Source: a virus
Lineage: Duplodnaviria; Caudoviricetes
Virus record (IMG/VR): IMGVR_UViG_3300032296_001930
Span: 1 to 55,249 of that record
Reading direction: 5' to 3' (one strand)
Length of the DNA: 55,249 nt
A program made the translations under genes and the position numbers. Numbering within the stretch: the stretch's first letter is position 1; every line of letters begins with the position of its first letter. Below are positions 1 to 55,249 of the stretch, one piece after another. A model generated the notes under the pieces. It ran no database searches. It saw only the letters and a program-made list of their open reading frames with translations, and was not told the DNA's origin.

Positions 1-141
1 ACCAGTTGCCTGCTCCGGCTGCTCCAGCGCGGACTCAAGCGTGGCGATCAGATCGTTCAGTTGCACAGCGTCTATGTCGCGGCCACTACTCCACTTGCCC
101 AACGCCTCCAGCGCCTGCTGCGCTGCTTCTCGCAAGTTCAT
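1..141 (-). CDS. Hypothetical phage protein, runs off the window edge (MNLREAAQQALEAL...LEQPEQ)
   Basis: ATG at 141 overlaps the stop of the upstream gene (ATGA); frame open to base 1; probably continues in the ORF at the right end. Confidence 0.7.
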   Translation of the reverse strand, partial: MNLREAAQQALEALGKWSSGRDIDAVQLNDLIATLESALEQPEQATG

Positions 142-842
142 ACCACCTCCCTAATTGCGTAGTCGTGCCACACCACTCCCTTGCTCGGGTCTCCGACCTT
201 ACAGGGCTTCACCCAAACATTCTTCCCGCTCCTGAGCCTGCGTAGATGCCCTCTGCGGTCGTGCTGGCGGGGCGATGCATGGGTACCACCCTTGGACTCG
301 GATCGTGGCTTGGATGGCTCGATGTAGACCGTCGTCCAGTCGTAGGTAGGCGGCTTGCCTTGGGCGATCTTGCGCCGGTTGGTGAAGGTGTCCCGCACCA
401 CCGGCCTGTAGGCCGCGCACTGCTCGGACAACAGCCGGTACCAGTTCCCCACGAATCCCAGCACCATCTCGGCGTCCTTCTGGTCGATGTGGTCGCCCTC
501 CTGCAACGGGCCGTACTTGATCGACCCGTCGTCCAAGGCGTAGACCATCAGCGGCAACTTGCGCGGCATCTGGCCATACGGCCCCTTGTGAACGGCCAGC
601 ACGATCCCGTTCTCGGGGTTGTCCCCCACGGTGATCATCAGCATCTCGTAGGTCTCATGGGTCTTAGTCTTTCCCTGCCAGACCACGACGCACTTCTCGA
701 AGGGCGGCCGGTACTCTTGCAGCCAGTTCTGATCGACCGTGCTCTGGTCGAGCGTGCCGGAGACATCGAACCACTGCGTGTCGGTGATGTCGAAGTCGGA
801 CTCGGTCATCCACTTGATCGTGGATCGGATAAGGGGGGTCAT
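138..842 (-). CDS. Conserved phage hypothetical protein with C-terminal HASPRxHxRRGHxR motif
   Basis: Start MTPLIRS at 842 in ATGA overlap with upstream stop; His/Arg motif seen in many phage proteins. Confidence 0.8.
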   Translation of the reverse strand: MTPLIRSTIKWMTESDFDITDTQWFDVSGTLDQSTVDQNWLQEYRPPFEKCVVVWQGKTKTHETYEMLMITVGDNPENGIVLAVHKGPYGQMPRKLPLMVYALDDGSIKYGPLQEGDHIDQKDAEMVLGFVGNWYRLLSEQCAAYRPVVRDTFTNRRKIAQGKPPTYDWTTVYIEPSKPRSESKGGTHASPRQHDRRGHLRRLRSGKNVWVKPCKVGDPSKGVVWHDYAIREVV

Positions 843-1045
843 GCGCCCCTCCTCTCGGCCACCTTGACGGCGATGTCGCCCTCGGCCATATGCCACATCA
901 GACGCAGCAGGAACTCCTGAGACATCTTCGAGGTGTCGATGTGGAGGTGGGCCTCCTGCGCCACGATCATGCCGTCCACGATGCGCTTGGGGTTGCGGTA
1001 CACCACCGTGGACTCGTAGACATCGAACCGGGCGTGCTCGTTCAC
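839..1045 (-). CDS. Hypothetical protein
   Basis: GTG start overlapping upstream TGA; 4-nt overlaps at both ends. Confidence 0.7.
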   Translation of the reverse strand: MNEHARFDVYESTVVYRNPKRIVDGMIVAQEAHLHIDTSKMSQEFLLRLMWHMAEGDIAVKVAERRGA

Positions 1046-1242
1046 GCCTGCGCTCCGGTGGCCAGCACGCGATTGATGGCCTCGACCATCTTGCGGGCCT
1101 GATCGAAAGTCAGGGTGCAGTTCGCACCGCCGCCGCTGACCTGAATCGACAACCACAACTCGTTGTCGTCGTACTTGTCCACGAAAACCACGCGCTCGAA
1201 TCCGTCGGCGGTCTCAATACGGGTCTGAAGATCTTCGCTCAT
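1042..1242 (-). CDS. Hypothetical early protein (MSEDLQTR...)
   Basis: ATG 1242 with GGAG SD, downstream of a promoter. Confidence 0.75.
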   Translation of the reverse strand: MSEDLQTRIETADGFERVVFVDKYDDNELWLSIQVSGGGANCTLTFDQARKMVEAINRVLATGAQA

Positions 1243-1274
1243 TTGTCGCTCCATTCGCTGTTGATGATGATGTA

Positions 1275-1305
1275 AGTATACATGAAACTTGGAAGGGGGT
1301 GTCAA
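1275..1305 (-). promoter_or_regulatory. Sigma70-like promoter TTGACA-N19-TATACT
   Basis: TGTCAA at 1300-1305 and AGTATA at 1275-1280 on the plus strand; 19-nt spacer. Confidence 0.7.
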
Positions 1306-1571
1306 TCCCAATAATCGTCGCGGCTGCCTTCCATGGCCTCGAAGATTTCTTCGTCGATGCGGCTCTCGTCTTCGCGGCTCATCTTGCGCTCCAGCCACGG
1401 GGCCTTGCGGCCGCGGCGGTCAAGCACCACCCAACTGCCGCAACCGCCCTCGGCGGGGTAGCAGCGCTCGGGAGGGCCGGAGACCTGAGCAGGGACATAA
1501 GCCTCCCAATCAGTGACACCGATGAGGCAGGGGATGCCTGCCACGCGGGATTCGATTTCGGCGATGTACAT
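1302..1571 (-). CDS. Hypothetical protein
   Basis: 89-aa ORF in tandem minus-strand array. Confidence 0.75.
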   Translation of the reverse strand: MYIAEIESRVAGIPCLIGVTDWEAYVPAQVSGPPERCYPAEGGCGSWVVLDRRGRKAPWLERKMSREDESRIDEEIFEAMEGSRDDYWD

Positions 1572-1584
1572 GGCAGCCCCCTGA

Positions 1585-1899
1585 TCAGAAGTTGTAGTCG
1601 TAGAACTTGACGGGCTTGTCGCTCAGGCCGAAGCGGCGGCCGTACTTGTCTTGCCAGCCCTTCTTCGCGCTCAGGCGGATGCGGATCACCGGATTGCTCT
1701 CGTTGCTGGTGATGAACCACTTCTGGTCACGCTGGTTGGAGCAGTGGGCGGCGAACCCGCCGACATGGAACTCCAACTTCACGCTCTCGTCGCGCTCGGT
1801 GTCCATCTCGCGGATCTCAATGGTCTTGTCGCTGATCACGCGCACGACCTCGTAGGGGGTCACATCGCTGTAGCCGTAGTGGTTTGCGTATTGGTTCAT
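1585..1899 (-). CDS. Hypothetical early protein
   Basis: 104-aa ORF with GGAAAG SD, downstream of a promoter. Confidence 0.8.
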   Translation of the reverse strand: MNQYANHYGYSDVTPYEVVRVISDKTIEIREMDTERDESVKLEFHVGGFAAHCSNQRDQKWFITSNESNPVIRIRLSAKKGWQDKYGRRFGLSDKPVKFYDYNF

Positions 1900-1949
1900 G
1901 GTCTCTTTCCTTCGCTGTTAGTCGGCACCACCGTGGTGTCGATGGTGTA

Positions 1950-1980
1950 ATTCTAACTGAAATCTGGAGGGGGTCATCAA
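1950..1980 (-). promoter_or_regulatory. Sigma70-like promoter TTGATG-N19-TAGAAT
   Basis: CATCAA 1975-1980 and ATTCTA 1950-1955; spacer resembles the promoters at 1275 and 3476. Confidence 0.65.
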
Positions 1981-1993
1981 CTTAGGACAAACC

Positions 1994-2185
1994 CTAATGC
2001 GGATGCTTGATTTCGGCCGGGGTCGGCGGCTGAAGGTAGCCCAGCAGACGCACTAGCACCATGGCCTCGTGCGGGGGCAGCGTGAGCAGGTACTGCTTGA
2101 TCTCGTGGATCAGGTAGTCGCAGCCGTTGTCGAACCCGGCGATGTACTCGCTCATGACGGTCTCTGGCGCGTGCTGTGGTCTCAT
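1994..2185 (-). CDS. Hypothetical protein
   Basis: 63-aa ORF directly after 2188..2625. Confidence 0.6.
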   Translation of the reverse strand: MRPQHAPETVMSEYIAGFDNGCDYLIHEIKQYLLTLPPHEAMVLVRLLGYLQPPTPAEIKHPH

Positions 2186-2187
2186 GG

Positions 2188-2625
2188 CTATCTACCCCCT
2201 TCCTCTCTCAGAAAATCGGTTCCTGCGGCCGTTACGGCCCATACCGCGGCCTTCTTGCGGTGCGCGGTCATCCTGCGCTCGCCGGTGTCCTTCACCAGCC
2301 CCTTGTTGGCCAGCGTCACCCGGCAGGGCCGGTACGAGTTGCCGTCCATCCGCATCACGCTCTGGCCCTCCTCGTCGGTCAGGCCGTCGGCGTGGCGGGA
2401 CAGGGCCACCAGCACCGCCCGGGTGGAGCGGCCAAACTTCGGCGCGACTTCGGCGGCAGCCTCCCGGCTGGTCTCACTGTGCCGCTGGTGCGGCGGCAGG
2501 GTGCCCGGGTTCAGATCGGCCTCGATCAGAGCCACGCGGGTCTTGATGGCGTCGGCCACGAAGATGTCGTTGGTGCGGATGCTCTTGAGTTCAACGAGCA
2601 CCATGCGAAGGGTTCTGCGACTCAT
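2188..2625 (-). CDS. Putative winged-helix DNA-binding protein
   Basis: TSREAA...LTDEE...SYRPCRVTL..GLV.DTGERR...AVW pattern typical of phage wHTH proteins; start adjusted to overlap upstream stop. Confidence 0.6.
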   Translation of the reverse strand: MSRRTLRMVLVELKSIRTNDIFVADAIKTRVALIEADLNPGTLPPHQRHSETSREAAAEVAPKFGRSTRAVLVALSRHADGLTDEEGQSVMRMDGNSYRPCRVTLANKGLVKDTGERRMTAHRKKAAVWAVTAAGTDFLREEGGR

Positions 2626-2906
2626 CACTTGCTCCAGTGGTTCTCGCAGATATCCCCCGCGGCGATCCAGAGGATGCGCTGAAGGTTCTGCGGGTGATCG
2701 GCCAGTTCGGTCTCGTCCCAAGCCCCGTACTCGCGAAGTTCGTTTCGCAGAGACTCGGGGTCGATCTTCTCCAGTTGCCTTCGGATGCTGCGCTCGTTGG
2801 AGAGCGCCAGCACATCGTCGTCGCACGGGCCGGGGTGCGTGCAGGACTGCGCCTGCTTCAAGGTCATCTGGATCTCAATGCGGCCATGGGTTGATGTGAA
2901 CCACAT
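2625..2906 (-). CDS. Hypothetical protein
   Basis: 93-aa ORF with GGAG SD, tightly packed. Confidence 0.75.
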   Translation of the reverse strand: MWFTSTHGRIEIQMTLKQAQSCTHPGPCDDDVLALSNERSIRRQLEKIDPESLRNELREYGAWDETELADHPQNLQRILWIAAGDICENHWSK

Positions 2907-2907
2907 A

Positions 2908-3075
2908 TCACTCCTCCGCGGCCGGTTGCTCTGGCTCCTCGCGGGAGATCACGACGAAGTCGCCCGTGTGCCGGTAGGTCTCGATCTCGCACTTGTTGAA
3001 GTTGGTGCTCATGCGCTGGTTGATGATCTCCAGCACCAGTTGCTCGACTTCGGCTTTGGTCATGATGACTTTCAT
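2908..3075 (-). CDS. Hypothetical protein (MKVIMTKAEVEQ...)
   Basis: ATG 3075 preceded by ACAGCGAAAGGAAAG leader. Confidence 0.7.
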   Translation of the reverse strand: MKVIMTKAEVEQLVLEIINQRMSTNFNKCEIETYRHTGDFVVISREEPEQPAAEE

Positions 3076-3096
3076 TTCGCTTTCCTTTCGCTGTTG

Positions 3097-3117
3097 AAAA
3101 AAAGGGGCCGAAGCCCC
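3097..3117 (-). terminator. Rho-independent terminator
   Basis: GGGGC-TTCG-GCCCC followed by T7 on the minus strand. Confidence 0.8.
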
Positions 3118-3122
3118 GGGGT

Positions 3123-3425
3123 TCACTTGCTGGTGACCTTGATCGAGAACACCGCGGCGGTCTTGGTGTGCTCGGCGATCAACTCGGCCGGGATGTTCAT
3201 GGCCTTAGCCACGGCCTTCCAGTCAACCGTCGAGCGGTTGGTCTCGATGTAGGTGGCCTTGAAGAGGTCACCCTCGAACGACTTCTGACCAGACAGGCTG
3301 GCCTCATCCTTGAGGGCGTCCGTCATGGCGTCGTATTCCTTGGTCAGGTCGGCGATCTGCGCCTTGAGTTGGCCCAGACGGTCGATGCTGATGTCGTTGC
3401 TGCCGGTGGTGATGGTGGTGTTCAT
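3123..3425 (-). CDS. Hypothetical early protein
   Basis: 100-aa ORF with its own promoter, SD and terminator. Confidence 0.8.
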   Translation of the reverse strand: MNTTITTGSNDISIDRLGQLKAQIADLTKEYDAMTDALKDEASLSGQKSFEGDLFKATYIETNRSTVDWKAVAKAMNIPAELIAEHTKTAAVFSIKVTSK

Positions 3426-3475
3426 GTTCGCTTCCTTTCGCTGTTAGACGCTATCGAATTGATCGCGTTGGTGTA

Positions 3476-3506
3476 ATTCTATGTGAAATCCACGGGGGTG
3501 TGTCAA
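3476..3506 (-). promoter_or_regulatory. Sigma70-like promoter TTGACA-N19-TAGAAT
   Basis: TGTCAA 3501-3506 and ATTCTA 3476-3481. Confidence 0.75.
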
Positions 3507-3838
3507 GCCCCCACAGAAATGAAGGTCTTTAGTTGTGGCGGCAGGGGGCCGTACTGCTCCTCCAGCAGGGCGGCGGTGTCCCTGAGCAGGTCTCGCTCGT
3601 CGTAGCCGTAGTGCTTGGGGAACCCTTTCGTGCCGAGGCCGTGCAGGCCCGTCTTGCCCCTGTGGTGCTCTGGGCATAGTGGGATGACCTCCCAGTGGCT
3701 GGAGCGCCTTCCAGCCCCCGTTCCGGCCCTCAGGTGGTGGATCTCCGCCGGGGTGCCCGGGTGACCCATGCGGCGGCAGACCGCGCAGCCCAGTTCGGCC
3801 ACGCGGCCAAGGTGTTTTTTCTCAGCCAGCGTGGTCAT
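3503..3838 (-). CDS. Ref-like (RecA-dependent) HNH-type nuclease
   Basis: GCAVC...AEIHH...IPLCPEHHR...GLH motifs characteristic of the P1 Ref / DUF968-type family. Confidence 0.75.
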   Translation of the reverse strand: MTTLAEKKHLGRVAELGCAVCRRMGHPGTPAEIHHLRAGTGAGRRSSHWEVIPLCPEHHRGKTGLHGLGTKGFPKHYGYDERDLLRDTAALLEEQYGPLPPQLKTFISVGA

Positions 3839-4281
3839 TTCGGCAACTTCCACTCAATGACGGGTTTTGAGGTGTCGTTGTTGAACTCACAGGTCAACTC
3901 AACCGCCTCGTAGGCGCTTTTGCCGAGATACATGGCCATGATCGCAAAGTCGCGACCGGAGCCGATGGCGTAGAAGGGCAGACCGATTCGCATCCAGACG
4001 CCAGTGCCGTGGTGATATGCCGCATCCTTGATGACCAAAAGGAGCGAGGGGTCGTTCTCCTTTTCCTTGAAGTCCGGATACCCAAGTTCAATCACCTCGG
4101 CGGCCGTCATGTTGGCCACCTTGCGCTGGTACTTCAGGATCAGCGGCCAATCTCCCGCCCCGCCCAGTAGAAAATCCTTGCCCCTCATCACCTTGCATGG
4201 CTCGTACTGCTTGAGTCCCCAGCCATCAGTTCTCAAGGTGTCACAGGCCACATTCTTTCCATCCCATGCCACTGTGGTCAT
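3835..4281 (-). CDS. Ntn-hydrolase, HslV/proteasome beta-subunit-like peptidase
   Basis: Begins MTTVAWDG (N-terminal Thr nucleophile), then ACD, GGAGD and YAIGSGRDFA motifs. Confidence 0.75.
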   Translation of the reverse strand: MTTVAWDGKNVACDTLRTDGWGLKQYEPCKVMRGKDFLLGGAGDWPLILKYQRKVANMTAAEVIELGYPDFKEKENDPSLLLVIKDAAYHHGTGVWMRIGLPFYAIGSGRDFAIMAMYLGKSAYEAVELTCEFNNDTSKPVIEWKLPK

Positions 4282-4505
4282 CAGTCGTTCCTTTCCTTGG
4301 CCCACTCGTTGCGGATCGCCGCCACCCAGCCCGCTTGGAAGTGACGGCGCACCTCCTCATCGCTGGCCGTGCGTGGTGCGCCCGGGTTGTCGAGGTAGTC
4401 GTTAAACGCATCCTCGAAGGACTTCACGCGCACCGGGCGCGGCAACTTCTCAATCTGTCGTTTCTCCATCTCAATCCATGCCTCTTCTTCTGGGTCGTCA
4501 ATCAT
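4281..4505 (-). CDS. Hypothetical protein
   Basis: ORF in coupled array. Confidence 0.65.
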   Translation of the reverse strand: MIDDPEEEAWIEMEKRQIEKLPRPVRVKSFEDAFNDYLDNPGAPRTASDEEVRRHFQAGWVAAIRNEWAKERND

Positions 4506-4704
4506 TTGCGCCACCCTCCCGGTTGATCTTGAACCGGTAGTCGTTGCGGTACTCGGTGGGCGGCTTGAAACCGTGTCGCTTCCATGTCGCCATCACATCT
4601 GAGCCGTGCGTCCATGGCTTGCCCCACAGAGTCGTTGGCTCGCGGTCTTGCTTAGAAGCCGCTCGCATGGTGTCGTCGATCAGAATCAATTTCTTGGGTT
4701 TCAT
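4498..4704 (-). CDS. Hypothetical protein
   Basis: ORF with GAGG SD; TWKRHGFKPP motif. Confidence 0.65.
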   Translation of the reverse strand: MKPKKLILIDDTMRAASKQDREPTTLWGKPWTHGSDVMATWKRHGFKPPTEYRNDYRFKINREGGAND

Positions 4705-4712
4705 GTTCGTCC

Positions 4713-5036
4713 TCACAGAGTTGCTTTACCTTCGGCGCGGTTGGTGGCCTCCATCGAGCGCCACACCTCGATGCGGGCCTGCGCCGCTACAAGGCCCCAG
4801 CGGATCTCCTCCTCCACTTCTACGGCGGCCTTCAGACCCTTGAGCAGTTCCACATACTCGGGATCTGAGTACGCCTCGCGCTCCTGCGCGTTGACTGCGT
4901 TCTCCAGTGATCGCTTCATGATGATGGCCTTGAGGGACTTTCGATATTCCTCAAGGTAGATGCGCTCGGCCTTGGCCTTGGCGTAGCGCTTGCCGTGCTT
5001 GAAGATGTACTCGATGGCCAGTTCTGGGTTCTCCAT
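4713..5036 (-). CDS. Conserved coiled-coil phage protein
   Basis: 107-aa helical ORF with TGATG overlap. Confidence 0.75.
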   Translation of the reverse strand: MENPELAIEYIFKHGKRYAKAKAERIYLEEYRKSLKAIIMKRSLENAVNAQEREAYSDPEYVELLKGLKAAVEVEEEIRWGLVAAQARIEVWRSMEATNRAEGKATL

Positions 5037-5209
5037 CAGCCAACCTCCTTCAGCAGGTCTGCAAGGTTGCTGAAGTCACGCTCCTCCCACTCCCTTGAAG
5101 ACCGCTCACTCATGGTGCCCTTCTGCAATCGGGTCAGCCTCTGGCGTTCTTGCCGGATCATCTTTTTTACCTCGTCGATTACTCGCTGCTGCTCTTCTCT
5201 TGTCAACAT
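5036..5209 (-). CDS. Hypothetical protein (MLTREEQQ...)
   Basis: ATG 5209 with GGAG SD. Confidence 0.6.
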   Translation of the reverse strand: MLTREEQQRVIDEVKKMIRQERQRLTRLQKGTMSERSSREWEERDFSNLADLLKEVG

Positions 5210-5363
5210 CACTTTCTCCTTTTTCTCGTTGCCACAACATTGCGTCGGCCTGATCAAAAGCGGCCGCTGCGATGCTCCTTGCATCCATGTTGGCGTTGCG
5301 CGTCATCAGCGCAGACATCGCAAACATGGCGTAGATGTCTCTGAGTTCTGGCTCTGGATTCAT
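5106..5363 (-). CDS. Hypothetical protein (LRDxxAMxAM...ADAML family)
   Basis: Motif common in small phage proteins; ATGA overlap upstream. Confidence 0.65.
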   Translation of the reverse strand: MNPEPELRDIYAMFAMSALMTRNANMDARSIAAAAFDQADAMLWQREKGESDVDKRRAAASNRRGKKDDPARTPEADPIAEGHHE

Positions 5364-5572
5364 TGCAGTTCTCCCATGAGCGCCTCACCGGCCGCGTCGG
5401 GGAACCTCGCACCCCATGCGGCCACTTGCAGGACATCCATCTTCTCCATGAAACCGTCTACCGCACCGATGCGGTACTCGATCTCACCGTTACTCGTCAG
5501 CACCCTGACGATGCCCACCGTGCCCTTGGCACCCGTGAACCAGATCCAGTTGAGCGGTCGGGATTCATTCAT
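5360..5572 (-). CDS. Hypothetical protein
   Basis: 70-aa ORF with ATGA overlaps. Confidence 0.7.
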   Translation of the reverse strand: MNESRPLNWIWFTGAKGTVGIVRVLTSNGEIEYRIGAVDGFMEKMDVLQVAAWGARFPDAAGEALMGELQ

Positions 5573-5916
5573 TCGATCACCTCAATTCGTACCTTGACCA
5601 TCCCACCGATCTCTGGTGCCCAGTAGATCCGCAGGTCTTGGATCTGCTCGTCGTCCTCGAACACACCGGCGTGCGCCAGCCCGTCCAGCACCGCCTTGAG
5701 CAGGTTGTCCAGATCCCTGCGCCTGCGGTCTGGCCGGAACGCTTCGATCTCCACCCGCAGGGGTTTCTCGAAGTGCTTGGCAGCCCGCTGGATCAGCACC
5801 TGATCTGCGACCGCCTTGCGGTACTCGCGGCCCTTCTCGCTCAGGATCGAGCGGCCGTTGAACACGCGCCAGTAAGTGTTGACCGTCGGCGGCCAAGGCA
5901 GAGTGACTTCAATCAT
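5569..5916 (-). CDS. rusA: RusA-like Holliday junction resolvase
   Basis: LPWPPTVNTYWR and RRRDLDNLLKAVLDGL...FEDDEQI signature; start 5916. Confidence 0.9.
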   Translation of the reverse strand: MIEVTLPWPPTVNTYWRVFNGRSILSEKGREYRKAVADQVLIQRAAKHFEKPLRVEIEAFRPDRRRRDLDNLLKAVLDGLAHAGVFEDDEQIQDLRIYWAPEIGGMVKVRIEVIE

Positions 5917-6167
5917 TGGCGCTGGCTCGGAATGCGGTTGAGGATCTCCGCGGCCAACTCCGGGTACCCGGCCAGATCCGCCATCTCCGCGCACGCTTGG
6001 CGCTCGATGAAGATCGCCTGCTTGCTGGTCTGAATGGCAATGGCCATGATCTCGGCCTTGGCCTGCGCCAGCGCCTCCTCGAACTCCTTCTGGGTGTACA
6101 GGGTCTGGCCCGCACCCTGACCCAACAGGAATCGCTTTTGGAAGTCGGACAGTTCTACTTTGCTCAT
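5913..6167 (-). CDS. Hypothetical protein
   Basis: MSKVELSD start at 6167; ERxACA motif. Confidence 0.7.
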   Translation of the reverse strand: MSKVELSDFQKRFLLGQGAGQTLYTQKEFEEALAQAKAEIMAIAIQTSKQAIFIERQACAEMADLAGYPELAAEILNRIPSQRQ

Positions 6168-6244
6168 TTCTCTCTCCTCGATGGGCATTCGCGCCCTTGG
6201 TTGCAGTTTTGATTGCACGGCGGACACTCACCTCCAGTCGCCAT
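6164..6244 (-). CDS. 26-aa Cys-rich microprotein MATGGECPPCNQNCNQGRECPSRREK
   Basis: ATG 6244 with GGAG SD; stop overlaps next ATG; four Cys. Confidence 0.5.
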   Translation of the reverse strand: MATGGECPPCNQNCNQGRECPSRREK

Positions 6245-6461
6245 GCTCTCCGCGATTTCCCTTACTCCACTGGTCTCGAACATCTTGTTCCAGCCGTGAG
6301 TTCGGATGAAGTTCATTCCATCCCTTGTGATGTCGGCCAGTGTGGTCACGGTAACCATTGAGCCATCGGTATGCACCATCACGATCTTCAATGCGCTTTT
6401 TGATGACCCATCGAACGAGACAACGGTGGCGATGTTCATCTTCACCCTCTCCTTCCATCAA
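6228..6461 (-). CDS. Hypothetical protein
   Basis: HRHRCLVR...QWSKGNRG motif; ATGA overlap with helicase stop. Confidence 0.7.
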   Translation of the reverse strand: MMEGEGEDEHRHRCLVRWVIKKRIEDRDGAYRWLNGYRDHTGRHHKGWNELHPNSRLEQDVRDQWSKGNRGEHGDWR

Positions 6462-7477
6462 AATCTCCCTCTATCGTCGAACGACATCGGCACAGCGCCG
6501 GGCATCTCGACGAACTGCTGGCTCTCCTTGTCGTACCAAAGAGAGAACCAGTCCTCGGCCTCACCGTTGCGCTGCTTCTCGCACATCAGCATGGCGTCTG
6601 GATCCTTGTCGTCAACCGCGACGCCAGATTGCGCCTTGTGCTCCTTCTTTTTGTTGCGCCACATCAGCAAAACATTGTCAACCTGATCGGCGATTGCGCC
6701 AGTCCCTTTGATGTCGTTTTTGTTCGGCTGAATCTCTTCGCTCTGCAACTTGCGGATGTGGTGGATCAGGTGAATGTGGACACCGTGATCGCGGGCCACT
6801 GCGGTCATCTCATCGACGAAGAATTTCTGGGCGTTGTAGTCATCTTCACCGGCCACGCACTTCATCAGCGAATCGATGAAGATATGCTTGATACCCAACT
6901 CAACCGCGCAGTACCGGGCCATGGCGATCACCTGCTGCGAGTTCGTGGTGCCCTGCTGGTCGTACAGGAACAAGCGGCCGTCGGCATAGACGCGGAAGCG
7001 GTCAAGCAGACCACCGATGTACTTGGCCTTGTCCATGAACTTCGGGAAGTCAATGTTCTCGCCAGCGAACTGGCGCAGCATCCGGTACAGCGTGCGCTTG
7101 GGCTTCATCTCGAAGGACGCAAGGCAGATCGGCTGCTTGTGCTTGATCAGGCCCAGCGCGATCTGGCCGGTGATCAGTGACTTGCCGCCGCCGTTCGATC
7201 CGGCGTATAGGGTCACCTCACCCGGGCGGAACTTGAAACTGTTGTGGGTCTTGGGCCAAGGCATCGGGAAGCCCTCGTCGCGCTTGACCGGCTGGCCCAG
7301 TTCGTCCTGCATCTCGTCCAGCCACATCTCGGCCTCGTGCACCTTGTGGGTCACATCGTTGGCCTTCAGGTACTTGGCGGTGTCGATCTCCTCGGACTTC
7401 AGCAGACGGATTCTGCGGGCCTCATCAAGGGCGCGTGCTCGCTGCTCAACTGTGTTCACATAAGTCAAACTAGACAT
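6458..7477 (-). CDS. DnaB/T7 gp4-type SF4 replicative helicase
   Basis: Walker A GSNGGGKS, SFEM, Walker B IFIDSL, LIHHIRK, DIKGTGAI..D, KQRNG. Confidence 0.9.
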   Translation of the reverse strand: MSSLTYVNTVEQRARALDEARRIRLLKSEEIDTAKYLKANDVTHKVHEAEMWLDEMQDELGQPVKRDEGFPMPWPKTHNSFKFRPGEVTLYAGSNGGGKSLITGQIALGLIKHKQPICLASFEMKPKRTLYRMLRQFAGENIDFPKFMDKAKYIGGLLDRFRVYADGRLFLYDQQGTTNSQQVIAMARYCAVELGIKHIFIDSLMKCVAGEDDYNAQKFFVDEMTAVARDHGVHIHLIHHIRKLQSEEIQPNKNDIKGTGAIADQVDNVLLMWRNKKKEHKAQSGVAVDDKDPDAMLMCEKQRNGEAEDWFSLWYDKESQQFVEMPGAVPMSFDDRGRF

Positions 7478-7901
7478 TTGCGTACCTCATCGCTTCATCA
7501 ATTCGCTGATATGCCACCAACATTCGCTTTTGATCCTCTTCGCTCGGCCACTTGCCGTTGGCGATGTCGAAAGCCACGATCTGAACCACGAGGGCCTCGA
7601 ACGCGATCACGCGCATGAGGTCGCTGGCATAGAAAGCGGGCTTCACGCTGGGCTTGCCATGCCCGTACTCGCGCCGCTTCTCCTCCGGCGGGAACAGGTC
7701 GGTCATGTCCATGCCAACCGAACCGAGAACCGATTCGGTTTCGCACCCGGCAAAGCAGTGAACCAGCACCCGGCCGTCGGGCAACTCACGCACCGCGAGG
7801 CTTGGCCCCTTGTCGTCGTGAGCCGGGCAGCAGGCAGTCCATGAACCGTTGCGGCCGCGGACTTTGTTCAGCCGTTGGATAAGATTTTCGGCCGGAGTCA
7901 C
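7470..7901 (-). CDS. Primase-type zinc-finger protein (no TOPRIM domain)
   Basis: ACCPAHDD..PSL...LVHCFAGC; only 143 aa. Confidence 0.8.
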   Translation of the reverse strand: MTPAENLIQRLNKVRGRNGSWTACCPAHDDKGPSLAVRELPDGRVLVHCFAGCETESVLGSVGMDMTDLFPPEEKRREYGHGKPSVKPAFYASDLMRVIAFEALVVQIVAFDIANGKWPSEEDQKRMLVAYQRIDEAMRYANV

Positions 7902-7981
7902 TTCACACCCCGATCAGAAATGCCCGCCAAGGGGCCAGATCGGGCCATGGCTGCGTTTTTGGGGGCCGGGTAAGGGGTCAT
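7898..7981 (-). CDS. Possible 27-aa translationally coupled minigene
   Basis: Exactly fills the gap with ATGA and GTGA overlaps on each side. Confidence 0.35.
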   Translation of the reverse strand: MTPYPAPKNAAMARSGPLAGISDRGVK

Positions 7982-8619
7982 ATCACCCTCCGCATCGAAA
8001 CGGCTCCAGAGGCCGGATTTTCGTCTTCCCACCGGCGCTGGTTGATGTAGGTCATCGGGGCAGGCTCGAAACCCGATGTCCACTGCTCCGAGGTCTTCAT
8101 CGACGCAACATGGGCGATGATCTGGTCGGCCACCTTGTCGAGGTGGTGACGCTGCCACTTCGCAGCCACCGCAGCCTTGCCGACCTTGCGCTTGCTGCTG
8201 GGCCACACCGACCAGAAGTCCTCAAACCGCGACGCCGACGATATGGTTTTTTCTTTTTCTTCTTCTGTTAGGGTTTCAGTTCGGTTTTGATTCGGTTCCG
8301 ATTCGGTTTTCTTCGGCCTGCCGCCTCGCTTTCCGAGGGCCGTGTTAGTTGCCACCTGATGCTGATATTTCGTGATTTCGATATCACAACGATGGTTCCG
8401 ATACCCCTCTTCGGTGCGCTCGAAGAATTCCCCCAAAACCGATTCGGTTATGTCCAGATCGAGTCGAATCTTGCGTGAAACCGATTCGGTATCGAGTGGG
8501 ATTGGGCGCTCGCTCATGTAGTACAGATCGAGCAGCCTGCGGTAGGCCAGATCCTCAGCGTCACTGAGGTGCATGGTGTGGGTGATGTAGTCACCGAGAT
8601 GGAACTTGTACCAGATCAT
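7978..8619 (-). CDS. DUF1376/YdaU-family replication initiator protein
   Basis: WYKFHLGDY..T.HLS..E...Y..LLD.YY..E.P N-terminus; C-terminal FEDFW..WP..K..K...YINQRRWED. Confidence 0.85.
   Translation of the reverse strand: MIWYKFHLGDYITHTMHLSDAEDLAYRRLLDLYYMSERPIPLDTESVSRKIRLDLDITESVLGEFFERTEEGYRNHRCDIEITKYQHQVATNTALGKRGGRPKKTESEPNQNRTETLTEEEKEKTISSASRFEDFWSVWPSSKRKVGKAAVAAKWQRHHLDKVADQIIAHVASMKTSEQWTSGFEPAPMTYINQRRWEDENPASGAVSMRRVI
8243..8491. repeat. Putative replication origin: AT-rich tract, 11-bp tandem repeats and AACCGAWTCGGTT palindromes
   Basis: GTTTCAGTTCG/GTTTTGATTCG/GTTCCGATTCG at 8273-8305; AACCGATTCGGTT at 8437-8449 and near copy 8479-8491; lies inside initiator gene like lambda ori in O. 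Confidence 0.6.
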
Positions 8620-8825
8620 TTGAGCGCTCCGAAGATGTCGGGCCTCAACTCTTCACGGGTGACGAGTCCATTGGTCAACTGGTGGATCAGCACAGCCAAC
8701 TCTGGGCTGGGCACTTGGTGGCCATTCGTGATCAGGGTCATCCATGTCTTGGAGATCCCCAACTTCTTGGCCAACTCCAACTGCGCCCCGCGGGGTTTGT
8801 TGGAGAAGTATTCCTGAAGTGTCAT
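8616..8825 (-). CDS. Cro/YdaS-like HTH transcriptional regulator
   Basis: LAKKLGISKTWMTLI.NG...PS......I...T.G.VTREELRPDIF pattern; AAGGAG SD. Confidence 0.85.
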   Translation of the reverse strand: MTLQEYFSNKPRGAQLELAKKLGISKTWMTLITNGHQVPSPELAVLIHQLTNGLVTREELRPDIFGALK

Positions 8826-8854
8826 CGTTGCTCCTTTCGCTGTCAGGTAATGGC

Positions 8855-8917
8855 ATCTTACACCAAAAAACTTTTTGCACAACCCCCGTTGTACTTCGGG
8901 GTTATACCTGCTAAAGT
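8855..8917. promoter_or_regulatory. Divergent promoter region
   Basis: Rightward TTGTAC-N17-TAAAGT with TGn extension; leftward TTGTGC-N16-TAAGAT; between head-to-head genes. Confidence 0.55.
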
Positions 8918-8949
8918 CGAGGGCACCTCAACAGCGAAAGGAGTGAATC

Positions 8950-9105
8950 ATGCGTGAAGACGAGATGCATCAACTGATGCTGGAGAGGCAAGAGCGCCTT
9001 GAGGAAGCCCTTCACCGGGCCGAGTCAGGCAAGGCAACCCCCGACGACTGGTCGGTGATCCGCTACGAGTGCGGCGTCCCCCAGAAGTCCAACAGGAGCG
9101 AATGA
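8950..9105 (+). CDS. 51-aa hypothetical protein (MREDEMHQLMLERQ...)
   Basis: AAGGAG SD; stop overlaps next ATG; translated by hand (below track cutoff). Confidence 0.7.
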   Translation: MREDEMHQLMLERQERLEEALHRAESGKATPDDWSVIRYECGVPQKSNRSE

Positions 9106-9782
9106 TGAGTTTGGTAGCGAAAGACAGCGGCGGCGAGGGCAGTTTTACCCCTGTGCCACCCGGTATGCATTTGGCGCGGTGCTACCGCGTGGTGGATCTG
9201 GGCACGCAAAAAACCGAGTGGCAGGGACAGATCAAGTACTTGCAAAAGGTCATGGTGCAGTTCGAGGTTCATGGAGAAGACGACAACGGCAAGTCGCTGG
9301 TCACCAGCAAGGGTGAGCCGATGTCCATCTCGAAGAACTACACCCTGAGTCTGGCGGAGAAGGCAACGCTTCGCAAAGACCTTCAGGCATGGCGCGGCCG
9401 TGACTTCACGCCCGATGAACTGCGCGGTTTCGAGTTGAAGAACATCCTCGACAAGTGGGCCATGCTCTCTGTGGCCAAGTCTCTGGGCAACAACGGCAAG
9501 GAGTACACCAACATCATGTCGGTGAACCCGGTGCCTGCGGCCATCAAGAAGGCCGGTCTTCCACAAGGGTTCAACACCCCGGCGATCTTCTCGATTGCTG
9601 ATGCAGACATGGAACTTTTTGAGACCTTCGGCAAGGGCCTGAAGGAGAAGATCCAGTCGAGTCCCGAATGGCAGGAGCGCGAAGGCCGTGAGTACGCACG
9701 CGGCGAGCAGATCTCCGGCCGGGAGCGCGAGGCCCGCACCGGGACGGGTTTCGACGACATGGACGACGATATACCTTTTTAG
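9102..9782 (+). CDS. Phage single-stranded DNA-binding protein
   Basis: Acidic C-terminal tail DDMDDDIPF; F..VP.G.H.ARC..VVDLGTQ N-terminus; located in recombination module. Confidence 0.75.
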   Translation: MMSLVAKDSGGEGSFTPVPPGMHLARCYRVVDLGTQKTEWQGQIKYLQKVMVQFEVHGEDDNGKSLVTSKGEPMSISKNYTLSLAEKATLRKDLQAWRGRDFTPDELRGFELKNILDKWAMLSVAKSLGNNGKEYTNIMSVNPVPAAIKKAGLPQGFNTPAIFSIADADMELFETFGKGLKEKIQSSPEWQEREGREYARGEQISGREREARTGTGFDDMDDDIPF

Positions 9783-9822
9783 TAGGGTATATTAGAGGCA
9801 TACCGTTTCAAAAGAGATCACC

Positions 9823-10296
9823 ATGAAGGTATGCCGAGAGTGCAGTAAAGAGAAGCCCCTCTCTGAGTTTTACAAGCAGGCCAAGATGGCGGACGGACAC
9901 TTGAACAAGTGCATTGAATGCGTCAAGGCGAGGGTTGCAAAACACAGGGAGGACAACATTGAGAGGGTGCAGGAGTACGACAGAAAGAGAAGCCTACTCC
10001 CGCATCGCGTAGATGCAAGAAAGGAGTACCAACGAACCGATGAAGGCAAGGCCGCAAAAAAACGAGCCATGGAGACATACAAAAAACGGTATCCGTTGAA
10101 GTACGCATCTCATGTGATCGTGAGCAATGCCGTCAGAGATGGAAAACTCACACCAGCAGAGGAATGCTCGGTGTGCCACTCGACAACATCGATAGAAGGA
10201 CACCATGACGACTACACAAAACCATTTGAAGTGCGGTGGCTGTGCAAAAAATGTCACACCAAATGGCACAGACACAACCAACCAATTTACGAATAG
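9823..10296 (+). CDS. Zn-finger/HNH-like endonuclease
   Basis: CxxC..K.L.EFY...CxxC and CSVC...EGHHDDY..P..V.WLCKKCH; more AT-rich than neighbours. Confidence 0.7.
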   Translation: MKVCRECSKEKPLSEFYKQAKMADGHLNKCIECVKARVAKHREDNIERVQEYDRKRSLLPHRVDARKEYQRTDEGKAAKKRAMETYKKRYPLKYASHVIVSNAVRDGKLTPAEECSVCHSTTSIEGHHDDYTKPFEVRWLCKKCHTKWHRHNQPIYE

Positions 10297-10321
10297 TCTG
10301 TAGATCAAAAACGAGGCAACT

Positions 10322-10864
10322 ATGACCAACACAGTCACTCTGGAGAAAATCGAATCGAAGATTCGCAGTGAGTCGTACATCGTTTTGCCCGACGGGCGAA
10401 CCACGATCTGCCAGATCACACTGATCAACAACTTCACGGTCAACGGCCACTCGGCCTGTGTCGATCAGAAGAACTTCGACTTCGAGATCGGCCGCAAGAT
10501 CGCACGAGAGGACGCCATTCGGCAGATCTGGCCGTTGGAGGGATACCTGCTGTCGCAGCGCATCTTCGAAAACACCGCCAAGTTCATGCTGTCTGCCGAA
10601 GATGTGAAAGCGATGAAAGAGGCCGGGATCTGGGAAGACCTCGACAAGCGCTACTGCATCATCAACCGCATGATCGCAGAGCGCCAGCGTGGTCTCAACA
10701 TGATCAAGATCGAAGAGCCGCAGGAGAAAGCCGAACCCGAGGCTCCTCCTGCCGTCAAGGCCGCGCCGAAGAGCAAGAAGAAGGATCCGACAGCCCCCTA
10801 CGGCTACAAGAAGGATGGCACACCCAAGAAGCGCCCGGGCCGGGCACCAAAGGAGCAGGCATGA
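10322..10864 (+). CDS. N4 Gp49/Sf6 gp66-family (Acb4-like sponge) domain plus basic AT-hook-like C-terminal tail
   Basis: TTICQITL.N.F.V.G.SACVD..NFD.EIG.KIA...A...IWPLEGYLL; tail KKRPGRAPK. Confidence 0.75.
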   Translation: MTNTVTLEKIESKIRSESYIVLPDGRTTICQITLINNFTVNGHSACVDQKNFDFEIGRKIAREDAIRQIWPLEGYLLSQRIFENTAKFMLSAEDVKAMKEAGIWEDLDKRYCIINRMIAERQRGLNMIKIEEPQEKAEPEAPPAVKAAPKSKKKDPTAPYGYKKDGTPKKRPGRAPKEQA

Positions 10865-11373
10865 AGCGCTACATCGGAGTCAAGGAGATCAACGCCACGC
10901 CCATGACGCGGCTGGCGTACAACCATCTGCGCGGCTGGCAGGTTCCCGCTGACGAGAACCCCGACGACGAGGGCTATCTGGTCGAGTATCTCGATGGCGG
11001 ACAGGCCAACCACTCTCAGTTCAAGGGATACATCTCTTGGTCGCCGAGGGATGTGTTTGACCGGGCCTACCGTCCAGCAGAAGGCATGACCTTTGGCCTC
11101 GCGCTGGAGGCCCTGAAGAAGGGCCACAGGGTGGCCCGCAAGGGCTGGAACGGCAAGGGGATGTGGCTGTCTCTGTCCGGGGATGCAAACCTGACCCGGT
11201 ATGTGGAAGAGGACAAGTTCTGGTCGAAGAACAACAGTGACTTCGCGCTCGCTCAAGGCGGGGCTGCTCGCGTGCTTCCGTGCATCACCATGAAGACCGC
11301 AGACAACGCGATCTTGATGGGATGGCTGGCATCGCAGACCGATATGCTGTCCGAAGACTGGGAGGTCGTATGA
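10861..11373 (+). CDS. tad2: Tad2/DUF2829 anti-defence sponge protein with an extra N-terminal domain
   Basis: MTFGLALEALKKG.RVARKGWNGKGMW...WLASQTDMLSEDW is the DUF2829 signature. Confidence 0.85.
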   Translation: MKRYIGVKEINATPMTRLAYNHLRGWQVPADENPDDEGYLVEYLDGGQANHSQFKGYISWSPRDVFDRAYRPAEGMTFGLALEALKKGHRVARKGWNGKGMWLSLSGDANLTRYVEEDKFWSKNNSDFALAQGGAARVLPCITMKTADNAILMGWLASQTDMLSEDWEVV

Positions 11374-11489
11374 AAGATTTGTCCCGACCAACCAAGATCG
11401 TCATCGGCGCGGTGACGATTCTTCCGATCTGGCTCGGCCTGTGGGCCGGGTCTTTTCTCGTCATGATCAAACTATGGGAGGCTCTATGA
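11370..11489 (+). CDS. Small membrane protein
   Basis: 39 aa with one hydrophobic helix; ATGA overlaps. Confidence 0.6.
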   Translation: MKDLSRPTKIVIGAVTILPIWLGLWAGSFLVMIKLWEAL

Positions 11490-11656
11490 GCGACAGTTTC
11501 TGGAGTATTGCAATCGCCGCTTGGGTCTTTCTCGCGTGGCTCACTCATGTCATCGTCTGCATCAGCACCAGCAAGTGGATCTTCCTGCTGGCTGGCGCGA
11601 TCTTCTTCCCTGTTGGGTGCGTGCATGGCACCGGCGTCTGGTTCGGGGTGTTCTGA
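11486..11656 (+). CDS. Small membrane protein (2 TM)
   Basis: 56 aa, very hydrophobic; ATGA overlap. Confidence 0.7.
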   Translation: MSDSFWSIAIAAWVFLAWLTHVIVCISTSKWIFLLAGAIFFPVGCVHGTGVWFGVF

Positions 11657-11934
11657 TGGACGACTTCGAAGAGATGCCGAAGATGGCCGGGTGGCACGAG
11701 GCCAAGGTGCGCGTTGAAACCTTTCCGAGCATGGTTCCGACCCACCGGCTGCGCTTCGTGGAGCGTAAGAGTTACATCAAGAATGGAGAGGCATTTCGCG
11801 AGCCGTTCACGATGAAGATACTCCAGCAGTGGTGGGCACCGTTTCGCACCTTCTCCGACGGCTACGGTTACCAGACTGTGGAGTTGAAGGGCGGCGAATG
11901 GCGAGATGTACAAGTCGAAGAGGAGAGCACATGA
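11656..11934 (+). CDS. Hypothetical protein (LRFVER...LQQWW...EWRDV family)
   Basis: TGATG overlap; motif common in phages. Confidence 0.7.
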   Translation: MDDFEEMPKMAGWHEAKVRVETFPSMVPTHRLRFVERKSYIKNGEAFREPFTMKILQQWWAPFRTFSDGYGYQTVELKGGEWRDVQVEEEST

Positions 11935-12689
11935 TCGCAAAAGAACCACGCGCCAGCGAATCGAACCACTGGTACACCCGTGACGGTGTGCCCATGTACA
12001 CGGTCGAAGCGGTCAAGGGTGGCCAGCGTGCCACCACGCTGCGCGACGCCCGCAAACTCAACCTCGTCCCCTCGGTAACCACGATCCTCAATGTGGCCGC
12101 CAAGCCGGGTCTCACCCAGTGGCTGCAAAAGCAGGTGCTGCTGGCCGCGCTCACGCTGCCCCGCATGAAGGATGAGCCGGAGGACGAGTTCATTGCCCGG
12201 ATCATCGACGACTCGAAGGAGCAGGGCCGCGCCGCTGCTGATGCCGGTACCGAGATCCACGCATCGATCCAAGGCTTCTACGAGGGCGGCCCGGTCACTC
12301 GGCACAGCGAGCACATCACCGGCTGCGCCAAGGCGGTCTTGGAGACCTTTGGGCTGCATGGCTGGATCGCCGAGCGGGCCTTCGGTCACGAACTGGGCTT
12401 TGGGGGCAAGGTCGATCTGCACTCACCGCAAGGCGTGGTGATCGACATCAAGACCAAGGAATTCACCGACCCCGCAAAGGTCGATGCATACGATGAGCAC
12501 CTCATGCAACTGGCAGCCTACCGGGTTGGACTGGGTATGCCCGAGGCTCGATGCGCGAATGTGTTCGTCTCGCGCAGCGTGCCCGGCCTGACCCGTGTAG
12601 TCGAGTGGTCGCAGGAGGATCTCGAACGCGGGTGGAAGATGTTCGCCGCCCTTCTCAACTTCTGGCAGTTAAAGAACCAACACCAATGA
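11931..12689 (+). CDS. PD-(D/E)XK exonuclease (Cas4/RecB-like)
   Basis: PSVTTIL, GTEIH, E...GGKVD...IDIKT, QLAAY motifs. Confidence 0.85.
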   Translation: MIAKEPRASESNHWYTRDGVPMYTVEAVKGGQRATTLRDARKLNLVPSVTTILNVAAKPGLTQWLQKQVLLAALTLPRMKDEPEDEFIARIIDDSKEQGRAAADAGTEIHASIQGFYEGGPVTRHSEHITGCAKAVLETFGLHGWIAERAFGHELGFGGKVDLHSPQGVVIDIKTKEFTDPAKVDAYDEHLMQLAAYRVGLGMPEARCANVFVSRSVPGLTRVVEWSQEDLERGWKMFAALLNFWQLKNQHQ

Positions 12690-12895
12690 AACAGATCAAG
12701 GCATTCGTCACAGAAGACGGAAAAATACACGCGACCGAAGAGGATGCGAAACGACACGAGATGGCCCTGTCCAAGCACACCGCCATCGATGACTTCCTCA
12801 ACAGCACCGCGAACCCCTACACCGCGACGCCGCAGAAGTCCATCGCTCGGCAGTCAATCATCAACTGGGAAATCTGGAAAAAAGATGCTAAGTGA
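12686..12895 (+). CDS. Hypothetical protein
   Basis: ATGA overlap; F.T.DGK motif. Confidence 0.7.
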   Translation: MKQIKAFVTEDGKIHATEEDAKRHEMALSKHTAIDDFLNSTANPYTATPQKSIARQSIINWEIWKKDAK

Positions 12896-13103
12896 AGAAC
12901 TCATCAAGCAGGTCTTCTTCCAGAGTGACCGCCCGCGAAAGGACGCGCTGATCGCCGACGAGGTGGACATCGTTCAGTTCGCGCAGAACATCGAGGCCAT
13001 CGTCCGCATTGAGGCCGCTCGTGAAGAGCATCGGCGCTGCGTGAAGATGGTCTCGGAAATGAACCGCGAAGTCGGTAGGGCACTGGACAACCAACGCCCA
13101 TAA
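12885..13103 (+). CDS. Hypothetical protein
   Basis: Last gene of plus-strand operon. Confidence 0.7.
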   Translation: MLSEELIKQVFFQSDRPRKDALIADEVDIVQFAQNIEAIVRIEAAREEHRRCVKMVSEMNREVGRALDNQRP

Positions 13104-13128
13104 AAAAACCCCCCTCCGAAGAGGGGGG
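13102..13128 (-). terminator. Rho-independent terminator of the late operon at the convergence point
   Basis: CCCCCCTC-TTCG-GAGGGGGG-T7 on the minus strand. Confidence 0.85.
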
Positions 13129-13191
13129 CGTCAAGGAGCCGTACTGGGCAACTATCAGTACGGGTGCGGAGGGGGAGACTCCCTCCGAACC

Positions 13192-14754
13192 TTATGGAGC
13201 GGCATATTCTGCGGATGGGACTGGAGGTGCAGTCTCCCCAGTTCTCTGCCGCTCTTTTTCTCTTTCGCGCAGGTAGTTGATCAGCGCAGCGCCACCGCCG
13301 ACAACCGAGGCCGGTATCGTCAGGGGCGGGAACAGCGCGGCCAGACCAGATGCGGCCGACACACCAGACAGACCTGCCTTGATGTAGTCGGGTTCGTCCT
13401 TCCGCAACTCGCTGTACACATCGGCACCCTCGCCGCCAGCACCAGCAAGAGCGAGCGGGGGCACTACATACCGACCGACCGTGGCCGCGCCAGACACCAC
13501 CGGGCGGGCCAGCGCCTTGAGTTCCTGCGTCACGACCTGCAAGCCCGATGGCTTGGGCGGAGCGGTCGGGATCGGCTGCGTCGGGGGCAGAGGACGAAGG
13601 CCACCGGCCTGCGGGGGCTGGCCCGGGGCCGCAGGTGTGGGCGGCTGGTTGACGAAGGACTGACGCGGGCCAGATCCGACGCTGGGCTGCGGGGTCATGA
13701 TGCCGCCGTAGCGCGGGTTCTCTACGAAGGTGTCACCCGGAAACCGTTGCTGAATGTTCGTGAGGGCCTGCTGGCGCTTGTTCAGCAGATCCCAGACCTC
13801 GCCCTCGGCCTTTCCGGTGCCCAGCGCACGCCCGGCCTCGATCTCCGGCAGCCCGTAGACCCGGCCGTAATTGAAGGTCGCGCTGCCCGGGCCGGTGGCC
13901 GTGGGGTAGGTGCCCGGGGCACCCAGTTGCGTGGGGCCGCCCGGCAGCCCGCCCGGGGGTTGAACCCGAACCACGCTCTGCGGGGCACCAGACGGGGCCG
14001 CAGGGGCCGCGCCGGGGCCTGCTGGGGGCATACCCCCGCCGGGCAGTCCTGCGCGTGCCTGAGCCGTGATTCGACCCGTCTCTGAGGCTTCGCCAAGGGC
14101 GGAGGCAGCGCTCAATGCACCAGACTTACCTGCGCGGTACGCAGAAACGGCCGCGCCTGCACCAGCACCGCCGATCTGCCCCATGCGGCGCTCTTGGGCC
14201 TCCATGGCTGTTTGCTCGTCGGCGCGGATGCGGGCGTCTCGCTGCTCGTCGGTTTCGCCGGGAGGGGCAGCCTCGGGCGGCGCGGCCTCGGGTGCCGCTT
14301 GGCCCTCTTGCTGGCCTTCGGTGGGTTTGGGTGCGAAGGTGCCATAGGAGTTGATCGAGCGCAGATAGTCGAACACCCGCGGATCGGGGTCTTTGCCGGA
14401 GGACATGGCTTGGATCGCGCCCGGCCCGCCGTTGTAGTAGATCGCGGTCAACTGGGGGTCGTTGCCGGTGGCCTCCAGACCCTTCTTCAGGTACTGAACA
14501 CCGGCCTCGATGTTCTGGTCGAGGTTGGCCAGTTGCTTCTCGTTGAACCCCATGCCCTTACCGGTACCGGGCATGACCTGCATCATGCCGATCTCGCCGG
14601 AAGACCCACGGGGAGGATTGGAGCGCAGGCGGCTCTCCTGAAAGGCGATGGCCACAGCCAGTGATGGATCCACGCCAGCACGCTTGGCGGCACGCGCCAC
14701 CTTCTCGGCGTTGGTGGCCTGCTCTTCGTCCAGTTTGTCGATGAAATTCAGCAT
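13192..14754 (-). CDS. Virion/ejection protein with N-terminal soluble lytic transglycosylase domain
   Basis: AIAFQES...GMMQVMP.T...NIEAGVQYL...YNGGPG SLT motifs, then Pro/Gly-rich region. Confidence 0.85.
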   Translation of the reverse strand: MLNFIDKLDEEQATNAEKVARAAKRAGVDPSLAVAIAFQESRLRSNPPRGSSGEIGMMQVMPGTGKGMGFNEKQLANLDQNIEAGVQYLKKGLEATGNDPQLTAIYYNGGPGAIQAMSSGKDPDPRVFDYLRSINSYGTFAPKPTEGQQEGQAAPEAAPPEAAPPGETDEQRDARIRADEQTAMEAQERRMGQIGGAGAGAAVSAYRAGKSGALSAASALGEASETGRITAQARAGLPGGGMPPAGPGAAPAAPSGAPQSVVRVQPPGGLPGGPTQLGAPGTYPTATGPGSATFNYGRVYGLPEIEAGRALGTGKAEGEVWDLLNKRQQALTNIQQRFPGDTFVENPRYGGIMTPQPSVGSGPRQSFVNQPPTPAAPGQPPQAGGLRPLPPTQPIPTAPPKPSGLQVVTQELKALARPVVSGAATVGRYVVPPLALAGAGGEGADVYSELRKDEPDYIKAGLSGVSAASGLAALFPPLTIPASVVGGGAALINYLREREKERQRTGETAPPVPSAEYAAP

Positions 14755-14763
14755 GGCCTCTCC

Positions 14764-16449
14764 TTACCGCTTTTCGAGTTCTTTGCGTGCGCGTTCGCGT
14801 GCGGCGTCCAGCCCGGGGTTCTGACCCGGACGAGTGGTCGCGGCAGGGCGTTGTGCAGACGGCAGCGCGGGCAAGCGCCTCTCCATCTCGGCCAGACGCT
14901 CCTCGTACTTCTTCTCCAGATCCTTGAACATATCGCTGCGCTCGAAACGCAGGAAGGACTTGCCGGGGTTTTGCTTCTCCCACGCATCCCACGCATTCGC
15001 GACATCCATGTCGAACTGCGAGCGCTCCTTGAGCAGGTTCAGGCGAGTGCGGAGAACCTCGGGGCTGTTGGACACGCCGCCGGGGATGCGCTGCACGATA
15101 CGGCGCTCACCCTCAGTGACCTGACCCTGACCCTGCAAGTAGATCCGCGTGAAGAGCAGTTCCATCTCAGCCAGATCCGCGGCCGCCTTCTGGATGTTGT
15201 CCAGATCCCTCTGCTGCACACCGGGCAACAGTTGGGTGACCGACTGCTGCAAGGCCGGGAAGTTGATCGAGCCGCTGGGCGTTTGCACACCCTGCGAAAC
15301 GAAGTTGCCGATGGCGCTCATCAGGCCCGGGCGCTGGAAGATGCCGAAGTAGTTCTGACTCTCGCCGAGGTAGTTGCCGACGCGGCCAGTGATGCCGTAG
15401 ATGCGGCGGGCGTTGCGGTCGTTCTCGGAGACGGCGGCCTCGCGCTCCGCGGCCTTCGTGCCCAACTTGGTGGCCCGTGCCTTGCGCTCTTCTTCCTCGG
15501 TCTGCTTTTCGCCCTCTGAGCGCAAAGCGCCAGTGCCCTCGCCTGTCGCGCCGGGGCGATCCGGCCCCTTGACGATGCGATCCGCCAAAGAGTAGTAGCG
15601 CGGGTCGTTGTTGGCCCGGTACATATCGAGCAGCGCGGCGGACTTGGCATCGACCTTGAAGGTCTGGCCGTTGATCTCGCGCTCCACCAGATCACCCTTC
15701 GGGAAGGCGTAGAACATCCCGGTGGCCAGATCCAGCACGCCACCCTCTTTGGTCTGGTAGCGCTTCTGCTCGATCTCTTGCGCCTCTTTCAGGATGTCCT
15801 GAGCAGACTTCTTGGGATCGAGCATGGCGGCTTGGATGTACCGCTGCGAAGAGATGATCTCGGGGTTCGGGGGTGCCACTTGCACACCCTCTATGCCAGC
15901 AAAACCCGGAGGCTTGCCGGGCAAACCACCGCCAGCAGTAGCCGGTGCAGCGCCGGGCAGCCCGCCGGGGCCAGCAGCGGCAGCCGGGCCGGTAGGGGCA
16001 GCGGGGCCTGTAGGTGCGGCAGCAGCGCCGGGGCCGGGCAGACCGCCAGAGGGCGCACCCGAGGTCGGCATCCCGGGCATACCAAGATTGCCGCCACCGA
16101 GGATGCGCTCACGCTGGCGCAGGCGCTCCAGTTCGAGGCCGGACTGCGCTACAGCCAAGCCCTGTTGGGCCTGCTGCTGTTGCTCGATGATGCTCTTCTC
16201 TTGGGCCTCACCAAGGCTGCCTGCGACACGGCCGAGCGACTCCATGAAACTGCCGGTCTTAGTCGGCGCAAGAAACCCCTGAGCGGCCGCCAGCCACATC
16301 GGATCGAAGGTGCGGTTCTTCCGCAGGTCGAGGGACTCGTTCAGTTTCCTGAGCGCATCCTGATACACCCGGTTCGCCTCAAGGGTCGCGGGATCTGTGC
16401 CGGGGACATAGGCCGCCCCGGTAGGAACTGCTGGGGTTTTTTCAGCCAT
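14764..16449 (-). CDS. Putative ejection (internal virion) protein
   Basis: 561 aa; G.VTE.ER motif; position in podovirus DNA-injection block. Confidence 0.6.
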   Translation of the reverse strand: MAEKTPAVPTGAAYVPGTDPATLEANRVYQDALRKLNESLDLRKNRTFDPMWLAAAQGFLAPTKTGSFMESLGRVAGSLGEAQEKSIIEQQQQAQQGLAVAQSGLELERLRQRERILGGGNLGMPGMPTSGAPSGGLPGPGAAAAPTGPAAPTGPAAAAGPGGLPGAAPATAGGGLPGKPPGFAGIEGVQVAPPNPEIISSQRYIQAAMLDPKKSAQDILKEAQEIEQKRYQTKEGGVLDLATGMFYAFPKGDLVEREINGQTFKVDAKSAALLDMYRANNDPRYYSLADRIVKGPDRPGATGEGTGALRSEGEKQTEEEERKARATKLGTKAAEREAAVSENDRNARRIYGITGRVGNYLGESQNYFGIFQRPGLMSAIGNFVSQGVQTPSGSINFPALQQSVTQLLPGVQQRDLDNIQKAAADLAEMELLFTRIYLQGQGQVTEGERRIVQRIPGGVSNSPEVLRTRLNLLKERSQFDMDVANAWDAWEKQNPGKSFLRFERSDMFKDLEKKYEERLAEMERRLPALPSAQRPAATTRPGQNPGLDAARERARKELEKR

Positions 16450-16451
16450 GA

Positions 16452-17507
16452 TTACTCCCCGGGGCCGCCAACAATCGGAACTGCATTGCCGCTGGTGTCG
16501 TAGTACGAGCCGGTTTCCTTGTCGTAGTACACCGGCACACCTGCGGCGTTTTGACCCGCAAACTCGGTTGCATCCACATTGAATGACGCCCCGCCAAGTT
16601 TGCTCAACAAGGCCCTGCCCCAGTCAAACAGTTTGTTGGTTCCGACGCCCACAGCATTACCACCGGCACCAGTGGTTCCGCCCTGCGTCGCACCGATCAG
16701 TGACAGCACGCCGAGCACATTTTCCAGATCGGACTTCTGGTACTGGCCAGCCGTTCCCGGGCCGACCCGAGTACTGGTCTGAGTCGTTGGCACTTGGTAG
16801 CCGCGCATCAGGCCAGAGGCCGTGGTGGCGGTCTTCAAGGGATAGTCAAGCAGGCTCTGCTCATATGCCTGACGCTCCGCACCGGCCTTGGTCAAAGCAC
16901 CTGCGCCGGTCAGCCCCAGATCCTGCTGCATCTTGGCCGCCTGAGCCTGCTGCTGGCCAGCCTGAGTCAGGAAGGGCAACTCACCCAGCGCGGTCTTCAG
17001 GGCCTCGCTGTAGCCGCTCTGGAGGGCCTGAGACTGTTGTCCCATTAGGTTGCGCTGGGCGTCACTCATGGCCTGACCCAGAGCACCGGCATAGCGTTGA
17101 CCACCAAGACCACCGCTGCCAACAAAACCGGCCTTCAGGGTCGGAAGCACAGAGCGCTGGAGGGACTGCTGCTGGAGCCGCTCCATCTCATCGACCACCG
17201 CGCTGGTGTACGGATTCATCAGATCCTGTACGCGCTGGCCGGTGACGCCTTGCGCGGCGCGACTGAGGGTGTCCTGAGCGGCGCTCAGACCCGGCTTGTA
17301 GGAACCGGCGGCCTCGGGGATCTGGCCGTAGCCAACGCTTTGCAGAGCGTCGTAAGCGGCGATGCCCTCTTGCGGGGTTCGAGCCAATGCGCCCTGACCG
17401 GCCTTCGAGAGATCGGTCAGGTAATTGGTGTAGTAGTCTGGCGCAGTGTCTACTCGGGTATCGGTCGTCTTGATATCCGGCAGCGGCGCTCCTTGGGTGA
17501 TTGCCAT
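16452..17507 (-). CDS. Putative DNA transfer/pilot ejection protein
   Basis: Gln/Ala/Gly-rich; MNPY..VV...GG.GG.R pattern typical of podovirus ejection proteins. Confidence 0.65.
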   Translation of the reverse strand: MAITQGAPLPDIKTTDTRVDTAPDYYTNYLTDLSKAGQGALARTPQEGIAAYDALQSVGYGQIPEAAGSYKPGLSAAQDTLSRAAQGVTGQRVQDLMNPYTSAVVDEMERLQQQSLQRSVLPTLKAGFVGSGGLGGQRYAGALGQAMSDAQRNLMGQQSQALQSGYSEALKTALGELPFLTQAGQQQAQAAKMQQDLGLTGAGALTKAGAERQAYEQSLLDYPLKTATTASGLMRGYQVPTTQTSTRVGPGTAGQYQKSDLENVLGVLSLIGATQGGTTGAGGNAVGVGTNKLFDWGRALLSKLGGASFNVDATEFAGQNAAGVPVYYDKETGSYYDTSGNAVPIVGGPGE

Positions 17508-17509
17508 GG

Positions 17510-20500
17510 TTACCTCCTAGCCTTTCGTTTCGTGTCCTTCAGGTAGTCCAAAGGAGATTTCTTTGCCGGAGGAGGGAGATCCTGCGGCTTTGCCGACCGG
17601 TGATACGCCCGAATCGAGTGCATCATGTCGTAGAGTTTATCGCTGCCAGCCTTCGTTGAGCCATTTCCAAGGGCCGCGACGACATCCGCCGGGAAGACAA
17701 ACTCCCCGTCAGCCAGCATGGCCGGGATGTCATCGGACTGGCCGTCGCCGGGGCCGGTCACCGCATCACCGCGGCGGAAGTCCACGCGCATCTTGCCGGA
17801 GTGCTCGACCGTATTCAGACCGCCGCCAGCGTACCGGCCGTGCCGGGTACCGGTCGTGCCGCCTTCGGCCATCAAGACGCTGGCCAGCCCACCCTCCTTG
17901 GCACCCAGCGTGTAGGGCGTGAAGGCGGTTCCCATGCCCTTGAGCGGATTCAGGATCGCATCGATCTCGTTGGCCGTGCCGTAGGAGAAGTAATTCTGAT
18001 CCGGCTGCTGTTGCCCCTGTTGAGGCTGTTGCGCCTGCTGCGCTTGTTGTGTCTGTTGCATAGGTTGTCCAGTCGGCGTTTGTGCGGGGGTGTAGGTGCC
18101 CTCTTTCACGGTCTTGAGGAATTGCTCCAGAGGGCCTTCGAACTTGGCCGCCGGTGCGCCGGAGGTCATGAACGGGTCTTTGAAGGATGGCCCCGAAATA
18201 GCCTCATCACCGCCGCCGGGTCTGGCGACATAAGACATGGCCCGCTGGGTCAACTCCCTGCCCTTGGCGGCTTGGGCTGCGGCACGAGCGGCAGCGGCTT
18301 GACGCTCCTTCTCGGCCGCCATCTCGGTCTTGATGCCAGTGATCTCCCCGCCCAGCAGGGTTCCGACATCGGTGATCGCCGTCTGGAGGTTCTCGCCCAT
18401 CTGCACGCGGGCAAGCACCTCAGCCTTTTGGTTGGCGTTGAGTTCCTCGAACTGCGCCTGAGTCTCTTTGCTCAGGGTTTGCAGTTGGGTCTGAACTGCC
18501 TGATTGGTCTGGACAAGGTTTTGCTGGACGGTGTTGATGGCCGTCTCAAGGTTCTGCCCCATCTGCACCCGAGCATTGACCTCAGCCTTCTGCGCTGTTG
18601 ACATATTGTCAAAAGCGGTTTGGGTCTGCTGGCTCAGACTGGTGATCGACTCGCTGATGTTTTGCAGCGCCTGCTGGGTCTGGGTTCCCTGCTGGGCCAC
18701 CGTTTGGGCGACAGTGTTGATCGCGCTCTCAAGGTTCTGACCCTGCTGGACACGAGCGGCCACCTCGGCCTTCTGAGCGGCGCTCAGGGTGTCGAATGCG
18801 GTCTGGGTCTGCGTGCCCAGTTGAGTGACAGCGTTGCTGATGTTGTTGATGGCCGTCTGGGTGTTTGTCGCCAGATCAGTCACAGATTGCGAGGTCGCCA
18901 AATTTGCGGTTGCGTTGCTGATCGCTGTCTGCACCTGAGCCGGAGTGGCGGTCGCAGGCAACGCCGCCAGCGCGGTGTTGACAATGTTCTGCACCTGCGT
19001 CGAGGTCAAGCCCGGATTGGCCGCCATCGTGGTGTTGATCAGTTCCTGCACCTGCGCCGTGGTCAAGCCCGAGGCGGTCGTAGTGCCAGTAGTCGTACCG
19101 GTTCCGGCTGCGGTGCCAGTGGTAGAGCCGGTGCCCGCCGCTGTTCCGGTGGTCGTGCCCGTAGTGGCCCCAGTGCCAGCAGTCGTTCCAGTGGTTGTGC
19201 CTGTCGCGGTGCCAGCCGTAGAACCGGCAGTGGTGCCTGTGCCAGCAGTTGTTCCGGCAGTTGATCCAGTGCCCGCCGTTGTGCCAGCAGTGGTACCGGC
19301 GGTCGTACCCGTCGTGGTGCCAGCCGTTGTTCCGCCAGCGGTCGTTCCAACAGTGGTGCCCCCGGCCGTGGTTCCGCCGGTTGTCGTGCCACCAACAGTC
19401 GTTCCGGCGGTAGTCCCGCCAACAGTGGTTCCAGCGGTGGTGCCGCCGACGGTTGTTCCTGCCGTAGTTCCACCTGCGGTCGTTCCGGCGGTCGTTCCGC
19501 CAGTTGTCGTACCGGTAGTGGTGCCGCCAGTTGTCGTGCCGGTGGTCGTCCCGCCGGTCGTGGTTCCGGTGGTGCCGCCGGTAGTTGATGCAGCAGGAAC
19601 TACCGCGCCCTTGCTGATGGCGAGGACATCCGCAGAGGTCACAACGCCGTCTTTGTTCACATCGTAACGAAGGTCAACGGGCTTCTTGCCAAGAGCCATG
19701 TCCATCGCAGCGAGCGCATCGGGATTCGTTACCGTGCTGCCAGTAGTGCCGCCAACAGTCGCGGTGCCGCCACCTGTCGTGGTGGTCGCGCTGCCGGTAT
19801 CGGTGCCCGTGTTGGTCGTGCCACCCGTTTGAGTAGTCACAGAGCCGGTCGTGGTGCCGGAAGTTCCTCCGCCAGTGGTCACGCTGCTGCCCGGAGCCGT
19901 ACTCATCACGGCATTGGCCACCGCGGTTCCGAAGGTTTCCGCGTTCACGCCGCCGTTGGCCAGTGCGGTGTTGATCTGCGTCCTGAACACATCAGCGCCG
20001 ACCTCGTTGGTCAGGCTGTTCTTGATCGGCGCGAGTACCGCGTTGATCTGATCTTGATTCAAACCAGCAGAGGTCAGGCTGTTGGTCAGGTTCTGGTTGA
20101 GCACCCGATCCACCATCTCGTTGGCCAGCGTCTCTGCACGAGCGCCCGTAGCCCCGAGGTTCTGAAGCATATCGGCCGTGCGATCCTTGACCGTGCCGAT
20201 GCCGACACCACCGTTGCGAATGGTGTTCTCGATGCCCCTTGCAATCTGATCGATGTCGTACTGCTGGATGCCGAAAGTCTGGTAGACCTGATTGAGTGAC
20301 GGCAGCGTGGGGTTGAGCGAAGTCTCGCGGGTGTTCTCGGAGAACGGGTTCGCAGTGTTGGCGGCGTTGCGGAGGTTCTGAAGAGCCGTGCCCGTGGAGC
20401 CAGCAACACCCACCGCAGCAGTGGTGGCCAAAGCGGTATCCGCCAGTGCGTTCTTGTAGTCCTCGAAGGTTGCGTTCTTGCCCAGACCCACCGACAGCCA

Positions 20501-23500
20501 CTTGTCGGCGGCCATCTGTGCGGTGGTGGTCAGAAGTTCAGAGATCTGCTCGTTGCCCAGACCCAAGCCAAAGTTCTTCACCGAGTTGACGATCTGGCCA
20601 ACATCCCCGGTGATAGGTATGCCCTTCATGAGTTTGCTCATGCCCGGCACGCCCAAAGCCTCGCCGACGATCTCAAGCGAGGTCATCACCGCGGTGCGGA
20701 TGCCGTTCTGCTCAGGCGTAAGTTTCGTGAAGGTGAAAACCCCGTTCTGACGGGCTTCATCGGCGTTGTTCCATGTCCGGCCCTTGCTGTCGATCACGGC
20801 GTTGGAGCCTTCGATCCATGCATTGTTGGCCGCGATACCGCCAAGGGTTCCGATGGCCCCAAATGGGCCGCCAAGAGTCCAAGAGATGGCTGAGGAGATG
20901 CCAGAGGCAAGGCCGCCAGCAACGACACGCTCGTTGCCGACCAACTTGTTCATGGTCGTCTCTTTGTCCTTGGTCATCAGGTCTTGCAACTTGTCCAGCG
21001 TCGGAGTGTCGTAGCCGAACACCTCGCCCATGACCTGTCCGGCACGGGTCACCAAGCCCACCAGATCGTTGCCAGCGCCGCGGATACCTGCCCTTACGGT
21101 GCCGATGTAGTCGGTGTGATTCGATGCCTTGATCTCTCCAGTGGTAAACACCGGCGCATAGGTCTGGCCAGAGGTTCGCTCGGACACGCCCTTGTAGTTC
21201 TGAAGGTGGTCGTTGATCACCTTGTAGGTCGCCGAATCAGCGCCGCGCAGAAGGGCGGCACGCTGCTCAGGCGTAGCCTTGACATAGTTGTCGATGAAGG
21301 AGGACATCTCCTTCTCGCTGAGATCTGACGGGTTCGTGGCGCTATCGAATCGTCCAGTGATGTTGGACATCCGAATGGCCTCGGTCAGGCGGCCCTTCAC
21401 AAGGCTTACATCGCGAGTGTCGAAGTCACCGGTGGCCTGATTAACCGCGGTCTTGAATGCGGCCTCTTCCTTGGTGTCGGTGATGTAGGTGCGCGTGACG
21501 CCCTTGTCGTCAGTCCACTGGAAGGTCTTGCCCGGGCCGAGTTGCTTGCGTGCAGCAGCGTATGCCTGTCCGAACGAGACCTTCTGAGCCTGCGAAGCGC
21601 CGGGCGAGACATACCCGTCGGGAAGATCCAGACCGTTGATGGCACCACTTTGCGCGGCGGCCACCGAGTCGTCCTGATTCAGGAATGTTTGCGATTCGGC
21701 TGCGGTTGGCTTCCGATTGGCTATCGATTCGAATTCACGAGTGATCCGATCAATCGCGTGATCTTGGAACTTCGCCGAGTCGTAGTTGGTGAACGAAACG
21801 CCGGAGAAGCGCTTGGCTTCATCGTCGGTCAGCGTCAGGCCGTAATCGCGCTTGAAGATGTTCTGAACATCGGAGTACGACAACTGACGGCCAGCATCCG
21901 CGCCAAAGCGCACCACATTGCCTGTGGAGTCCTTAAATTCCAGACCGTTTTGAGACACGCCAGCGGCGTTCGTGAAGACCGGCTTGTTGACATAGTTGCC
22001 GCTCTCGTCGGGCACCATCTGATAGAACTTGCCGTCCTTCAGGGTCATGCCGTTGGACAGCGTGTAGGTGCCATCGCTGAAGTCGGTGACCTTGATTGCG
22101 CCCTCGTTCACGGCATCAATGGTCAGGTCGCGAGTTGCGATCTCGGCCACGATCTTGTTGTAGTTTTGAGCGGCGCGATCAGCGGCCTCTTTCGAGGTCG
22201 CGTAGTTCGTGTACTCCTTCTGATACTTGTCAGAAGCAGCCTTCAGGCGAGCGGCGATGTTGTCGCCGGACGGGGTCTCGATCTGGGCGCGAATTCCCTC
22301 AAGCAGGGCAACCGTCTGGGTAACAGAGTTCTCCTTGGCCTTCAGGCGATTGATAATGTCTTGAGTCTTCGCATCATCATTCAGCGCACTGAACGAATCC
22401 GAGGCGGCCTTGGCCGCAGCGCCAGCGTTGTTTGCGGTTGCGACATTGGCACGCGCAGCATCAAGGAACGACTGCTGAGTTGGGCCGTAATCCAAAGAGG
22501 TGGTTGGATTTCCCTCGGAGTCTAGAATGCTGCCATCGGGCACAAAAGCGTTGTAGTAGCCGCCGCTCTCGGGGTCGTAGCGCTGCTCATATCTGCCGCC
22601 AATGCGCTTGAAGTAGTACGAACCGTTTTCGTCTCCCGTAAACGAATACCCCAACTCGCGCATCTTTGCGTCGTAGTTCTCGTAGGCCCACTTGTTCTTC
22701 TCGTAGTCGGCCTTGGCTACCTCATAGATCGCCTTGTTGTCGTCAAAGGTCTTCTTGTAGGTGGTCAGTTGATCGGCGATGGGCGTGTACTCATCCTCGT
22801 AGATGTCCATGTACGCCGCCTGATCGGCCTTCAGCGTGGTAACGCCCTCGTTGTACTTCCTCGCCTCAGCGTCGTATTTGGCCTTGACGGCCACATAGTC
22901 GTCCTGCGCCTTCTGCGCGAGATCGGTCTTGCCGGTGAAGTCCTCGTAAGCCTTGACCGCGGTCTTGTAGAGTTCCGAGGAACCCATCTTCAGGGTAGCG
23001 TAGGCGATGTAGTTCGCAACAGCCTGAGTGGGATCTCCCTTGCCAGAAACAATCGTGTTCAGGGCGGTGCTGGTTGACCCCTTGAGCAGGTCGAGCGTGG
23101 TCTTGGAAAGGCCCCAGTTCGGGTCTTTGTTGATCTCAGTGAAGAAACTGTCCGTGCCGGTGTAGATCAGGCCCGAGGTGAAGCCTGAGGTGATGCCATC
23201 CATCACAGGCTTGCCGCTGAACAGGGCGTTCATGCCCCCAACCATGGCCTGACCAGCGGCGGAGGTAATCGTGTTGGCAACCGCAGCCGAGGTCGCCAAA
23301 GGGAGATCGAAGCCGCTGGAGATGGCCTCGGTCATGTCGGTCTTGAGATCGCCTAGCGCACTCTGTAGGCCGGTGGCCTGAAGGAAGTTTGCCGAGGCAT
23401 ACGACACAAATGCAGACTTTGCAATGTCTTCAAGGCCGCCGCCCCTAGACGCCGTGATGACTGCGGCCGTGACATAGGGCGGGATGCCGATCATGGCCCC

Positions 23501-23677
23501 GCCAATCTGAAGAATGGTCGGCAGCGGATCTTTCAGGACATTGGTGACGAATTTGCCGACGCCTTCGACCACATCGAAGACAGCATCAAACACACCCTCG
23601 ACGATGTCACCAAAAGCGCTGGCAATGCTGCCCAACGCATCGCCAAGTCCTTCAAAGAAATTGCTTACGGCACCCAT
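17510..23677 (-). CDS. Giant (2055 aa) multidomain internal virion protein
   Basis: Hydrophobic N-terminus, coiled coil, dockerin/EF-hand-like motif, Thr/Gly repeat, helical repeats, C-terminal GPG.G.SDDIPAML.DGEFV domain. Confidence 0.7.
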   Translation of the reverse strand: MGAVSNFFEGLGDALGSIASAFGDIVEGVFDAVFDVVEGVGKFVTNVLKDPLPTILQIGGAMIGIPPYVTAAVITASRGGGLEDIAKSAFVSYASANFLQATGLQSALGDLKTDMTEAISSGFDLPLATSAAVANTITSAAGQAMVGGMNALFSGKPVMDGITSGFTSGLIYTGTDSFFTEINKDPNWGLSKTTLDLLKGSTSTALNTIVSGKGDPTQAVANYIAYATLKMGSSELYKTAVKAYEDFTGKTDLAQKAQDDYVAVKAKYDAEARKYNEGVTTLKADQAAYMDIYEDEYTPIADQLTTYKKTFDDNKAIYEVAKADYEKNKWAYENYDAKMRELGYSFTGDENGSYYFKRIGGRYEQRYDPESGGYYNAFVPDGSILDSEGNPTTSLDYGPTQQSFLDAARANVATANNAGAAAKAASDSFSALNDDAKTQDIINRLKAKENSVTQTVALLEGIRAQIETPSGDNIAARLKAASDKYQKEYTNYATSKEAADRAAQNYNKIVAEIATRDLTIDAVNEGAIKVTDFSDGTYTLSNGMTLKDGKFYQMVPDESGNYVNKPVFTNAAGVSQNGLEFKDSTGNVVRFGADAGRQLSYSDVQNIFKRDYGLTLTDDEAKRFSGVSFTNYDSAKFQDHAIDRITREFESIANRKPTAAESQTFLNQDDSVAAAQSGAINGLDLPDGYVSPGASQAQKVSFGQAYAAARKQLGPGKTFQWTDDKGVTRTYITDTKEEAAFKTAVNQATGDFDTRDVSLVKGRLTEAIRMSNITGRFDSATNPSDLSEKEMSSFIDNYVKATPEQRAALLRGADSATYKVINDHLQNYKGVSERTSGQTYAPVFTTGEIKASNHTDYIGTVRAGIRGAGNDLVGLVTRAGQVMGEVFGYDTPTLDKLQDLMTKDKETTMNKLVGNERVVAGGLASGISSAISWTLGGPFGAIGTLGGIAANNAWIEGSNAVIDSKGRTWNNADEARQNGVFTFTKLTPEQNGIRTAVMTSLEIVGEALGVPGMSKLMKGIPITGDVGQIVNSVKNFGLGLGNEQISELLTTTAQMAADKWLSVGLGKNATFEDYKNALADTALATTAAVGVAGSTGTALQNLRNAANTANPFSENTRETSLNPTLPSLNQVYQTFGIQQYDIDQIARGIENTIRNGGVGIGTVKDRTADMLQNLGATGARAETLANEMVDRVLNQNLTNSLTSAGLNQDQINAVLAPIKNSLTNEVGADVFRTQINTALANGGVNAETFGTAVANAVMSTAPGSSVTTGGGTSGTTTGSVTTQTGGTTNTGTDTGSATTTTGGGTATVGGTTGSTVTNPDALAAMDMALGKKPVDLRYDVNKDGVVTSADVLAISKGAVVPAASTTGGTTGTTTGGTTTGTTTGGTTTGTTTGGTTAGTTAGGTTAGTTVGGTTAGTTVGGTTAGTTVGGTTTGGTTAGGTTVGTTAGGTTAGTTTGTTAGTTAGTTAGTGSTAGTTAGTGTTAGSTAGTATGTTTGTTAGTGATTGTTTGTAAGTGSTTGTAAGTGTTTGTTTASGLTTAQVQELINTTMAANPGLTSTQVQNIVNTALAALPATATPAQVQTAISNATANLATSQSVTDLATNTQTAINNISNAVTQLGTQTQTAFDTLSAAQKAEVAARVQQGQNLESAINTVAQTVAQQGTQTQQALQNISESITSLSQQTQTAFDNMSTAQKAEVNARVQMGQNLETAINTVQQNLVQTNQAVQTQLQTLSKETQAQFEELNANQKAEVLARVQMGENLQTAITDVGTLLGGEITGIKTEMAAEKERQAAAARAAAQAAKGRELTQRAMSYVARPGGGDEAISGPSFKDPFMTSGAPAAKFEGPLEQFLKTVKEGTYTPAQTPTGQPMQQTQQAQQAQQPQQGQQQPDQNYFSYGTANEIDAILNPLKGMGTAFTPYTLGAKEGGLASVLMAEGGTTGTRHGRYAGGGLNTVEHSGKMRVDFRRGDAVTGPGDGQSDDIPAMLADGEFVFPADVVAALGNGSTKAGSDKLYDMMHSIRAYHRSAKPQDLPPPAKKSPLDYLKDTKRKARR
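19070..19880 (-). repeat. Low-complexity Thr/Gly/Ala coding repeat (GGTTAGTT units)
   Basis: Visible in translation; codon-degenerate at DNA level. Confidence 0.9.
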
Positions 23678-24156
23678 TACTCACCCCTTGGCTTGCCGGT
23701 AACAGCCATGAACATACCCGTATTCGAGTCAAACTTGGCGTAGGCGTCTGGCAATTTAACTCGCCGCACGGCCGCTTTGAGAATCTTCACCATGGCGGGG
23801 CTGTGCGTCTGAGCGAAAAGAATATCGAAACCCATCTTGCGAGCCGCGTAGAAGCACTCGATGAGGTTGTTGATGTAGTTCGGTGCCGTGTCGGCGTTAA
23901 AACTCATCACAAAACCTGCCCGCTTGGGCAGGGCCTTGATGGCAAACATTGTGTTCCCCTGACGCAGCCGGATGAGGCTCGGGTCTTGGAACATCTTGAT
24001 CATCACGGTGTACTGCAACCGCTCCGGGGTCATCCCGACCTTCTTGGCCGCCTGCTCGTACTGCTTCAGGCCCTCTTTGAACTCGTGCGATGCAACGATG
24101 AAGATGTCGTTGGGCACGAGCATTCGCTGGTTTGAATCGACGACATGGATATTCAT
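23677..24156 (-). CDS. Hypothetical protein (position of T7 gp13/P22 gp14-like assembly proteins)
   Basis: 159-aa coupled ORF just upstream of the ejection genes; call is positional only. Confidence 0.6.
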   Translation of the reverse strand: MNIHVVDSNQRMLVPNDIFIVASHEFKEGLKQYEQAAKKVGMTPERLQYTVMIKMFQDPSLIRLRQGNTMFAIKALPKRAGFVMSFNADTAPNYINNLIECFYAARKMGFDILFAQTHSPAMVKILKAAVRRVKLPDAYAKFDSNTGMFMAVTGKPRGE

Positions 24157-24824
24157 GCGGCCACCTCGTAGCGCTTGTCGTCAAACCAATTCGGATGGAA
24201 CCGGGGGATGTAGATTGCCAGCATGGGGATCAAGACCTTTTTTGTCATCCACCAGCCCCAGTCGATCAATTCCAGCCACTGGCGCGGCTTTTTCCAATCG
24301 ACACTCTCCAAGACCTTGGTGGTTATAAAGCGGAGTACATAGGCTTGATTTTGCCTTGCTATGGCCCTCAAGTCTGTATCCGAATACCCCAACTCGCGCC
24401 AGATGTCGATGGCCAGATCCTTGTGCCCGATCTCTTCGCGGGCGTGCCACTGGAACAGCCGGTGGTCGCGCTCGGTCTGGCCCGGGAACCGGTCGAGGTA
24501 CATCCGGCCCATGCACACCGCCAAGTGCTCGATGGACACCATCGTGCCCAGCCAGACCTTGTGGCCGGGCTTCCTGTGGATAACTCGGGTCTTCTTCAGT
24601 TCCTCGGACTCGGCCTCAACCAGCCCGTACCGGCGGTTGTAGGACTCGTGCGCGTTGGCGTGGGAGATTTCCTCCCTCACGAAGGCGTCAATTCGGGCCG
24701 CCAAGGCGTCAGAAACGCTCGGACGATGGTGGGTGGCCACCGCAGCAAACGCACGCTCCCAAGCGGGGAAAAGCACGCTCACGGCGTGCCCATACTGAAC
24801 CCAGACCATCGGATCTTTGCTCAT
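24153..24824 (-). CDS. Ferritin-like diiron protein (predicted metal-dependent hydrolase family, PF10118-like)
   Basis: S.LFP..E..F, F.REE..H...H..YN, .EH, LF.WHA.EE..HK, Y.P.FHP motifs. Confidence 0.8.
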   Translation of the reverse strand: MSKDPMVWVQYGHAVSVLFPAWERAFAAVATHHRPSVSDALAARIDAFVREEISHANAHESYNRRYGLVEAESEELKKTRVIHRKPGHKVWLGTMVSIEHLAVCMGRMYLDRFPGQTERDHRLFQWHAREEIGHKDLAIDIWRELGYSDTDLRAIARQNQAYVLRFITTKVLESVDWKKPRQWLELIDWGWWMTKKVLIPMLAIYIPRFHPNWFDDKRYEVAA

Positions 24825-25078
24825 AGCGGGATCCTCGGGTTCATTGCGCCCAGCAGGGCGGCGGCCCAGTCCTGCCAGTCATCGTACTGGGCGGGGTTCG
24901 GCACGGCCTCGTTGGTGAAGACATCGATGGCCAGCAGGCCCTGACCCCACTGCTGCCAGTCGGTGTCGGCCGCGGGGATGGAGAGTTGCTGCGCGGCGTA
25001 CTGCTCGCACATCAGGCAGGCCCACGACTCGAAGGTGTGGTACCGGGGATCGTAGACGAATGCGTTGCTAGTAGCCAC
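24821..25078 (-). CDS. Small Trp-rich virion-associated protein
   Basis: DPR...W...WQ.W...P.P..Y.DWQDWA; follows the tail stabilisation gene. Confidence 0.65.
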   Translation of the reverse strand: MATSNAFVYDPRYHTFESWACLMCEQYAAQQLSIPAADTDWQQWGQGLLAIDVFTNEAVPNPAQYDDWQDWAAALLGAMNPRIPL

Positions 25079-27269
25079 GGACATCTCCGATATCCGCGCT
25101 GATGATGATCTTGCCGGTCTGGTAGTCACCTCCGACCACATTCGAGCGGAACTGAAGGCGCAACTCGCGGCGCTGCTCCTTCATGTCGATCTTGTTCGTG
25201 TTGCCGTCGAAGACATACGGGTCTGATGGCGCATCCTGCGACTGTGCGTAGGGTCGGCCGGTGACGATCAACTCCATCTCGCCTTGCATCAGGAAGTCAG
25301 GCTCCACGCGCTCCACGCGCAGCCAGCGGTTGGCACCTTCCATAGCAGGCTGAGACGGCCCGCCAGTAACCCAGCCGAGGTCGTTGGTCTCGAAGTAGGA
25401 CTCGATGGCCTCCACATTCTGGCCATCGATAGCATCGACGCCGATCTCGTGCTGGAAAACCTGAATCCGGTTGGGCGGCAACGAGAAGGTCAGGAGAACC
25501 GCGCCGGTACCCGTAGCAGCGGCGGACATCTCAATGGCCTGAGCGTACAAAGCCGTCACCGGCACGGAGAAACCGGCTCCCGCGCCGCCCAAATTGGTGT
25601 TGCTGGCGCTCAAGACATCGCCAACCTCATATCCAGCACCTCGGGCGGTGACCGTGACCGTGGCCACAGCGCCACCAACCACCGCAATGGTGGCCTCGGC
25701 GTTCGCGCCGCTACCGCCGGTCAAAGGGACATTGGTGTACACCCCGTTGGTGTAGCCAGATCCCGGGGTGATGGTGCCCAAGGTCTTGATGTTCGAACTG
25801 GTGATGGCCACCACCGTGGTGCCAGTCGGAATGTTTGAGCCAGAGATGACCTGATTGATGGCCACCTGCGTGTTGTAGGTGTCGAGATATAGGAATTCGC
25901 TGCCGGTCACCTCGTTGAATGTGCCGGTAAAAACAACCTCATCAGGCAGGGTGACCCATGACGCTTCAATCGGGTACGCGAACACCTGCGAGAAGTATCC
26001 GGCAGAGCGGCGAGCGCCAAGCGCCTGACCGGCGTCGTACCAGATCTGCTCGCGGACATTGAAGACGATGGCGTCCGTGCATTCGGTTGCATCACCGCGG
26101 GGGTAAAACCACCAGATCTCGCCGTAGCGGGGCACCTTCGTCGCCCAGACCTTCTGACGCTGAACATAGTTCAGGTTGTCGAAGAAGTAGTTCTGGTTCA
26201 TGTCGTTCGGGATCTCCTTGACCGTACCGTTGTACAGCAGGAAGCGATCCGTGCCGATCCAGTAGTAGATGCCGTCGTACTCGATGGCGCACTGGGATGA
26301 CATGATGGAGGTTTGCGACGAGATGATGTCGTAGCGCCAGTATTGAGGAGGGGTTCCGGTGCCGCCGATGTAGGAGACTCGGATCAGGCTGTCCACGCTC
26401 CAGAAGAGGCCAGAGGGCGCGTTTGAACCCCCGCGCACAGGCAGACCTTGGACGATCTTGCCGGTGGCCACATTGACCTCGTTGGCGTCCGCAGAGACCC
26501 AGTCCGTCGGGTCACCCGCAGAGCAGTTCTTGATCAGCCCGGCGTTGCCGTACACGAACACATACGGGTGCAGCGAGACCACACCTCCAGACACCGAGAT
26601 GTTGTTGTTGAAGGTGTAGGTCTGCACGCCCAGCACGGTCGTGGCGTTGGACAGAACCACCGAGGTCGTGGAAACAGAAACCACGGTCGTGTTCGCTGGC
26701 ACGCCGGTGCCGGTCACGGTCTGGCCTGCTCCGATGCGAATGTCGGCCGCCGCCAGTGTGATCGTCGTGGTGTTGTTCGAGGTTGCCGATGCCGAGAAGA
26801 CCCCGATCTGGCTCATCGTGGTGCCGGTGATGTCACCGATCAGCACCGGGGTGTTGTTGTCCTCGTCGATGGCCACGAGGTTCTGCCCGGGGTGCGCCAG
26901 CAGGTTGTTGATCTCGCCGGTGACCGAATAGAAGCCGTCGAACTGCCACAGGTTCAGAGCAGAGGCAGTGAAGTTGTTCAGCGTGAAATTGGCCACACCC
27001 GAGCCGACGCCGTTGTCGTCGATGGTGAGAACCTGAAGCCCGCTGGAGTATCCCGAGAAGATCGAGGTGAAGTTGTTCTTGGCGTTGACCCAGATGCCCC
27101 GAGAAGGCCCGAGCAACTGATCAGAGATCACCCGGTAGCCGAGCATCTTGCGCGGCCGTCCGCGCTGAAACCTTACCCACCGACCGTCGTTGTAGAACAA
27201 CTTGTCGAAGAGCGTGCCATCCCGCTGGATGCCAGCCTTGGTGTCAAGCGCGAAGACCTTTGCTGTCAT
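25068..27269 (-). CDS. Tail tubular/stabilisation (nozzle, P22 gp10-like) protein with inserted beta-rich domains
   Basis: GI.RDGT...VRF..G.P.K..G N-terminus, EIWWFYP motif, position in tail block. Confidence 0.7.
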   Translation of the reverse strand: MTAKVFALDTKAGIQRDGTLFDKLFYNDGRWVRFQRGRPRKMLGYRVISDQLLGPSRGIWVNAKNNFTSIFSGYSSGLQVLTIDDNGVGSGVANFTLNNFTASALNLWQFDGFYSVTGEINNLLAHPGQNLVAIDEDNNTPVLIGDITGTTMSQIGVFSASATSNNTTTITLAAADIRIGAGQTVTGTGVPANTTVVSVSTTSVVLSNATTVLGVQTYTFNNNISVSGGVVSLHPYVFVYGNAGLIKNCSAGDPTDWVSADANEVNVATGKIVQGLPVRGGSNAPSGLFWSVDSLIRVSYIGGTGTPPQYWRYDIISSQTSIMSSQCAIEYDGIYYWIGTDRFLLYNGTVKEIPNDMNQNYFFDNLNYVQRQKVWATKVPRYGEIWWFYPRGDATECTDAIVFNVREQIWYDAGQALGARRSAGYFSQVFAYPIEASWVTLPDEVVFTGTFNEVTGSEFLYLDTYNTQVAINQVISGSNIPTGTTVVAITSSNIKTLGTITPGSGYTNGVYTNVPLTGGSGANAEATIAVVGGAVATVTVTARGAGYEVGDVLSASNTNLGGAGAGFSVPVTALYAQAIEMSAAATGTGAVLLTFSLPPNRIQVFQHEIGVDAIDGQNVEAIESYFETNDLGWVTGGPSQPAMEGANRWLRVERVEPDFLMQGEMELIVTGRPYAQSQDAPSDPYVFDGNTNKIDMKEQRRELRLQFRSNVVGGDYQTGKIIISADIGDVRGY

Positions 27270-28504
27270 CAGAATGCCCCGCCAGAAACACCCCCAGTGA
27301 AGGTGCCGGTACCCGTGATCAGAAGACCTGTGGCGCTGAGTCTAAACCGTTGCGTGGCCAAGACGGCAATCGCAAACTCGCCCGAACCAGCGCGGTAGAT
27401 ACCCGTGGAGGTCTCAGAGGCAAAGTTCAGAGAGGGCGCACCGACGGTGCCGTCCACCAGCGAGACATTCACCGCACCGGCGGCAATCGTCGAGGCGTTG
27501 AGCAAGTTCACTGAGTCACACAGCAGAATCACCTGCTGGCCAGCGGGAACAGTTGCAGTGGCCCCGCCAGCGCCGGTCGTAAAAGTAATCTGATATCCCG
27601 CGCCGGTGCCATCGGTCTGGTTCGTGATGTAGTAGACCTGAATGGTCTGCGGCAGCACAACCGTCACATTGCCAGAGAGCGTGCCGGTGTACTTCTGAAC
27701 CACATTGGCCGCTTCGGAGGCCGTTAGGGTGTAACTGCCGCTGACCACTGCTTTGGTCAACTGGGTGAAGTTGAACTGGGTCGAGCGGCCAAGGCCCACC
27801 GTGAAGAAGGCAGCACCCGAGCAGACGATGAAGGCTGAGTCAGCGGGCTGCAAGGCAATGCTGGCAGCGCCGTTGATCAGGCCCGAGGCAGGAGACACCG
27901 TAAGGGTGCCGGTTCCAGAGTTGCGAACCATCAGGAACCAGTCGTTGCCCAGCGTAGTGGCAGCCGTCAGCGTCAAGGTTCCCGAGCCGCTCGTCCAGAC
28001 ATAGGTCGAAGCCCGGTCGGAATCCAACGCGGTGTAGTTCGACGAGAAGGTCTGAACCGTGTGAGATTGGTTCAGCGTGGTCGTCAGGGCCTTCAGGCCG
28101 TAACCGGCAAGGCTCGCAGCGTCCGCGGTCGAGGAACCCACGCCAAAGGCGATCACGCCCCATGTACCGGCAGCGGTGCTGTTGGTGGTGATGTAGATGT
28201 ACTTCGCCTCGCCTGCGGCCACAGAGACGATGGTGTTACCGTCGTAGTCCGCGACCGTGAAGGTGTTAGCCCCGACATTTCGGATCAGGGCATCTTGGCC
28301 CACCGAGGTCTGGTTGGCCGGAGGCATCTCCAGCCGCAGGCTCCCGGCCGTAGCCGTCACATTCATGATCCGGGCGGCATAGTCGTTCGTCGCGGATCCG
28401 TTGATGGGCCACTGAAGTTGGGTATTGGCGGACAGCGTGATAGCGCGAAACGAAACATCGGTCGGCTGGATCACATTGCCGGTGAATGGCGATATGAAAC
28501 TCAT
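27269..28504 (-). CDS. Tail structural protein
   Basis: 411 aa, Thr/Ser/Gly-rich beta protein. Confidence 0.65.
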   Translation of the reverse strand: MSFISPFTGNVIQPTDVSFRAITLSANTQLQWPINGSATNDYAARIMNVTATAGSLRLEMPPANQTSVGQDALIRNVGANTFTVADYDGNTIVSVAAGEAKYIYITTNSTAAGTWGVIAFGVGSSTADAASLAGYGLKALTTTLNQSHTVQTFSSNYTALDSDRASTYVWTSGSGTLTLTAATTLGNDWFLMVRNSGTGTLTVSPASGLINGAASIALQPADSAFIVCSGAAFFTVGLGRSTQFNFTQLTKAVVSGSYTLTASEAANVVQKYTGTLSGNVTVVLPQTIQVYYITNQTDGTGAGYQITFTTGAGGATATVPAGQQVILLCDSVNLLNASTIAAGAVNVSLVDGTVGAPSLNFASETSTGIYRAGSGEFAIAVLATQRFRLSATGLLITGTGTFTGGVSGGAF

Positions 28505-29136
28505 GAATCCCTCACAACGGTTTGACGGTCACCGACCCGGGCGACATCCTCGGTCTTGAGGACTTCCATGATCTGCGTGTACTGGGTTTGCCACATCCCC
28601 ATGCGCTCGTCGTTCTTGAGGAACGGCATGGCCTGAAGCAGGGAGCCATACAGCATGGCCTGCGGCGCGTACTCGGTGAACCAATTGGACTGGTTGGACG
28701 AATCCAGAGGCTGCACGCGCTCGTAGTAGAGAACCTCGAAGGTGTAGGCGGCAGCCGGTGTCGGGGCGACCAGCCAGTGGGTGTAGTCGTAGTCGCAGTA
28801 GAACTTCGGCACATCCACCTCGGCGGCCTCTGGCCAGTACTCTCGGAGGTACTCGTACTTGCGAAGCAGCACCGGGGTCTTCACGCCGCCGACCGTGACA
28901 TTCATCGAGACGGTCTTGCGCCAGCGGGCGGGCTTGTCAATCACCGGCTCGCCCTGAACCATGGTGGACTCGACCACAGTCAGGTTGCCGAGGAACTTCA
29001 GTTCAGACGCAATCACCTGCTCCGCGAGCATGATGAACTGCGGAATCTTCTCGATGGTCGCTTGGTCAGTTCGTTCGAGATAGGTCTCGATGTCATTGAC
29101 CAGCGAGTCGTAGGTCATTACGGCTGCTGCTGGCAT
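28501..29136 (-). CDS. Tail tubular protein A / head-tail adaptor
   Basis: MTY..L...I..YLER...FI..AE...APTP...Y...YY...NW....P...LYG.L..A..FLK pattern. Confidence 0.7.
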   Translation of the reverse strand: MPAAAVMTYDSLVNDIETYLERTDQATIEKIPQFIMLAEQVIASELKFLGNLTVVESTMVQGEPVIDKPARWRKTVSMNVTVGGVKTPVLLRKYEYLREYWPEAAEVDVPKFYCDYDYTHWLVAPTPAAAYTFEVLYYERVQPLDSSNQSNWFTEYAPQAMLYGSLLQAMPFLKNDERMGMWQTQYTQIMEVLKTEDVARVGDRQTVVRDS

Positions 29137-29528
29137 CACCACACCTTTTTCTTGATCGATTCGGGCTGCGGGACAAACTGCTTGCCCTCTCGCATTCCTT
29201 CTCGTTTGGCTCGCGTGGTTGCCGCGTATTCAGAAGGGGTTAACTTCTCTCGTGCCTTTTTCGGCAGGTATCGCTCGCCTGTTGCTTCAGATCCTTGGGT
29301 GGACGGCTTTCCAGACTTCGTGCCCCAGTCCTCTTTCGTCCACTTTGAGAGCGAATTATCCGCTCTCTTGGGGCCTTTGTAACCTCCGCCCGAGGCTTTG
29401 TACTTCTGGGTGGCCAGTTGCGCCTTGCGGGCGCTCCATTGGCCCGGAGAGCCGCCCTTCCCGCTGGCCTTGACCTGCGAGACGATGCGCTTCCACTTGG
29501 AGGGGTCGGACTTGGTTGCTGCGCTCAT
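29136..29528 (-). CDS. Small basic protein, DUF5872-like
   Basis: WSARKAQL..QKYK..GGGY...SLSKWTKEDWGTKSGKPS..TGERYLP. Confidence 0.6.
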   Translation of the reverse strand: MSAATKSDPSKWKRIVSQVKASGKGGSPGQWSARKAQLATQKYKASGGGYKGPKRADNSLSKWTKEDWGTKSGKPSTQGSEATGERYLPKKAREKLTPSEYAATTRAKREGMREGKQFVPQPESIKKKVW

Positions 29529-29993
29529 TTAGGCCCCCATGATCGAGATCTCGGCGTCGCGACGGCGAACCAAGCCGGGCAGCACCCGCCCGCCCCCGCG
29601 AACCCAAAGTTGCAACTGCTCTTTGGCCCCCTCCCAGTCCTGCGCGTTGATCTTGCGCCGCAGGGTCGAGGTTTGGAGCCGCCCCACACCGAGGTTGTAC
29701 GCAAAATCCACAATGGCGTTCAACTTGCCCCAGTCCCCGGCGGTCATCGCCAGAGTCAGCAGGATCGGGCACTGGCGGATCGTGCCCGGGGCGTAGGTGT
29801 GCATCAATTCATAGGCCAGCAGGGCGCGAGCGGTAGGCTCGTCCATGGGGGCGTCCTCAAGGGTCACCCGGCGGCCGTTGGAGTACACCGTCGATCCGTA
29901 GCCGATGGTGGGAACACCGGCCGGGCACAGGTAGGGCTTTGAGCGGAATCCCTCAAAGCGCCTGCACAGTTCCTCTGCCAGCGTCAGGTTCAT
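29529..29993 (-). CDS. Endolysin, GH24 lysozyme
   Basis: FEG....Y.CPAGVPTIGYG.T, FAYNLG, W...GG..LPGLVRRR..E. Confidence 0.92.
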   Translation of the reverse strand: MNLTLAEELCRRFEGFRSKPYLCPAGVPTIGYGSTVYSNGRRVTLEDAPMDEPTARALLAYELMHTYAPGTIRQCPILLTLAMTAGDWGKLNAIVDFAYNLGVGRLQTSTLRRKINAQDWEGAKEQLQLWVRGGGRVLPGLVRRRDAEISIMGA

Positions 29994-30487
29994 GCAAGCC
30001 CCCGTTTCGCAAGGGTGCGGTCGAGGAACCAGTAATTGATCGTGCCGGAAACCAGCGCGGTGAAGTCGGCGCTCATCATGGTCATGAAGACCTCCTTGGG
30101 AGGAGCGCCAGCCAGCCATGCGTTCCAAGCGAACCAGACATGGATGAACGACCAGATGAAGATCACCCAGTAGGTAACCACGGGACGGACAGAGGCGGAG
30201 AGTTTGGCGGCCCAGCCACCTGCGGCCTTGACCATCTCGGCCTGCTGATCGATGGCGGACTTGAAGGCGTCCATGACCCCGGTGTCGATGGCCATGTCGC
30301 GCTGCGCCCCGATCTCCTCCAGCCGGATCTGGCCGCGGACTTTTTCGAGGTCGCACTGCTTGTCGAACATCGCCAGTTCATGCTGGCGCTCGTTCTTCTT
30401 GTCGAAGTACTTCAGAACCTCGGGCGCAAGACGAAAAATGCCCCCGAGAAGGGAGCCGAAGATTCCACCACCGAGGATCTCAAACAT
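29990..30487 (-). CDS. Holin-like membrane protein
   Basis: SVRPV.TY plus hydrophobic helices, WF..R terminus; adjacent to lysozyme. Confidence 0.65.
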   Translation of the reverse strand: MFEILGGGIFGSLLGGIFRLAPEVLKYFDKKNERQHELAMFDKQCDLEKVRGQIRLEEIGAQRDMAIDTGVMDAFKSAIDQQAEMVKAAGGWAAKLSASVRPVVTYWVIFIWSFIHVWFAWNAWLAGAPPKEVFMTMMSADFTALVSGTINYWFLDRTLAKRGLA

Positions 30488-30762
30488 CACTTACTTCCCT
30501 TCAGAAATTTCTCCCGCTCCTCAAGGAGTTTGACCTTCACCTGAAGGTCGTTGATCTGAACCATCAACTGCTCTTTCAGGATCGCTCTGCGCTCGGCAGA
30601 GATGGGGCTGTCGGTCGGGATGCCCTCTTTGGTGATCAGAGCGGGCATCTGCCCCTCGATCTTGGTCAGACGCTCTGAAAACGAGTTCACCTGCCCAAGT
30701 AGCCATGCAATACAGGCCACTACGATGGGGATGACTGCTTTCAGGACATCAGACCAGTTCAT
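30487..30762 (-). CDS. Membrane-anchored coiled-coil protein (lysis region)
   Basis: N-terminal TM helix plus coiled coil. Confidence 0.65.
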   Translation of the reverse strand: MNWSDVLKAVIPIVVACIAWLLGQVNSFSERLTKIEGQMPALITKEGIPTDSPISAERRAILKEQLMVQINDLQVKVKLLEEREKFLKGSK

Positions 30763-30980
30763 TTGTCTGCCTTGTTGTCCAGTTTGTTGAAGATCTGCTT
30801 GCAGATGTCCTTCAACTCGTCGATGTCACGGTGGTAATCCTCCTTCGTGACATAGGTGTGCGGCATGGCACGCACATCAGAGTCCAAGCGCTCGATGGCC
30901 TTCGTGATGTTGTTGAGAACCCAGCCGCCGAAAAAGGCGGCGATCCCCACCACGATGTTGAAGATCGCCTGTGTTTCCAT
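30759..30980 (-). CDS. Membrane-anchored coiled-coil protein (lysis region)
   Basis: N-terminal TM, YV.K.D, KLD.KADK end. Confidence 0.7.
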   Translation of the reverse strand: METQAIFNIVVGIAAFFGGWVLNNITKAIERLDSDVRAMPHTYVTKEDYHRDIDELKDICKQIFNKLDNKADK

Positions 30981-30982
30981 CG

Positions 30983-31147
30983 TTACTCCGCAGGAGCCTC
31001 GTCCTGAACGGGCTTGACTTGCGCCTCAGCCTCTTTCTGGATGCCGTTGATCAAGTTCGCCACTTCGACGAAGGGGCGGCTGCCAAGGTATTGCAGGACT
31101 GCGTTGACCAAGCCAAGGGTCAGTTTGATTTCGGTCTTGTCGTTCAT
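30983..31147 (-). CDS. 54-aa hypothetical protein (MNDKTEIKLTL...)
   Basis: Translated by hand; AAGGA SD; L..L...PF.EV..LI..I motif typical after tail fibres. Confidence 0.7.
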   Translation of the reverse strand: MNDKTEIKLTLGLVNAVLQYLGSRPFVEVANLINGIQKEAEAQVKPVQDEAPAE

Positions 31148-31169
31148 GGGTTTCCTTTCGGGGTTGTGG

Positions 31170-31496
31170 TTAAGCGGTCCAAGGCAGGGGGGTATTTTGC
31201 GGGGAAACGGGGGGCGTGATCATGGAGTTGATCTGCCCTTGCACGTTAGCCTCAAAGTTGGCGATGCCATCCGGCCCCAAGGAGTCCTGCACCCACCCGA
31301 TGACTTGCGCCTGGGTGAGTTGGTCGTAGGGCGTGAAGGTGCCTTCCTGCACGGTGAATTGAGAGTTGCCGCCGATGGATGCGGTGTACTGCCCGTCCAC
31401 GCCGGTCAGCGTCCAAAGAACATTGACCACAAACCCCGGCTCAGGGGTGTCGAGGGTGTACATCTGATCAATCGTCCATGTGTAAGTCGTAGCCAT
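31170..31496 (-). CDS. Tail-fibre-associated protein
   Basis: YTWTI...V.W...G.....FTPY.QLT..QVIGWV...LPW pattern. Confidence 0.65.
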   Translation of the reverse strand: MATTYTWTIDQMYTLDTPEPGFVVNVLWTLTGVDGQYTASIGGNSQFTVQEGTFTPYDQLTQAQVIGWVQDSLGPDGIANFEANVQGQINSMITPPVSPQNTPLPWTA

Positions 31497-31498
31497 TT

Positions 31499-34400
31499 TT
31501 AGTTTCCTTTCAGGGTTGCAAGTTCGGCTTTCACCGAGTCGAGTTCAGTTTTGAGTTCTTGGATAGCTTTGACCAGCACAGGAATCAATGTGTCACGGCT
31601 AACCCCAAGAGACTTTTTGGCTTTCTCTTGCGGTGTGTCAGCTTCATCAAACTCAATTTCCTCACCAGTAACCGCTTCTGGAATTACGTCTCGCAGTTCT
31701 TGAGCAATAAAACCAATGTCATTTTTCCCAGAGGCGTTGTATGTGTACCGACGCGGTTTAATTTTCATAATAGCGTCTAGCCCGTAATCCACATCTACGA
31801 TGTTTTGCTTTAACCTACGGTCCGAAGCAAATGACCACGCAGTAAAGTTTTGACCAACATAAGCATAATTTGAAGCATCGGCGTCAAATAAGTACCAATT
31901 TGAGGTGTCAGAAGCTATACTCCAATACTTGGTATTAGAACTATTCCTAAATGAAATCCCCGAAGTATCAGAAGCACTGTTTCCTTGTATATTCCACGAT
32001 GTATCTGAACCTGTAGCATCGCGCCACATCCGTGGATTCCCATCCCCATCCGACAGCACGATGTAGTTGTTGGCAGTGCGGATGTCGAGGCCACCTTGGT
32101 TGCCTGTGTAGCCACCAAGGATGGTGTTCTTAGAGCCTGTGGTCATGGCAGAACCGCAACCGTTTGAAGCGCCCACAAGAAGAGAGCCGACAAAAGTGTT
32201 TGAACTTCCAGTCGATAACAGTCCACTAAGAGGGCCAACCATACAGTTGCCACCATTAGTCGTCAACGCACTGCCTGCTCCGTTACCAATTAATACGTTG
32301 TATGTTCCTGTAGTATTTGCATACCCCGCCTGATAACCCACAGCAGTGTTGTAAGAGGCAGTGGTGTTGGAGACAAGAGAAAAGTAACCAAGGGCTGTGT
32401 TGTTTGAGCCAGTGGTGTTGCTTCCTAATGCGTTGTTGCTGTAGGCAGCGTTGTAAGAACCTGTCGTGTTTGACGACATAGTTCCTTGACCCATTGAGGT
32501 ATTTTCAGTTCCTGTTGTGTTTAAAAACAAAGAACGATAGCCAACAGCCGTGTTAAATGAGGCGGTTGTATTTCTAGCCAATGCGCCAGCACCCACTGCT
32601 GTGTTGTAACTGCCTGTAGTATTTGACCCGCCAGCACCAAATGATGTTGATTCCCATCCACCAAGAAAAGCGTTGAAAGTACCTGTTGAATTAGAATAAC
32701 CGGCTTGCGAACCTACAAATGTGTTTACACCAGTAGTATTGTTATACCCCGCCTGATAACCAACAGCAGTGTTGTTGGATGCGGTGGTGTTGCCGTATAA
32801 GCTATAAGCCCCAAGCGCAGTGTTATAAGAGCCGCTGTTGACAAGCAGTGACTCAGCACCAACTGCCGTGTTTTCCAATACGTTTTGAGTGGTGTTATTT
32901 GGCATCCTCAGGGCCAAATAGCCGAGCGCCGTATTTTTATTGTACTGCCCTGTTGTGTTGCCTGTCAGTTGCATAGCCGCACCGCCAAGGGCTACGTTGA
33001 ACTGAAGATTTCCAATTGTTGTAGCATTGGCCTGCAATGCAAAGTGACCGATTGCCGTGTTTTCAGTTACGTTAGCCGTTGTTGCGCTACCTAACTGCAT
33101 AGCGACATAACCTACGGCTGTTGAATACGAGGCATCGGCTGTTGTTGCATTAGCCAGTAGCATTGCCTGAGAGCCAATTGCTGTCGTAAATGCAGACTCA
33201 GTATCCGAGCCGTATCGAGCCTGATAGCCAACAGCAGTGTTGTTTGAAGCTGTGGTGTTGGAGCCGAGAGCAGATCGCCCAACTGCTGTGTTGAAGTTGC
33301 CCGTTGTATTAGCAAGAAGCGAACTGTCGCCCATCGCTGTGTTCAAGGCACCAGTAGTGTTGAAATACAGGGCTTGATTTCCAACAGAGGCGTTGTTGTA
33401 CCCAGTGGTGTTGGAGTACGAAGCCTGATAACCAACAGCAGTGTTGTTGGAAGCGGTGGTGTTGGACAGCAGGGATTGATACCCAAGAGCAGTGTTGTTA
33501 CTACCACTGCTCAAACCATACAAGGAACCAGCACCAATGCCAGTGTTGTAGTTTCCAACGCTTGCAGTTGTAAATGGGCCAGACAATTGACCAAAATAAG
33601 AGTTGCCCGTACCAGTGGTTACGTTGTACCCAGCCTGATAACCAACAGCAGTGTTGTTGGATGCGGTAGTGTTGGAGAAAAGCGAGTTATGACCAAATGC
33701 TGTATTATTAGCACCTGATGTATTAAAACGTAAAGTATTTGTTCCTGCGCCAGTATTAAAACTTCCTGTGCTTGCGTACAGAACTTGATGGCCTAATGCT
33801 GTATTTTCTGAGCCTGTAATATTTGTACGAAGTGCGTTTGTACCAAATGCTACGTTTGAGCCGCCAGTTGTATTTGAAAGAAGCGCACTATTTCCAAACG
33901 CATTATTTTCAATACCACTCGTATTCGCCGCCAAAGCACTCGCACCCACCGCAGTGTTGGTAGACACAGCACCTGCGCCACGGCCTACGGTGATGCCGTA
34001 GACGGTCAGGTCAGTGCCGCTGAACTGAAGGTTGACGGATTGACCGATAGCGCTCGTAGACGAGGCGTAGAAGACCTGATTCGCAGAGAACGAGGTCAGG
34101 CCCGTGCCGCCGTTCGTGGTGGCCAGCGTACCGGCCACAGTGATCGCGCCGGAGGTGGCGGTGCTCGGGGTCAGGCCCGTGGTTCCAAAACTTAGGGTCG
34201 TGACGGCCACGCCGGTCAGGGTAGACCACTGCGGAGCCGTACCGGTGGAGGTCAGGATCTGGCCAGCGGTGCCAATCGACAGGAAGGTCGTAGCACCTGC
34301 GCCAGACTGGTAGGGAACCGATCCAGCAGCGCCGCCAGCGAGGTTATTGGCCGTTGAGACCGTCACCGCCGAGGGGGCCGACCACTGGGGCACAGAACCC

Positions 34401-34819
34401 GTGGAGGTCAGGATGTAGGTGTTCAGGCCGATGCCCAACTTCGCGAGCGTGTTCGAGCCGCTGGCGTACACCAGATCGCCGGTGGTGTAGGAGTTTAGCC
34501 CCGTGCCGCCGAAGGTCTCATCCAGTGCGTTGGTGAGGTTCAGGGTGTTGATCGTCGCCGTGGTGCCGTTGAAGGTGAAGTTCGCCGAGCCAGCCAGAGC
34601 GCCGCTGCTGTTGTACTGAACCTGCGTGTTCGAGCCGCCGATGGTTCCAGTGCCTTTGGTCGCGATCACCTGCACCGTGCCGCCGTTGTCCTTGTAGAAC
34701 AACTTGCCGTCGGTGATGTTGATGGCCAGTTCCCCGTTGTTCAGGTTCCCCGCCGTCGGCGCGGCCGAGGCAGTGGTCGTGTGATACAGAATGATCGGGG
34801 TGAAGTTGGTTGCAGCCAT
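31499..34819 (-). CDS. Tail fibre/spike with NTAVG repeats and C-terminal intramolecular chaperone (peptidase S74)
   Basis: Many NTAxG repeats; SDRRLKQNI...GFIAQE...PEAV...LVKAIQEL. Confidence 0.88.
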   Translation of the reverse strand: MAATNFTPIILYHTTTASAAPTAGNLNNGELAINITDGKLFYKDNGGTVQVIATKGTGTIGGSNTQVQYNSSGALAGSANFTFNGTTATINTLNLTNALDETFGGTGLNSYTTGDLVYASGSNTLAKLGIGLNTYILTSTGSVPQWSAPSAVTVSTANNLAGGAAGSVPYQSGAGATTFLSIGTAGQILTSTGTAPQWSTLTGVAVTTLSFGTTGLTPSTATSGAITVAGTLATTNGGTGLTSFSANQVFYASSTSAIGQSVNLQFSGTDLTVYGITVGRGAGAVSTNTAVGASALAANTSGIENNAFGNSALLSNTTGGSNVAFGTNALRTNITGSENTALGHQVLYASTGSFNTGAGTNTLRFNTSGANNTAFGHNSLFSNTTASNNTAVGYQAGYNVTTGTGNSYFGQLSGPFTTASVGNYNTGIGAGSLYGLSSGSNNTALGYQSLLSNTTASNNTAVGYQASYSNTTGYNNASVGNQALYFNTTGALNTAMGDSSLLANTTGNFNTAVGRSALGSNTTASNNTAVGYQARYGSDTESAFTTAIGSQAMLLANATTADASYSTAVGYVAMQLGSATTANVTENTAIGHFALQANATTIGNLQFNVALGGAAMQLTGNTTGQYNKNTALGYLALRMPNNTTQNVLENTAVGAESLLVNSGSYNTALGAYSLYGNTTASNNTAVGYQAGYNNTTGVNTFVGSQAGYSNSTGTFNAFLGGWESTSFGAGGSNTTGSYNTAVGAGALARNTTASFNTAVGYRSLFLNTTGTENTSMGQGTMSSNTTGSYNAAYSNNALGSNTTGSNNTALGYFSLVSNTTASYNTAVGYQAGYANTTGTYNVLIGNGAGSALTTNGGNCMVGPLSGLLSTGSSNTFVGSLLVGASNGCGSAMTTGSKNTILGGYTGNQGGLDIRTANNYIVLSDGDGNPRMWRDATGSDTSWNIQGNSASDTSGISFRNSSNTKYWSIASDTSNWYLFDADASNYAYVGQNFTAWSFASDRRLKQNIVDVDYGLDAIMKIKPRRYTYNASGKNDIGFIAQELRDVIPEAVTGEEIEFDEADTPQEKAKKSLGVSRDTLIPVLVKAIQELKTELDSVKAELATLKGN

Positions 34820-34830
34820 GTCGTTTTCCT

Positions 34831-37308
34831 TTAGAAAGTCCCGCCGGAGATCACGCCCCACTCAGGGCCAGTGGCCCCGGCCTTTAGGACATATCCTTGG
34901 GTTCCCAGCGATAGTTTACTGAGTGCAGTGCTCGTTGAGGCATACAGCAGGTCTCCTGCGGTATAAGAGGTTTGCCCAGTCCCGCCCAAAATTGCCGTCA
35001 CCGGCACGGTCAGGCTGAACTGGGTGCCCGACAGCGTCAGGCCAGTACCGGCAGAATAGACCTGCGCGGCAGACACCTGCACAAAAGTGATCGCCGTCGT
35101 ACCGAAGGTGATCACGCCTTGCGTGTTGCAGGTGTAAGTCTCACCAGCACCCGTTGTGCCCTGCTGAACGAAGAAGGTCGATCCCTCACTCAGTGTGTTT
35201 GGGCCAGCGATGCCATAGGTGTCTGTGTCGGACGAGCGGGTCAAGATCCAGTTCGTCGAGACAGAGCCGGTGTTGGTGACCACATAGACGCCGTTTTCCG
35301 TCGCGCTGGTCTGGGTGTAGACCAGCACGCGGTCATTGACCGAGAGGGTCACGCCGTCGATCACCAGTGCGGCCTGAGTGCCAGCATTGGTCAGCGTTGC
35401 GCCCACACCGGAAGAGCCGTTGTTGTAGGTCGCATTCAGCGGAGTCGGAGACTCGACGCGAACAGGCGTATGGAAGTGAATGCCCGAGGAAACCAGCGTG
35501 TCCACATACTGCTTCGTGGCAGCCTGCAAGGCAGACACCGGGTCTTGCGTGAGCGTGACCGAAGTCAGGCCCGCAAGAGTCAGCGAGGTCGCGCCAAGCG
35601 AAATCGAGGTCGTGCCGATGGTCACCGCGCTGTTGGCCAGCGAGGCATTCGGGATGTTCGACAGCGACAGCGCGTTCGTGCTTCCAAGCGCAACCGAGGC
35701 AGAGCCGGAGATGCCGCCGGAGTAGGTGAACGAGATCGTCGAGTTCGTCAGAGACCCGTTGCCGATGTTACTTAGGGTGTTCGTCGAGCCGCTGATCGTC
35801 TTGTTCGTCAGCGTGTCGGTTGTTGCCCGCCCAACCAAGGTATCAGTCGAGGTCGGAAGCGTGAGCGTGCCGCTGTTGACAATCGTCGCGATGACCGGCG
35901 CGGTCAGGGTTTTGTTCGTCAGGGTCTGCGAGCCGGTCAGCGTGACGACGGTCGAGTCGATGCTGATCGTCCTCGCAACCGAGCCGTTGAAGGTCGTGCC
36001 CGCATCCAGTTGCAGGCCGGTGCCGACGGTCAGCGCGGCCGTTGTGGAGGCCGTGATCGTGCCCGAAGCCCCGAGGGCCACCGTGACCCCGTTGTAGGTC
36101 ACCGAGGAGTTCGTCAGGCTCGCATTGGCAATGTTCGACAGCGTGTTGGTCGAGCCACTGATCGATGTCCCGGTGAAGGTCGTGATCGTGCCGCCCAGCG
36201 AGACCGAGGTCGAGCCGATAGTGATTGACGAGTTGGTCAGGGCCGCGTTGGGGATGTTCAAGAAGGTGTTCGAAGACCCCGACATCGTCTTGTTGGTCAG
36301 GGTTTCGGCACCCGCCAGCGTGGCCAGCGTGCCCGTGGTGGGCAGGGTGACATTCGTCGAGGCCGTGGCCGTCAGCGTGAGCGGGAACGCGCCAGAGGTC
36401 GTGAACGCCCCCGCGGTGGTCAAAGCACCGCCGGTGCTGATGCTGCCGCCCAGCGTGGTGGTGTAGGAGCCGTTGTTGACGCCCGTGCCGCCCGAGGCGG
36501 CGTTCAGGATGCCAGCCAGCACCACCGCACCGCTGGTTGGCGACGATGGGGTGAAGCCAGTCGAGCCAGCGCTGAAGGTTGTCACGCCACCGGCGAGCGA
36601 AAACTGCCGCCACTGGCCCGCAGCGTAGCCGTCGAAGGTCTGGTTGGTGCTGTTGAAGCGGAACTGGCCCGGGGTTCCGACCGGCTCTTGCGCGGCGGTG
36701 CCCACGGGGATCACCATACCGGCCACGCCGGGGATGACCGGGTCGGACACCATCGAGATGGTCGGATTACCGCCCTGCCCGTTGCCGTTGGCCACCGCGA
36801 TCTGGTTTGCAGTACCGGCGATCAGCACCCCGCCCGCGGTGGTGCCGTTCTGGAAGGCCAGCAGACCCGTGCCGCCGACCTGCGCGATGGCCGAAATCAG
36901 CCCATTCAGCGAGATCGTCGGGTTTCCTGAGACCCCGGAGCCGTTGGCAACGGCCAGACCGGTGCCAGAAACCGCCACAGAACGGGCAGAAACGGCCCCA
37001 GAACCCGTTTTTACGATGATCCCTGCACCAGCCCCCTCCAAAGCCCCGGAAGTGCCGTTGAGCGTGATCTGGAGGGTCGAGAGCGCCCCACCATCCACCA
37101 GACCGATGCCAGTGCCGCCGGAAAGCGCCCGGCTGTTGATCAGGGTCGGCTCCTGATTGAGCGTCAGGAAGGTCTGGGTCTGCACCGGCGAGCCAGCCAA
37201 GGCCGCCGTGGTCGTGCGGAGGGTCTGACCGTTCTGGACGATGGGGACGAGTTCCGTCCCAGTGATGGGGCCAGCCGCCGGGAGTTGGGTGATGGTTAAG
37301 TTCGGCAT
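34831..37308 (-). CDS. Long tail fibre protein
   Basis: TLTNKT repeats, AATKQYVD, RVLV..Q...ENGVY...LTR..D motifs. Confidence 0.8.
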   Translation of the reverse strand: MPNLTITQLPAAGPITGTELVPIVQNGQTLRTTTAALAGSPVQTQTFLTLNQEPTLINSRALSGGTGIGLVDGGALSTLQITLNGTSGALEGAGAGIIVKTGSGAVSARSVAVSGTGLAVANGSGVSGNPTISLNGLISAIAQVGGTGLLAFQNGTTAGGVLIAGTANQIAVANGNGQGGNPTISMVSDPVIPGVAGMVIPVGTAAQEPVGTPGQFRFNSTNQTFDGYAAGQWRQFSLAGGVTTFSAGSTGFTPSSPTSGAVVLAGILNAASGGTGVNNGSYTTTLGGSISTGGALTTAGAFTTSGAFPLTLTATASTNVTLPTTGTLATLAGAETLTNKTMSGSSNTFLNIPNAALTNSSITIGSTSVSLGGTITTFTGTSISGSTNTLSNIANASLTNSSVTYNGVTVALGASGTITASTTAALTVGTGLQLDAGTTFNGSVARTISIDSTVVTLTGSQTLTNKTLTAPVIATIVNSGTLTLPTSTDTLVGRATTDTLTNKTISGSTNTLSNIGNGSLTNSTISFTYSGGISGSASVALGSTNALSLSNIPNASLANSAVTIGTTSISLGATSLTLAGLTSVTLTQDPVSALQAATKQYVDTLVSSGIHFHTPVRVESPTPLNATYNNGSSGVGATLTNAGTQAALVIDGVTLSVNDRVLVYTQTSATENGVYVVTNTGSVSTNWILTRSSDTDTYGIAGPNTLSEGSTFFVQQGTTGAGETYTCNTQGVITFGTTAITFVQVSAAQVYSAGTGLTLSGTQFSLTVPVTAILGGTGQTSYTAGDLLYASTSTALSKLSLGTQGYVLKAGATGPEWGVISGGTF

Positions 37309-37309
37309 A

Positions 37310-37654
37310 TCAGGGCTGGATCTCCAGTCCGTCTAGGTTGCCATTGTTCTCCGGCGTCTCGGTGTTGCCTTCCGTAGAAAGCACCGCGCCGCCGTAAGGC
37401 TCCCCAGCGGACAGATTGTTGGGATCGACGGCCACCGAGACATCCGGCCGAGGAAACCGAATCGTTATCCTTTCGGTTTTCCGGGCAGGCAGGCGGTAGG
37501 GGTCGAATTCGTCGGCGCAGCCCTCGTTGCAGACCTGCAAACCGGGGAAGTTCGGGTCGCTCCTCATCACCGCGTGCGGGCGCTTCATCTTGCACCGGTC
37601 GCACACGGCGATTGCGATGTCTGAGTAGCCTTCGGTGTCGAGGAAACGAGGCAT
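37310..37654 (-). CDS. Conserved CxxC virion-module protein
   Basis: AVCDRC...GLQVC..C.D..DP...RPD. Confidence 0.7.
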   Translation of the reverse strand: MPRFLDTEGYSDIAIAVCDRCKMKRPHAVMRSDPNFPGLQVCNEGCADEFDPYRLPARKTERITIRFPRPDVSVAVDPNNLSAGEPYGGAVLSTEGNTETPENNGNLDGLEIQP

Positions 37655-37657
37655 GGC

Positions 37658-38731
37658 TTACCTCGTGTAGACGCTGATGTTCGGCGCGAAGTAAATCGGC
37701 GACTTGTCGCGCTCCTCGACCTCGGCCAAGGTCAGGTATTTCTCGGCCTGACCCTCAAGGTAGGTGATGCGATCCAGCGCAACACCCGGCAGTTCGAGGC
37801 TCATCTGGTGAGCCAGCATCGACTGCACGGCCAAGAACCAGCGCTGCGGAATCTCCAGTTCGCCGGAGAGCGAGCCGACATCCATGATCTGGCGCGAGTA
37901 CCAAACCGTCATCTGCACGAAGGTGTCCGAAGGCACCGGCCAGAGGTAGATCTCCGACTCGGGGATCGTGCGGTTGAACCAGTACTGGAAGGGCTGGTTG
38001 GCGGTGAAGTTTTTGTTCGGCAGGTTCGTGTAGTCGTCCCGGTTCAGACGCGCCATCGTGATCTCGGTCGAGTTATTCCCGAAGTAGAGTTCACGAAGCG
38101 ACAGCGTCGAGCCGTTTCTGGCCCGAATGCGGTAGAACTGCACGGTCTGGCCCGGGTCGATGTCGTACCAAAGCCATTCATCGTTGACCCAAGCGGTCAC
38201 ACCCGGGTCGTAGAGCGTTTTCCAAGTGATCCCGTCGGCGGAGTACTCAAATATGCAGTCGATACTCGCAGAAACGCCCGGCAAAACGCCGATTGAGCCG
38301 ATGTAGACCGGGTTGTTGGTGCCGTAATCGACTGTGATGGTGCCGTTAGCGCTGGTTTGGGTGCAGAGGGTGTCAATGTTTGAGTCAAAAGCGTTTCCAA
38401 CGATGCCCCCGGCACTCGATGCGTATCCGCCGGTGCTGTTCGGGGTGGGCCTGTTCATTTGGCGGTACAGTGCTTGGAGCACATCGTTGCCGCCAAGAGG
38501 CAATTTGTAGATGTACTGGTCGGCCTTCAGGCCGTAGACCTTCTTGTCGATGGCCCAGTACTGGATCCCGATGTTGATCAGGTTCGAGAGCAGAAAAAAC
38601 AGCGACTCGCGGGCACTCAAAACCTGCTCGGAGGTCAACTCCTCGGCCAATTTCCCGCAGCGACGCGCCCCGTGATCAATCAGGGTTTGGACTTGGATGA
38701 CGGTCGTACCGACGGTTCCCGAGTAGGCCAT
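37658..38731 (-). CDS. Head-tail connector protein with inserted discoidin-like domain
   Basis: A..SL..LL..L.N.G...W N-terminus; Y..LPNK....P.QY...IYLWPVP C-terminus; internal NAFD...DYG...YS.DG..W. Confidence 0.6.
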   Translation of the reverse strand: MAYSGTVGTTVIQVQTLIDHGARRCGKLAEELTSEQVLSARESLFFLLSNLINIGIQYWAIDKKVYGLKADQYIYKLPLGGNDVLQALYRQMNRPTPNSTGGYASSAGGIVGNAFDSNIDTLCTQTSANGTITVDYGTNNPVYIGSIGVLPGVSASIDCIFEYSADGITWKTLYDPGVTAWVNDEWLWYDIDPGQTVQFYRIRARNGSTLSLRELYFGNNSTEITMARLNRDDYTNLPNKNFTANQPFQYWFNRTIPESEIYLWPVPSDTFVQMTVWYSRQIMDVGSLSGELEIPQRWFLAVQSMLAHQMSLELPGVALDRITYLEGQAEKYLTLAEVEERDKSPIYFAPNISVYTR

Positions 38732-38738
38732 GTTCACC

Positions 38739-39143
38739 TCACCATCCGGGGCAGTTCCAACGCTTCATGGACGCACGGGCGCGACTCCCCTTATCGCTTT
38801 TCTCTGCAACAGGCTCCATTCTCGCGCAAAACGAGTCCCGACGAGCGCCCCCTTGGGGCTGCGGAGCCTTCAAATTCGACCCCGTCTCGCGGTTGTACTT
38901 GGCCCGACCCTTGGCCGTGAGGCCAGCGCCGCGCTCTACAGGCATTTTTTCGCCCCGGCCCACAGCAAGGGACACCCCGCCCTCTTTCATGCGCTCTGGC
39001 AGGCCGCTGTACGCCTTCTTGCCCTTGTTGGACGCAGTGAACTCGGCCGCCACGCTCGGCTTGATGCCGACCTTCTTGGCAAACTTGGGGTTGTTCTCCG
39101 CGGCTTTCATCAGCCGAAACTGGGCTTGGGACTTGGCTGGCAT
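38739..39143 (-). CDS. Small basic two-domain protein (C-terminal DUF6321-like)
   Basis: MP.KS.AQ.R.M.AA..NP.FAKKVGI module + MKEGG + GLT.KGR..YNR.TGSNLK.P...RR.SFCARM...RW.C. Confidence 0.65.
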   Translation of the reverse strand: MPAKSQAQFRLMKAAENNPKFAKKVGIKPSVAAEFTASNKGKKAYSGLPERMKEGGVSLAVGRGEKMPVERGAGLTAKGRAKYNRETGSNLKAPQPQGGARRDSFCARMEPVAEKSDKGSRARASMKRWNCPGW

Positions 39144-39922
39144 CACGGCCCCTCTTTCACGAGAACCAGAATGAACATCGAGGAGACTGCATTGTTGTTT
39201 GCACTGCCGATTGCAGTTGCCTCAACCGTGGTCTTCTCTGGAATTGCAAGCGGGTACTCGAACACATAGTTCGCCACGCCGTTGTTCAAAGTGGTGAGCG
39301 CCGCAGTCATGCGGATGTTGTTCAAACCACGAGTCAACAAACGACCTTGAACTTGGGTCGACCCGCTGGCCTGACCAGTCGAAAACAGACCTTGAGACAC
39401 ATATGCGGTGTACCCAGCGGGGATGGTGTAACTGCCTGTGGTCGTGGTGTTGTAGTCGAACTTGATGATGTCGTAGGGCGTCGCGGGAACGCCCGCGGTC
39501 ACTGTGCCCGTGCCGATGTAGATGTCGCCCGCGGCGCTGTTGCCAGAGCCTGCGGTGGCCACATAGGCGTAGTTGATGCGCAGCAGTGATGCGGTCATCG
39601 TCACCGCGGTCTGGCCATTGAGGGTGACCGTCTCGGTGACTTCGTTGTAGTTGGCGTCCAGACCTTGCACAACGACCGTGCGGGCACCGGTGCCTGCGCT
39701 CGTATCGTTCGCGCTGGTCGAACTGACCGTCATCTGGATGGCAGATGCCGGGAAAGTGATCAGGCTGGGCAGCGGCCAGACAGACACCTGCGTGGTGTCC
39801 ACATCGGGGTTGAAGCCGAATACGGTGACATTCCTGTGGCCTTGAATCTGGCCGCGAGCGACTTGGAGTTCGAAAGGCTCGAACGCCCCTTGCCGCGTGA
39901 TTGAGGAGATGACCGTGGACAT
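39143..39922 (-). CDS. Putative virion structural protein
   Basis: 259 aa beta-rich, VSS.SA.D...GTGART..V.GLD.NY motif. Confidence 0.65.
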   Translation of the reverse strand: MSTVISSITRQGAFEPFELQVARGQIQGHRNVTVFGFNPDVDTTQVSVWPLPSLITFPASAIQMTVSSTSANDTSAGTGARTVVVQGLDANYNEVTETVTLNGQTAVTMTASLLRINYAYVATAGSGNSAAGDIYIGTGTVTAGVPATPYDIIKFDYNTTTTGSYTIPAGYTAYVSQGLFSTGQASGSTQVQGRLLTRGLNNIRMTAALTTLNNGVANYVFEYPLAIPEKTTVEATAIGSANNNAVSSMFILVLVKEGP

Positions 39923-40227
39923 CAGGCAATCCCCGCCTGCACGACCTTCATGGTCACGGTGCCAGAACCGGAGTTCACGAGCGTCTTCAGGCCCGTGATC
40001 GGGAAATTGATCGAGCCATCTTCATTGCCAGTCTTGCTGGTGATGGTCGCGTCGTCGAACCAAGTGGAAAAACCCACACTCGGGTCGTCGTAGGAGTACT
40101 GCACGGAGTAGTTCACAGTGCCAGTCACAATCACGGCAAAGCCGATGTTGACGGGCGTGATGTTCGTGTTGATCACAACCGCATCGGTCGATCCAGTGCC
40201 GGTCTTAGAAACGGTTTGGACTTTCAT
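39922..40227 (-). CDS. Putative virion structural protein
   Basis: 101 aa beta-rich ORF in late operon. Confidence 0.65.
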   Translation of the reverse strand: MKVQTVSKTGTGSTDAVVINTNITPVNIGFAVIVTGTVNYSVQYSYDDPSVGFSTWFDDATITSKTGNEDGSINFPITGLKTLVNSGSGTVTMKVVQAGIA

Positions 40228-40237
40228 CTCTTTCCTT

Positions 40238-40265
40238 CAAAGAAAGCGGGGGCCGAAGCCCCCAC
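40238..40265 (-). terminator. Rho-independent terminator
   Basis: GTGGGGGC-TTCG-GCCCCCGC-TTTCTTT. Confidence 0.75.
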
Positions 40266-40271
40266 CTTGTT

Positions 40272-41420
40272 TCAGCACACTCGTCCGCCGCGCTTCTTGG
40301 CAGGTGTCACAGTGACAGACTCCTTGGTCTTGGTGACGCTGCCTTCTGGCACTTTGGGAGAGAACAAGCCCTTGATCCCCTGCATGACGCGCTTTGGAGC
40401 GCCGAGGATCGCATTACGCATCCCCTCGTTCTCCTCGCGCTGAGACTTCTCCCAGTTCTCATACGCCCGCTGGTTGCGGTTCGTCTTCAACTGGTCTTCA
40501 GCCTCAGCAGGGATGCCACCCTCCTTCATCTTCTTGCCGTACTTGCTGTACACCTCGTTGGAGTACGCCTTGGCCTGTTTCATGGCCGTGGCGTTTTCCT
40601 TCGTGAATGCCTTCTGCAAGCGGCCTTCAGCGGCAGTTACCTTGCCGCCTTTTTTGAAGGTGCCGGAGAGTTCGGTGATAGACACCGGGGCAGTGGGCTT
40701 TTTGCGGCCTTGGGGCATCGCGACGGGGGCACCGCTATCAACAACTCCCCCCGCCGCGTAGGCTTTTTTTGCTGCGCCGCCTTTTTTGTAGCCGCCAGCA
40801 TTCGCCTTCGCAACGCCACCAGTAGCGTAGCCACCATCATTGCCCATCTTCACTGCGCCAGTTTTGGCTGGAGAGTGATCGGGCTTTGCGGTGTGCATCT
40901 TGGTGTTGCGGTACTCGCCACCTTGGTTTTCGGTGTTGATGATGCCGCTCTTGGGCAAGCCGCCCTCAGCCATCTTGACCGAGCCGCCTTTTTTGTAGCC
41001 GCCCTGACCCATGACCACACCACCGGTCTTCAGGCCCTTGTGGGCCTTGGACGCGGGCTTGTCGGCGTGTTCTTTCAACGCCTTGGAGGTCTTGGCCATC
41101 TTGGCCATCTCGGCCTTGTGCATGGACTTGGTCTCGCCGCCCTCTTTCATCACTTGAGCGGCCATGCCCACGGGGGCCGCGGGGGCGGCACCAGCAGGCA
41201 TTGCACGCATCGCACGACGACGAGCAGCCATCGAGGGCTTCATGGGGGCCTTAGCACCCATCATGCCGCCACGAGCGGGCATAGAAGGCATGGCGGGGGC
41301 TGCCATGTCTGGCGAGCCACCCATCTGCATCTTCTTCTCCACCTTGCCGCCCTTTTTGAGTTTCAACTCAATGGACGGCTCGGTGGTCATCATCTTCACC
41401 ATCGGTTTGAATTGGCCCAT
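40272..41420 (-). CDS. Lys/Gly/Met-rich basic protein built from repeated xxxGGxV motifs
   Basis: LKKGGKV, MKEGGET, LKTGGVV, YKKGGSV, MAEGGLP, YATGGVA, YKKGGAA, YAAGGVV, FKKGGKV, MKEGGIP, KKRGGRV. Confidence 0.8.
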   Translation of the reverse strand: MGQFKPMVKMMTTEPSIELKLKKGGKVEKKMQMGGSPDMAAPAMPSMPARGGMMGAKAPMKPSMAARRRAMRAMPAGAAPAAPVGMAAQVMKEGGETKSMHKAEMAKMAKTSKALKEHADKPASKAHKGLKTGGVVMGQGGYKKGGSVKMAEGGLPKSGIINTENQGGEYRNTKMHTAKPDHSPAKTGAVKMGNDGGYATGGVAKANAGGYKKGGAAKKAYAAGGVVDSGAPVAMPQGRKKPTAPVSITELSGTFKKGGKVTAAEGRLQKAFTKENATAMKQAKAYSNEVYSKYGKKMKEGGIPAEAEDQLKTNRNQRAYENWEKSQREENEGMRNAILGAPKRVMQGIKGLFSPKVPEGSVTKTKESVTVTPAKKRGGRVC

Positions 41421-41431
41421 GATGCGCCTCC

Positions 41432-41881
41432 TCAAATTTTCTGGGCGTACACAACCGTCAGACGAACAATCGCCTGCGTTGTGCTGATCGTGCCGTTCGG
41501 ATCGACAGTGATGAACACCGACTGGTTAGAGCCGATATTCGCCATCGCCGCCAATTGCGCCGCCGTAAAGGTCAGCGCGGCCCGACCACCCGCGAAGATG
41601 TTGGTGGACGACACATACTGCGTACCAGCCGCAGCGGTGCCGATGGTCATTGCGATCTGCGTTGCAGTGCCGCCGCCGACCGCCTCGTCCTGAACCATAT
41701 CGACAAAAAAGTCGATGATCTGGGAAGAAGCAGGAAGCGTCACCGAAGCGCTGGTCGCGTCTCCCGATGCAGCGGTAGTGACAGTTGTGGTCTGACTTAC
41801 GACAACGAATCCGCCGTCGGTGGTGTCAGTCAGCGTGTCCGAACCGGTTCGGAGAGTAGAGCCTATGTAGGTCTGTGCCAT
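41432..41881 (-). CDS. Putative capsid decoration/virion protein
   Basis: Directly after MCP; LPA.SQI.D motif. Confidence 0.6.
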   Translation of the reverse strand: MAQTYIGSTLRTGSDTLTDTTDGGFVVVSQTTTVTTAASGDATSASVTLPASSQIIDFFVDMVQDEAVGGGTATQIAMTIGTAAAGTQYVSSTNIFAGGRAALTFTAAQLAAMANIGSNQSVFITVDPNGTISTTQAIVRLTVVYAQKI

Positions 41882-41899
41882 TGTCTTTCTCCTTTAAGG

Positions 41900-41921
41900 A
41901 GAGGGAGCCGAAGCCCCCTCT
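41900..41921 (-). terminator. UUCG hairpin after the capsid gene (weak terminator or mRNA stabiliser)
   Basis: AGAGGGGGC-TTCG-GCTCCCTCT; poor U-tract. Confidence 0.45.
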
Positions 41922-41927
41922 GTAGGT

Positions 41928-42842
41928 TTAGACGCCGGGAGTACCGTACATCGCACGAGGATCGGTGAAGCCGATGTCGTAACGCTCGGTGGCCTTGTAG
42001 CGCATCGAGTCGGTTTCGAAGTCGCCCTCCATCGTCTTTTCCAGACGACGGCGCATCATCAGTTTCATGCCCTCGGGCGCATCGGTCTGCACCCACCATG
42101 CGGTTGCGCTGGTCAGACGCGAGATCACAGCGGCACCCTCGTCCAGCAAGCCAATCGACTTGATGGGGTTGATGTCGTTGTTCGCGTTGCCAGCACGCAG
42201 CACGGACTTCAGGAGCACCTCGGCTTGGAAGACATTGCCGGGGGCCACCACCAGTTGGCGGGGCACCAGACGGATCTTCTTGCCGTTGTTGTCCACGGCC
42301 TGACGGATCTGGATGAGCATCTGCTCAAGCGAGGTCTGCGACAGGTTCGCGGCGGTGGTCAGCAGGTTGCTGAAGGTGCCGTTCACGATGGGGTGCGAGG
42401 CACTATTCAGTGCCACACCGTCACCACCGGGGTACGAGGCGTTGAATGCGCGGTTCAGCACATTGGCGGCCAGCGTTTCCTTGGTCTCGATCAGGGACTG
42501 AGCGAGGTGGCGGGCATACACCTGACCGATACGGATGTGGTCGCCGTCCTCAACCAGCACTTTGGTCAGGGCGAAGGCGAGGCCATACACCTTGTACACA
42601 TAGCGCTTGAGGAACAGCACACCACCCTGCTGATAGGTCACCGGAGTGCCATCAGGCAGTTCCGGCGCAGCGCCGAAACCGTACAGGACGGGTTCTTCGT
42701 GGTAGTTGCGGGGAATGCCTTGCTGTTCGCGGAACACTCGGCTCCACTCATCAGCACGCTGGTCGTAAACGCCATCGAAGCATTCATTCAGGATTGGTTC
42801 AACGATTGACCGAAAGTCGGTACTACGCATCGGAGCGGCCAT
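41928..42842 (-). CDS. Major capsid protein
   Basis: 304 aa; GFG.A....G..V.Y, GGDGV.L.S..HP, DF.T...RYKA.ERY..G..DPR..YG.PG. Confidence 0.85.
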   Translation of the reverse strand: MAAPMRSTDFRSIVEPILNECFDGVYDQRADEWSRVFREQQGIPRNYHEEPVLYGFGAAPELPDGTPVTYQQGGVLFLKRYVYKVYGLAFALTKVLVEDGDHIRIGQVYARHLAQSLIETKETLAANVLNRAFNASYPGGDGVALNSASHPIVNGTFSNLLTTAANLSQTSLEQMLIQIRQAVDNNGKKIRLVPRQLVVAPGNVFQAEVLLKSVLRAGNANNDINPIKSIGLLDEGAAVISRLTSATAWWVQTDAPEGMKLMMRRRLEKTMEGDFETDSMRYKATERYDIGFTDPRAMYGTPGV

Positions 42843-42856
42843 GATTCACCCCTTTC

Positions 42857-43429
42857 TTAGATGGCGTTAACGGACGCATTGAACTGCGACTCGTTGACAG
42901 TTACGCGAACAATCGTGAACGCATCGCCCCAATCGTTATCGGGGTACGGGGCCAGATCGCGAATCAGCATCTGTGCGCTGTTGCCCTGACCAGCCAAAGT
43001 GGTGGACAGAGTGCATTGCGACAGGCCGGTCGTGGTCGAGCCAGCGGTGGTGTTGCTCAGATCGGCCATGTCGCCGATAGAGGTCTGGGCCAGCGAGCCA
43101 GCAGCCTGAATTTCGTAAACGATGTTGGGGTCGTTGTAGAAATAGGCCACGCAAGAACCGGTCTGGTACGCCGTGGAAGCGGGCCAGTAGTTCGAGACGC
43201 GACGGCGGCCGGTGGTGTCAGTCCACTCCACGCCAGCGAAAGCGCCTTGGAAGGCATCGCCTGCTGCTGCGACAACGATGTTGCCGCTGGAGTTCAGTTT
43301 GACCGGTTGGCCCTTGAGGATGTCGGTGCTATAGCCCGACGCGATACCGTTGGCAAGCGCCTGAGCGCGATCCAAACCCGAGGGATGGAAAGCGGGGCGC
43401 AAACCGAACGGAGCATTGGTCGAAGACAT
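42857..43429 (-). CDS. Capsid-associated (cement/minor capsid) protein
   Basis: APFGLRP N-terminus; GAF.G.E.TD; DP.IVYEIQ; directly upstream of MCP. Confidence 0.65.
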   Translation of the reverse strand: MSSTNAPFGLRPAFHPSGLDRAQALANGIASGYSTDILKGQPVKLNSSGNIVVAAAGDAFQGAFAGVEWTDTTGRRRVSNYWPASTAYQTGSCVAYFYNDPNIVYEIQAAGSLAQTSIGDMADLSNTTAGSTTTGLSQCTLSTTLAGQGNSAQMLIRDLAPYPDNDWGDAFTIVRVTVNESQFNASVNAI

Positions 43430-43453
43430 TGTCTTACTCCTTGGTTGAAGTCC

Positions 43454-43996
43454 TTACCCGTGGAATACGGGCGTCGGAACGGATCGTTCGATTTCACCAA
43501 AGCCTTCGCCTTCAACTCTCCCCAGAGACCTGCCTGTGGAGTCACGAGCACCCTGAAGATTCTCCAGTTGGACTCGGATCTTTTCCGACTCCTCCATGGG
43601 CTTCTCATGGTGCATCTGCAACATGATGTCCTGATACATATCCATCGGGATTTTGAACAGGAGCATTTCGTTGCAGGCAATGAAACCAGCGTGTTCTCCA
43701 GCCTTTACGCGGAAATTCTCGAACCCGGGTATCTCTTCGGTTTTCACCGGTACATATCCGAGACGGATTCGCTTATCAATGCTGTCGTAACTGTTGGTCG
43801 TTGATAACCAGCAAAGGTGCCAGCCCGGCAATTCGGGCAACTTTGGTAGCGCACTTTGTGTCCACTCATCGCTCCACATCTTTCGACGCTCCTGCGCTGA
43901 CATGAACTTCTCTTCAGGTGCCGCCCGGCTGGCGTCCTCACTGGCGCGAGTTTCGCGACCACCGGCGTTGAGAGATTTTTTGAGACGAGAATCCAT
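43454..43996 (-). CDS. Conserved head-module protein
   Basis: P..PGWH..W......GY.PV...LL.KIP pattern. Confidence 0.65.
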   Translation of the reverse strand: MDSRLKKSLNAGGRETRASEDASRAAPEEKFMSAQERRKMWSDEWTQSALPKLPELPGWHLCWLSTTNSYDSIDKRIRLGYVPVKTEEIPGFENFRVKAGEHAGFIACNEMLLFKIPMDMYQDIMLQMHHEKPMEESEKIRVQLENLQGARDSTGRSLGRVEGEGFGEIERSVPTPVFHG

Positions 43997-44001
43997 GATG
44001 T

Positions 44002-44949
44002 TTACCCTCTATTGTTTCGTGCCTGCTCGGCGTAGCGTTTGATCATTCGGTTGCGTGACGCGGGGTCATCCCACAGTCCTGCATCCTTTATTGCCCGTAC
44101 CATTTCAGGTTCGAGGACAAAGGTTTTCCCAGTTTGACCGGGAACCGATGATTCTCTACTTGAGCCGGTGACGAAACTTCGAGGTCTCCTTCGTGGTTGG
44201 TCGTCTTGTTCGTGAGTATAGCGATTCGGTAAACGAGCGTGCAAGCGTTTGTCAAACTCGTCCCAATACTCTTCGCTCGCGGGATCCCAGCCCTCGGAGG
44301 CCAGCCGGTTGTCGATCAACTTGGCGATCTGGCTGTCCTCGTCCCCACCGTTGGGGTCGTACCAAGGGTTGCGCTCCATCCACTGGTTGGCCAACTTGAC
44401 CAAACGAGGATTGGCGGGGCCTGCGTCGTTGTTTGTGGCCTGCACGGCGCGTTGCTTGATGCCCTGCATGGCCTCGACCTTGCGGCGTGCCTCATACCAG
44501 CCTTCTTGGGCCTGCATGAAGGCCGCACCGTCGGAGTTGTCGGTGGCCTCGCGCATCTTGCGCTTGAAGAACTCAAGGCGGGCCTCCTCGTCGGAGATCG
44601 CCGAGTCGAGACGGGCCAGATCGGCGGTGTGCGTCTTGCGCTCCACCGCGGCCAGCCGCTCCATGAGTTCTTGGTTCTGCCGCGTGAGCAGGGTCAGGCG
44701 CTGATCCTTCTCTTCGTTGGTGCGCTTGATGTACTCTTTCTTGGCGCGGCGTCGTGCCCGGCGGGCGTCGCGGATAGCGTCGGTATCACCGGGCTGGTCT
44801 TCGTCACCAGAGTCGTCCTGAGCGGCCGCCTGACCGCCGTCGGCCATGTCCACGCCTTCCATGCCCTCGGGCAGTTCGACGATGACGGAGCCGTCCTTCT
44901 CTTCGGTGACCTCAAAGACCTCTTCTTTGGGTTTGGTTTCTGTGTTCAT
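44002..44949 (-). CDS. Putative scaffolding protein
   Basis: Acidic N-terminus, coiled coil, W...NPW motif; between portal and MCP. Confidence 0.65.
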   Translation of the reverse strand: MNTETKPKEEVFEVTEEKDGSVIVELPEGMEGVDMADGGQAAAQDDSGDEDQPGDTDAIRDARRARRRAKKEYIKRTNEEKDQRLTLLTRQNQELMERLAAVERKTHTADLARLDSAISDEEARLEFFKRKMREATDNSDGAAFMQAQEGWYEARRKVEAMQGIKQRAVQATNNDAGPANPRLVKLANQWMERNPWYDPNGGDEDSQIAKLIDNRLASEGWDPASEEYWDEFDKRLHARLPNRYTHEQDDQPRRRPRSFVTGSSRESSVPGQTGKTFVLEPEMVRAIKDAGLWDDPASRNRMIKRYAEQARNNRG

Positions 44950-45380
44950 ACGAATGCCTTCATCAAAAGCGGATTGCCAGTGACCTTCGCGATGATTTCG
45001 TGATCGTTTAGGATCATGAACAGCGCGGGATCTTCGTCATCCTCGCCGGGCACTTCGACCTCCCAGCGATCACCGCCCCACTTGGGGACGCGGATGTAGT
45101 CACCTGCCGAGCACCATGCGCCCTCAGGCCACGCGACCATCGTGTCGCGGTGCTTGAACGCCAATGGGCCGACCTCGATGACCTTGGCCACCATGTTGTT
45201 CCACTTCTCGGTTTCCTTGGTCTCTTCGACCAAGATAATCCCGGCACTCGTTGCCTTCTTTTTGGTGCGGCGCAACTGCACGAGAATGCGGCCGCCAAGA
45301 GGTTTCGCACCGGGGTCTACGCTCGGAAATGCCCAAGCCATCTCAGCGGCGTCAGCCGCTACCGGTTCATTCATCTTCAT
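44946..45380 (-). CDS. groES: GroES-like co-chaperonin
   Basis: KPLGGRILV...TSAGIIL...AKVIEVGP...GDY...KWGG...ILNDHEIIAKV. Confidence 0.85.
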   Translation of the reverse strand: MKMNEPVAADAAEMAWAFPSVDPGAKPLGGRILVQLRRTKKKATSAGIILVEETKETEKWNNMVAKVIEVGPLAFKHRDTMVAWPEGAWCSAGDYIRVPKWGGDRWEVEVPGEDDEDPALFMILNDHEIIAKVTGNPLLMKAFV

Positions 45381-45552
45381 CGTCTTCCTTCATCAGGTTA
45401 TTGAGTATTTCGAGGGCTTCTTCTAGTCCCTCGTTTCTTCCGACCAGCCGCTGATAGGTGTCCCAATTCGGCGCATTACCCTGCGCCAAGGACGAGGCAA
45501 TTTGAGCCTGCGACGCCTTGATTCGGCCGATCAGATCGGAAATAGTTGCCAT
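45367..45552 (-). CDS. Hypothetical protein
   Basis: 61 aa; Y...VG...GL..A motif typical upstream of phage GroES. Confidence 0.7.
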   Translation of the reverse strand: MATISDLIGRIKASQAQIASSLAQGNAPNWDTYQRLVGRNEGLEEALEILNNLMKEDDEDE

Positions 45553-45558
45553 GAGTTT

Positions 45559-45708
45559 TTATTTGGGCTTCGCTTGCGAGAGACCTCCCTTCTGCGGTGC
45601 GGGCTGCTGGCCCTTAGGTTGCAGGGAAGTCCCGTCAAGTTTCTCGCCCATGGCGATGCGCTTGTGCATCGGGATCATCATGCTGTCTTGCGGTTTACTG
45701 GTAGCCAT
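45559..45708 (-). CDS. 49-aa hypothetical protein (MATSKPQD...QKGGLSQAKPK)
   Basis: Translated by hand; GGAGG SD; fills portal-to-61aa gap. Confidence 0.6.
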   Translation of the reverse strand: MATSKPQDSMMIPMHKRIAMGEKLDGTSLQPKGQQPAPQKGGLSQAKPK

Positions 45709-48262
45709 TTGAACCTCCGAGTTTGGATTGATAGTCAATGACGATACGCTCCTTGTCGTTCACAAGTCGCGCCGCATCTCTCGTCAGACGAGCCGTCTCG
45801 ATGCGTTCCTTCAACTCCATGTCGCCCGTTGCGATGGCCAGCCGGAGTTCCATCTCCTCCATCTCACGCTGCTGGCGCTGCTGCAACTCGGCCATGTCCA
45901 CCTGAATCTTGGCGGCCAATTCCTTGTCCTTGTGCTGCATCTCGGCCTGATCGCGGGCCTGACGGCGCTGGGTCTCGGCCATGCTGGTCTGTAGGAGCAC
46001 CTGCGCGTCCGGCGTCATGTCGGGCTTGGGCTTGTACTTCTGCTGATCCTGAACCATCTTCTGGATCACCGGCAGGATGCCTTGCAGGGTCTGTTCGGCG
46101 TCCATCTCGGTGTGCTGGCTGGCCAGCGCGAACAACTTGTCCACATCCTTCGGATCGTCGAGCAGGTCGTAGTCGCCCAACTTCTGGCCCATGGCCTTCT
46201 GGACATACCCGTTCATGCGCGAGAGGTACCACAGCACGATGTGCTGCTTGATGTGCTCGATGGCCTTGGGGAGGAAGCCCGGGGCGATGAAGGGGTTGGC
46301 ACCCAGCACCGGGTTCTTCGCAAAGTCGAGGTGGGCCTGAATGTGCCCGAGGTGATCCTGCTCGGGGTACGCGAACGCGGCCTGCCCAATGGACATGGCC
46401 ACATTCTCGTTGGCCGCGTCCATCTTGGCCGGGGGCGGCACATCGGTCATCAGTTCGTTGATGCCCGGCACCTTGATCTGCTTGAGGAACCGCTGGATCA
46501 CCGCCCGACGGTTGAACAGGTCGGGGTTCTTGTCCATGATGGCCATGACCGCTTGGGTCTGGGCCATGCGCTGGGTCTCGCTGAAGATGTGCGGGTCAGA
46601 GACCGGGATCACATCGGTGATGCGAGCGAAGTCCTCGCGCTTGACATCGAGGTCTTCCACCACCTCGGCACGCTTCATGTCGTCGAGGTACCAGCGGTTG
46701 ATGCGCGACAGGATCCGCAGCACCCGGGCCTGAGACTTGTGCAGGCGGGCGTGGATCGAGGAAAACACCGCCGCGCCCTGCTCGATCAACGCCTGCGTAG
46801 TTCCCACCGGGGCCGTAGAACTGATGTCGGCGATCTTCTCTTCGCTGGTGGTCACCACACCCTTGGCGGCGTCGGTCAGCCAGCCTAGCAACTGGAACAG
46901 CACGGGGCTGGGCGGGTTGAACGGCATCGGCATGGCCAACTTGCGGACATCGTCCACGCCCGGGGCGGCTTCAATCTCGGCCACCTGCGTGACTTCGACC
47001 TGCTGAGACTGGCCCGAGACCTTCGCGCCCTTGAGTTTCAGGAGCGTCGCGGCGTTGTTGATGTGGGCAGAGTCCAGCAAGGCCCGCAAAGCGCCCGTAA
47101 GGGCCGCGGAAAGCCCTCCAATGAGGTGCGGCAGGCCCACGGCGTAGGCACCGCGCCACGGGATGAACTTGTACTCGACGATCCAGTCGAGTTTGGTCAT
47201 CGTTTCGTCGCCGTCTTCCCAGTTTCGGTACAGACCCACCACCTCGGTGTTGATCTCGTCGATCATCAGGATGTACGGGGCCGGTTCACCCTTGGTGTAG
47301 GGGTCGTTTTCGATCTCCAGCCACGCATAGATGTGATAGACGCGGCGCAGACCGTCCTCGTTGTCGTTCGGAGACCGTCCTTCGATCTTGTCGGTGGCCT
47401 TTTGGGGGCCAGTCGGCTCGGGATCCATCGTCGCCCGCACGAAATCGGTGTCTCGGTACAGGCCAGAGGCGATTCGGGAGCGGAATTCCCACTCGGAGAT
47501 GTCATCGACCTCGGTCACCCGGGGCGAGGTGTAGAAATTGGCCGCCGCGAAGGGCAAAAGCACATTGTCGATGGGCAAAAACTGGGCGCAGGGGCGCTTT
47601 TTCTTCTCGTCGTACCAGATCTTGAGGTACTGCGAGCCACCAAGCGGCAACTGGGTGAGCATTTGCTCCTGCTCGTCGCAGAATTCCTCGATCTGCTCCG
47701 ACAACTGCCAGTTCATGTAGTCGCGCTTGCGCTCGGCAATCGCCACTTTCTCCTCATCGACATCGCCGAGGATCTTCGTGCGGGTCGGGCCGTCAGGCGG
47801 GAACAGTTCTTTGATGGCGCGGGCAGCGAAATCGACGCACGCCTCGGCCATCACGGGGTGAACCACCTTCGATGCGCCTTGGAAATTCGCGCCGCCGGGG
47901 GCGTCATTGCCCAAACCGGTGCGCTTGATGCCCTCTTCGTACTGCTTGTCGCGCTGCTTGCGGGCTTCCTTGTCCTTGTCGGCCAGTTCGATGAACCGCA
48001 GCGCCATGGTGCTGAGTTCGCCCAAGTCGAGGATGTCGGTATCGGCGAGGTTCTCGTAAAAATCCTTGCTGTCCATCGGCCCGGTGGTGTCCAGACGGAC
48101 GCGAACAGACCCGTCGGGCAGTTCTTCGAGGTCGTCGTCGGTCAGTTCGAGTTCAACCTCCATGCCCTCTTCGCCCTCGGGCGGCTGCTCAGGCGACGCA
48201 TCGTCGGGGATTCCCTCAACGAAGCGCCCAAACTCGGGGTCAATTGGCATCTGTGTGGCCAT
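45695..48262 (-). CDS. Portal protein (P22-like, long C-terminal coiled coil)
   Basis: 855 aa; GAS.V.HP...EA..F.A.A..EL.P..GP, F..NLA, PVGTT.AL motifs; position. Confidence 0.85.
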   Translation of the reverse strand: MATQMPIDPEFGRFVEGIPDDASPEQPPEGEEGMEVELELTDDDLEELPDGSVRVRLDTTGPMDSKDFYENLADTDILDLGELSTMALRFIELADKDKEARKQRDKQYEEGIKRTGLGNDAPGGANFQGASKVVHPVMAEACVDFAARAIKELFPPDGPTRTKILGDVDEEKVAIAERKRDYMNWQLSEQIEEFCDEQEQMLTQLPLGGSQYLKIWYDEKKKRPCAQFLPIDNVLLPFAAANFYTSPRVTEVDDISEWEFRSRIASGLYRDTDFVRATMDPEPTGPQKATDKIEGRSPNDNEDGLRRVYHIYAWLEIENDPYTKGEPAPYILMIDEINTEVVGLYRNWEDGDETMTKLDWIVEYKFIPWRGAYAVGLPHLIGGLSAALTGALRALLDSAHINNAATLLKLKGAKVSGQSQQVEVTQVAEIEAAPGVDDVRKLAMPMPFNPPSPVLFQLLGWLTDAAKGVVTTSEEKIADISSTAPVGTTQALIEQGAAVFSSIHARLHKSQARVLRILSRINRWYLDDMKRAEVVEDLDVKREDFARITDVIPVSDPHIFSETQRMAQTQAVMAIMDKNPDLFNRRAVIQRFLKQIKVPGINELMTDVPPPAKMDAANENVAMSIGQAAFAYPEQDHLGHIQAHLDFAKNPVLGANPFIAPGFLPKAIEHIKQHIVLWYLSRMNGYVQKAMGQKLGDYDLLDDPKDVDKLFALASQHTEMDAEQTLQGILPVIQKMVQDQQKYKPKPDMTPDAQVLLQTSMAETQRRQARDQAEMQHKDKELAAKIQVDMAELQQRQQREMEEMELRLAIATGDMELKERIETARLTRDAARLVNDKERIVIDYQSKLGGSNGYQ

Positions 48263-48274
48263 GTTCTGGTTCCT

Positions 48275-49723
48275 TTATTCGTTTGAGGCCATGGAAAGCC
48301 CACTGACGGGGGCGCTCTGCTGCTCCATGAGCATCATGATCACCTCTTCAGGGCTGACGCCCATCTCCCGCGCCATATCCAAGATCTGCATGGCCAGCAT
48401 CTCGTCCTGTGACGGCTGTTGCGGCTGCTCGACGGCAGCCAGACCGCCCTCGTTGTAGCGCTTGGTCACCGAGCCGCCCTCCTTGCGAAGGTAGTCCTTG
48501 CCGCGCAGAACCTCCTGCATCACCTGCAAGGGGCTGCGGCCAGTCTGCTCGGCGGTGCGGCGGATCATGCGCTCAAGGTTGTCGATGTACAACTCCGGCT
48601 TGGTCTTGAGAGCCGTGACATCGGCAGACCCGTACCAGCCCAGCGCTTGGGCCTCGGCGGGGTCAATGCCGCGGCGCTTGGCCGCACGCTGCCAGAAGTC
48701 TTCGAAGCCCGCGTACTCAGACCCAGAAGGCGCAGCCTCCCAGAACCCGGGGCGCTCCTTGGCCTCCTTCAGAGACATCCGGCCCTCGGCGACATCCTTG
48801 CGCGGGAAGTGCGTGGCGATCACATTGCCCTCGTCGTCCTTCTCGACCAGTTTGGACGCCAGCCAGCGCGGGTCTCCGCGCTCGATGATCGGGCCTCGAA
48901 CCGCATTCACATCCACGGTCACCGGCCGCAGGTTGCCCTGATAGTTCCGGTAGAAGGTGCCCAGTTTCCTGTCGGGCGGCAGCGCCCCCTCGATGTCGCC
49001 AGCGGCGATCTGCTTGCCGCGGCTGAAGATGTCGCCCTGCGCCAGCGATCCGTACCCGGGCGGCAGTTCAATCGGCGTGCCCTCGGGCATCGGCTCCTTG
49101 CCCCGGCGGATCTTGTTCGTCAGCAGGAAAGCGTCATCCGGCAGGCCGCCGGTCTGGCTCAGGTGCCACAGGTACGAACCCATGCGGTTCTGCTGATCAA
49201 CCGGGTTGCGCTGGGACGCGGAGGCCATCTGCGCGAGGAAGGTGTCGAACTCCTTCTGGCTCAGGCCCGCGTCCATGGCCACCTGCCGCAGCGGCTCGGT
49301 GCCGTACCACTCCCGCATCCCCAACTCTTCACCCTTGGAGATCAGTTTGTCGGCCTTCTTGCGGGCGGTCGGGCTGTCGAGCAGGTCTTGCATCCGCTCG
49401 GTGTACTTGGGCGTCTTGCCTGCGGCCCGGGCCTTGTCCACGCTGGGCATCCGCGGCAGATCCACCTGCGGCACGCCGGGGGTGTACATCCCCTGCCCGC
49501 GGGGCATCAGCGGCAGTCCAGTGCCCTGCGGCGTGGTCATCGGGGGCGTCTTGGACTCCAGCACCTCACCCATCTTAGAAACCGATTGGCTTTCGATTGG
49601 CTTGGGAAACGGTTCTACCGCAGGCAGTTCGGCCGCTTTGGCAGGTTGCTGATCGGCCATGCCCAGCAGGCGCTTCAGGCGGTTCTTGGCGGCCTCTTTG
49701 GCCCCGGCGGGTACGGTGGGCAT
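48275..49723 (-). CDS. Putative cargo enzyme with HhH-glycosylase-like motif pattern and C-terminal GG motifs
   Basis: WY...A..S.R....N...K...F..N...TVD....Y...AQA..W pattern; tail RKEGGSV..YNEGGLAAV. Confidence 0.5.
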   Translation of the reverse strand: MPTVPAGAKEAAKNRLKRLLGMADQQPAKAAELPAVEPFPKPIESQSVSKMGEVLESKTPPMTTPQGTGLPLMPRGQGMYTPGVPQVDLPRMPSVDKARAAGKTPKYTERMQDLLDSPTARKKADKLISKGEELGMREWYGTEPLRQVAMDAGLSQKEFDTFLAQMASASQRNPVDQQNRMGSYLWHLSQTGGLPDDAFLLTNKIRRGKEPMPEGTPIELPPGYGSLAQGDIFSRGKQIAAGDIEGALPPDRKLGTFYRNYQGNLRPVTVDVNAVRGPIIERGDPRWLASKLVEKDDEGNVIATHFPRKDVAEGRMSLKEAKERPGFWEAAPSGSEYAGFEDFWQRAAKRRGIDPAEAQALGWYGSADVTALKTKPELYIDNLERMIRRTAEQTGRSPLQVMQEVLRGKDYLRKEGGSVTKRYNEGGLAAVEQPQQPSQDEMLAMQILDMAREMGVSPEEVIMMLMEQQSAPVSGLSMASNE

Positions 49724-51663
49724 CAGCGCTTCCCCTTGACGGCGGATAGGCCGCCCTGCTTAAACGGTTGGACGGGCGTGGGCTTGTACATGATGGCCGT
49801 GCCCTGCTGCGGGTTCATCAGGCCCTCGTAGCCGTACTCCTTGGCCATGCGCTCCACATCGGTGAAGGCCTGAGACGGATCGGCCACGCCCTTGTTGTAC
49901 TTGGCCGTGAACGGCGTGCGGTTGGCCTCGGCGGCCAGCGTGCGAAGCAGCAGGGGATCGGACGCAAGGTCGTACAGGCCCTCGCTGCGGGTGCCGTAGC
50001 GGAAGCGCCCCAGCCCCGGCTCGGGGCGCACTGTAGACGGGTCGCCGGTGTAGAAGTAGGATCGCTCCATCACCGGGTTGGCGGTTCCCGTGAGGCGCTC
50101 CATTTCCCGGCCCTTGATGCCGGTGCCGTACCGGGTCGGGTCGAGCATCTGGAGATCGGGCGAATGACTGAAGTGGGTCAGCATCTCCGAGGCCGCGGTG
50201 CCCGGCTCCGGCCGGATCAGGGGCTGGATGTACCCGGGCATCCCGCCGGTGTAGGCGGTCTCGATGAACTCAGGGGGCAGCAGCACGCTCTTCTGGGGCG
50301 CGAACTGGAAGCCTCCCCATGCCTCCCCCAGCAACTTGTCGATCTCGGCCACATCGGCCTTCTGGCCGCGTCGGCTGGCCTCGTAGCGGGCCTCGTTCAG
50401 GCGATTGATGCGGGACTTGATCTCGGCGTTGACCGGGGTGTAGTTGACGAAGGAGTTCTGGCCCCGGGTCTCGCTGGCCATGGCCATCCGCGCAAGGGGG
50501 GAGAACATCTGGGCGTGCGCCCCATAGGCGATCTCCTCACCCTTGGGGCCGAACGGGTTGCCATGGACGGCGTGCCCATAGAAGTCGTGAATGGCCCGGA
50601 ACATCTCGTTGGTGTTCAGGCCAGACTCGGGATCAAGCGCGTTCAGGAAGTCGTGAGGGTCGCCGCCTTGGTAGACATACAGGTGCCGGTTGCCGTACAC
50701 ATCGCGCAGCATCTCGCCGCTGCTCTGGTAGTTGCCCTCCCCGGCGCGGTGGTAGGACATATTCACCGGCAGGGCGTGGAACTGGTCGGCGGTCTCTTTG
50801 GCCAACTGGCGGTAGGACGCCTCCAGCAACTGGTCGTAGTTCTGTGCGCCGGTGGCCTCGACCAGTTCGGGGTAGCGCTTGCCGTATGCCTCGAAGACCG
50901 AGCGCTTGTAGGCGTCGTCACCGTCGGCAGCCAGTTGGAAGGTGCGCCCGATGGCGGACTGCTTGGCAAGGCTTGAGGGAGGCATCTCGGGCAGGCTGTA
51001 GCCCTTGCCCCCGACGCGCTGGCTGTAGTCGTCGGCCGTGCGGTAGACGAAGTTCGACGGGTCTTTGATCAGTAGGCTGATCGCCTCGTCCGATACTGGT
51101 TGCGGAACATCGCCTCCACCTGATCCTGCGGCAGTGTCGGCTTGCCGTACTTCTTCTCGTACTCCCCGATCCTTTGGTCGAGCCGCTTGAGCAGATCTCG
51201 GTTTGACTCTGTAGAAGGGGCCTTCTTGGGCTGTTTCATATCGACTCTCCTTTATTTTTGGAACCTCAGGCGTGGCCATCGGCTTGAACTTCTCACCACG
51301 ACGCATCGCCCGTGCAGCGCGGACGGTGCCTGCCGCCCCGGGGATCAGCCCCAGCGCAGCGAAGGTGCCCTCGACACCCGCACCCACCACATCGCCCTGC
51401 TTGGCCGCCTGCACCGCCTGCTCGCCGCCGCGCACGGCCTCCTGCGTTTGCAGGCCCGTGCCCAGAAACGGCACGAAGTCCGCCAGCCCAACATTGAGCG
51501 GCAGGTTACTGCTTGGGCCGCCCATGATCGTGTCAGCACGCTGGCGGGCTTTGTACCGGTTGACACCGAGTTTCTCTAGCCCGGCCTGCAAGCCTGACGC
51601 AAGGCGCTCGCGCACCGTCGGGTCATATGGCTTGATTTCACCGGTGATGGGTACATCAGCCAT
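49723..51663 (-). CDS. Polyvalent-type protein: metallopeptidase-like plus possible ADP-ribosyltransferase-like domain
   Basis: FRAIHDFYGH...GEEIA zincin-like motif; THFS...LDP..YG.G...RSYFY...EYGYEG; ends FKQGGLSAVKGKR. Confidence 0.5.
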   Translation of the reverse strand: MADVPITGEIKPYDPTVRERLASGLQAGLEKLGVNRYKARQRADTIMGGPSSNLPLNVGLADFVPFLGTGLQTQEAVRGGEQAVQAAKQGDVVGAGVEGTFAALGLIPGAAGTVRAARAMRRGEKFKPMATPEVPKIKESRYETAQEGPFYRVKPRSAQAARPKDRGVREEVRQADTAAGSGGGDVPQPVSDEAISLLIKDPSNFVYRTADDYSQRVGGKGYSLPEMPPSSLAKQSAIGRTFQLAADGDDAYKRSVFEAYGKRYPELVEATGAQNYDQLLEASYRQLAKETADQFHALPVNMSYHRAGEGNYQSSGEMLRDVYGNRHLYVYQGGDPHDFLNALDPESGLNTNEMFRAIHDFYGHAVHGNPFGPKGEEIAYGAHAQMFSPLARMAMASETRGQNSFVNYTPVNAEIKSRINRLNEARYEASRRGQKADVAEIDKLLGEAWGGFQFAPQKSVLLPPEFIETAYTGGMPGYIQPLIRPEPGTAASEMLTHFSHSPDLQMLDPTRYGTGIKGREMERLTGTANPVMERSYFYTGDPSTVRPEPGLGRFRYGTRSEGLYDLASDPLLLRTLAAEANRTPFTAKYNKGVADPSQAFTDVERMAKEYGYEGLMNPQQGTAIMYKPTPVQPFKQGGLSAVKGKR

Positions 51664-51722
51664 TAACTTCCCCTTGGTGAATCAATACCATCATCATAAT
51701 CGCCGCGCACTGTCAAGTCCAC

Positions 51723-52031
51723 CTACGGCTTGATGTAAGCCAGCGGCTCGTTGACGCGCATGACCGACTTCTCGGTGGCCTTGAGATCGTTCAGCACCTC
51801 GCGGGAGACCAGTTCGAGGTCGTGCTTGCGAAGATGGCCCTCGATGATGTTGACCCGCTCCACCGCCCACAGAATACGCGGGCTGCGGTGCAGGCGCAGG
51901 CGAAAGCGTGCGGAGAAGGTCTCGCACTTGGCGAAGTCGAACCATACCCAGATGGCCACGAACCCGCCCGGTGCCCCGTACAGGTTCAGGCCCAGCCTGA
52001 AGTAGTCGCCCTCTTTCTTGAAATGAATCAT
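51723..52031 (-). CDS. Hypothetical protein
   Basis: 102 aa, GAGG SD, follows terL. Confidence 0.7.
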   Translation of the reverse strand: MIHFKKEGDYFRLGLNLYGAPGGFVAIWVWFDFAKCETFSARFRLRLHRSPRILWAVERVNIIEGHLRKHDLELVSREVLNDLKATEKSVMRVNEPLAYIKP

Positions 52032-52041
52032 GGTGCCCTCC

Positions 52042-53466
52042 TCAAACGGCGTATGGGTTGATCCGGCGCGGCCTGCCGGTGTCGGCGTAGTCGTCCTCGT
52101 CCCAGTCCTCTTCGGGCGGGGGATCGACCTCCAGCCAGCCAGCGTCGCGCAGCCAGCGCAGGGCCTGCGAGGCGGTATCGACGAAGTCGTCGTGCGTGGT
52201 CTCGGGGAAGGCGCAGATCTGGCTCACGAAGCCCTCGGCCCAGTCCCTGACATACCCCTTGCGCTGGCTCGACTCGGGGATCCAGACCCGGCCGCGGGCG
52301 ATGATGTGGGAGACGATGTTCAGGCGCTGCACCTTGTCGGCCTTGCCGGGGTTGTAGGCCATGACCGGCAGGTGCGCCCGCTGCAAGTCTTGGATCAGGC
52401 TGATGCCCGAGGACTTGTCCTCGATCAGGATCAGATCCACGCGCTTCTTCTCCTTGCCCTCGCCGAAGACCACGCCGTACTCCTCGACCACCTTGGGGCG
52501 CAGGTCGGGGTACTGGAGCCTGTCCTGCCACGCATCGATCAGCATGACCGACATCGGGCCATCCAGCGGCTTGAACACGCCCCAGACCGTGCAGGCCGTG
52601 GGATCGTTCTGGGTCTTCTCGGTGGCGGCGCAGTCGTAGGACTGGAGGATGTACTCGAACTTCGGGAAGGGCTTGCCATCGGGCCACAGGCGGAACCAGT
52701 CCCGCTTGACGATGCCGCCCTCCTCGGGGTCGATGATCTCGGCGTAGATCTCCTGCCGCCCCAACTTCGTGCCCTCGTAGGACAAGATCTGCTTTTTGAA
52801 GTTGTCGCTCAGGTTGGCCAAATTGGCGTAGGTCGAGGCCGTGGTCAGCACAACATCGTCACCCTCCCGGGCGATCAGTTCGAGGATCAGATCCTTGGGC
52901 TTGGGCGTCGTGGTGCAGATCAGGCGGGTCTTAAACCCCTCGCCGAGGGTCAGGCGCAGGCCGAACTGCATCATGTCCCATGCGTCTTGCAAGTACTCCC
53001 ACGCGGCCAACTCGTCGCACCAGCCGCCATGGAACTGCGGGCCGCGGAAGCGCTCAGGCTCGCTGGCCGGGATACCCTTGATCAGGCTGCCGTTGACCAG
53101 CCGGAGTTCGTGCAGGGCCTTGTTGTAGTCCTCGATCAGGAACGCGGGGATCACCGACACCAGCCCGGAGTCGCCCTCGAAGCAGGTGCCGCGGACATCG
53201 GCGCTCGTGGGCGCTGCCACCAGCCAGCGGGTCTTGGGGTACTCCCACGCCCACCAGCCCAGTTGCTCGGCCGCAGTGCGGGTCTTCCCGGCTCCCCGAC
53301 CGGCCAGCATCAGCCAGATCGACCACCAGTCCCCATGGGGCAGGGTCTGGTGCGGGAGGGCGTTGTGCTGCCATGTCAGCCGCCACGCGGTGGCGAGTTT
53401 CTTGTACGGCGGCAATTCCTTGAAGGCCGCCTGTACTTGGGGATCTGCCAGTTCAGCGAGATCCAT
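52042..53466 (-). CDS. terL: Terminase large subunit
   Basis: Walker A AGRGAGKT, Walker B WCDE, TTTP coupling motif, nuclease SYD...IEDK...FP...HDD.VD. Confidence 0.95.
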   Translation of the reverse strand: MDLAELADPQVQAAFKELPPYKKLATAWRLTWQHNALPHQTLPHGDWWSIWLMLAGRGAGKTRTAAEQLGWWAWEYPKTRWLVAAPTSADVRGTCFEGDSGLVSVIPAFLIEDYNKALHELRLVNGSLIKGIPASEPERFRGPQFHGGWCDELAAWEYLQDAWDMMQFGLRLTLGEGFKTRLICTTTPKPKDLILELIAREGDDVVLTTASTYANLANLSDNFKKQILSYEGTKLGRQEIYAEIIDPEEGGIVKRDWFRLWPDGKPFPKFEYILQSYDCAATEKTQNDPTACTVWGVFKPLDGPMSVMLIDAWQDRLQYPDLRPKVVEEYGVVFGEGKEKKRVDLILIEDKSSGISLIQDLQRAHLPVMAYNPGKADKVQRLNIVSHIIARGRVWIPESSQRKGYVRDWAEGFVSQICAFPETTHDDFVDTASQALRWLRDAGWLEVDPPPEEDWDEDDYADTGRPRRINPYAV

Positions 53467-54106
53467 TGGCCTGCCGTTTCAACTCGATGTTCTGGAGCAG
53501 GGCGGCCATCATCTTCTCGGCCTGCGACTCCACCTCGACCTTCAGCGGGTTCTCGGCGTCACCGGCCAGTTGCACCCGGTCGCCGAAGCGCTTGGGATCC
53601 CACTTGGCCAGCAGTTTCAGCCGGGTCTCGATCTGAAGTTTGCGGTGCCCCAGCATATCCTCCCGGGACAGCGCAATCGTTTCATTGCCCTTGTGGTCTA
53701 CCGAGGTGGTCTCCTTGACCCCCAACTGCGGGGTGTCGGCAATGATCAGGCACTGCTCGGCCAGCGCGTCATATCCAATTTCGCGTGCGCGTGCGATGCT
53801 TGCGGAAAGGCCGACGCCGCCTCCAGCAGCAACAGCCTCGTCATCCCGATACATCCAGTCGTAGATGGTTCTCCATGCTGGGAACCCTTCCATGCGACAG
53901 ATCTCTTGGAGGGGTACTCCTTCTGCGAGGAGGTTGCACATCTTCTGTGCGATCTCTGGGGTGTATTTGCTTGGGCGGCCGGTTTTCTTGGCCTCAAGGC
54001 TTTTGGGCGGGATTTCTGCGGGCGCGGCTGTCTCACCCTTGCTGGGGGCCGCTACGGCCTTGGTGGCCTTCTTCGCTGGCTTTCTCGGGGTTTCTGGCTT
54101 GGCCAT
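53453..54106 (-). CDS. terS: Terminase small subunit (Sf6 gp1-like)
   Basis: GRPSKY...C..LAEG..L..IC...P...T...W...ARE.G.D...KL..ETR...LAKW.PK.FGD. Confidence 0.88.
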   Translation of the reverse strand: MAKPETPRKPAKKATKAVAAPSKGETAAPAEIPPKSLEAKKTGRPSKYTPEIAQKMCNLLAEGVPLQEICRMEGFPAWRTIYDWMYRDDEAVAAGGGVGLSASIARAREIGYDALAEQCLIIADTPQLGVKETTSVDHKGNETIALSREDMLGHRKLQIETRLKLLAKWDPKRFGDRVQLAGDAENPLKVEVESQAEKMMAALLQNIELKRQANGSR

Positions 54107-54251
54107 ATTCCTCTCCGGTTATTTTTGAACTGTCGCCAGTGTAAACCCTTTCGGTTTTCATTGGAGTTGGTGGCGCACTGGGTTCGGGGCTTATCGATTC
54201 CCTCCCAGTGCATTGACAATGAATACGGTACTCCGTCCATGCCCTGTCCCA

Positions 54252-54400
54252 CCAACACGACTGGGGACTGAGGCGGGATTCGAACCCTTACCGGACTCCT
54301 CTCGGCTAGCCATAACGCCTGTCCGTTTGCCTTTCGACTTTCAGCGAGTCTCCTGAAGTGTGGCTGCACCCCCTCGCCTCTCAATCCCCATGCGTGTTGG
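54252..54400 (-). ncRNA. Putative structured, tRNA-like non-coding RNA
   Basis: Complementary arms CCAACACG..GGGGATTGAG / CTCAGTCCCC..CGTGTTGG enclosing a GGGTTCGAATCCC T-loop and internal hairpins; intergenic. Confidence 0.55.
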
Positions 54401-54427
54401 CCCCCTCGCGGGGAAACCGATTCGCTT

Positions 54428-54661
54428 TCAGTTCGCCGGTGACTCGCTGCCCTCGATCAGATCGACCTGCTCGGGTGCGCGGTATTGCTCCACGGGCGTG
54501 CCCTTCTGAACCTCGGCCACCAGATCATCCTGCGATGCGACGCGCACCGTCAACATGGTATTGGCGACATGGCTCAGTGCCTGCTGGCGCAGGGCGGCCT
54601 TGATCAGTCGGGTCTTGCCGTCGGGCGTGCCGACGAGGTAAATGCGTTGCTGAGTTGCCAT
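54428..54661 (-). CDS. Conserved hypothetical protein
   Basis: RIY.V...RL..A....QA..HVA...V.VA...DLV pattern; own -10 element upstream. Confidence 0.75.
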   Translation of the reverse strand: MATQQRIYLVGTPDGKTRLIKAALRQQALSHVANTMLTVRVASQDDLVAEVQKGTPVEQYRAPEQVDLIEGSESPAN

Positions 54662-54687
54662 GGTTTTGCTTTTGTTTGAATAGGACA

Positions 54688-54722
54688 GATGTAATTCTAA
54701 CGGATATCAGCAGATGTGAAAA
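54688..54722 (-). promoter_or_regulatory. Promoter sharing the TAGAATTACA -10 element of the early promoters
   Basis: GATATCCGT-TAGAAT-TACATC; weak -35. Confidence 0.5.
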
Positions 54723-54746
54723 GGCCCGGTTTGTGGCCGGGCCTCT
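54718..54746 (-). terminator. Rho-independent terminator
   Basis: AGGCCCGG-N7-CCGGGCCT-TTTC. Confidence 0.6.
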
Positions 54747-54777
54747 GGTGTTGGTAGAGGGGCACCACCCCTTGCTT

Positions 54778-54832
54778 ACCGAATCGGTTTTGGTTCGCTT
54801 TCAAATCGGTATAGGTTCGCTATCGATTCGCT
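54778..54832. repeat. Five degenerate 11-bp tandem repeats ending TCG(G/C)T
   Basis: ACCGAATCGGT TTTGGTTCGCT TTCAAATCGGT ATAGGTTCGCT ATCGATTCGCT. Confidence 0.75.
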
Positions 54833-54979
54833 TCAAAGTAGGCAAATCATAACGATAAAGGCCGTGAAGGCCAACCCTGCCAGTGTCTCGTCTACAACGA
54901 ACTGGCGGCTGCGCTCGTAGTACCACTGCCGCTGGCTGGGCAGGTCTCGCATCATCTCGTCGATCTCTTGCTTGGTCAT
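54833..54979 (-). CDS. 48-aa protein with C-terminal TM helix (MTKQEIDEMM...)
   Basis: Translated by hand; ATGA overlap with upstream ORF. Confidence 0.6.
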   Translation of the reverse strand: MTKQEIDEMMRDLPSQRQWYYERSRQFVVDETLAGLAFTAFIVMICLL

Positions 54980-55249
54980 TCTTCACCCCCAATCCCGTGT
55001 GCGCGTTCGATGGCGCGGGCAAAGGCCGCGATGTCAGCAGCCAGTTTGGGTTCCGCTGCGGGATGGAACGGCCACAGCCCTTGATACTCGCGCCAAATCT
55101 CCTCATCCGTCAGCGGCTTGCACTGCGGTGGGTGGGTGTAGAGGGGTATCTTCCACTTCAGGCTTTGCGGAGGAAACTGAAACCGCATTGTTGTGTTCAT
55201 CCTGATTGAACCGTATGGCGATTCCAGCCACGCCACCGGCTGCTCCGGC
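54976..55249 (-). CDS. 3' part of a hypothetical protein entering from the window edge (...PEQPVAW...PLY.HP...FARAIE.AHGI)
   Basis: Frame open to the window end; PVAW/PLY/LTDEEI motifs typical of variable phage genes. Confidence 0.7.
   Translation of the reverse strand, partial: PEQPVAWLESPYGSIRMNTTMRFQFPPQSLKWKIPLYTHPPQCKPLTDEEIWREYQGLWPFHPAAEPKLAADIAAFARAIERAHGIGGEE

What the first reader, a model, noticed from the sequence alone, without database searches (positions are those of the whole stretch)
54160..54410. tRNA-like, highly structured RNA in the leader of the terminase operon
Seen (minus): the 3' end has tRNA geometry GGG-UUCGAAU-CCCGC-CUCAGUC-C-CCA (54262-54287), pairing with 5' GAUUGAG (54380-54386), with potential G-1:C73 as in tRNA-His. 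However, the body is ~125 nt, has no clear D or anticodon arm, and contains UUCAG/CUGAA and GUC-GAAA-GGC hairpins and a CGGAC/GUCCG pairing. An outer stem CCAACACG/CGUGUUGG competes with an alternative pairing (54166-54173 with 54249-54256) that encloses another 8-bp hairpin (54175-54211). Inference: a novel ncRNA such as a tRNA mimic/decoy for anticodon nucleases, a processing-dependent late-operon switch, or a packaging-associated RNA.
Basis: partly seen in the sequence, partly recalled or inferred. Interest (0 to 1): 0.7.

Follow-up and report, generated by a model that had tools for sequence, protein, structure and literature searches.

The report
Phage array of tRNA-like RNA cassettes
The flagged stretch holds two folded RNA modules of a widespread, apparently undescribed phage system in which many different small RNAs sit inside the same two constant, tRNA-acceptor-like stems, next to tRNA and DNA-packaging genes.

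Summary
The sequence features are at the stated coordinates. They resolve into two modules on the minus strand.

- **Module A (54252-54400).** A constant closing helix encloses a 128-nt five-helix RNA with a T-loop. The same helix encloses unrelated interiors in 148 unique elements from IMG/VR phage contigs.
- **Module B (54166-54256).** This is a three-way junction closed by a second constant helix, GUUGGUG/CAYCAAC+A. In other phages that helix is the acceptor stem of tRNA-like genes.

The two helices overlap, and modules chain into arrays. These arrays share the strand of the nearest tRNA gene in 16 of 16 tRNA-bearing loci.

The window's 128-nt cargo is an RNA class of its own. It also occurs without the scaffold in unrelated GC-rich and AT-rich phage contigs. 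It has a 20-nt near-invariant core and strong covariation (96.5% paired, 20 pairs changed on both sides).

It is not a tRNA, tmRNA, Y RNA or any Rfam family.

Best model, which is inferred: the modules are co-transcribed with the packaging operon and excised by host tRNA/rRNA-processing nucleases into stable small RNAs. Their function is unknown. Expression and processing are not shown.

The parts
54428..54661 (-). Upstream 77-aa ORF (context). Its stop codon lies 27 nt before module A.
   Evidence: ORF list. No PHROG family. The ORF end is conserved in L016, L003, L006 and L011, where the gap content differs.
54402..54413 (-). Small GC hairpin CCCC-GCGA-GGGG just upstream of module A.
   Evidence: Read. 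A similar hairpin is present in L016. It is not followed by a U run, and no minus-strand terminator was called.
54382..54400 (-). Scaffold A, 5' half: outer strand CCAACACG, loop CA, inner strand UGGGGAUUG.
   Evidence: 148 unique elements carry a paired 3' half.
54262..54389 (-). Cargo of module A, a 128-nt RNA of a new class (model R1). Helices in window coordinates:
- P1: 54389-54380 with 54272-54263
- P2: 54378-54373 with 54348-54343
- P3: 54372-54367 with 54360-54355
- GNRA hairpin: 54338-54329
- P4: 54325-54321 with 54296-54292
- P5: 54319-54317 with 54306-54304
- T-loop hairpin: 54287-54275
   Evidence: Alignments A3 and A4 with pair counts. cmsearch scores the window copy at 157 bits.
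54252..54270 (-). Scaffold A, 3' half: inner strand CAGUCCCC, then A, loop GU, outer strand CGUGUUGG.
54166..54256 (-). Module B: closing helix GUUGGUGG/CCACCAAC around a three-way junction. Its 5' strand overlaps the 3' outer strand of scaffold A.
   Evidence: RNAalifold on the window, L082 and L049 gives 29 pairs, 3 of them with changes on both sides. The B helix follows 85 of 148 A elements within 170 nt.
54107..54165 (-). Proximal 5' UTR of the small terminase gene, with the hairpin AAACC-GAAA-GGUUU and the Shine-Dalgarno-like GGAGAGG.
   Evidence: It is 96% identical in L016 although the cassettes upstream differ.
53453..54106 (-). Small terminase subunit gene (context). The large subunit lies at 52042-53466.
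   Evidence: ORFs. phrog_1482 and Pfam Sf6_terminase are among the window's ORFs. The large subunit matches Terminase_6N and Terminase_6C.

Best explanation
The region is the RNA island of a lytic freshwater phage. It holds two adjacent modules of a modular array, each a folded cargo RNA held in one of two constant closing helices.

- Helix A consists of an 8-10-bp outer stem, a 2x2 loop and a 9-bp inner stem.
- Helix B is 7 bp followed by an unpaired A, and is a tRNA acceptor stem in form.
- B's 5' strand is part of A's 3' outer strand, and B's trailer is the next A's leader. Modules therefore chain like the tightly packed tRNA genes of phage clusters.

**Shown.** The helices and the window's cargo fold are conserved with covariation on the transcribed strand. 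Cargos are interchangeable between scaffolds and between phages. Arrays sit beside tRNA genes on the same strand.

**Inferred.**
- The array is transcribed with the upstream ORF and the packaging operon.
- Host tRNA/rRNA-maturation nucleases then cut the modules out. Candidates are RNase P at the U|G junction in front of each 7-bp helix, RNase Z or exonucleases behind the unpaired A, and/or RNase III in the ~20-bp A helix.
- The products would be compact, nuclease-resistant small RNAs.
- The window's 128-nt cargo has a T-loop stacked near the closing helix, a GNRA hairpin and a 20-nt near-invariant core. It most likely acts in trans as a tRNA-like mimic that binds a conserved host factor.
For: **Family and scaffold A**
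- Only the flanks of the window element recur in relatives, and L016 has three tandem elements.
- 148 unique elements of 61-147 nt were found in 203 sources.
- Inner stem, with elements found by their outer parts only (186 unique): 84-91% paired at each position, and 94 cells changed on both sides yet still paired. G.U-type pairs far outnumber A.C-type pairs, so the fold exists on this strand only.
- Outer stem, with elements found by their inner parts only (121 unique): pairs 1-6 are almost invariant, pairs 7-9 vary C/U opposite G, and there is one compensatory change, in L015.

**Scaffold B and arrays**
- A B helix follows 85 of 148 A elements within 170 nt.
- B-position elements in L108, L185 and L176 score 39.3, 44.9 and 35.4 bits on Rfam tRNA (gathering score 29). 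GUUGGUG/CAYCAAC is their acceptor stem.
- tRNA genes occur in 16 of 119 element-bearing loci, and in all 16 the nearest one is on the same strand within 400 nt. In L082 a tRNA-Leu CCA end runs into the A leader.
- The same cargo class occurs in both A and B scaffolds for 3 classes. The window's B module lies before, not after, the A orthologue in L082.
- T-loop hairpins occur in 12 of 148 A cargos and 6 of 85 B cargos, against 0.2 expected. Most lie next to the 3' strand of the closing helix.

**Window cargo class**
- 7 sequences: 99.6% paired, 11 pairs changed on both sides, 0 of 500 shuffles as high.
- 13 distinct sequences: 96.5% paired, 20 pairs and 77 cells changed on both sides.
- Scaffold-free copies exist. 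L326 has its own closing stem followed directly by an intrinsic terminator.

**Transcription**
- Contigs from RNA libraries carry the constant flanks around another cargo. This is a weak hint, because DNA carry-over is not excluded.
Against: - No RNA ends, processing or expression have been shown. The RNA-library evidence comes from contigs only.
- Neither helix is followed by an encoded CCA, although the true tRNA-Leu of L082 encodes one.
- Leader-trailer pairing in the A outer stem would be expected to hinder RNase P. This rests on established knowledge of the enzyme, not on a test here.
- Outer-stem pairs 1-6 are conserved in sequence rather than by covariation. A sequence-specific reader, or a constraint at the DNA level, is therefore equally possible.
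- Cargo-only folding energies are only modestly better than shuffles: mean z is -0.75 for A and -0.37 for B.
- Only about 8% of cargos have a T-loop hairpin, so tRNA mimicry cannot be the general cargo function.
- No dedicated RNA-processing or RNA-binding protein was recognised among 53 window ORFs.
Confidence: 0.5

Rival explanations
1. The modules act in cis on the mRNA. They would be structured intergenic or leader modules that stabilise or insulate the packaging-operon transcript, or tune TerS translation. The mutually exclusive A-outer and B helices would serve as a folding switch, and no trans-acting RNA would be released.
For: - The modules lie inside an operon, between a 77-aa ORF and TerS on the same strand.
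- Most arrays have no terminator behind them: 11 of 117 do.
- Arrays often end a few bases before a ribosome-binding site and start codon.
- The two helices compete for the bases GUUGG.
Against: - Close relatives with 68-89% identical TerS lack the cassettes in the same gap yet keep the proximal UTR.
- Arrays occur behind TerL, behind HNH genes and beside primase or RusA genes, so they are not tied to one gene.
- The window cargo also occurs as a stand-alone gene with its own terminator, in L326.
- tRNA genes are interleaved with the arrays.
Confidence: 0.2
2. The element works at the DNA level. The constant inverted sequences would be sites for recombination (cassette exchange, integron-like or by short-homology recombination), or for packaging or replication proteins. 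Alternatively the units are small selfish mobile elements, and their RNA folds are secondary.
For: - The outer-stem sequence is almost invariant across phages with different terminases.
- Modules are shuffled between phages and between scaffolds.
- Arrays lie near packaging genes in many loci.
- The AT-rich homologues are flanked by an 8-nt direct repeat.
Against: - G.U pairs are strongly asymmetric. The inner-stem U.G wobble is kept in 137 of 186 elements, and many G.U pairs would be A.C mismatches on the other strand.
- The nearest tRNA gene shares the elements' strand in 16 of 16 tRNA-bearing loci.
- Cargos show compensatory changes of their own.
- Pfam found no integrase, transposase or reverse transcriptase among 53 window ORFs.
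- The integron core sites GTTRRRY/RYYYAAC, recalled from memory, are not matched by GTTGGTG/CACCAAC.
- A folded single DNA strand is not excluded.
Confidence: 0.12
3. The modules are decayed or remodelled phage tRNA genes with no present function of their own.
For: - Some B-position elements still score as tRNA, with a ~50-nt insertion where the anticodon arm should be.
- T-loop hairpins are enriched.
- The modules are present in only some related phages: 13 of the 80 TerS-related loci.
Against: - The window cargo keeps a 20-nt near-invariant core and 20 covarying pairs across GC-rich and AT-rich phage contigs.
- Cargo classes are conserved across contigs, with 51 classes having two or more members.
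- The scaffolds are under strong constraint.
Confidence: 0.08

Closest known systems
Phage tRNA gene clusters with co-encoded stable tRNA-like RNAs (T4 species 1 and 2 RNAs, matured by RNase P, RNase BN/Z and the CCA-adding enzyme). Recalled from memory, not retrieved in any call.
   Same: - Tightly packed RNA genes with spacers of a few bases, on one strand and beside true tRNA genes.
- Acceptor-like helices without an encoded CCA.
- RNAs of about 120-140 nt with unknown function.
   Different: - Here two universal closing helices are reused for at least 143 sequence classes of cargo.
- Neighbouring helices overlap.
- Most cargos have no tRNA features.
Bacterial and phage Y RNAs of the YrlA type (PMC4201824; passages read).
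   Same: - A modular small RNA.
- A stem formed by the 5' and 3' ends, plus a tRNA-like domain with a T arm.
- Also found in phages.
   Different: - Y RNAs are encoded next to a Ro60/TROVE gene, and none is found in this phage.
- No Rfam Y-RNA family matches.
- There is no conserved D-arm mimic.
tmRNA tRNA-like domain.
   Same: A G-rich 5' end paired to the 3' end, with a T arm just before the 3' strand.
   Different: - ARAGORN finds no tmRNA.
- There is no tag reading frame and no pseudoknot series.
- The RNA is 128 nt long.
Engineered 'tRNA scaffolds' for expressing recombinant RNAs (recalled from memory), and allo-tRNAs with 8/4 or 9/3 acceptor/T branches (PMC5389517; abstract only).
   Same: - In L108, L185 and L176 a cargo is inserted in a tRNA body at the anticodon arm.
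- The window cargo has a long acceptor-like helix with a short T stem.
   Different: - These are natural, phage-borne and arrayed.
- Scaffold A is not a tRNA body.
- There is no anticodon.
RNase III processing stems of rRNA operons and phage T7 early mRNAs (recalled from memory).
   Same: - Leader and trailer pair into a helix of about 20 bp interrupted by a small internal loop.
- That helix encloses the RNA to be released.
   Different: - The sequence, not only the shape, of the outer stem is conserved.
- Cleavage was not tested.
Integron gene cassettes with attC sites.
   Same: - Arrays of exchangeable units bounded by imperfect inverted repeats.
- The repeats consist of two boxes, an unpaired spacer and a variable centre of 60-140 nt.
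   Different: - There are no ORFs in the units and no integrase.
- The core-site consensus is not matched.
- The folds belong to the transcribed strand and carry RNA-type wobbles.

Membership tests
tRNA | Cloverleaf with a D arm and a 7-nt anticodon loop, detectable by ARAGORN or Rfam RF00005. | tested here: not met
   ARAGORN finds 0 genes in the window. RF00005 does not match at E up to 10 in 54050-54500. The covariation-supported fold has five helices plus a T hairpin and no anticodon loop.
tRNA | T arm with a UUCGAAU-type loop stacked on the acceptor helix. | tested here: met
   GGG-UUCGAAU-CCC lies 2 nt from the 3' strand of P1. The loop is near-invariant in 13 homologues.
   The four G's and four C's covary as pairs: GAGG/CCUC, GAAG/CUUC, GGGU/ACCC, GAUG/CAUC. 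Scaffold-free homologues do not end in CCA.
tmRNA | tRNA-like domain plus a tag reading frame and pseudoknots, detectable by ARAGORN. | tested here: not met
   Searches find none. Rfam finds none.
Y RNA / YrlA | Encoded beside a Ro60 (TROVE) gene, with a Ro-binding stem plus D- and T-arm mimics. | tested here: not met
   PF05731 is absent from the 55-kb phage record, while the controls were positive. No Rfam match.
Any Rfam 15 family | Score at or above the family's gathering score. | tested here: not met
   The window has 0 matches. Fourteen array-bearing loci give only tRNA and int-alpA. Ten loci with cargo homologues give 0 matches at E up to 0.1.
Intrinsic terminator / attenuator switch | GC hairpin followed by a U run on the transcribed strand. 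| tested here: not met
   No minus-strand site in 53400-55249. 11 of 117 arrays have one within 350 nt, against 13 of 113 in the upstream control.
Integron attC cassette | Core sites RYYYAAC / GTTRRRY and a nearby IntI integrase. | tested here: not met
   CACCAAC / GTTGGTG fail the consensus at two positions each; the consensus is recalled from memory. No integrase family is among 53 window ORFs.
RNase P / RNase III substrate | Cleavage at the helix border or within the ~20-bp helix by the enzyme. | not testable with these tools
   Only the shape and the U(-1)/G(+1) context are seen. The single read-laying run returned contigs, which cannot show ends.
Scaffold-A cassette family (defined here) | 5' YNAACACG-CA-UGGGGAUUG and 3' CAGUCYCC-A-GY-CGUGUUGG, paired around a variable interior. 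| tested here: met
   The window copy has 0 mismatches to both 17-mers. It is one of the 148 unique elements.

The most novel reading that the evidence does not exclude
This would be a natural 'RNA cassette' system of phages. More than a hundred interchangeable structured RNAs would be displayed in two universal, overlapping acceptor-like helices. Those helices would make each cargo a substrate of the host tRNA-maturation machinery, and would let cassettes be swapped between phages through the constant junctions. On this reading the window's cargo is a new, widely conserved tRNA-mimic RNA whose near-invariant 20-nt core binds or inhibits a universal tRNA-handling or defence factor, or is catalytic.
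Probability: 0.3. Interest if true: 0.85.

Novelty: new variant of a known kind. Interest (0 to 1): 0.75.

Why it matters
If the modules are excised small RNAs, phages of freshwater Burkholderiales carry a large and so far unseen repertoire of structured RNAs. These RNAs would be expressed through a common scaffold that resembles tRNA processing signals, as a natural counterpart of the engineered tRNA scaffold.

The system offers three things:
- a ready-made handle, the two constant helices, for finding many new RNA classes in viromes;
- a testable route to RNA-based host takeover or counter-defence;
- one new RNA class with a deeply conserved core, shared by unrelated GC-rich and AT-rich phages, whose target is likely to be a conserved cell component.

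The constant junctions also appear to break metagenome assemblies, because many elements lie at contig ends. That matters for virome assembly.

Tried and rejected
- **Earlier findings.** The search of earlier findings was not open.
- **GenBank phages.** blastn gave no match for the 341-nt gap, the 128-nt cargo or an AT-rich homologue.
- **Genome collection.** The 17-mer hit 118 stretches, but by my own arithmetic about 280 chance hits are expected in 596 Gb. Only 4 of the 118 carry the paired 3' half: a Polynucleobacter isolate chromosome and three short MAG contigs.
- **Host family.** Of 401 genomes in that isolate's family, 4 match the 17-mer with up to 1 mismatch. Three of those 4 lack the partner.
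- **Host tRNA as the source of the scaffolds.** No tRNA-sized unit with either closing helix occurs in 5 genomes of that family.
- **Y RNA.** No TROVE gene is present.
- **Dedicated protein partner.** Nothing RNA-related appeared among 53 window ORFs in the families listed. All 17 Pfam families were shown, but only the top 25 of 90 PHROG families.
- **Small peptide from the AUG in the 5' flank.** Element lengths show no 3-nt periodicity (by eye).
- **Model R1 on other loci.** Over 100 scaffold-A loci it gave only two weak hits, L169 at 20.4 bits and L179 at 17.2 bits, so the window cargo is rare among the cassettes.
- **RNA-seq evidence.** Four runs from RNA libraries hold only small shares of the stretch, and all are contigs, so they give no ends or levels. 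Gaps in their cover are not evidence.
- **First consensus fold.** MAFFT plus RNAalifold on 11 sequences missed P1-P3 because the AT-rich sequences were misaligned. This was solved with a hand-drawn structure and a CM alignment.
- **AT-rich locus.** The minimum-free-energy fold of the 324-nt stretch was uninformative, with z = -0.92.
- **Literature.** Five searches found no description of such arrays or of this RNA. Polynucleobacter-1 (RF01718) is in Rfam and did not match.
- **Supplements.** Supplementary files of papers were not consulted.

Full report
**1. The observation**

- the T-arm-like GGG-UUCGAAU-CCC (54287-54275), followed by GC, CUCAGUC, C and CCA, running to 54262;
- the partner strand GAUUGAG (54386-54380);
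- the hairpin GUC-GAAA-GGC and the pairing CGGAC/GUCCG;
- the outer stem CCAACACG (54400-54393) with CGUGUUGG (54259-54252);
- the competing pairing GUUGGUGG (54256-54249) with CCACCAAC (54173-54166);
- the 8-bp hairpin inside 54211-54175.

The 271-nt stretch folds better than its shuffles, with z = -2.58, and 3 of 200 shuffles fold as well. ARAGORN finds no tRNA or tmRNA in the window. Rfam finds nothing at gathering scores and only noise at E up to 10.

**2. Setting**

The window is a 55,249-bp IMG/VR virus record with an estimated completeness of 99%. The region fills a 321-nt gap between a 77-aa ORF (54428-54661) and the small terminase gene (53453-54106). The large terminase gene follows, and all are on the minus strand.

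Among 53 ORFs, PHROGs and Pfam recognise packaging, virion, lysis and replication genes. They recognise no integrase, reverse transcriptase, RNA ligase or Ro60. Three sigma-70-like promoter sites lie upstream on the minus strand, against 0.7 expected. No minus-strand terminator lies in the gap.

**3. Only the flanks recur: scaffold A**

A protein search with the small terminase gave 80 related loci. blastn of the gap against them showed that, in most, only the two ends of the element recur, around different interiors. L016 has three such elements in tandem.

A script that asked for a complementary 3' flank found 148 unique elements of 61-147 nt in 203 sources. They have the form YNAACACG-CA-UGGGGAUUG [27-113 nt] CAGUCYCC-A-GY-CGUGUUGG.

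To avoid circularity I re-detected the elements by one part and scored the other.
- **Found by the outer parts (186 unique).** The eight inner pairs are 84-91% paired, and 94 cells are changed on both sides yet still paired. A U.G wobble is kept in 137 of 186, and G.U-type pairs far outnumber A.C-type pairs.
- **Found by the inner parts (121 unique).** Outer pairs 1-6 are almost invariant in sequence. The single compensatory case is CAACUCG/CGAGUUG in L015. Pairs 7-9 vary C/U opposite G.

The helix is therefore real and exists on this strand only. Its outer half is constrained in sequence.

**4. Scaffold B and the arrays**

Print-outs of the arrays show that the bases after each A element, GUUGGUG, pair with CAYCAAC some 40-160 nt downstream. 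An unpaired A follows, and then AC plus the next A leader. This B helix follows 85 of 148 A elements within 170 nt. By my estimate about a fifth could arise by chance, but the 3' strands are dominated by CACCAACA and close variants.

B's 5' strand overlaps A's 3' outer strand, so the two helices exclude each other.

In L108, L185 and L176 the B-position element scores 39.3, 44.9 and 35.4 bits on Rfam tRNA, whose gathering score is 29. GUUGGUG/CAYCAAC is the acceptor stem, normal D and T arms are present, and about 50 nt are inserted where the anticodon arm should be.

True tRNA genes occur in 16 of 119 element-bearing loci. In all 16 the nearest tRNA is on the same strand within 400 nt. In L082 the CCA end of a tRNA-Leu runs into the A leader.

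Neighbouring genes include TerL, TerS, HNH endonuclease, phrog_858, primase and RusA. Only 11 of 117 arrays have a terminator-like site within 350 nt, against 13 of 113 upstream, so arrays mostly lie inside operons.

The modules shuffle:
- The window's B module lies before the A orthologue in L082.
- Three cargo classes occur in both scaffolds.
- A Polynucleobacter chromosome carries an A module, a B module and a third type of closing stem.

The 233 cargos fall into 143 blastn classes, which is an upper bound, and 51 classes have two or more members. T-loop hairpins are enriched, in 12 of 148 A cargos and 6 of 85 B cargos against 0.2 expected. Most lie next to the 3' strand of the closing helix, as in tRNA.

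**5. The window's A cargo is an RNA class of its own**

Motif scans found the interior of the window element in further contigs.
- **In scaffold A:** L082, L321/L323, L322, L329 and L324. L324 has GAUG/CAUC in place of GGGG/CCCC.
- **Without scaffold A:** L326 has its own stem GAAUUGAG/CUCAAUUC followed directly by an intrinsic terminator. L327 and the AT-rich contigs L325, L328, L330, L331 and L332 also lack the scaffold.

Invariant or near-invariant blocks are CUGAAAGUC-GNAA-GGCAAAC, GAGAGGA, GGUA and GUUCGAAUC.

A hand-drawn structure on a gap-free alignment of 7 sequences contains P1, P2, P3, a GNRA hairpin, P4, P5 and a T hairpin. It gives 99.6% paired cells, 11 pairs changed on both sides, 0 of 500 shuffles as high, and 31-50% in slid controls.

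A covariance model built from it recovers all the copies in those loci, 14 matches of which 13 are distinct. On the resulting alignment 96.5% of cells pair, 20 pairs and 77 cells change on both sides, and slid controls give 28-46%. That alignment is fitted to the model, which favours the structure.

P4 is 5 bp and is followed by 4 nt and then the T hairpin, the spacing of a tRNA anticodon stem, variable loop and T arm. There is no D arm and no anticodon loop.

Rfam and ARAGORN find nothing in these loci, and GenBank phages hold no match.

**6. The window's B module**

The window, L082 and L049 share a three-way junction with 29 predicted pairs. Three of these change on both sides, including GUUGGUGG/CCACCAAC against GUUGGCGG/CCGCCAAC.

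**7.

- The G-1:C73 plus CCA register fails because those bases covary as pairs and the CCA is not conserved.
- The UUCAG/CUGAA hairpin is not kept, and P2/P3 explain those bases.
- The region holds two modules, not one RNA with a switch.

**8. How it most likely works**

Three things are shown. Strand-specific conserved folds exist. The units are modular and shuffle. They are associated and co-oriented with tRNA genes.

The rest is inferred. The array would be transcribed with the operon. Each 7-bp helix, with a U before it and an unpaired A after it, and with spacers of 5 and 12 nt, resembles the packed tRNA precursors that RNase P and RNase Z or exonucleases separate. The ~20-bp A helix with its small internal loop resembles RNase III processing stems. 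Excision would yield stable small RNAs. The window cargo, with its T-loop and deeply conserved core, would act as a tRNA-like mimic on a conserved host factor.

Contigs from RNA libraries carry the constant flanks around another cargo. This is only a weak hint of transcription.

The rival explanations are a cis-acting mRNA element, a DNA-level recombination, packaging or mobile site, and decayed tRNA genes. They are weighed in their own sections.

**9. Distribution and novelty**

The elements are phage-borne and come from fresh water. The runs that hold the window stretch are lake or freshwater metagenomes.

They are rare in bacterial genomes:
- 4 of 118 17-mer hits are true elements.
- 1 true element was found in 401 genomes of one family.

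The one isolate that carries an element is a Polynucleobacter. Five full-text searches found no description of the arrays or of this RNA.

I file the finding as a new variant of a known kind, namely phage tRNA-cluster RNAs and tRNA-like mimics. It contains one new RNA class.

**10. Limits**

- There are no RNA ends and no biochemistry.
- The class count depends on blastn sensitivity.
- Several comparisons to known systems rest on recall and are marked as such.

Noticed in passing
L082:1615-1662 (minus strand): A spacer inside an array holds a full-length match to the type I hammerhead ribozyme, with all core bases (CUGAUGAG...CGAAAC...GUC). It scores 19.9 bits against a gathering score of 34, with E = 0.024 in a 301-nt search. 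Self-cleavage may take part in array processing.
   Followed up: partly
L003:2066-2487, L006:480-905, L011:2080-2480: Close relatives of the window phage have different content in the same gap upstream of TerS. They carry a TTGACA-17-TATGAT promoter-like site, a short hairpin-plus-U-run unit that looks like a small RNA gene, and a conserved ~250-nt GC-rich stretch. L003 had no Rfam hit. L011 keeps a remnant of the scaffold-A 3' flank fused to the -35 box.
   Followed up: no
L331:2090-2405 (minus strand); also L325 and L330: In AT-rich phage contigs the homologue of the window cargo is flanked by the 8-nt direct repeat CTAAATGG (seven of the eight bases in L330). It lies between a tRNA-like 5' half and a T-arm-like hairpin followed by a strand complementary to that 5' end. 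It looks as if it were inserted into a larger tRNA-like gene. The fold was uninformative.
   Followed up: partly
L108:2082-2190, L185:6178-6281, L176:1921-2033: These tRNA-like genes score above the Rfam tRNA gathering score and have normal acceptor, D and T arms. About 50 nt are inserted in place of the anticodon arm. ARAGORN does not call them.
   Followed up: partly
L016:2311-2442; also L184, L142, L115, L148, L105, L181: A recurrent B-scaffold cargo type has two terminal hairpins whose loops, GGCUGAU and GAUCAGC, are complementary. This suggests a kissing-loop or pseudoknot. The middle part is variable.
   Followed up: no
L298:560-1060 (minus strand), Polynucleobacter isolate chromosome: This bacterial chromosome carries an A module, a B module and, just upstream, a module with a third closing stem (CACAAGUGUGGG/CCCACACUUGUG). 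The cargo of that third module matches a class seen in scaffold A in L126.
   Followed up: partly
L099:1-77, L144:4973-5044, L122:8034-8100, L165:4219-4294 and others: Many elements lie at or within about 200 nt of a contig end. The constant junctions, shared by co-occurring phages, may break metagenome assemblies.
   Followed up: no
L126:5427-5494: An int-alpA RNA (RF02996) scores 44.9 bits against a gathering score of 35.8, in a contig that also carries a three-element array and two tRNA genes.
   Followed up: no
window 17510-23677 (minus strand): There is a 2055-aa ORF here. Among the window's ORFs, Pfam also finds N4 gp49/Sf6 gene 66 and Sf6-type small terminase families. The phage type was not worked out.
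   Followed up: no
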